Virus record (IMG/VR): IMGVR_UViG_2852309159_000005
Coordinates: 53,414 to 73,413 of that record
Source of the DNA: an uncultured virus (IMG/VR IMGVR_UViG_2852309159_000005)
Taxonomy: Duplodnaviria > Heunggongvirae > Uroviricota > Caudoviricetes
Length of the DNA: 20,000 nucleotides
Direction: 5' to 3' (one strand)
Shown here piece after piece: positions 1 to 20,000 of this stretch. Below the pieces are notes generated by a model, which had not been told where the DNA came from, did no database searches, and saw nothing but the letters and a program-made list of their open reading frames with translations. The number at the start of each line of letters is the position of its first letter. Position 1 is the stretch's first letter. Made by a program: the position numbers and the translations under genes.

Positions 1-2
1 GC

Positions 3-239
3 GAATTGGTGGCTAATATGATGAATATCGCAGCTAATGCCTACCAAGTGAATGATTCCCTACTGGCAGGTAATAACGTAAGTTCAACTTACACCACGAC
101 TAATACGGTAGCTTTAAACTATGGTATTACGGGCAGTCAATCAGCGAAAATTTACGCCAATCAATCAATCCTAACCACCGTTGGAGGATGGGATAACAGC
201 GATAACCTAAAAACGTGGAGAATTTACACCATTTATTAA
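3..239 (+). CDS. 3' part of a hypothetical protein, probably truncated by the window edge
   Basis: Frame is open from base 3 to TAA at 237-239; the other two + frames close within ~20 nt. No family recognised. Confidence 0.5.
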   Translation, partial: ELVANMMNIAANAYQVNDSLLAGNNVSSTYTTTNTVALNYGITGSQSAKIYANQSILTTVGGWDNSDNLKTWRIYTIY

Positions 240-314
240 AGGTGATTTTTCTCACCTTTCTAAAGTCGGAAAATCTCGCTATTTATCGAGTGAAATTGAG
301 TTTTTTGAGTCCAT

Positions 315-342
315 AAAAAAGGGCAGCCAATCGGCTACCCTT
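315..342 (-). terminator. Probable intrinsic terminator for leftward transcription
   Basis: AAAAAA-GGGCAGCC-AATC-GGCTACCC-TT: near-perfect hairpin with a U-tract on the minus strand. Confidence 0.5.
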
Positions 343-453
343 GGAAACGTCGATATTAAATACCGAGCAAGTGAGAACTATAAGAATAGTATTCATCTTG
401 TTATCGGTAAAGATGACAACCTTGAGTTAATACAAAAATGTGCAATACATCAC

Positions 454-483
454 TTGCACTTATGGGTAATTGTTGGCTATAGT
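454..483 (+). promoter_or_regulatory. Sigma70-like promoter of the c4/icd operon
   Basis: TTGCAC (454-459), 18-nt spacer, TATAGT (478-483), directly before the c4-like RNA. Confidence 0.55.
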
Positions 484-488
484 GATCA

Positions 489-568
489 GGCACTAGCAAA
501 ATCTAGTGTCAGAATTGGCGTTCTGAATCAGTTACTGGCGACACATGACGCGCCTTGCGTCTTTTTTT
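489..568 (+). ncRNA. c4-type antisense RNA (P1 c4 / P4 CI-like immunity RNA)
   Basis: Hairpins CACTAG-CAAAAT-CTAGTG (491-508), TCAGAA-TTGGCG-TTCTGA (509-526) and GACGC..GCGTC plus T7 (547-568). TTGGCGTT and AGTTACTGG are complementary to downstream AACGCCAA (676-683) and CCAGTAACT (662-670). Confidence 0.75.
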
Positions 569-759
569 GTGTCCATGCCTACGCACACCCATTAAATGCG
601 GTATTATATCGCGCTGAATCTATGGTGGCGGCAGCAGAGCAACCGAAAGGTTGGCTGGATTCCAGTAACTCCAGTAACGCCAACTCTACTGTCGTCACCA
701 CCCCCGAAATTGGCGTTTCAAGTGGTGACTCCTTAACTAAGTTACTGGAGATCATCGTT

Positions 760-951
760 ATGATGGCAACCCCTACCCACACTCAATTCAAATTTTTGTT
801 TCTGAGTATTAAACGCTCAGATACAACCGCTAAACCTTGTCGTATTGCTGTTACAGCATCGAATGAACACGATGCAAGACTGATGCTTGTACGTGATTAT
901 ATCCTGTCATTCGCTGGTCGCTTACCTGCTCAGGAGGTGGCTCATGCGTAA
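760..951 (+). CDS. Icd-like host cell division inhibitor (C-terminal part of the ash-family ORF 454..951)
   Basis: GGAG RBS at 747-750, ATG 760. MMATPTHTQFKFLFL...ASNEHDARLML.RDYILSFAGRLP fits the Icd-like/Ash pattern downstream of c4 RNAs. Confidence 0.75.
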   Translation: MMATPTHTQFKFLFLSIKRSDTTAKPCRIAVTASNEHDARLMLVRDYILSFAGRLPAQEVAHA

Positions 952-1117
952 CCCTCAACCTAACGATTTCTACACGCATAAAAATAATAGCGAAACCGTC
1001 AAAGTTCTATCAGTTCAATTTAACCGTGTGACCTTTCAGCGAGACGGCTTTGATAATCCTGTCATTGTTCCATTAAGCCAGTTCAGCAACGAATACATTT
1101 ATTCGGGGAGGGCTTAA
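944..1117 (+). CDS. DUF4222-like small satellite protein
   Basis: AGGAGG RBS and ATG 944 overlapping the icd end. PQPNDFY..V.V..V.FNRVTFQRDGF..P.IVPL.QF pattern. Confidence 0.65.
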   Translation: MRNPQPNDFYTHKNNSETVKVLSVQFNRVTFQRDGFDNPVIVPLSQFSNEYIYSGRA

Positions 1118-1119
1118 TT

Positions 1120-1378
1120 ATGGGGCGTTATCCAGAAAACTATAAGCGTATTCAAGCCGAAATTTCGAACATGTTAGGCAATGACCTCCTTTTATCTTCA
1201 GAAGAACGTAGCCGTGACCGATTACTTAGGGTTCGGAAAGGTATGGCTCATATTCTTAGTGAAGTATTTCCTCTAATTGATGATCCCAAAAAAACAAGAA
1301 CTCTATTACTGGTTGGAAGCCATTAGCCGTATCAGTGGCGCAGAAGCCGTAGACGCTAAATCGAAGGGGGAAGCATGA
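1120..1378 (+). CDS. Hypothetical protein (~85 aa) with apparent +1 frameshift in the A7 run at 1288-1294
   Basis: Removing one A gives ...DPKKQELYYWLEAISRISGAEAVDAKSKGEA*, ending in an ATGA overlap with the next gene. Confidence 0.6.
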
Positions 1379-1554
1379 GCAAACCTATTCCATTGGACAT
1401 AGCTGCATACAAGGCGCAGCAAAATAATTCATTACTTGCCGTTATCTTAGAGTTAGCAAGTAAAGATTGTTCGCGGGAGTTAATCGACCTCGTTTCTATT
1501 GCGTATGACTTTAATGCGGAAATATGTGAATCCCTTGAGGAGGCGACCAAATGA
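1375..1554 (+). CDS. Hypothetical protein, 59 aa (absent from the ORF track)
   Basis: MSKPIPLDIAAYKAQQNNSLLAVILELASKDC...EEATK*. GGGGG RBS and ATGA overlaps at both ends. Confidence 0.7.
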   Translation: MSKPIPLDIAAYKAQQNNSLLAVILELASKDCSRELIDLVSIAYDFNAEICESLEEATK

Positions 1555-1760
1555 AAACAATCAAGTTAAATATTGGTCACTTATCTACCTTGGAAGAAGT
1601 CGAACACATCAACGAAGAACTTCAAGCGTTGTTAATCCCACTGTTAACAGCTGTAGAGAATGAAGCTGAGACGGATACGCATTTTATGCTGAGAGCAGTC
1701 AACCGCTCAGTGTGTGCTCAAGGAAAAGAAATCACAAAGTTGGTGGAGGTGATGAAATGA
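1551..1760 (+). CDS. Hypothetical protein, 69 aa
   Basis: GAGGAGG RBS; translationally coupled on both sides. Confidence 0.7.
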   Translation: MKTIKLNIGHLSTLEEVEHINEELQALLIPLLTAVENEAETDTHFMLRAVNRSVCAQGKEITKLVEVMK

Positions 1761-2341
1761 GACAAGTCACTATCAATGCCACCAGCTTAAGTCCATTCAT
1801 GTATCAAGGTAAGCGAGTTGTCACCTTTGCCATGATTGACGAGGTACACCAACGCCCGAAAGGTACAGCAAAGCGCACATTCAACACGCATAAAAAGCAC
1901 TTTATTGATGGAGTGGATTATTTTTTGCTCACTAAGTACGTCATACGTACCGAGTTACCCGAACTGGAAATAGCTGGAAAAGCAAAAGAGTTAATGCTTA
2001 TCACTGAATCAGGTTACTTGATGATAGCCAAGCCATTTACAGATGATTTGTCGTGGCAGGTTCAGCGCTCAATGGTTAACAGCTACTTTCGTTTGTCTGA
2101 CTTTCCAGAAATTAAACACATTCAAATACCCACGCTGGCGGAACTTGAAGCCATGCCAATTGGTGAGGCTCAGAACTTGATTAGCCGCTTAGAGGCTGAT
2201 TCTTATCAAGGGCACGGTAGGCGTGGCAGCTATGCCATGAACCTACGTCGCAAAGAGAAGAAAGCACTTAAACCAATGGTAATCGCCATTGAGCAAGCCT
2301 CACAGCTACACATTCAGGATATGGGAGATTATCACTCATGA
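1757..2341 (+). CDS. ORF6N-domain phage antirepressor-like DNA-binding protein
   Basis: ATG 1757 in an ATGA overlap with GGAGG RBS. YQGKRVVTFAMIDEVHQRPKGTA...F..HKKHFIDGVDYF and LITESGYLMIAKPFTDDLSWQVQR are ORF6N hallmarks. Confidence 0.85.
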   Translation: MRQVTINATSLSPFMYQGKRVVTFAMIDEVHQRPKGTAKRTFNTHKKHFIDGVDYFLLTKYVIRTELPELEIAGKAKELMLITESGYLMIAKPFTDDLSWQVQRSMVNSYFRLSDFPEIKHIQIPTLAELEAMPIGEAQNLISRLEADSYQGHGRRGSYAMNLRRKEKKALKPMVIAIEQASQLHIQDMGDYHS

Positions 2342-2511
2342 GAACGTTTCTAATTGCAGGTTATGGCACAACACTAAAAGGCCTAACACTAGGCATTAAC
2401 AAGCAAGTGATATCTGCCAGCCTAAAAGATGCTCAGTCACAAGTGGTGCGAGAGGCGCAACGTGACGGTTTAATTGATATCCGAATCAACTATGTGCGTG
2501 AGGTGAAGTAA
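2338..2511 (+). CDS. Hypothetical protein, 57 aa (absent from the ORF track)
   Basis: MRTFLIAGYGTTLKGLTLGINKQV...INYVREVK*. Coupled by ATGA and TAATG overlaps. Confidence 0.7.
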   Translation: MRTFLIAGYGTTLKGLTLGINKQVISASLKDAQSQVVREAQRDGLIDIRINYVREVK

Positions 2512-2705
2512 TGACGCAAGAACAGAAACGTGAAATAGAGCAATTACTAGAACCGCACCAGTTAAAAGTATTAATGCTAATCACCTTACTTTCTACGTGG
2601 TTGGAAGCAGAGGAATGCGATGAAACCAGAAACATGATCTGGGCTGTATTGACTGTTGTTTATTCAATTAGGGATGAAATGAACGAAGCAGTAGAGGGTA
2701 AGTAA
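2511..2705 (+). CDS. Hypothetical protein, 64 aa
   Basis: GAGG RBS; TAATG coupling at both ends. Confidence 0.7.
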   Translation: MTQEQKREIEQLLEPHQLKVLMLITLLSTWLEAEECDETRNMIWAVLTVVYSIRDEMNEAVEGK

Positions 2706-3301
2706 TGAATATTTCTAATATTAACGCATTCGAACACAGTGAACAGGGTGTGATCCTCATTACTGAAGCAGCCAACCAAGAGGCTATCAGTTATACCGAA
2801 GCATTAGAGGCATTAAACGATGGTAGCTTTGATGGTGATCTGATTTTTGGCTTTGAATTAGTTTTAGCTATATCCAAAGGAGAGCGTGACGGCTTTTTTA
2901 ATCCAACTAATCAGCAGCGTGTGATCTTGTGGCGTTGGATTGTAGCCGCTTCGTTCGTCGCAGAGCAAGCAGACAATAACGGGACGCATCAAGTTGACAA
3001 CGGCAGAGGTAAAACCATTACCGCCGCTATTTATCGCAACAAACATGCAGCGTTAACCGTCTATGCCGCAAGCGAACGTATGTTACTAGCTAATCACATT
3101 GAGGGCGCTGCTTATGAGCACTATGGGGCAGAGAATGGCGCAATTATGGCAGTAAAGATATATAGGGATTTTATCAATCTTGAGCCTAAACGTGGTTGCC
3201 GACTATCAGAGCGAGGGCGTGAGGGGTTATCTGTTCTTCATGATGATCTAATTAGGGCGATAGAAGATGGTGAATTTAGCGACACCGTAACCATTCATTA
3301 A
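2705..3301 (+). CDS. Hypothetical satellite protein, 198 aa
   Basis: Long coupled ORF in the early operon with GAGG RBS. Confidence 0.75.
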   Translation: MNISNINAFEHSEQGVILITEAANQEAISYTEALEALNDGSFDGDLIFGFELVLAISKGERDGFFNPTNQQRVILWRWIVAASFVAEQADNNGTHQVDNGRGKTITAAIYRNKHAALTVYAASERMLLANHIEGAAYEHYGAENGAIMAVKIYRDFINLEPKRGCRLSERGREGLSVLHDDLIRAIEDGEFSDTVTIH

Positions 3302-3315
3302 AAGGACGCAATGAC

Positions 3316-3660
3316 ATGATAACGAAGAATTTTAAAGTTAATTCACTAGCGAATAGCTACGCAGCCGCTATTTACCACGATATTACCACACGTAATGGCG
3401 GTGATTGGTTTTCGATGAAGGTAGGCAACAAAACGATTGAAGTTGCCATTATTGACGGTGTGAAAGGTATTCGAATGCTCGTTGATAGCTATTTGCTGAA
3501 AGCCTTAAAGGGGCAATATCCCACATGGGAGGCAGTTGCTATTAGCTTGATAGAGCAATGTGTCATTAATGGATATGTCACAGGTTATGGTCGAGAGGTG
3601 TGGCAAAGCATGATTAATGATATGGGCGACTCTTTAGCTGATAAGGGGGCGTTTCAATGA
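3316..3660 (+). CDS. Hypothetical protein preceding the primase, 114 aa
   Basis: AAGGA RBS; ATGA overlap with the primase gene. Confidence 0.7.
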   Translation: MITKNFKVNSLANSYAAAIYHDITTRNGGDWFSMKVGNKTIEVAIIDGVKGIRMLVDSYLLKALKGQYPTWEAVAISLIEQCVINGYVTGYGREVWQSMINDMGDSLADKGAFQ

Positions 3661-6405
3661 AGCCGATTGATGTTATCCGTGAGGTGAAGCTGAAAGCTAA
3701 CGGACAATGGCAAGCTATATTATCTCACCTTGAGGCAGAAGTGCCCCTAAACACGCACACGGCTTGCCCTCATTGTGGTGGTAAAGACCGGTTTAGATTT
3801 GATAACAAGGACGGTAATGGCACGTTTATTTGTAATCAGTGCGGTTCTGGTGATGGATTAGATCTCGTTCAGCGTGTGTTAGGTGTCAGTGTAACCGAAG
3901 CTGCAAAAGAGGTTGCTAACATAATTGGTATTGATACCCGTTCAGCGTGTCCACCAGCCTACCGTCGTTCTGAGATAAAAGCACAACAAGACGAACTGAA
4001 AGCGCAGCAAGCCGAAAAACAAGCTAACGAGAAGAGAGAGAAGCATAAACGCTTTATTGAACGGTATAACCGCACTATTGCCAATGTTCAACGTGGGAGA
4101 TCTGACTATCTCAAGGCTAAGGGGCTGCATGGTTTTGAAATGGATTTATTACAGGACGGTTCTCTTATCATTCCATTATTGGACGCTGGTGGCGTTATTA
4201 CTGGCGCACAAACTATTAAGCCTAATGGTGATAAGCGTTTACTGTCAGATAGCTCAAAGTCAGGCAGTTATTACCCCATCAATGAGCCTGTAAACGTCTC
4301 TACGGTGATTATCGCTGAAGGATTAGCAACCGCCCTAACGTGTCACTTAATCCAACCAGAAGCGCACACAGTTGCGGCAATTGATGCGGGAAACCTCATT
4401 CATGTAGCTAAGGTAATGCGAGTTAAGTATCCAGAGAGCAAGATTATTATTGCTGGGGATAACGATATTAAGCCAGACCAAGACAATACAGGGAAATTAG
4501 CGGCAGAAAAGGCAGCTAAGGCGGTTAATGGTGTCGCAGTTTTACCCCCAACTGATGATAAAGCCGATTGGGATGACTACCGCCTATCACACGGTATTGA
4601 GGCGGCAAGACAGGCATTTAATGGCCAAGTGGATCAGCAAGCAGGTGAAATAGTGGAAGAGAATAACGTGATCCACATTGACGCAAAAAAGAAAGTCAGA
4701 CCTGACGATGACTTAGCCCCATTTTTTGATAAGCGTCATGGTGGTTTGTATTACATCGAACGCAAGCAAAACAATACGACGGGCGAGATTGACGAAAAAG
4801 AAACGTGGTTTTCGGATGAAATGGCTACGGTAGGTATTGGCTCTGATGGCAAAGACAGCTATTTAGTTATCGAGATGAAGCAAGAAGGTAGCAACCGCAT
4901 AATTTATGAAGCCATTCCGAGACGTGAACTAGGTTCGCCTCAAGGGTGGGGGAGGTTACGCTCCCGTGGCGTTAATATTACAACAAAGCGTGGTCAATTG
5001 GATTTATTAGCTAACTACCTTCAACGGAAAGGAAAGCGCGACGAATGGACGATCACACATACCGCAGGTTGGCATGATGGAGCGTATGTGATGCCCGATG
5101 GTCATATTATTGGTACACCTAGCCGCCCTGTTGCCTTTTGCGGCGGAACGTCTGCCGTTGCGGGTTATATCGTCAGGGGAACCGCTGAAAGCTGGCGGAA
5201 GAATGTCGGTAATTTAATGAAAGGCAACCAATCTATGATTTTAGGTGGTTTAGTTGCGTTAGCTGCCCCACTGAACTCATTATCGGGCGGTAGCTCGTTT
5301 GGCATTCACCTATTCGCTCAATCCTCAGCAGGGAAAACAACTACTGTAGAAGCGGCTTCAAGTATCTACGGTGTACCCGATGAACTGAAATTAACATGGG
5401 ATGCGACAAAGTACGGGTTAACGATTGAAGCCGCCTCTCGAAATGATGGATTTATGCCAATTGATGAAATTGGGCAGGGTAACGATGTGCGGCATGTGGC
5501 AGGAAGTGCCTACAGTTTATTTAATGGTACAGGGCGTATTCAAGGTAATAAAGACGGGGGAAACAAAGCCGTTTTACGTTGGGCGATTGTGGCGTTATCA
5601 ACGGGTGAGGAAGATTTTGAAACTTACCTCATTCGTAATGGTGTTACCCCAAAAGCAGGGCAATTAGTGCGACTGGTGAGTGTGCCATTTACCGATACTG
5701 TCGAGTTTCACAGCCTTGATGATGGTGATTTGCATTCACGAGCAATAAAACGCGCATCAACGCAGCATTGCGGGGCAGTTGGTAGAGCATGGATTGAGTA
5801 TTTAGCCAACAATCAGGACATGGCCAACCAGAAAGTGACCGTCAAAGAAAACGAATGGTTATCGAGTTTACCCGAAGAGGCGTCACCACAGGTTAAGCGA
5901 GTCCGCTACCCGTTTTGCCATGTTAGACGCTACCGCAGAGCTATCAGCCTCAATTACGGGTTGGGATAGTGGCGAATGTAGCCGATTTATTCGTAATAGC
6001 TTCAATGAATGGCTAGAGAACTATGGCACAGGAAACCGAGAAAAATATCAAGTCGTTAAACGGGCAAGGGATTTTATTCAACGCTATGGATTAAATCGCT
6101 TTCAGCCATACACCTATGGGAAGCGCAACGGAGATTTAGACCGAGTTTACGCAGGAAGAATAACAAACCTTGCGGGTTACTTGGTTTCTGGTCGCAGAGA
6201 GGACGGCAAGGACGAATATCATATTATCCCGTCAGTATTTGAAGATGAAATACTCTCAGGTATTCAAAAGAAATTGGGGGCGGAAGCGCTCGAAGAGGCA
6301 GGTATTTTAGTCAGACCGGAATCAGGGCGTGTAGACGGTAAAACTATCAGCATTAATGGTAGTCAGCAGCGATTTGTTGTCTTAATTGATAGCGAGGAAG
6401 AATAA
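3657..6405 (+). CDS. Primase-helicase (P4 alpha-type Zn ribbon, TOPRIM, DUF927 helicase), ~915 aa, split by an apparent +1 frameshift at 5903-5904
   Basis: CPHCGGKDRFRFD...CNQCG zinc ribbon; EGLATA, AGDND and DWDD TOPRIM motifs; Walker A-like AQSSAGKTT and IDE Walker B. Removing one C joins ORFs 3657..5969 and 5920..6405 through KRVATRFAMLDA. Confidence 0.9.
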
Positions 6406-6444
6406 CCAGCCAGAACAGAATCCCCGTGATGAATTAAAAACGTT

Positions 6445-6686
6445 GGGATAAGTGGGATAACGGGATAAGAATTAAAAAAGATAATAATATTATTAAGTTA
6501 AGTTACTTCTATTTATCCCATGTTATCCCAAGTTACCCCAAATCAAATGATAATAATTTGTTACAAATGTTAATCAAAAAGCAAAGTTATCCCAAAAATA
6601 AAAAGTCTGGGATAAGAAATCGAGGTGTTTGGGATAAGTTAACTTGATGATATTAAATGAAAATAAGCAACTTATCCCGTTATCCC
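6445..6686. repeat. Iteron-containing putative replication origin
   Basis: GGGATAA at 6445, 6454, 6462, 6609, 6631; TTATCCC at 6513, 6523, 6587, 6672, 6680; variant TTACCCC at 6533. AT-rich spacers, directly after the primase gene. Confidence 0.8.
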
Positions 6687-6724
6687 AAAGAAAAATCGTT
6701 TTTCGCCTATAGAGAGATATTTAA

Positions 6725-7163
6725 ATGAGCACTCAAATACTCACACTAAAACGTAAAAAATCCACCAGCAACGAACACACCAAAAAGCTTGCAAACTAAA
6801 ACGCCACAGGAAGCCTCGCAGCAACCGAAGAAGAAAAATAAGGCAGATGTTCACGCGAAGAAGAAACAACACCGTATTGACCGTATAGCGAAGCACTGGA
6901 CGATATTTAATGAGCCAGAGGCTAAACCACTGATGATAGGTATCAAGGAAGTCATGATTGCTGAGGTTAAAGATAAAGGGTTGGATATTCCAGAGAGCCA
7001 TATTAAACAGGGATTACGATCATACATTAGTCGTAAAACCTATCTGAAAGCCCTTACTCTGGGCGGTAATCGTTTTGATATGAACGGGCAGCCTAAAGGA
7101 GAAATCACACCTCAACAACAAGCATTAGCAAAACAAATGCTGGTGGAATGGGGGAGACAATAA
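6725..7163 (+). CDS. ProQ/FinO-domain RNA chaperone with apparent +1 frameshift in the A6 run at 6755-6760
   Basis: KPLMIGI...LRSYISRKTYLKAL..GGNRFDMNGQPKGEIT is the FinO/ProQ core. ATG 6725 joins ORF 6789..7163 if one A is removed. Confidence 0.85.
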
Positions 7164-7266
7164 ATAAAAAATACCGCCAGAGCGTGAGCAAAGGCGGTCA
7201 CTAGAAGAAAAAATGTATAGACATAGCCTTCCTATCCTAATATCAAACAACAAATAAGTCATCAAA

Positions 7267-7286
7267 AACTGGTTATAAATACAGTG
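7267..7286. promoter_or_regulatory. Putative LexA (SOS) box
   Basis: AACTGGTTATAAATACAGTG is CTG-N10-CAG with an AT-rich core, close to consensus TACTGTATATATATACAGTA. A perfect TATAAT lies at 7315-7320. Confidence 0.65.
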
Positions 7287-7370
7287 TGTTGATTTAAATT
7301 TATACCAGAACAGTTATAATGTTTCACAATACGCAATGAATTAATAAATTGATGCAAAAGGTGAAATGTT

Positions 7371-7548
7371 ATGAGCCAATCTCAAAAAAAACATTCAGTC
7401 ATTCTTACCCCGTCACAATCTGAGCTATTGAAATTTTTGTTACCCCAAAGAGCAAGCAAACAACCCTAGCCACAGAAAAGTAACGTTACATAGTATTGCA
7501 CGTAGAGCATTAGATATAGGTTTAGATATGATGCAAAAAAATCATTAA
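7371..7548 (+). CDS. Small (~58 aa) putative DNA-binding protein with a net +1 frameshift near 7434-7450
   Basis: AAGGTG RBS. MSQSQKKHSVILTPSQSELLK continues in another frame as EQANNPSHRKVTLHSIARRALDIGLDMMQKNH*, ending just before the chaperone RBS. Confidence 0.5.
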
Positions 7549-7557
7549 GGAATATTT

Positions 7558-7899
7558 ATGACAGGAAAATTTATTCAACAATTTGAGCGTAAAAATGCCA
7601 TCGTGAATATAAATACATCGGATGGCATAAAGTCACTTGCTGTCGTGTTTCGTCTCCCCAAAGACCCTAATACACAAAGTTATCTTCGAATGATCCAGGC
7701 TATTCCTGAAATGTCACCTACGGAAATTTTGCTTGAGGTTATCGAAGCATGGGAATTTGATGAGTCGCTTAACTCAGCCAATATGACTAAGTTGATTGAT
7801 AATTGTCCTCAGGCCGCATTTGCCATCATGGAAGCGTTTGGGCGTTTGATTCATTCTCGTGAAATACAACAAATCTGGGGGCAAAAATGGCTGATGTAG
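7558..7899 (+). CDS. Phage tail assembly chaperone (Phage_TAC_4-like, gpG analogue)
   Basis: AAGGA RBS. EILLEVIEAWEFDESLNSANMTKLIDNCPQAAFAI fits the L.E.I..W...d.fn..Nl..Ll.nyP.A..AI pattern of siphophage chaperones; sits immediately upstream of the TMP gene. Confidence 0.7.
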   Translation: MTGKFIQQFERKNAIVNINTSDGIKSLAVVFRLPKDPNTQSYLRMIQAIPEMSPTEILLEVIEAWEFDESLNSANMTKLIDNCPQAAFAIMEAFGRLIHSREIQQIWGQKWLM

Positions 7900-10896
7900 C
7901 AACAATTTCGCTTGAGGTGAGAACGTCTGACTTAGAGCGCGGTACGCAAAAGTTAAAAGAGTTTGGAGATACAGCCGAAAAGGTGAGTAGTTTCTTCGCG
8001 AAATTTAAATGACCAGTTTAATAAAGGGGTTGGTCACCAAAAAAAAATTTCTGATGTAATAAAAAAGCAAAGGGAAGAATTTGATAATTTACTTAACTCG
8101 ATAAATCCAACCAATAAAGCGTTTCAAAAACTAGATGAATGGCAAGCTAAATTAGCTAGCGCTAGCAAAAAAGGTATTTACCCAAGTGATGAGATTGCAA
8201 AGTATAACGCCATACTTGAGCAGACTAGAGATAAATTAACACGAGTTAATATGTCCCTTACTGCTGAAGGGCAGGCGCTATTAGCTCAAGAGGCGGCAAC
8301 AAATAGAGCTAAGCGAGCTGCTGATGATTTTTTAAATTCACTGAAAAATCAAACTGAAATCATAGGAAAAACGAGGACAGAGATTTTAGAGTTAAAAGCA
8401 GCACAACTTGGTGTGTCGCAACAAGCCGCGCCGATGATCAATAAGCTAAAAGAGCAAGAAAAAGCCTTTATGAATGGCTCAATTACCATTGGCCAATATC
8501 GAAACGCTATGCGGCAATTGCCAGCCCAAATGACAGATATTGTTACGTCATTAGCATCAGGAATGCCTGTTTGGATGGTGATGATACAACAAGGGGGGCA
8601 GATAAAGGACTCATTTGGTGGTATAGGTAATTCATTGAAGGCTGTAACTTCATTAATCACTCCGTTAAATGTAGGGCTTGCTGCCGCTGCTTTAGCCGTG
8701 GGAGGTTTGAGTTATGCGACATTCAAAGCCCAGATGGTACAGGAAGCCTTTAACCGAGCATTAATAACATCAGGTAAGTATGCTGGGCTTTCTCGAGGGG
8801 AAATTATTGGTTATGCGAACACCATTACTCAAGCTGGGCTAAGTGCTGATTCAGCCACAGAATCACTTACTAAGCTATTAGACGCGGGGTTAAAAATAGG
8901 TGTCGACATTGGCAAGGCTGGAAATGCTATTGCGGAATTTTCCCGTTATTCAGGTAAAAGCATTGATTCGCTTGTCTCGCATTTTGCACGATTATCTAAT
9001 GATCCGTATGGTGGTTCTATTGAACTAAATAAACAGTATCGCTATTTAAGCGCTTCTGTATTACAGCACATTAAAGAACTAGAAGACCAAGGAAAGACCA
9101 CGGAAGCCGTAACATATGCTACTGACGCATTAAGTGGAGCGATGGCAGATCGCGCAAATGAAATACGTTCAAGCATGGGGACACTACCAAGCTTTTTTGA
9201 TGAGATTGGACGTGCTGCTAATAAAATGTGGGATTCGGTGATGGGGCTTGGTGCTGATCCTTCCAAAGCTGAACGATTAGCTAAACTAGAACAACAAATA
9301 AAGTTTGCTAAATCTGATCCTCGGAGGGGTACAGATAAAAGAAAAGGGCTTTCTTATAAAGATGATAAAGAATTGGAACTTCTAGAAAAGGAAAGGGATG
9401 AGTTACTAAAATCAATTGAAGCTGATAAAAAGGCAGCAGAACTCCAAGAGCGTAGTATTAACAACCAAGTATATTTTAATCAACTGGTTGATAAAGGCAC
9501 AGATAATGCCGAGAAACGCAGGAGGGAGCACGAAAAATTAAATAAAGCTATACAGGATAATATTGAGCTAGCGAAAAAAGGTGAAGTCAAACTCTGGACA
9601 GATGAACAAATAAAAATGGCCAGAGAAGGAATTGATAAAGCTTTTAAGGATCCGGTTAAACGTAAACCGACTTTTCATAAAGCTGCTTTTGCAGGAATGC
9701 GCCGTGATGAAGGCACTCAAAGTCATGTCATTGCGTTAAAAGCTGAGCTTGAGATGTTGAGTCAAGAAAGCCGACATATAGGCACAATTAGTCAGCAACG
9801 TAGGGCATTATGGCAAGAGCAAGCTAAGTTTCAAATTCTTGAGCAAGCCAATAAAGAACGAACACTGAGCTTGGAAGAACGAGCCTTATTAGCAAGAAAA
9901 GACTCAATATTGGCAGAAAAAGAAAAGGCCGCCAGTATTGGAGATCAGATAGAGCAACAGAAACAGTTAAATCAGTTACGTTATTCCAATGATGACCTTA
10001 AAGCTGAGATCGAACTACGCAAAGCAACGATAGGAATGACTAACGAACAAATAGCACAACAAAGAGAACTACTCAAATTAAAAATGGAGTGGACTAAAAA
10101 AGGAGGGGCTGAAACGGATGAAGAATACCTACGTGGTGTAGATTTAATTCAGGAAAAATATGAAACAGAAAGCTGGCTACGTGAGCAATGGCGCGAAGGA
10201 GTTAAGAAAGCATATGCAGAATATGTGATTAGTGTTACAGATGCAAATGCGGCAGCACAACAATTAACTAAACAAGCTTTTGATAGCATGACGGGGGCAA
10301 TGACTGACTTTCTAACGAAAAGCAAAGCTAGTTTTAAAGATTATGCTGCTAGTTTCTTTAATTTGGCAACAAAAATGATCGTCCAGCTTACAACGATAAG
10401 AATGTTAGAGGCTGGGCTTGGTGGTACAACACTTGGTAATTTTTTAGGGATAAAAGGGCATGCCACAGGTGGCTATACTGGTGATGGTGGTAAATATGAC
10501 CCCGCAGGTGTAGTACATAAAGGCGAGTTCGTCTTTACCAAGGAAGCAACGCAACGACTAGGTGTGGATAATCTCTATCGACTAATGGATGCAGGAAAGC
10601 GAGGTTATGCTTCAGGTGGTCATGTCGGTGGTTCTGCTCCAATGTCGGTTATACAGCCAACAGCATTTATCGCCCGCAATCCTCAAATTGCTGGTGGTGT
10701 TAATGTCAATATCAACCTTGGAGGGATTAATGTTCCCCCTCAAAACGGTGAGAGGGAGCGATCATCAAATAGCGGTATTAGCAGTAGCCAAGCAGATAGG
10801 TTATTTAAAAGCAAATTAAGAAAGTTTGTTGAAGAAGAAGGTAGAGAAGGGGGATCATTAGATTTATTGATAAAAACAAAAGTAAGACGTTTTTAA
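7887..10896 (+). CDS. Lambda-family tail tape measure protein, ~1002 aa, with apparent +1 frameshift at TTT 7991-7993
   Basis: ATG 7887 with GGGGG RBS gives MADVATISLEVRTSDLERGTQKLKEF. The 8251 frame is open back to 7987. Motifs QLPAQMTDIVTSLASG..QQGGQIKDSFGG and ATGGYTGDGGKYDPAGVVHKGEFV; long coiled-coil character. Confidence 0.92.
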
Positions 10897-10958
10897 TGTG
10901 TAATTGCTAATACTACTTACAAAGTTATAATTAAAGCTAAATAGTGAATAAAGGGTTA

Positions 10959-11432
10959 ATGATGAAAAAGTTACTGTTTGGCTTTATTTTTTCTTTGATA
11001 TGTTCAACTCCTGTATTAGCAGGGTGGCAGTATACTACTGATGTGGATGAGATGAGAGGGAATACATCCTATTATGGTGTGTTATCTAATGAAACTAATT
11101 CAAAACTAGATGATGAGAAATTAAATATTATTTTGTTTAGCCCTGATGATGAATTAATTACCTCCATGGAGATACAAACACTTAAATCACCAATTAACTG
11201 TACTAGTTCTAATTGCAAAGCCTTAGTTAAATTTGGAGATAATCCTATAGAAACTATTTTATATGCAGTGGTAACTCCAGAACGCAATTTTATTGTTCCT
11301 ATCGAATATATGGAATTTGTAAGAAAAATAAAAAATTCAGAAGTGGTTTATATTGAACTCCCTATTGAAGGCAAGGGAACACAGCAGTTTAAATTCAAAA
11401 CAGCCGGCTTAAAATGGGAAGTAGAGCAATAG
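10959..11432 (+). CDS. Exported protein of unknown function (moron-like)
   Basis: Signal peptide MKKLLFGFIFSLICSTPVLA, a Cys pair (CTSSNC), AT-rich sequence, TATAAT upstream at ~10926. Confidence 0.8.
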   Translation: MMKKLLFGFIFSLICSTPVLAGWQYTTDVDEMRGNTSYYGVLSNETNSKLDDEKLNIILFSPDDELITSMEIQTLKSPINCTSSNCKALVKFGDNPIETILYAVVTPERNFIVPIEYMEFVRKIKNSEVVYIELPIEGKGTQQFKFKTAGLKWEVEQ

Positions 11433-11954
11433 CAATACCTCATCATTTCATCATTGGCTGAATTTTATTATTTGATGAGTTCAGCCTCTTACTTATCTGC
11501 ATTATTAAACTAATATCCTATCGTGATAGCTTTCTGTTATTAAGATAACTAGAGCTTAATATATTTAAAAGGGCAGAAATCTGCCTTTAACTTAGATACT
11601 TTCGTGAACAGTACGCGCGTGGAAGGAAATATGCAAAAAACAACCAAAAAGAAACCAACCATTATTTTTATGATGTACCGACAATGCGCCTAATTGTGAC
11701 GTGTGAACAATCCATCAACATTCACATAAGAGCCGATAGAGTAACAGGGGCAATCATGAGGAGTTTGTGAGGCAAGCAATCATTGAGAAGCTAAAAAAAG
11801 CAACAGCACAAATAGCTAAATCGCTATATGTATGTGTAAATAACTTGGTTATAGCTATATATATTGTGTTTACGTTAAAAAAATAGACAGGTAATTACAA
11901 GCTCATAATGATTAGCCCCTAGACAAGATAAATATATTCAGTATTATTTATCTC

Positions 11955-12024
11955 AACAGTGCCCCTCATAACCTCTACGTAGAACGGAGAAATCTGGTTT
12001 GCGATACGTTTGGGGCTTTCTTTT
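11955..12024 (+). ncRNA. Candidate structured RNA leader or RNA antitoxin upstream of the Abi gene
   Basis: GCCCC (11961-65) pairs with GGGGC (12012-16) followed by TTTCTTTT. Inner AACC/GGTT stem and TCTACGTAGA palindrome. Possible promoter TAGACA (11920) / TATTAT (11942). Confidence 0.45.
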
Positions 12025-12054
12025 ATCTACTATCTGATAATTTTCCATGCTGCT

Positions 12055-13050
12055 ATGCACCCTCTAAAACCTCATCTAACGTATTTTGACCAAATAAAAA
12101 AGCTAGAAAAACGAGGAATGAGTTTTGAGGATCTACCTCCTGAGCAGGCGGTAAAGAAAATAATGAATATTGGATATTACAGGCTATCTGGGTATTGGTA
12201 TCCATTCCGTAAGTTAAAGTTAATCCCACCAGTAGCACCCGATGAAGCCAGACGCGAAGAAACATTCCTTGAGGGTACAACCTTTACAACGGTATACGCA
12301 CACTATTTATTTGATGTAAAACTAAGAAGTTCTATTTTTTATGGAATAGAACGAATTGAAACTTATCTTAAAGCAAAAATAGCTTACGAACTAGGTAAAG
12401 TATCCCCTACGGCATACAAAGATAAGAATATCATCCAATACAGACATCACTACCGACATGATACATGGCTAGAAAAGTTAGATTCTTTAATAGAGCGAAA
12501 TAGTGATAAAGATTGTATACGATGGAATTTAGATAAGTATGGGGATATTCCTATATGGGCTATCGTTGATATTTGGGATTTCGGTACAATGTCTCGCTTC
12601 TACGGAATGCTTGAAGATAAATACAAACATCAAATTTGTAAATCGCTTGGCTTTCTAAAGCCTAACTCAGCAAATGTAAGAGATGGACTGAAAACAGCAT
12701 TAGAGCATCTTAATACAGTTAGAAACAGGTGTGCCCACCATGCGCGTTTATGGAATACCGATTTTTCAGACTCAAAAATTAGCATCGATGTGTTAGATAA
12801 TATTGATTTAACAGCCTCGCGCTTGTCTCCAAAAAGCCCTGAACTATCAAGAATGGCAGGTATCATATTTTTAATATGGAGTCTGACCAAGAGAATAAGT
12901 TGTAATTCTACATGGCTAAGTTCAGTAAATGATCATTTAGAAAAACATCAGGGCGTTATTCCGTTTAATTCAATGGGATTCGATAATAACAATATCTCAG
13001 GATTAAAAAATCTATTGGATAAGGAAAAAGAACAATCAGCCCAATCATAA
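12055..13050 (+). CDS. Abi family (Abi_2, AbiD/AbiF-like) HEPN ribonuclease, probable phage defence
   Basis: KP.LTY.DQI..L..RGM, IGYYRLSGY, IERIE, PIW...WDFG.MSRFY and the HEPN motif RNRCAHH. Likely start is ATG 12055, not TTG 12010. Confidence 0.9.
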   Translation: MHPLKPHLTYFDQIKKLEKRGMSFEDLPPEQAVKKIMNIGYYRLSGYWYPFRKLKLIPPVAPDEARREETFLEGTTFTTVYAHYLFDVKLRSSIFYGIERIETYLKAKIAYELGKVSPTAYKDKNIIQYRHHYRHDTWLEKLDSLIERNSDKDCIRWNLDKYGDIPIWAIVDIWDFGTMSRFYGMLEDKYKHQICKSLGFLKPNSANVRDGLKTALEHLNTVRNRCAHHARLWNTDFSDSKISIDVLDNIDLTASRLSPKSPELSRMAGIIFLIWSLTKRISCNSTWLSSVNDHLEKHQGVIPFNSMGFDNNNISGLKNLLDKEKEQSAQS

Positions 13051-13285
13051 GCCAACCCAAATCAAATAAACTTTAATGATTTTCAGGCGCGCTAGCAATA
13101 AGTTTTCGGACACGTTAGAAAGGTTGTAAATAGAGGCTGATAGCGACAAATATAGACATTAAATCCTAACAAATCCTAACGTTTTTCTAATGCCTAGATC
13201 CTAAGTTTTCCTAAGGTAAATTGCGCATTCAATGCTAAGATTTGCTAAGTTTTTTCACAATGAATTTTCAGTGATATGAAAGTAG

Positions 13286-13705
13286 TTAGCTAACCAGCTT
13301 GTCAGTAATATCTTTATGGCGCTTCCACGCTGAATAAATATCTTTATCCCACGCTTTACCTGCCTTAGTTTGATAGCCTGCCTCATTAATTCGTTCAGCA
13401 ATAATGCGCCCATTGGTTACACCCTCAGACAGCACAGAATTAACCACAGAAACAACAGTAGACTCATTATAGGTATACGGTGGGATATCTGCCTTACCAG
13501 CAATTAAAGATGCCACAGACGATTCTAGGCGCTCCACTAGCGACAGTATGCGAGCGTCAGGATTACTGTCTGGACGGTTTAACTTCTCTTTGATAGCGGA
13601 GACTATCCACGCTGTTTTATCGCTACCAGAGTTCGATACAGCCTCATTAAACAGGGTTTGTAGTTCAGCAGGGAGACGAAAGGCAATAAGATTAGATTTA
13701 CTCAT
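13286..13705 (-). CDS. DNA-binding protein (N-terminal ribbon-helix-helix-like, C-terminal recombinase-type HTH-like)
   Basis: IAFRLPAEL...DKTAWIVSAIKEKL and IAERINEAGYQTKAGKAW; AAGGA RBS. Confidence 0.7.
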   Translation of the reverse strand: MSKSNLIAFRLPAELQTLFNEAVSNSGSDKTAWIVSAIKEKLNRPDSNPDARILSLVERLESSVASLIAGKADIPPYTYNESTVVSVVNSVLSEGVTNGRIIAERINEAGYQTKAGKAWDKDIYSAWKRHKDITDKLVS

Positions 13706-13748
13706 AATAATAGTCCTTTATTAACTCAGTGAGCGCTTATTATATCAG

Positions 13749-13767
13749 TGTATAACACTGTTATACA
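13749..13767. promoter_or_regulatory. Palindromic putative operator upstream of the RHH gene
   Basis: TGTATAACA-C-TGTTATACA, a perfect 9-bp inverted repeat ~45 bp before the start codon. Confidence 0.5.
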
Positions 13768-14515
13768 GATTAGGAAATGTATCATTGCTAGTGGATTTAA
13801 CGAATAAGTCCATAACTTAAAGTTAGAGTAACCTACAGTAAAACAAGCAAAGCGTATTATTGCGCCTTGTAACTGATTGAATACATAGCAAAGCTCAAAA
13901 ATGAGTGCTGTACTGTGGTGATTATCGCCATAGTCGGAAAGGGTAACAGTTGAAATGCTACCCTTGGTATCAAAACCACAAATTAGTGATTTTAGCTAAA
14001 GTAGCTAAATATTAGCCAATACAGCTAACCACATAAACATAGTGGTACTATGATGATCCGTTGGCTTTCAAACGTGAGGTATCCACTAAGGTATCCACCG
14101 AAAAGGCTATATTTTATTGGATACTTTACCCGCTAAATGTTGACAATTGTTAACATCAGAACCTGACAAAACCTGACATCGTTTATTTATTTTAGGTACG
14201 CAGTGGGTATGTGTTTAATTCTAACGATTCGTTATAATCAAATAAAATCAAGATGTTGTGGAAAAGTACGCAGAATGGTACGCAGCAAAATGATATTGCC
14301 CGCATCGGTAACTGTTTGATTATTCCAAGGCCGTCACTTTGGGTACGTACTGAAATAGCGTATTCAATCTGCTAACGTGGTTGCCACTTTGATGGTTGCC
14401 ACTTTGGTTGCCAGCAAAACGGCATATTTTACGCTAGTGGATTGATAACCTTTGATTGTTCCAATTCAGCACAATCAAGGTATGGCGGAAATAACCACTC
14501 CTTTGAGGTATAGCC

Positions 14516-14704
14516 ATGTTACAACGAGAAGCAATAGAAGTCGTTATGATGGAGTTAGCCCACCAGCAAGGGCAATCACTCAACGGACGTGATCGATTAG
14601 CGATTAGAACAGGTGTAGCACAGACAATGCAGGCTAAAGAACGTCACAGACGAAGAATGACAGCACCTACCTACCAATGGACGAAGCCAGCACCAAAAAG
14701 ATAA
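14516..14704 (+). CDS. Small basic hypothetical protein, 62 aa
   Basis: GAGG RBS; helical, basic C-terminus. Only a weak resemblance to YjbD/DUF3811-type proteins. Confidence 0.65.
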   Translation: MLQREAIEVVMMELAHQQGQSLNGRDRLAIRTGVAQTMQAKERHRRRMTAPTYQWTKPAPKR

Positions 14705-15229
14705 TAGGTCGCCTTGAAATTAAGGGGACGTGAGGCTCTGAAATCGGAGGCTCGTCACTGGCTGGCAATATTCCAATAATGGCTACGAGGTAAAAGTAAC
14801 CACAATGCAAATAAGCACTCTGGATAAATATCAATAAGTTATCTATGCTGAGAGATAAGATTACAACAAAGAGCGACGGCAAGATTACGGCAAGGTATTA
14901 ACAATCAGGTTTCAGTCGGTCAATTTGACCGTTAGCAATAAAAACAATGTGTTGCCAACTCTTACCATTGGTCACTGAAACGATGACCAATGAGCGTTAA
15001 TCTGGTTTTGTTACAGAATTAAGTATTATCAATCAGTTGTATTTTGATTCCGTCGATTTACCGGAATTAAGTATAATCAACAGGTTATATCTACATACGG
15101 GATAATCCCGTATCATCATGGATAAATTAACGTTTAGATCACCTCTATAAGTTGGAATTATTATCCGATCTTCCAAAGTCCAATCAGCATTTTATTTTAG
15201 TCGATGGCTTATATTGTGATGGTATCAAG

Positions 15230-15517
15230 ATGAATAAACCAAAAATGAGAAAAGCAAAGTTAATCAAGATCACCACATCAGGAACGGTAATAAAAGCACC
15301 TGAGAGAGTTAAAACAGCCACTGGTAAAGTTATGGCCACGATGACTATTCAGGCTGAAAGTGACAAGCGTAGTCCATACCCATTAAAAATAGTGGCATTC
15401 GATATTAACGCACTGGAGCTAATGACCTACCAGAAAGGAAATAAAGTAACTGCTACAGGTCGCTATGAATGGTTTAATGGTTATCAGCTAACAGGGGCGC
15501 AGATAGTTGCTGGTTAG
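15230..15517 (+). CDS. OB-fold single-stranded DNA-binding-like protein
   Basis: ITTSGTVIKAPERVKTATGK.MATMTI...LKIVAF...A...YQKGNKVTATGR fits the SSB OB-fold pattern. Start at ATG 15230 or 15245. Confidence 0.7.
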   Translation: MNKPKMRKAKLIKITTSGTVIKAPERVKTATGKVMATMTIQAESDKRSPYPLKIVAFDINALELMTYQKGNKVTATGRYEWFNGYQLTGAQIVAG

Positions 15518-15959
15518 TAAAACTTAGTATCAATAAGCTGATTTGAAATCGGTAAAGCTAAAGAGGACATTTTACCTCTTTAAACTAACCCACAATTAGT
15601 TACCTACCTTTAACCGACCCTCTTTAAGATGACCAGTTCAACTAACCAAAAAATATCGAGGTAGTTCGAATATAGCCACCAGCCTACCTATTCTGTTTTG
15701 TACACCTCATATTGAGGTGCGCAAATTAACCACACCTTTTAAAGAGGGTAGCCTATCGGATGAAAAATACTTTTCGGTTGCTATCGTTCCGTTTGAAACG
15801 GAGGCGGTAAAAAAACGCGGTGAGATTACGGTGAGGGTTATTTCTGGTTGGTGTTTCGTTATCTGCAATAAAATCACTATTAATGATATTTATGCAACAC
15901 TAGTAGCTTTGGGAAAACTGAAGCCTGAACTTCTTAACTTTTGAGTCACAAAATAAAAA

Positions 15960-16055
15960 GGGGGCATAATTGGGGGCATGATACAAAATTGAATGAAATT
16001 AAGATGTTTATAATCAATGTCATACGTCGTTATATTGAATCCTGTAGGGGTACCA
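15960..16055 (+). other. Right attachment site: integrase arm repeats plus core resembling a tRNA 3' end
   Basis: GGGGGCAT x2 (15960, 15972), typical of P4-family integrase arm sites. TTGAATCCTGTAGGGGTACCA (16035-16055) resembles T-loop, acceptor stem and CCA; possibly tRNA-Arg, not certain. Confidence 0.7.
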
Positions 16056-16486
16056 TTTAAAATCAACACCTTATGCGATTTTTAAAAAAATCTGCGAGAT
16101 ATGCGGGTCAAGTAACGGGTCAAATTAGCATTACCATTTTTCACTTCTAACCCACTCTTCATAGACATGCTCTGGCTAATCTAAAAATGTGCCGGCTTTC
16201 GTTTTTTTGTGGTTTTGGAAACTCCTTTCTCTTTGCATACATTCTCCATGACGTAGTTTTTACTTTTCTCTGTCAACTAAATTGGGCTGTGTTGATAACA
16301 GTATTGAAACGCCACTCGACGTTAATAAACAGTCACTTATTTGGAACGACTCTGCAGTTATAGAGGACGGTTCTATTCTCGTGAGAATACGTGAGATAGA
16401 AGAAGCACAGAAAGCGGAAAAAATGCAGACAGAAAGAAGAGGAAGAAAGCTAGGATAGCATAAATAACATTCATTCATATTAATAT

Positions 16487-16530
16487 AAAAAGATAATCAC
16501 AATATAATAAATCTTTATATTGTGATTATC
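16487..16530 (-). terminator. Hairpin terminator after the DUF1120-like gene
   Basis: GATAATCACAATA...TATTGTGATTATC 13-bp stem with a U-tract on the minus strand. Confidence 0.6.
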
Positions 16531-16544
16531 AATTATTCTAAAAA

Positions 16545-17241
16545 TTAGACACCAAAGTTAAAAGTGAGAACAGCCTCCCCGATAAAATCTAAACCATTAG
16601 ATAAATCTATTCCTTTTTTACTTAATTCATCTTTAGATAAAATAAAGGTACCATTTGAATTACCATGCCTGAAATTTGATTGGAAAACTTCACCTGGAAT
16701 TAGAGCCAGGGCATTTTTATCAACACCTGATTGTTGTTCTGATGTCCAACCATTAGTTGGCCCTTTGTATAGGACGTTGTTGTAGCTTTTTCCTGTAATT
16801 GCAACATCGTTTGCCCGTGAAATAAATGCTGGTTTACCATCGACCGTAGCATCACTCCATATGAAATCAGCCGCTCCAACTGTATTTTCAGGATTTGCTT
16901 TATCAACTAAATGAAACCATTCTGACGTATTATTAACACTTAATTCCGTGTCACCATAAGTATCAGACGCAACAAATGTTAAATATGTTTTTTGCATCGC
17001 ATTCAACCGTAACGACATTATGAGCTACAATGCCAGAGTAAGAGTAAATTTTCGATTGAGGGATAAGTGATGGGCTTATTCTTCCATAATCAAAAAGGAC
17101 ATCACTTTGTGTCGCCCCATTAATAGTACAAGTTGGTGGCTTAATATCACCGTTGATTTTTAAGTTAGCTACAGGGGATTTAGCCAATACTGGCGTTGAC
17201 ATTATAGCCAACATAGTAAGGCTAAGTAATACTTTTTTCAT
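16545..17241 (-). CDS. DUF1120/fimbrial-subunit-like exported protein with apparent +1 frameshift in T6 at 16988-16993
   Basis: Signal peptide and LKINGDIKPPTC...ECDA(K)TYLTF. Colinear with paralog 19290..20000 once one base is removed; identical C-terminus GLDFIGEAVLTFNFGV. Confidence 0.8.
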
Positions 17242-17643
17242 AAAATTATTCCTTTTTAGAGGATAAATAACAAAGCAATATTATATAATACACCTTCTGT
17301 TTATTTATTTAATTTTAAAAGAATATGTATTTTTAATATGTCTAATTAAGACTTTCTTAAAGTGAGTTTATTTTACTATCCGATATTCTTTAAAAGAAAG
17401 AATTAAAAATAGAGTGTTAACTTAGATGTGGTAAGAGTGGGTTTTATATTGATTAAATAAGACGTGTAATTAGATACTCTTATTTTGATGGTTTTATATT
17501 GCCATATAAATATAATTAAATTAACAAAATTTAGAACACTTATCTTTAATAAAATCCTCTTCTTTATTTTTTGCTTGCTATAAGCCCTTGTGATGGTTAA
17601 ATAGAATTGTAAATTTTTGTTTAATTATCATAAGGGCTTTTTG

Positions 17644-18315
17644 ATGAAAAAAATATTTATGGTTGCCGTTATATCTTCCTTATTAGTTGGCTGTAAGGTT
17701 GATTTAGAAACGAAAATAAATACAGATAACTTATTGTCTAGTGAGCAAAATATTGTTAAAGGAAATATTAATTTCGAAGTCTCTTCATGTAATGATTTTG
17801 AAGACTCAAGGAAAGAGTCTAAATCATTGATAGAATTAAAAAATAAAGTTCCTGAGATTTTCAGAGATGCGGAATATGTTGAATGTTATAAGCAAAAACT
17901 TAATTCATTCGCCCATTTCTCAATACCTGTTGGTGTTGGCAAGGTTGAAGACGGCCAAAACACTGTTGATACGGATCTAATGGTCTTCTCTTACAAAGAG
18001 ATATTGGCGGGGGTTTATGCTTCAGAAGGGGTAATTAAAAGGATCAAGCAAGCAGAAAAAAATTCACATCAAAAGATGGATTTTAGTATCAGCATTATTC
18101 TTATGCCCGGTAACGTGAAAATGGATAAGGTAGTTGCGTTAGGCGTGACATTTACAGGAGATACATCTAAAAATGATCCAGTATTAATAGGCAGAATTAA
18201 ATTTGGCAATAAACCACTGACTTTTAAATTATCAGATGTGTCAGTAAACCAATTAATGCAATACGGTATGGTTCCATTCTTAGTAACTCCTGAATATTTC
18301 ACACTATATAAGTAA
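17644..18315 (+). CDS. Lipoprotein of unknown function
   Basis: MKKIFMVAVISSLLVGC signal with lipobox LVGC. Confidence 0.8.
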   Translation: MKKIFMVAVISSLLVGCKVDLETKINTDNLLSSEQNIVKGNINFEVSSCNDFEDSRKESKSLIELKNKVPEIFRDAEYVECYKQKLNSFAHFSIPVGVGKVEDGQNTVDTDLMVFSYKEILAGVYASEGVIKRIKQAEKNSHQKMDFSISIILMPGNVKMDKVVALGVTFTGDTSKNDPVLIGRIKFGNKPLTFKLSDVSVNQLMQYGMVPFLVTPEYFTLYK

Positions 18316-18334
18316 CAGATATATCATCATATTA

Positions 18335-18361
18335 AAGCCCTTTAACGGTGAGTTGGGGCTT
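18335..18361. terminator. Probable terminator between convergent genes
   Basis: AAGCCC...GGGCTT stem after the lipoprotein stop. Confidence 0.4.
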
Positions 18362-18506
18362 AATTATGATGAGTAAATAGTTAGTCATTGACAAGTTGGC
18401 ATTGGAATTAAAATAGTTTTTTGGACACCTTAGAAAACCCATAAAGACGGTCTAAAAAATTGATATACAGAACATCAATAACGCACTGTGCACTGATAAC
18501 GGGTTA

Positions 18507-19084
18507 TTAGTCGCCAATCAATGAGGTAAAAATCTTCTGATAAATTGCACGTACAAGGCTCTGTTTTTTCAGGTTATAATCTTGAGTCGTCTTTACATTA
18601 TGCTTAGCAAGCTGTTTAATCGCCGCATAATTGGCTAAATCATCAGGATGTGTTGTTAACCATTGCTTGAATAATAGGTGGCGCCAATGTTCGAGACAAT
18701 TTTTTTCCAAATACATGTAAGTTAACCATCGGATTACTCAGTTTAAGCATACGGTGCTGATACCATGAAGGCTCACGAATAATGAGTTCATAGCCCAATG
18801 CCTCTAATTGAGGAATATAAGATGATTCATCTTTAGGATTTTCTATAATTAAATCGATATCAATTATTGGCTTAGCAGCCAATCCTGCAACCGCAGTAGA
18901 TCCTATGTGCTCAATTGATAATGCTATATCTGACAATGCATTCTGAATTAACGATTTTTGTTCATTAAATTGTATAAGCCAATTAGGATTATGGGGGACA
19001 ATTTCAATGTGTATTTGGGCAGGTTTCCCTTTAACCCAAGGGTTTTTCCGTCGGATCACCTTCTTCAAAAGTGCAAATATCCAT
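18507..19084 (-). CDS. GrpB (UPF0157) nucleotidyltransferase-like protein with two apparent +1 frameshifts (T5 19043-19047, T7 18700-18706)
   Basis: IEHIGSTAV.GLAAKPIIDID, NLHVF, HLLFKQWL..HP...YAAIK and Y..KK motifs. Corrected start reads MDICTFEEGDPTENPWVKGKP. Confidence 0.85.
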
Positions 19085-19225
19085 TTTTTGTTGTGGTGTA
19101 AATTGATCTTTAAACATGACAATATCTAATCCCATAAAATATCAAAATTAACATGTTAGGTAATGATGTTACTATTATCACTTTTACCTAAGAGCTGTAA
19201 ATCGATAGTTTATTAATATTGACAT

Positions 19226-19274
19226 AAAAAGATAATCACAATACAAAAATTAATTTCATTATATTGTGATTATC
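19226..19274 (-). terminator. Second copy of the hairpin terminator after the DUF1120-like paralog
   Basis: GATAATCACAATA (19231-43) and TATTGTGATTATC (19262-74), same stem as 16492-16530. Confidence 0.6.
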
Positions 19275-19289
19275 AATTATTTTTTAGGT

Positions 19290-20000
19290 TTAGACACCAA
19301 AGTTAAAAGTGAGAACAGCCTCGCCGATAAAATCTAATCCGTTAGAAATATCTATGCCTTTTTTATTTAATGAATCTTTAGATAAAATAAATGCAGAAGA
19401 TGCTTTCCCTGCTGAAATGCTGGTAGAAAAAATCTGACCTGGCATTAAATCTAAACTATTTTTATCTACATTTTCTTGTTGTTTTGTCGTCCAACCATTA
19501 GTGACTTCTTTAACTATAACAGTTTTATTATCTGAAAAACCTACCGTTGCATCATTTGCCCGGCTAATAAATGCGGGTTTTCCATCTACAGTCACATTGT
19601 ACCAAACGAATAGTATTCCCCCCACGGAAGTGTCTACCTGGTCTTTATTAACCAGGTGAAATATCCCACTAGCTTTAGTTTTACTGGTTTGATCAAGATC
19701 AAGCTGACTGTTTACATAAGTATCAGTGGCTTTAAATGTAAGATAAGTGTTTGCATCGCATTCAATAGTGACGTTAGTCGAGGTTGTATTATGAGGATAT
19801 ATATAATTTGATGATTTAGGGATCAACGATGGACTAATTTTACCTAAATCAAAAATAACATCACTTTGTGTTGCGCCATTAATAGTACAAGTTGGTGGTT
19901 TGATATCACCATTGATTTTCAAATTAGCGATAGGCGTTTTAGCCAATACTGGCGTTGATATTACAGTCAGCATAACAAGACTGAGTAATGTTTTTTTCAT
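19290..20000 (-). CDS. DUF1120/fimbrial-subunit-like exported protein, 236 aa
   Basis: Signal peptide MKKTLLSLVMLTVISTPVLA, Cys pair (PPTC...ECDA), beta-rich body; paralog of 16545..17241. Confidence 0.85.
   Translation of the reverse strand: MKKTLLSLVMLTVISTPVLAKTPIANLKINGDIKPPTCTINGATQSDVIFDLGKISPSLIPKSSNYIYPHNTTSTNVTIECDANTYLTFKATDTYVNSQLDLDQTSKTKASGIFHLVNKDQVDTSVGGILFVWYNVTVDGKPAFISRANDATVGFSDNKTVIVKEVTNGWTTKQQENVDKNSLDLMPGQIFSTSISAGKASSAFILSKDSLNKKGIDISNGLDFIGEAVLTFNFGV

Follow-up and report, generated by a model that had tools for sequence, protein, structure and literature searches.

Phage satellites were long believed to tamper only with the heads and the packaging of their helpers. 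Satellite reprogramming of tails was first shown in 2026, in Vibrio PLEs (PMC12987554), where PLE1, PLE4 and PLE11 of Vibrio cholerae are described as encoding their own tape measure protein (TMP) and tail assembly chaperone (TAC), some of them also a baseplate hub, so that chimeric tails are formed (Nature 2026, PMC12987554). PLE-encoded TMPs were reported to be present in PLE virions, and deletion of tmp to cut PLE transduction by 96-99% (PMC12987554). A first-pass annotation of the locus described here had named PLE11 as the described case of satellite TAC and TMP genes, with none known to it from enterobacterial PICI-like elements, which is out of date, as E. coli F5 satellites, some capsid-forming PICIs (cfPICIs) and mycobacterial EPIPs have been published too. 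To our knowledge, the benefit and the selectivity of PLE tail reprogramming have so far gone unexplained.

We analysed a 20,000-nt stretch of DNA (the window), which represents bases 53414-73413, the final 20 kb, of a 73,413-base provirus record from IMG/VR. The record, from a Proteus-type genome, contains an element of ~19.8 kb (49.66-69.47 kb) with genes for a P4-type tyrosine integrase, AlpA, a Rha-like regulator, Ash, Ant, a DUF927 primase, a ProQ/FinO protein and AbiD cargo. It also carries a compact cassette (window positions 7371-11432) composed of a small ORF that looks like a ribbon-helix-helix (RHH) protein, a 113-aa chaperone, a 1002-aa lambda-H-type TMP and a 162-aa protein predicted to be exported (Table 1).

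In gene content the element is like the PLEs described: a TMP and a small chaperone are encoded in the absence of tube, tip, sheath and fibre genes, and two interchangeable tail-gene types occur inside one satellite family. The differences from the PLEs are that the backbone is unrelated (P4-type integrase, AlpA, DUF927 primase and ProQ), that the likely helpers are temperate lambda-like siphophages whereas the reported PLE helper is the lytic myovirus ICP1, that the TMP is about 50% identical overall to those of the presumed helper class, with near-identical ends, compared to the 20% given for PLE11, and that neither a baseplate hub nor an Rta-like gene could be recognised among its genes. 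E. coli F5 satellites (helper SUSP1) likewise carry a TMP, the only feature in common. They are described as having a serine recombinase at tonB-yciI and almost never replication genes (2.7%) (bioRxiv 10.64898/2026.10.15.759431). The element differs in its tyrosine integrase, which lies at a site derived from a tRNA, in possessing a primase and in its TMPs, which are of siphophage type. A predicted TMP has also been reported for some cfPICIs and mycobacterial EPIPs, but these encode capsid or head-tail proteins as well and the element has none, lacking the major capsid, portal, protease and head-tail connector that mark capsid-forming PICIs.

With the Gram-negative PICIs reported so far (PMC11364771) the element shares an integrase-AlpA-primase layout at an att site and, just 3' of the primase, an accessory slot, whose content in PICIs targets the tails of the helper. 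It is larger, however (~19.8 kb versus a usual 10-15 kb), and its slot holds a TMP cassette with a bona fide structural gene rather than a small inhibitor. It therefore departs from the PICI pattern of no structural genes, and no Tai homologue or recognisable packaging-redirection gene was found in it. P4-like satellites have only the P4-type integrase architecture and AlpA in common with it, and there was no PHROG or Pfam match to Psu, Delta, Sid or Eps among all element ORFs. The TMP resembles lambda gpH in its TMP_2 and Tape_meas_lam_C domains, its length of about 1000 aa and the small chaperone gene directly upstream; unlike lambda, the element has no T extension, slippery site or downstream M, L, K, I and J genes, and its chaperone forms an orphan family. 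A literature search returned no paper joining satellite, tape measure protein and Proteus mirabilis, and, judged by title, none of the papers listed for P. mirabilis together with phage-inducible chromosomal islands concerned this element.

Boundaries and gene content of the element

Table 1 Features of the element (positions in the window unless given for the record)
Feature	Position	Strand	Remarks
Satellite integrase	record 49848-51059, left of window		P4-type, Arm-DNA-bind_3
DUF927/Toprim primase	3657..6405	+	DUF927 5.9e-43, Toprim_3, Zn_Ribbon_Prim; phrog_1139
ProQ/FinO-family RNA-binding protein	6789..7163	+	Pfam ProQ 8.7e-17 (L005 3.4e-17); last backbone gene before cassette
Promoter-like site (TTTAAA-16-TATAAT)	7293..7320	+	10/12 matches; ahead of cassette
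Small ORF, 58 aa if intact (L005 9486-9662)	7371..7548	+	Broken here by 1-nt insertion at 7443
Chaperone (tape-measure/tail assembly, gpG type, 113 aa)	7558..7899	+	Phage_TAC_4; phrog_569
TMP, lambda-gpH type, 1002 aa if intact	7887..10896	+	TMP_2, Tape_meas_lam_C, phrog_24; frame shifted by extra T at 7991
162-aa protein, final cassette gene	10944..11432	+	N-terminal hydrophobic signal-like sequence, read from sequence
AbiD/Abi_2 abortive-infection gene	12010..13050	+	Pfam Abi_2 1.8e-50; PADLOC AbiD 7.4e-58
Right att remnant, tRNA 3'-end fragment	about 16037..16058	+	Left copy at record 49662-49684

Positions 1-49.3 kb of the record are taken up by a complete siphovirus prophage: it has terS and terL, portal, capsid and tube genes, a TMP of its own and the L/K/I/J tip genes. 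A full set of head and tail genes does therefore lie left of the window, which the first-pass annotation had named as a finding that would count against it, but it belongs to a separate tandem prophage and not to the element. A 45-nt tRNA 3' remnant (record 49641-49685) sits directly 5' of the element's integrase (Phage_integrase, Arm-DNA-bind_3), with AlpA next; the prophage integrase is only 24% identical to this enzyme, and the prophage TMP (phrog_1107) is of another type than that of the cassette. Because its own integrase, AlpA and the tRNA-derived att remnant divide it from the prophage, we take the element to be separate, and because of the different TMP type the adjacent prophage is not the obvious helper for the cassette.

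Although IMG/VR treats the whole 73 kb as one provirus, the TMP, portal, L and J genes of the prophage itself seem to be split and prophages of this class adjoin the element in three of five other composite records, it is extremely improbable that one phage without any satellite spans record 1-69 kb or that the juxtaposition is an assembly artefact. A second integrase, AlpA and the att remnant intervene, the prophage comes with a tail module that is complete and has another TMP type, and the element occurs alone in 22-24-kb records (L139, L140 and L142) and beside tRNA-Ser in Providencia, where a 64%-identical integrase adjoins an intact tRNA-Ser(tga) (L130). An artefact is further opposed by contigs of 4 independent runs that cover the primase-to-cassette junction. 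More generally, provirus callers absorb such islands into adjacent prophages, as in this record, which is of consequence for annotation.

In agreement with the first-pass annotation, the TAC and TMP are the sole virion-type genes from the primase to the right att remnant (Pfam and PHROGs, 26 window ORFs), and Pfam, PHROGs and an ORF-size check gave no capsid, portal, terminase, tube or tip gene in the element. ORFs of at least 200 aa in the whole element are limited to the integrase, the Rha-like regulator, Ant, the primase, the TMP and AbiD; because every one of them is accounted for, a hidden capsid, portal or large terminase is impossible. Searches of the element with Pfam and PHROGs gave no small terminase and no terS-, Ppi- or Rpp-like match. 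No cos or pac site was recognised in it, and the sequence common to the satellite and the adjacent prophage comprises one 44-nt and one 27-nt match. We infer that the element is a helper-dependent satellite that can be excised, replicated and packaged, and the class of its helper likewise. AbiD is variable defence cargo located 3' of the cassette and outside it: other genes take its place in L005, and copies 99.7-100% identical follow a different type of cassette in L139, L141, L142, L144 and L145.

The chaperone and tape measure genes

The cassette had been described as a compact operon with its own promoter region, of which the compactness holds. The promoter-like site ahead of the cassette is only suggestive: a scan found 17 such sites in total compared to 17.7 in shuffled sequence. 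When the sequence 5' of the cassette was compared by blastn with the other cassette type and with prophages, no shared promoter sequence emerged. Neither the RHH-like ORF nor the 162-aa protein had a match in Pfam, PHROG or PADLOC; the former is replaced by an unrelated 57-aa ORF in the other cassette type, and the latter is present in L005 and L138 (100% alike).

The 113-aa ORF matched Pfam Phage_TAC_4 (E 9.1e-9, 36 bits, cut-off 21.1), partially and at profile positions 74-117 of 124, and phrog_569 (1.5e-9). Its AF2 model (pLDDT 79.7) had six matches in BFVD at E ≤ 1e-3, of which four bear the name 'Tape measure chaperone', with E values from 1.4e-4 to 7.7e-4 and TMq 0.54-0.64. Matches to solved structures were weak, the best being the PLE1 TAC 5ir0 (Z 4.6), a further likeness to the PLEs, alongside the HK97 TAC 2ob9 (Z 3.5), and Foldseek against the PDB gave nothing at E ≤ 0.001, with 2ob9 ranking 5th (E 0.83). 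Based on the partial Pfam match and the predicted-structure matches, the protein, encoded immediately upstream of the TMP, is probably a tape-measure chaperone. It is of the gpG type without a T extension, the part of lambda G/G-T that recruits tube protein. A programmed -1 frameshift yielding a G-T product was ruled out, as the gene has no in-frame X_XXY_YYZ slippery heptamer and its -1 and +1 frames are closed, opening only over the last 37 nt that lead into the TMP. Fusion of chaperone and TMP by a -1 slip within their overlap was set aside too, given the 16-nt gap found there in L131.

The long TMP frame (7987-10896) exceeded the curated Pfam cut-offs for both lambda-type domains, TMP_2 (2.2e-60, 204.4 bits, cut-off 30.2) and Tape_meas_lam_C (8.6e-14, 51.8 bits, cut-off 23), and matched phrog_24 at E 6e-233. 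The gene in fact begins further 5', at the ATG at 7887, and so shares 13 nt with the end of the chaperone gene. M, L, K, I and J tip genes are absent after the TMP and the 162-aa protein and AbiD follow instead; a prophage homologue (L083) has the tip-gene series.

The frameshift at 7991, whose reality the first-pass annotation would have counted against its reading, is one extra T within a T run and one of four 1-nt insertions (5903, 6755, 7443 and 7991), all in homopolymer runs and private to this record. The four bases are all missing in 4/4 near-identical runs from 4 studies, so that the frameshift is most likely an assembly error; programmed frameshifting at 7991 was ruled out on the same grounds. 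The insertion at 5903 splits the primase (770 + 161 aa) and that at 6755 disturbs the 5' part of ProQ (145 aa in L005), whereas L005 has an uninterrupted 1002-aa TMP and a 915-aa primase. Cluster P0001 (54 members on 21 contigs) likewise holds an intact 1002-aa TMP 97% identical to that of the window, and the ORF is also intact throughout P0001-P0004 and in contigs of all four runs. Between the window and L005 the TMP has a dN/dS of 0.217 (76 synonymous and 62 non-synonymous changes), compared to 0.185 for the primase, which indicates purifying selection.

Judged by genomic placement, the chaperone and TMP travel together as neighbours in diverged lineages. In each of two Providencia alcalifaciens assemblies their protein accessions follow one another, further pairs lie together on contigs of 7,745 bp and 4,348,488 bp, and intact pairs in other lineages show 59-82% identity for the chaperone and 72-76% for the TMP. 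An indexed sequence search with the chaperone returned 5 clusters, and an exhaustive search of 1.8 billion representative proteins only its own cluster and three spurious long proteins. There was no TMP >51% identical in species-representative genomes; TMP relatives in P0005-P0008 are 66-76% identical, their context known only as chaperone adjacency or a shared contig.

Backbone relatives and mosaic tape measure proteins

The primase led to 18 loci, of which 13 have a gene of 112-113 aa and a TMP at the same spot, right after ProQ, which is directly 5' of the cassette in relatives as well; one has the cassette type of the window and 12 the other. The locus is thus kept, with a chaperone-sized gene and a TMP, although its content changes. 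Absence or decay of the TMP in relatives, which would have spoken against the first-pass reading, is seen in part: five of the 18 have no cassette and the TMP of L130 is split (395 + 736 aa), while that of L005 is intact.

The other type combines a phrog_1107/TMP_3-type TMP of 908-1111 aa with a 121-123-aa phrog_5 tail-completion gene that is 55-66% identical to the prophage's. In the prophage class it resembles, the TMP and tail-completion genes are ~8 kb apart and in the opposite order, and the cassette is therefore no deletion remnant. No chaperone family or fold was seen for its 112-113-aa gene, and comparison of the 113-aa protein with BFVD and the PDB gave no informative match (best Z 5.7, unrelated helical domains).

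The TMPs of both types are mosaics, with a private core and with ends that at best reach 83-100% identity to the TMPs encoded by resident Proteus prophages. In the type found in the window, the helper-like ends comprise the first ~250 and last ~150 residues, as in resident lambda-like Proteus prophages, and the private core of ~600 residues (251-850) begins at a hydrophobic segment. Identity between P0001 and Proteus prophage TMPs is 83-100% over residues 1-250, 10-44% over 251-850 and 67-87% over about 851-950, whereas the sister satellite L005 is 88% identical to P0001 in the N-terminal part and 96% in the core. The core is conserved between Proteus and Providencia satellites: Providencia relatives retain mostly 66-94% there (one 50-residue window 40%), and 42-84% in the N-terminal part. 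The other type has a different arrangement, in which residues 651-1085 of L139 are 62-100% identical to TMPs of prophages that have tube, K, I and J genes (L165: 88-100%) and residues 1-650 are 8-66% identical. In the Providencia satellite L131, residues 51-650 match at 80-94% in 11 of 12 windows (401-450 at 40%) and the C-terminal part at 17-64%. The helper-identical ends could come from homologous recombination alone, with no need for compatibility.

An inert relic, in which a chaperone and TMP captured from a lambda-like prophage have no role and seem conserved only through youth, would account for the frameshifted window copy, the 94-97% identity of close relatives, the evident exchange with prophage TMPs and the split TMP of L130. 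We consider it very unlikely, since the frameshift is one of the record-private homopolymer insertions, the dN/dS is 0.22, intact pairs persist in other lineages, 12 further relatives have another, custom-assembled tail cassette in this slot, and the prophages that share the TMP ends contain no counterpart of the chaperone.

Possible roles of the cassette

The filled locus in 13 of 18 relatives, the helper-identical ends around a private core, the dN/dS of the TMP and the chaperone-TMP adjacency together point, at the level of sequence, to a selected function acting on helper siphophage tails. We lean towards chimeric helper tails, with the cassette TMP built into borrowed siphophage tails. 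On induction of a helper siphophage, the satellite TMP would be kept soluble by its own chaperone, and its helper-like ends would allow acceptance by the helper tail-tip complex, the tube and, presumably, the helper G-T chaperone. The TMP would in this way enter virions, and the outcome would be chimeric tails on satellite-carrying particles, as in the V. cholerae PLEs. A benefit would come from the private core acting after adsorption, through the DNA-entry route or by evading exclusion or defences aimed at tails. Tail length, one of the effects proposed in the first-pass annotation, is probably not what is gained, because the TMP exceeds those of the helper class (976-980 aa) by only 22-26 residues.

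The cassette could instead serve interference or defence, its TMP or chaperone entering helper tail assembly via the helper-like ends and producing dead-end or non-infective tails; helper spread would be cut, as by Tai or PLE11 Rta through other means, and the gain would be a protected host population rather than use of the tail. The chaperone lacks the tube-recruiting T part, swappable AbiD cargo lies next to the cassette, and a foreign core between helper-identical ends is how a dominant-negative subunit would be expected to look, though the mosaic fits incorporation equally well. The position just 3' of the primase is also the PICI slot reported for Tai tail-assembly inhibitors (PMC11364771). 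We nevertheless regard interference as unlikely: it needs neither a core of 600 residues that purifying selection maintains across genera nor a private chaperone inherited along with it, the tail-completion gene of the other cassette type suggests building rather than blocking, PADLOC run on the cassette proteins matched no model, and the satellite's own transfer requires tails. In PLEs, moreover, the satellite TMP is reported to be used and not merely inhibitory (PMC12987554).

If the cassette TMP does form chimeric tails, satellite tail reprogramming extends to temperate lambda-like siphophages of Enterobacterales, and the two or three types of cassette, carried by backbones that are almost the same, amount to a natural dissection of the TMP into a private core and ends that dock with the helper. 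This would make testable which TMP segments dock with the tip and tube, what the chaperone recognises and whether the core sets DNA-entry specificity. A more elaborate version, which we put forward only as a doubtful possibility, is that Morganellaceae satellites retarget between helper classes via plug-in cassettes, in which a private core reprograms DNA entry and the docking ends are matched by gene conversion. The core would start at a membrane-active hydrophobic segment, and particles would inject where the helper cannot, chiefly in helper lysogens with TMP-directed superinfection exclusion, exactly the cells that the satellite must reach. Continual gene conversion with resident prophages would keep the docking ends matched to local helpers. 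In isolate runs X3 and X4, contig breaks and raised word depth occur at the helper-like TMP segments (8020-8634 and 10507-10637), which fits a second, prophage-borne TMP copy in the same genome.

Element layout and the neighbouring prophage

The window represents bases 53414-73413 of a 73,413-base IMG/VR provirus record. We annotated its 26 ORFs with Pfam and PHROGs, together with the 53 kb of the record that precede it. Matches to Phage_TAC_4 (partial), TMP_2, Tape_meas_lam_C and phrog_24 confirmed the tail assembly chaperone (TAC) and tape measure protein (TMP) genes noticed in the first-pass annotation.

Annotated features of the window, in order
Feature	Window positions	Evidence
Ash	454-951	Pfam/PHROGs
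DUF4222 and ORF6N anti-repressor	between Ash and primase	Pfam/PHROGs
Two conserved proteins of unknown function, 198 aa (p198) and 114 aa (p114)	between anti-repressor and primase	
Zn-ribbon/Toprim/DUF927 primase	3657-5969 plus 5920-6405	Pfam/PHROGs
ProQ/FinO	6789-7163	Pfam/PHROGs
113-aa protein	7558-7899	partial Phage_TAC_4 match
Lambda-type TMP	frame open 7987-10896	TMP_2 2.2e-60, Tape_meas_lam_C 8.6e-14, phrog_24 6e-233
162-aa protein, signal-like N-terminus	10944-11432	
AbiD/Abi_2	12010-13050	PADLOC 7.4e-58
A few small genes	downstream of AbiD, within the window	

The left flank contains a complete siphovirus prophage (record 1-49.3 kb). Its integrase lies at the left edge, and it has a Q antiterminator, genes for lysis, terS, terL, portal, scaffold, capsid, tail completion and tube, a TMP that belongs to a different type (phrog_1107), L/K/I/J tip genes and fibres. 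According to the first-pass annotation, full head and tail genes to the left of the window would count against a tail-hijacking satellite; such genes do exist, but they belong to a neighbouring element. To the right of the prophage lies a 45-nt tRNA 3' remnant (record 49641-49685), followed by a P4-type integrase (Arm-DNA-bind_3, Phage_int_M, Phage_integrase), AlpA and a Rha-like regulator, and the core of the remnant is repeated at window 16037-16058. The satellite integrase is only 24% identical to that of the prophage. The tRNA remnant at both ends and the separate integrase thus delimit an element of ~19.8 kb distinct from the prophage, so that the objection is true in letter only; that the cassette is a mis-joined piece of the adjacent prophage is unlikely. 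In Providencia, a 64%-identical integrase of the satellite's family adjoins an intact tRNA-Ser(tga). Just inside both element ends is a 20-nt direct repeat (record 49797-49816 and window 15960-15979) consisting of a tandem GGGGGCAT motif and a short spacer; the two copies may serve the integrase as arm-type sites.

The prophage stands in tandem with the satellite (G000 record 1-49,600), and its class is also found in three of the five other composite records, beside both cassette types. Four of its genes seem to be split (portal, TMP as 278 + 723 aa, L-like and J), consistent with the homopolymer insertion errors found in the window (see below), and between its tube and TMP genes it encodes an AbiEii-like AAA ATPase along with two anti-repressors. 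A 44-nt stretch of the satellite (window 14799-14842; also at 17579-17628 in L005, a relative from another IMG/VR record) is 97.7% identical, inverted, to prophage record 19610-19653, in the intergenic region that separates the late/lysis operon from the Q-like antiterminator gene (record 18809-19312). The satellite may have borrowed a late-promoter or qut element here, reading leftwards towards a 139-aa RHH-like gene (13286-13705, minus strand), in which case it would time some of its expression by the Q of that phage class.

Reading frames and the private chaperone

The TMP starts at an ATG at 7887 and shares its first 13 nt with the end of the 113-aa gene; its frame shifts near 7991. A real frameshift at this point, raised as a possibility in the first-pass annotation, is unlikely. 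Four public runs from four studies, with contigs that are 99% or more alike across most of positions 3600-11500 of the window, each miss one base at 5903, 6755, 7443 and 7991, and all four sites are homopolymer runs. The insertions disrupt the primase, ProQ, a small ORF and the TMP. L005, whose copy of the element is 95-97% identical, has all of these genes intact (915-aa primase, 145-aa ProQ, 58-aa small ORF, 113-aa chaperone and 1002-aa TMP), and an intact 97% identical homologue of 1002 aa (P0001) is uninterrupted across the point equivalent to 7991. From these comparisons, we read the four frame shifts as probable assembly errors of this record. The conservation and dN/dS comparison proposed in the first-pass annotation also points to a maintained gene: TMP cassettes occupy the same locus in relatives, and comparing the window, with the extra base read through, to L005 gives a dN/dS of 0.217 for the TMP (76 synonymous and 62 non-synonymous changes) and 0.185 for the primase. 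An inert relic, to which broken frames might otherwise point, is unlikely. In one public run (X4), a single contig joins 8642 to 10468, with 1825 nt of the TMP core missing; the join could reflect a deletion variant or a path that runs through a homologous prophage TMP.

The 113-aa protein is an orphan, with five clusters recovered by indexed search, and exhaustive HMMER over 1.8 billion representatives returned its own cluster and three spurious hits, with nothing else. Its AF2 model (pLDDT 79.7) had six BFVD hits at E<=0.001, including entries named 'Tape measure chaperone' from phages of Klebsiella, Enterobacter and Serratia (E 1.4e-4 to 7.7e-4), and Foldseek against the PDB gave no significant match. 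In an all-against-all structural pass the matches were weak: 5ir0 ranked first with Z 4.6, YqbN came second with 4.5, and the HK97 chaperone 2ob9 was fifth with 3.5. 5ir0 is named as the PLE1 TAC (PLE, Vibrio cholerae satellites) in a passage of PMC12987554. An 82% homologue is named 'phage tail assembly chaperone' by NCBI, and in two assemblies of Providencia alcalifaciens its accession is next to that of a TMP homologue (76%); two more chaperone-TMP pairs each share a contig. Neither a slippery heptamer nor an open alternative frame is present in the gene, making the product a G-only chaperone without a T extension.

Cassette switching and TMP mosaicism

Using the primase as query, we recovered 18 loci, 8 of them from species-representative genomes and the other 10 from IMG/VR. 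By tblastn of the window genes against these loci, this chaperone, TMP and 162-aa gene occur only in L138, which is the L005 record. ORF maps showed a size-matched trio after ProQ in 12 other loci (112-113 aa, 908-1111 aa and 121-123 aa), a count that includes L147, which ends inside the TMP with its third gene unread, and L146, whose third gene comes after an extra 98-aa ORF. This other cassette type encodes a phrog_19131 protein (unknown function), a phrog_1107/TMP_3-type TMP (split into 395 + 736 aa in L130) and a phrog_5 'tail completion or Neck1' protein. No such cassette was found in five loci, from Xenorhabdus (L132), Photorhabdus (L133) and Morganella (L134), and in L136 and L137, which have little in common with the other loci beyond the primase. 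Both cassette types open with a 57-58-aa ORF behind an AT-rich gap, the two ORFs being unrelated, and in L139, which has the other type, a terminator-like hairpin precedes the first ORF.

The backbone can be near-identical despite different cassettes: between the window and L139, L141, L142, L144 and L145, the integrase, p198 and p114 are 98-100% and AbiD 99.7-100% identical. On this backbone, the primase alleles of L139-L145 are only 59% identical to those of the window and L005, so replication modules are swapped as freely as tail cassettes.

Sliding-window identities revealed that the TMPs are mosaics. The identity of P0001 to TMPs of Proteus prophages is 86-100% over residues 1-50 and 101-250, 60-100% in 51-100, 10-44% in 251-850 and 74-86% in 851-950, with the boundary between N-terminal part and core at a hydrophobic segment (about residues 252-275). 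Likewise, tblastn against the 40 prophage loci listed gave 76-94% for the N-terminal part, 27-31% for the core and 54-87% for the C-terminal part. All of these loci except the short L042 contain K and J homologues, and none contains the satellite's ProQ or chaperone. L005 is only 88% identical to P0001 in the N-terminal part, compared with 96% in the core, and its dS from the window is 0.40 over codons 1-200 and 0.035-0.10 elsewhere, indicating that the N-terminal part has been exchanged with prophage alleles. In the Providencia homologues P0005 and P0007, identity is mostly 66-94% in the core (40% in residues 451-500 of P0007) and drops to 42-84% in the N-terminal part. Contig breaks and raised word depth mark the helper-like segments in isolate runs X3 and X4, as would be the case were these segments also present in a prophage of that genome.

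In the other cassette type, the prophage-like part is C-terminal. Residues 651-1085 of the L139 TMP share 62-100% identity with the TMPs of four prophages (88-100% with that of L165), compared with only 8-66% for residues 1-650; the Providencia satellite L131 is 80-94% identical to L139 in residues 51-650, except in one window (401-450, 40%), and 17-64% in the C-terminal part. Relative to the prophage class neighbouring the window, the tail-completion gene of this type is 55-66% and the TMP C-terminus 54% identical. Because the corresponding prophage genes lie 8 kb apart and in reversed order, this cassette was assembled and is not a deletion remnant.

A possible route into helper tails

On comparative sequence evidence, the cassette is modular, under selection and tuned to resident siphophages, and it belongs to a family of satellite-like elements. 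PLE are described as encoding TMP, TAC and hub, with chimeric tails demonstrated, and satellite TMPs are reported in satellite virions, with tmp deletions lowering transduction by 96-99% (passages of PMC12987554). By analogy, incorporation of the satellite TMP into chimeric helper tails would be the most economical mechanism here. The private chaperone would hold the TMP, and the tip and tube of a helper siphophage would accept it through its helper-like ends. The helper's G-T chaperone would probably accept these ends too, since the satellite chaperone has no T part, and the private core would alter behaviour after adsorption. The first-pass proposal that the element places its TMP in helper tails, altering their length or DNA entry, or poisons their assembly, is thus partly supported: the cassette is modular and helper-tuned, but the estimated length change is only ~3-4 nm (22-26 residues at 0.15 nm per residue), and a poison role for the satellite TMP is possible.

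Other TMP-bearing satellites are mentioned in the sources consulted, including cfPICIs in which tmp genes are predicted (legend to Extended Data Fig. 10, PMC12987554), EPIPs of Mycolicibacterium (PMC12822802) and E. coli F5 satellites of SUSP1, with a TMP, a baseplate gene and a serine recombinase (bioRxiv 10.64898/2026.10.15.759431); in PICIs, Tai inhibitors are described as adjoining pri (PMC11364771). Our literature search found no work on this satellite family in Proteus. What the family adds to known TMP-bearing satellites is switching cassettes, plus helper-matching ends around a private core.

Throughout the family, the ProQ/FinO-family RNA chaperone gene is conserved (30-100% identity) as the neighbour to the left of the tail cassette. 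The PLE small RNA SviR is reported to bind helper TAC and hub transcripts (PMC12987554), and a comparable RNA-level hold on helper tail genes by the ProQ/FinO-type gene is conceivable. Downstream of the cassette is a swappable cargo slot (window 12010-13050; L138 18275-19944; L139 17416-18087), occupied by AbiD in the window and in five relatives that carry the other cassette type, and by a 197-aa and 242-aa (weak LRAT-like) pair in L005/L138, with an extra 223-aa gene in some elements. Each cassette type also comes with an exported protein of an unknown family, the 162-aa protein in the window and, in the other type, a lipoprotein-like, fast-evolving protein of 170-177 aa (L139 10763-11293; 37-100% identity between elements); both are candidate exclusion proteins.
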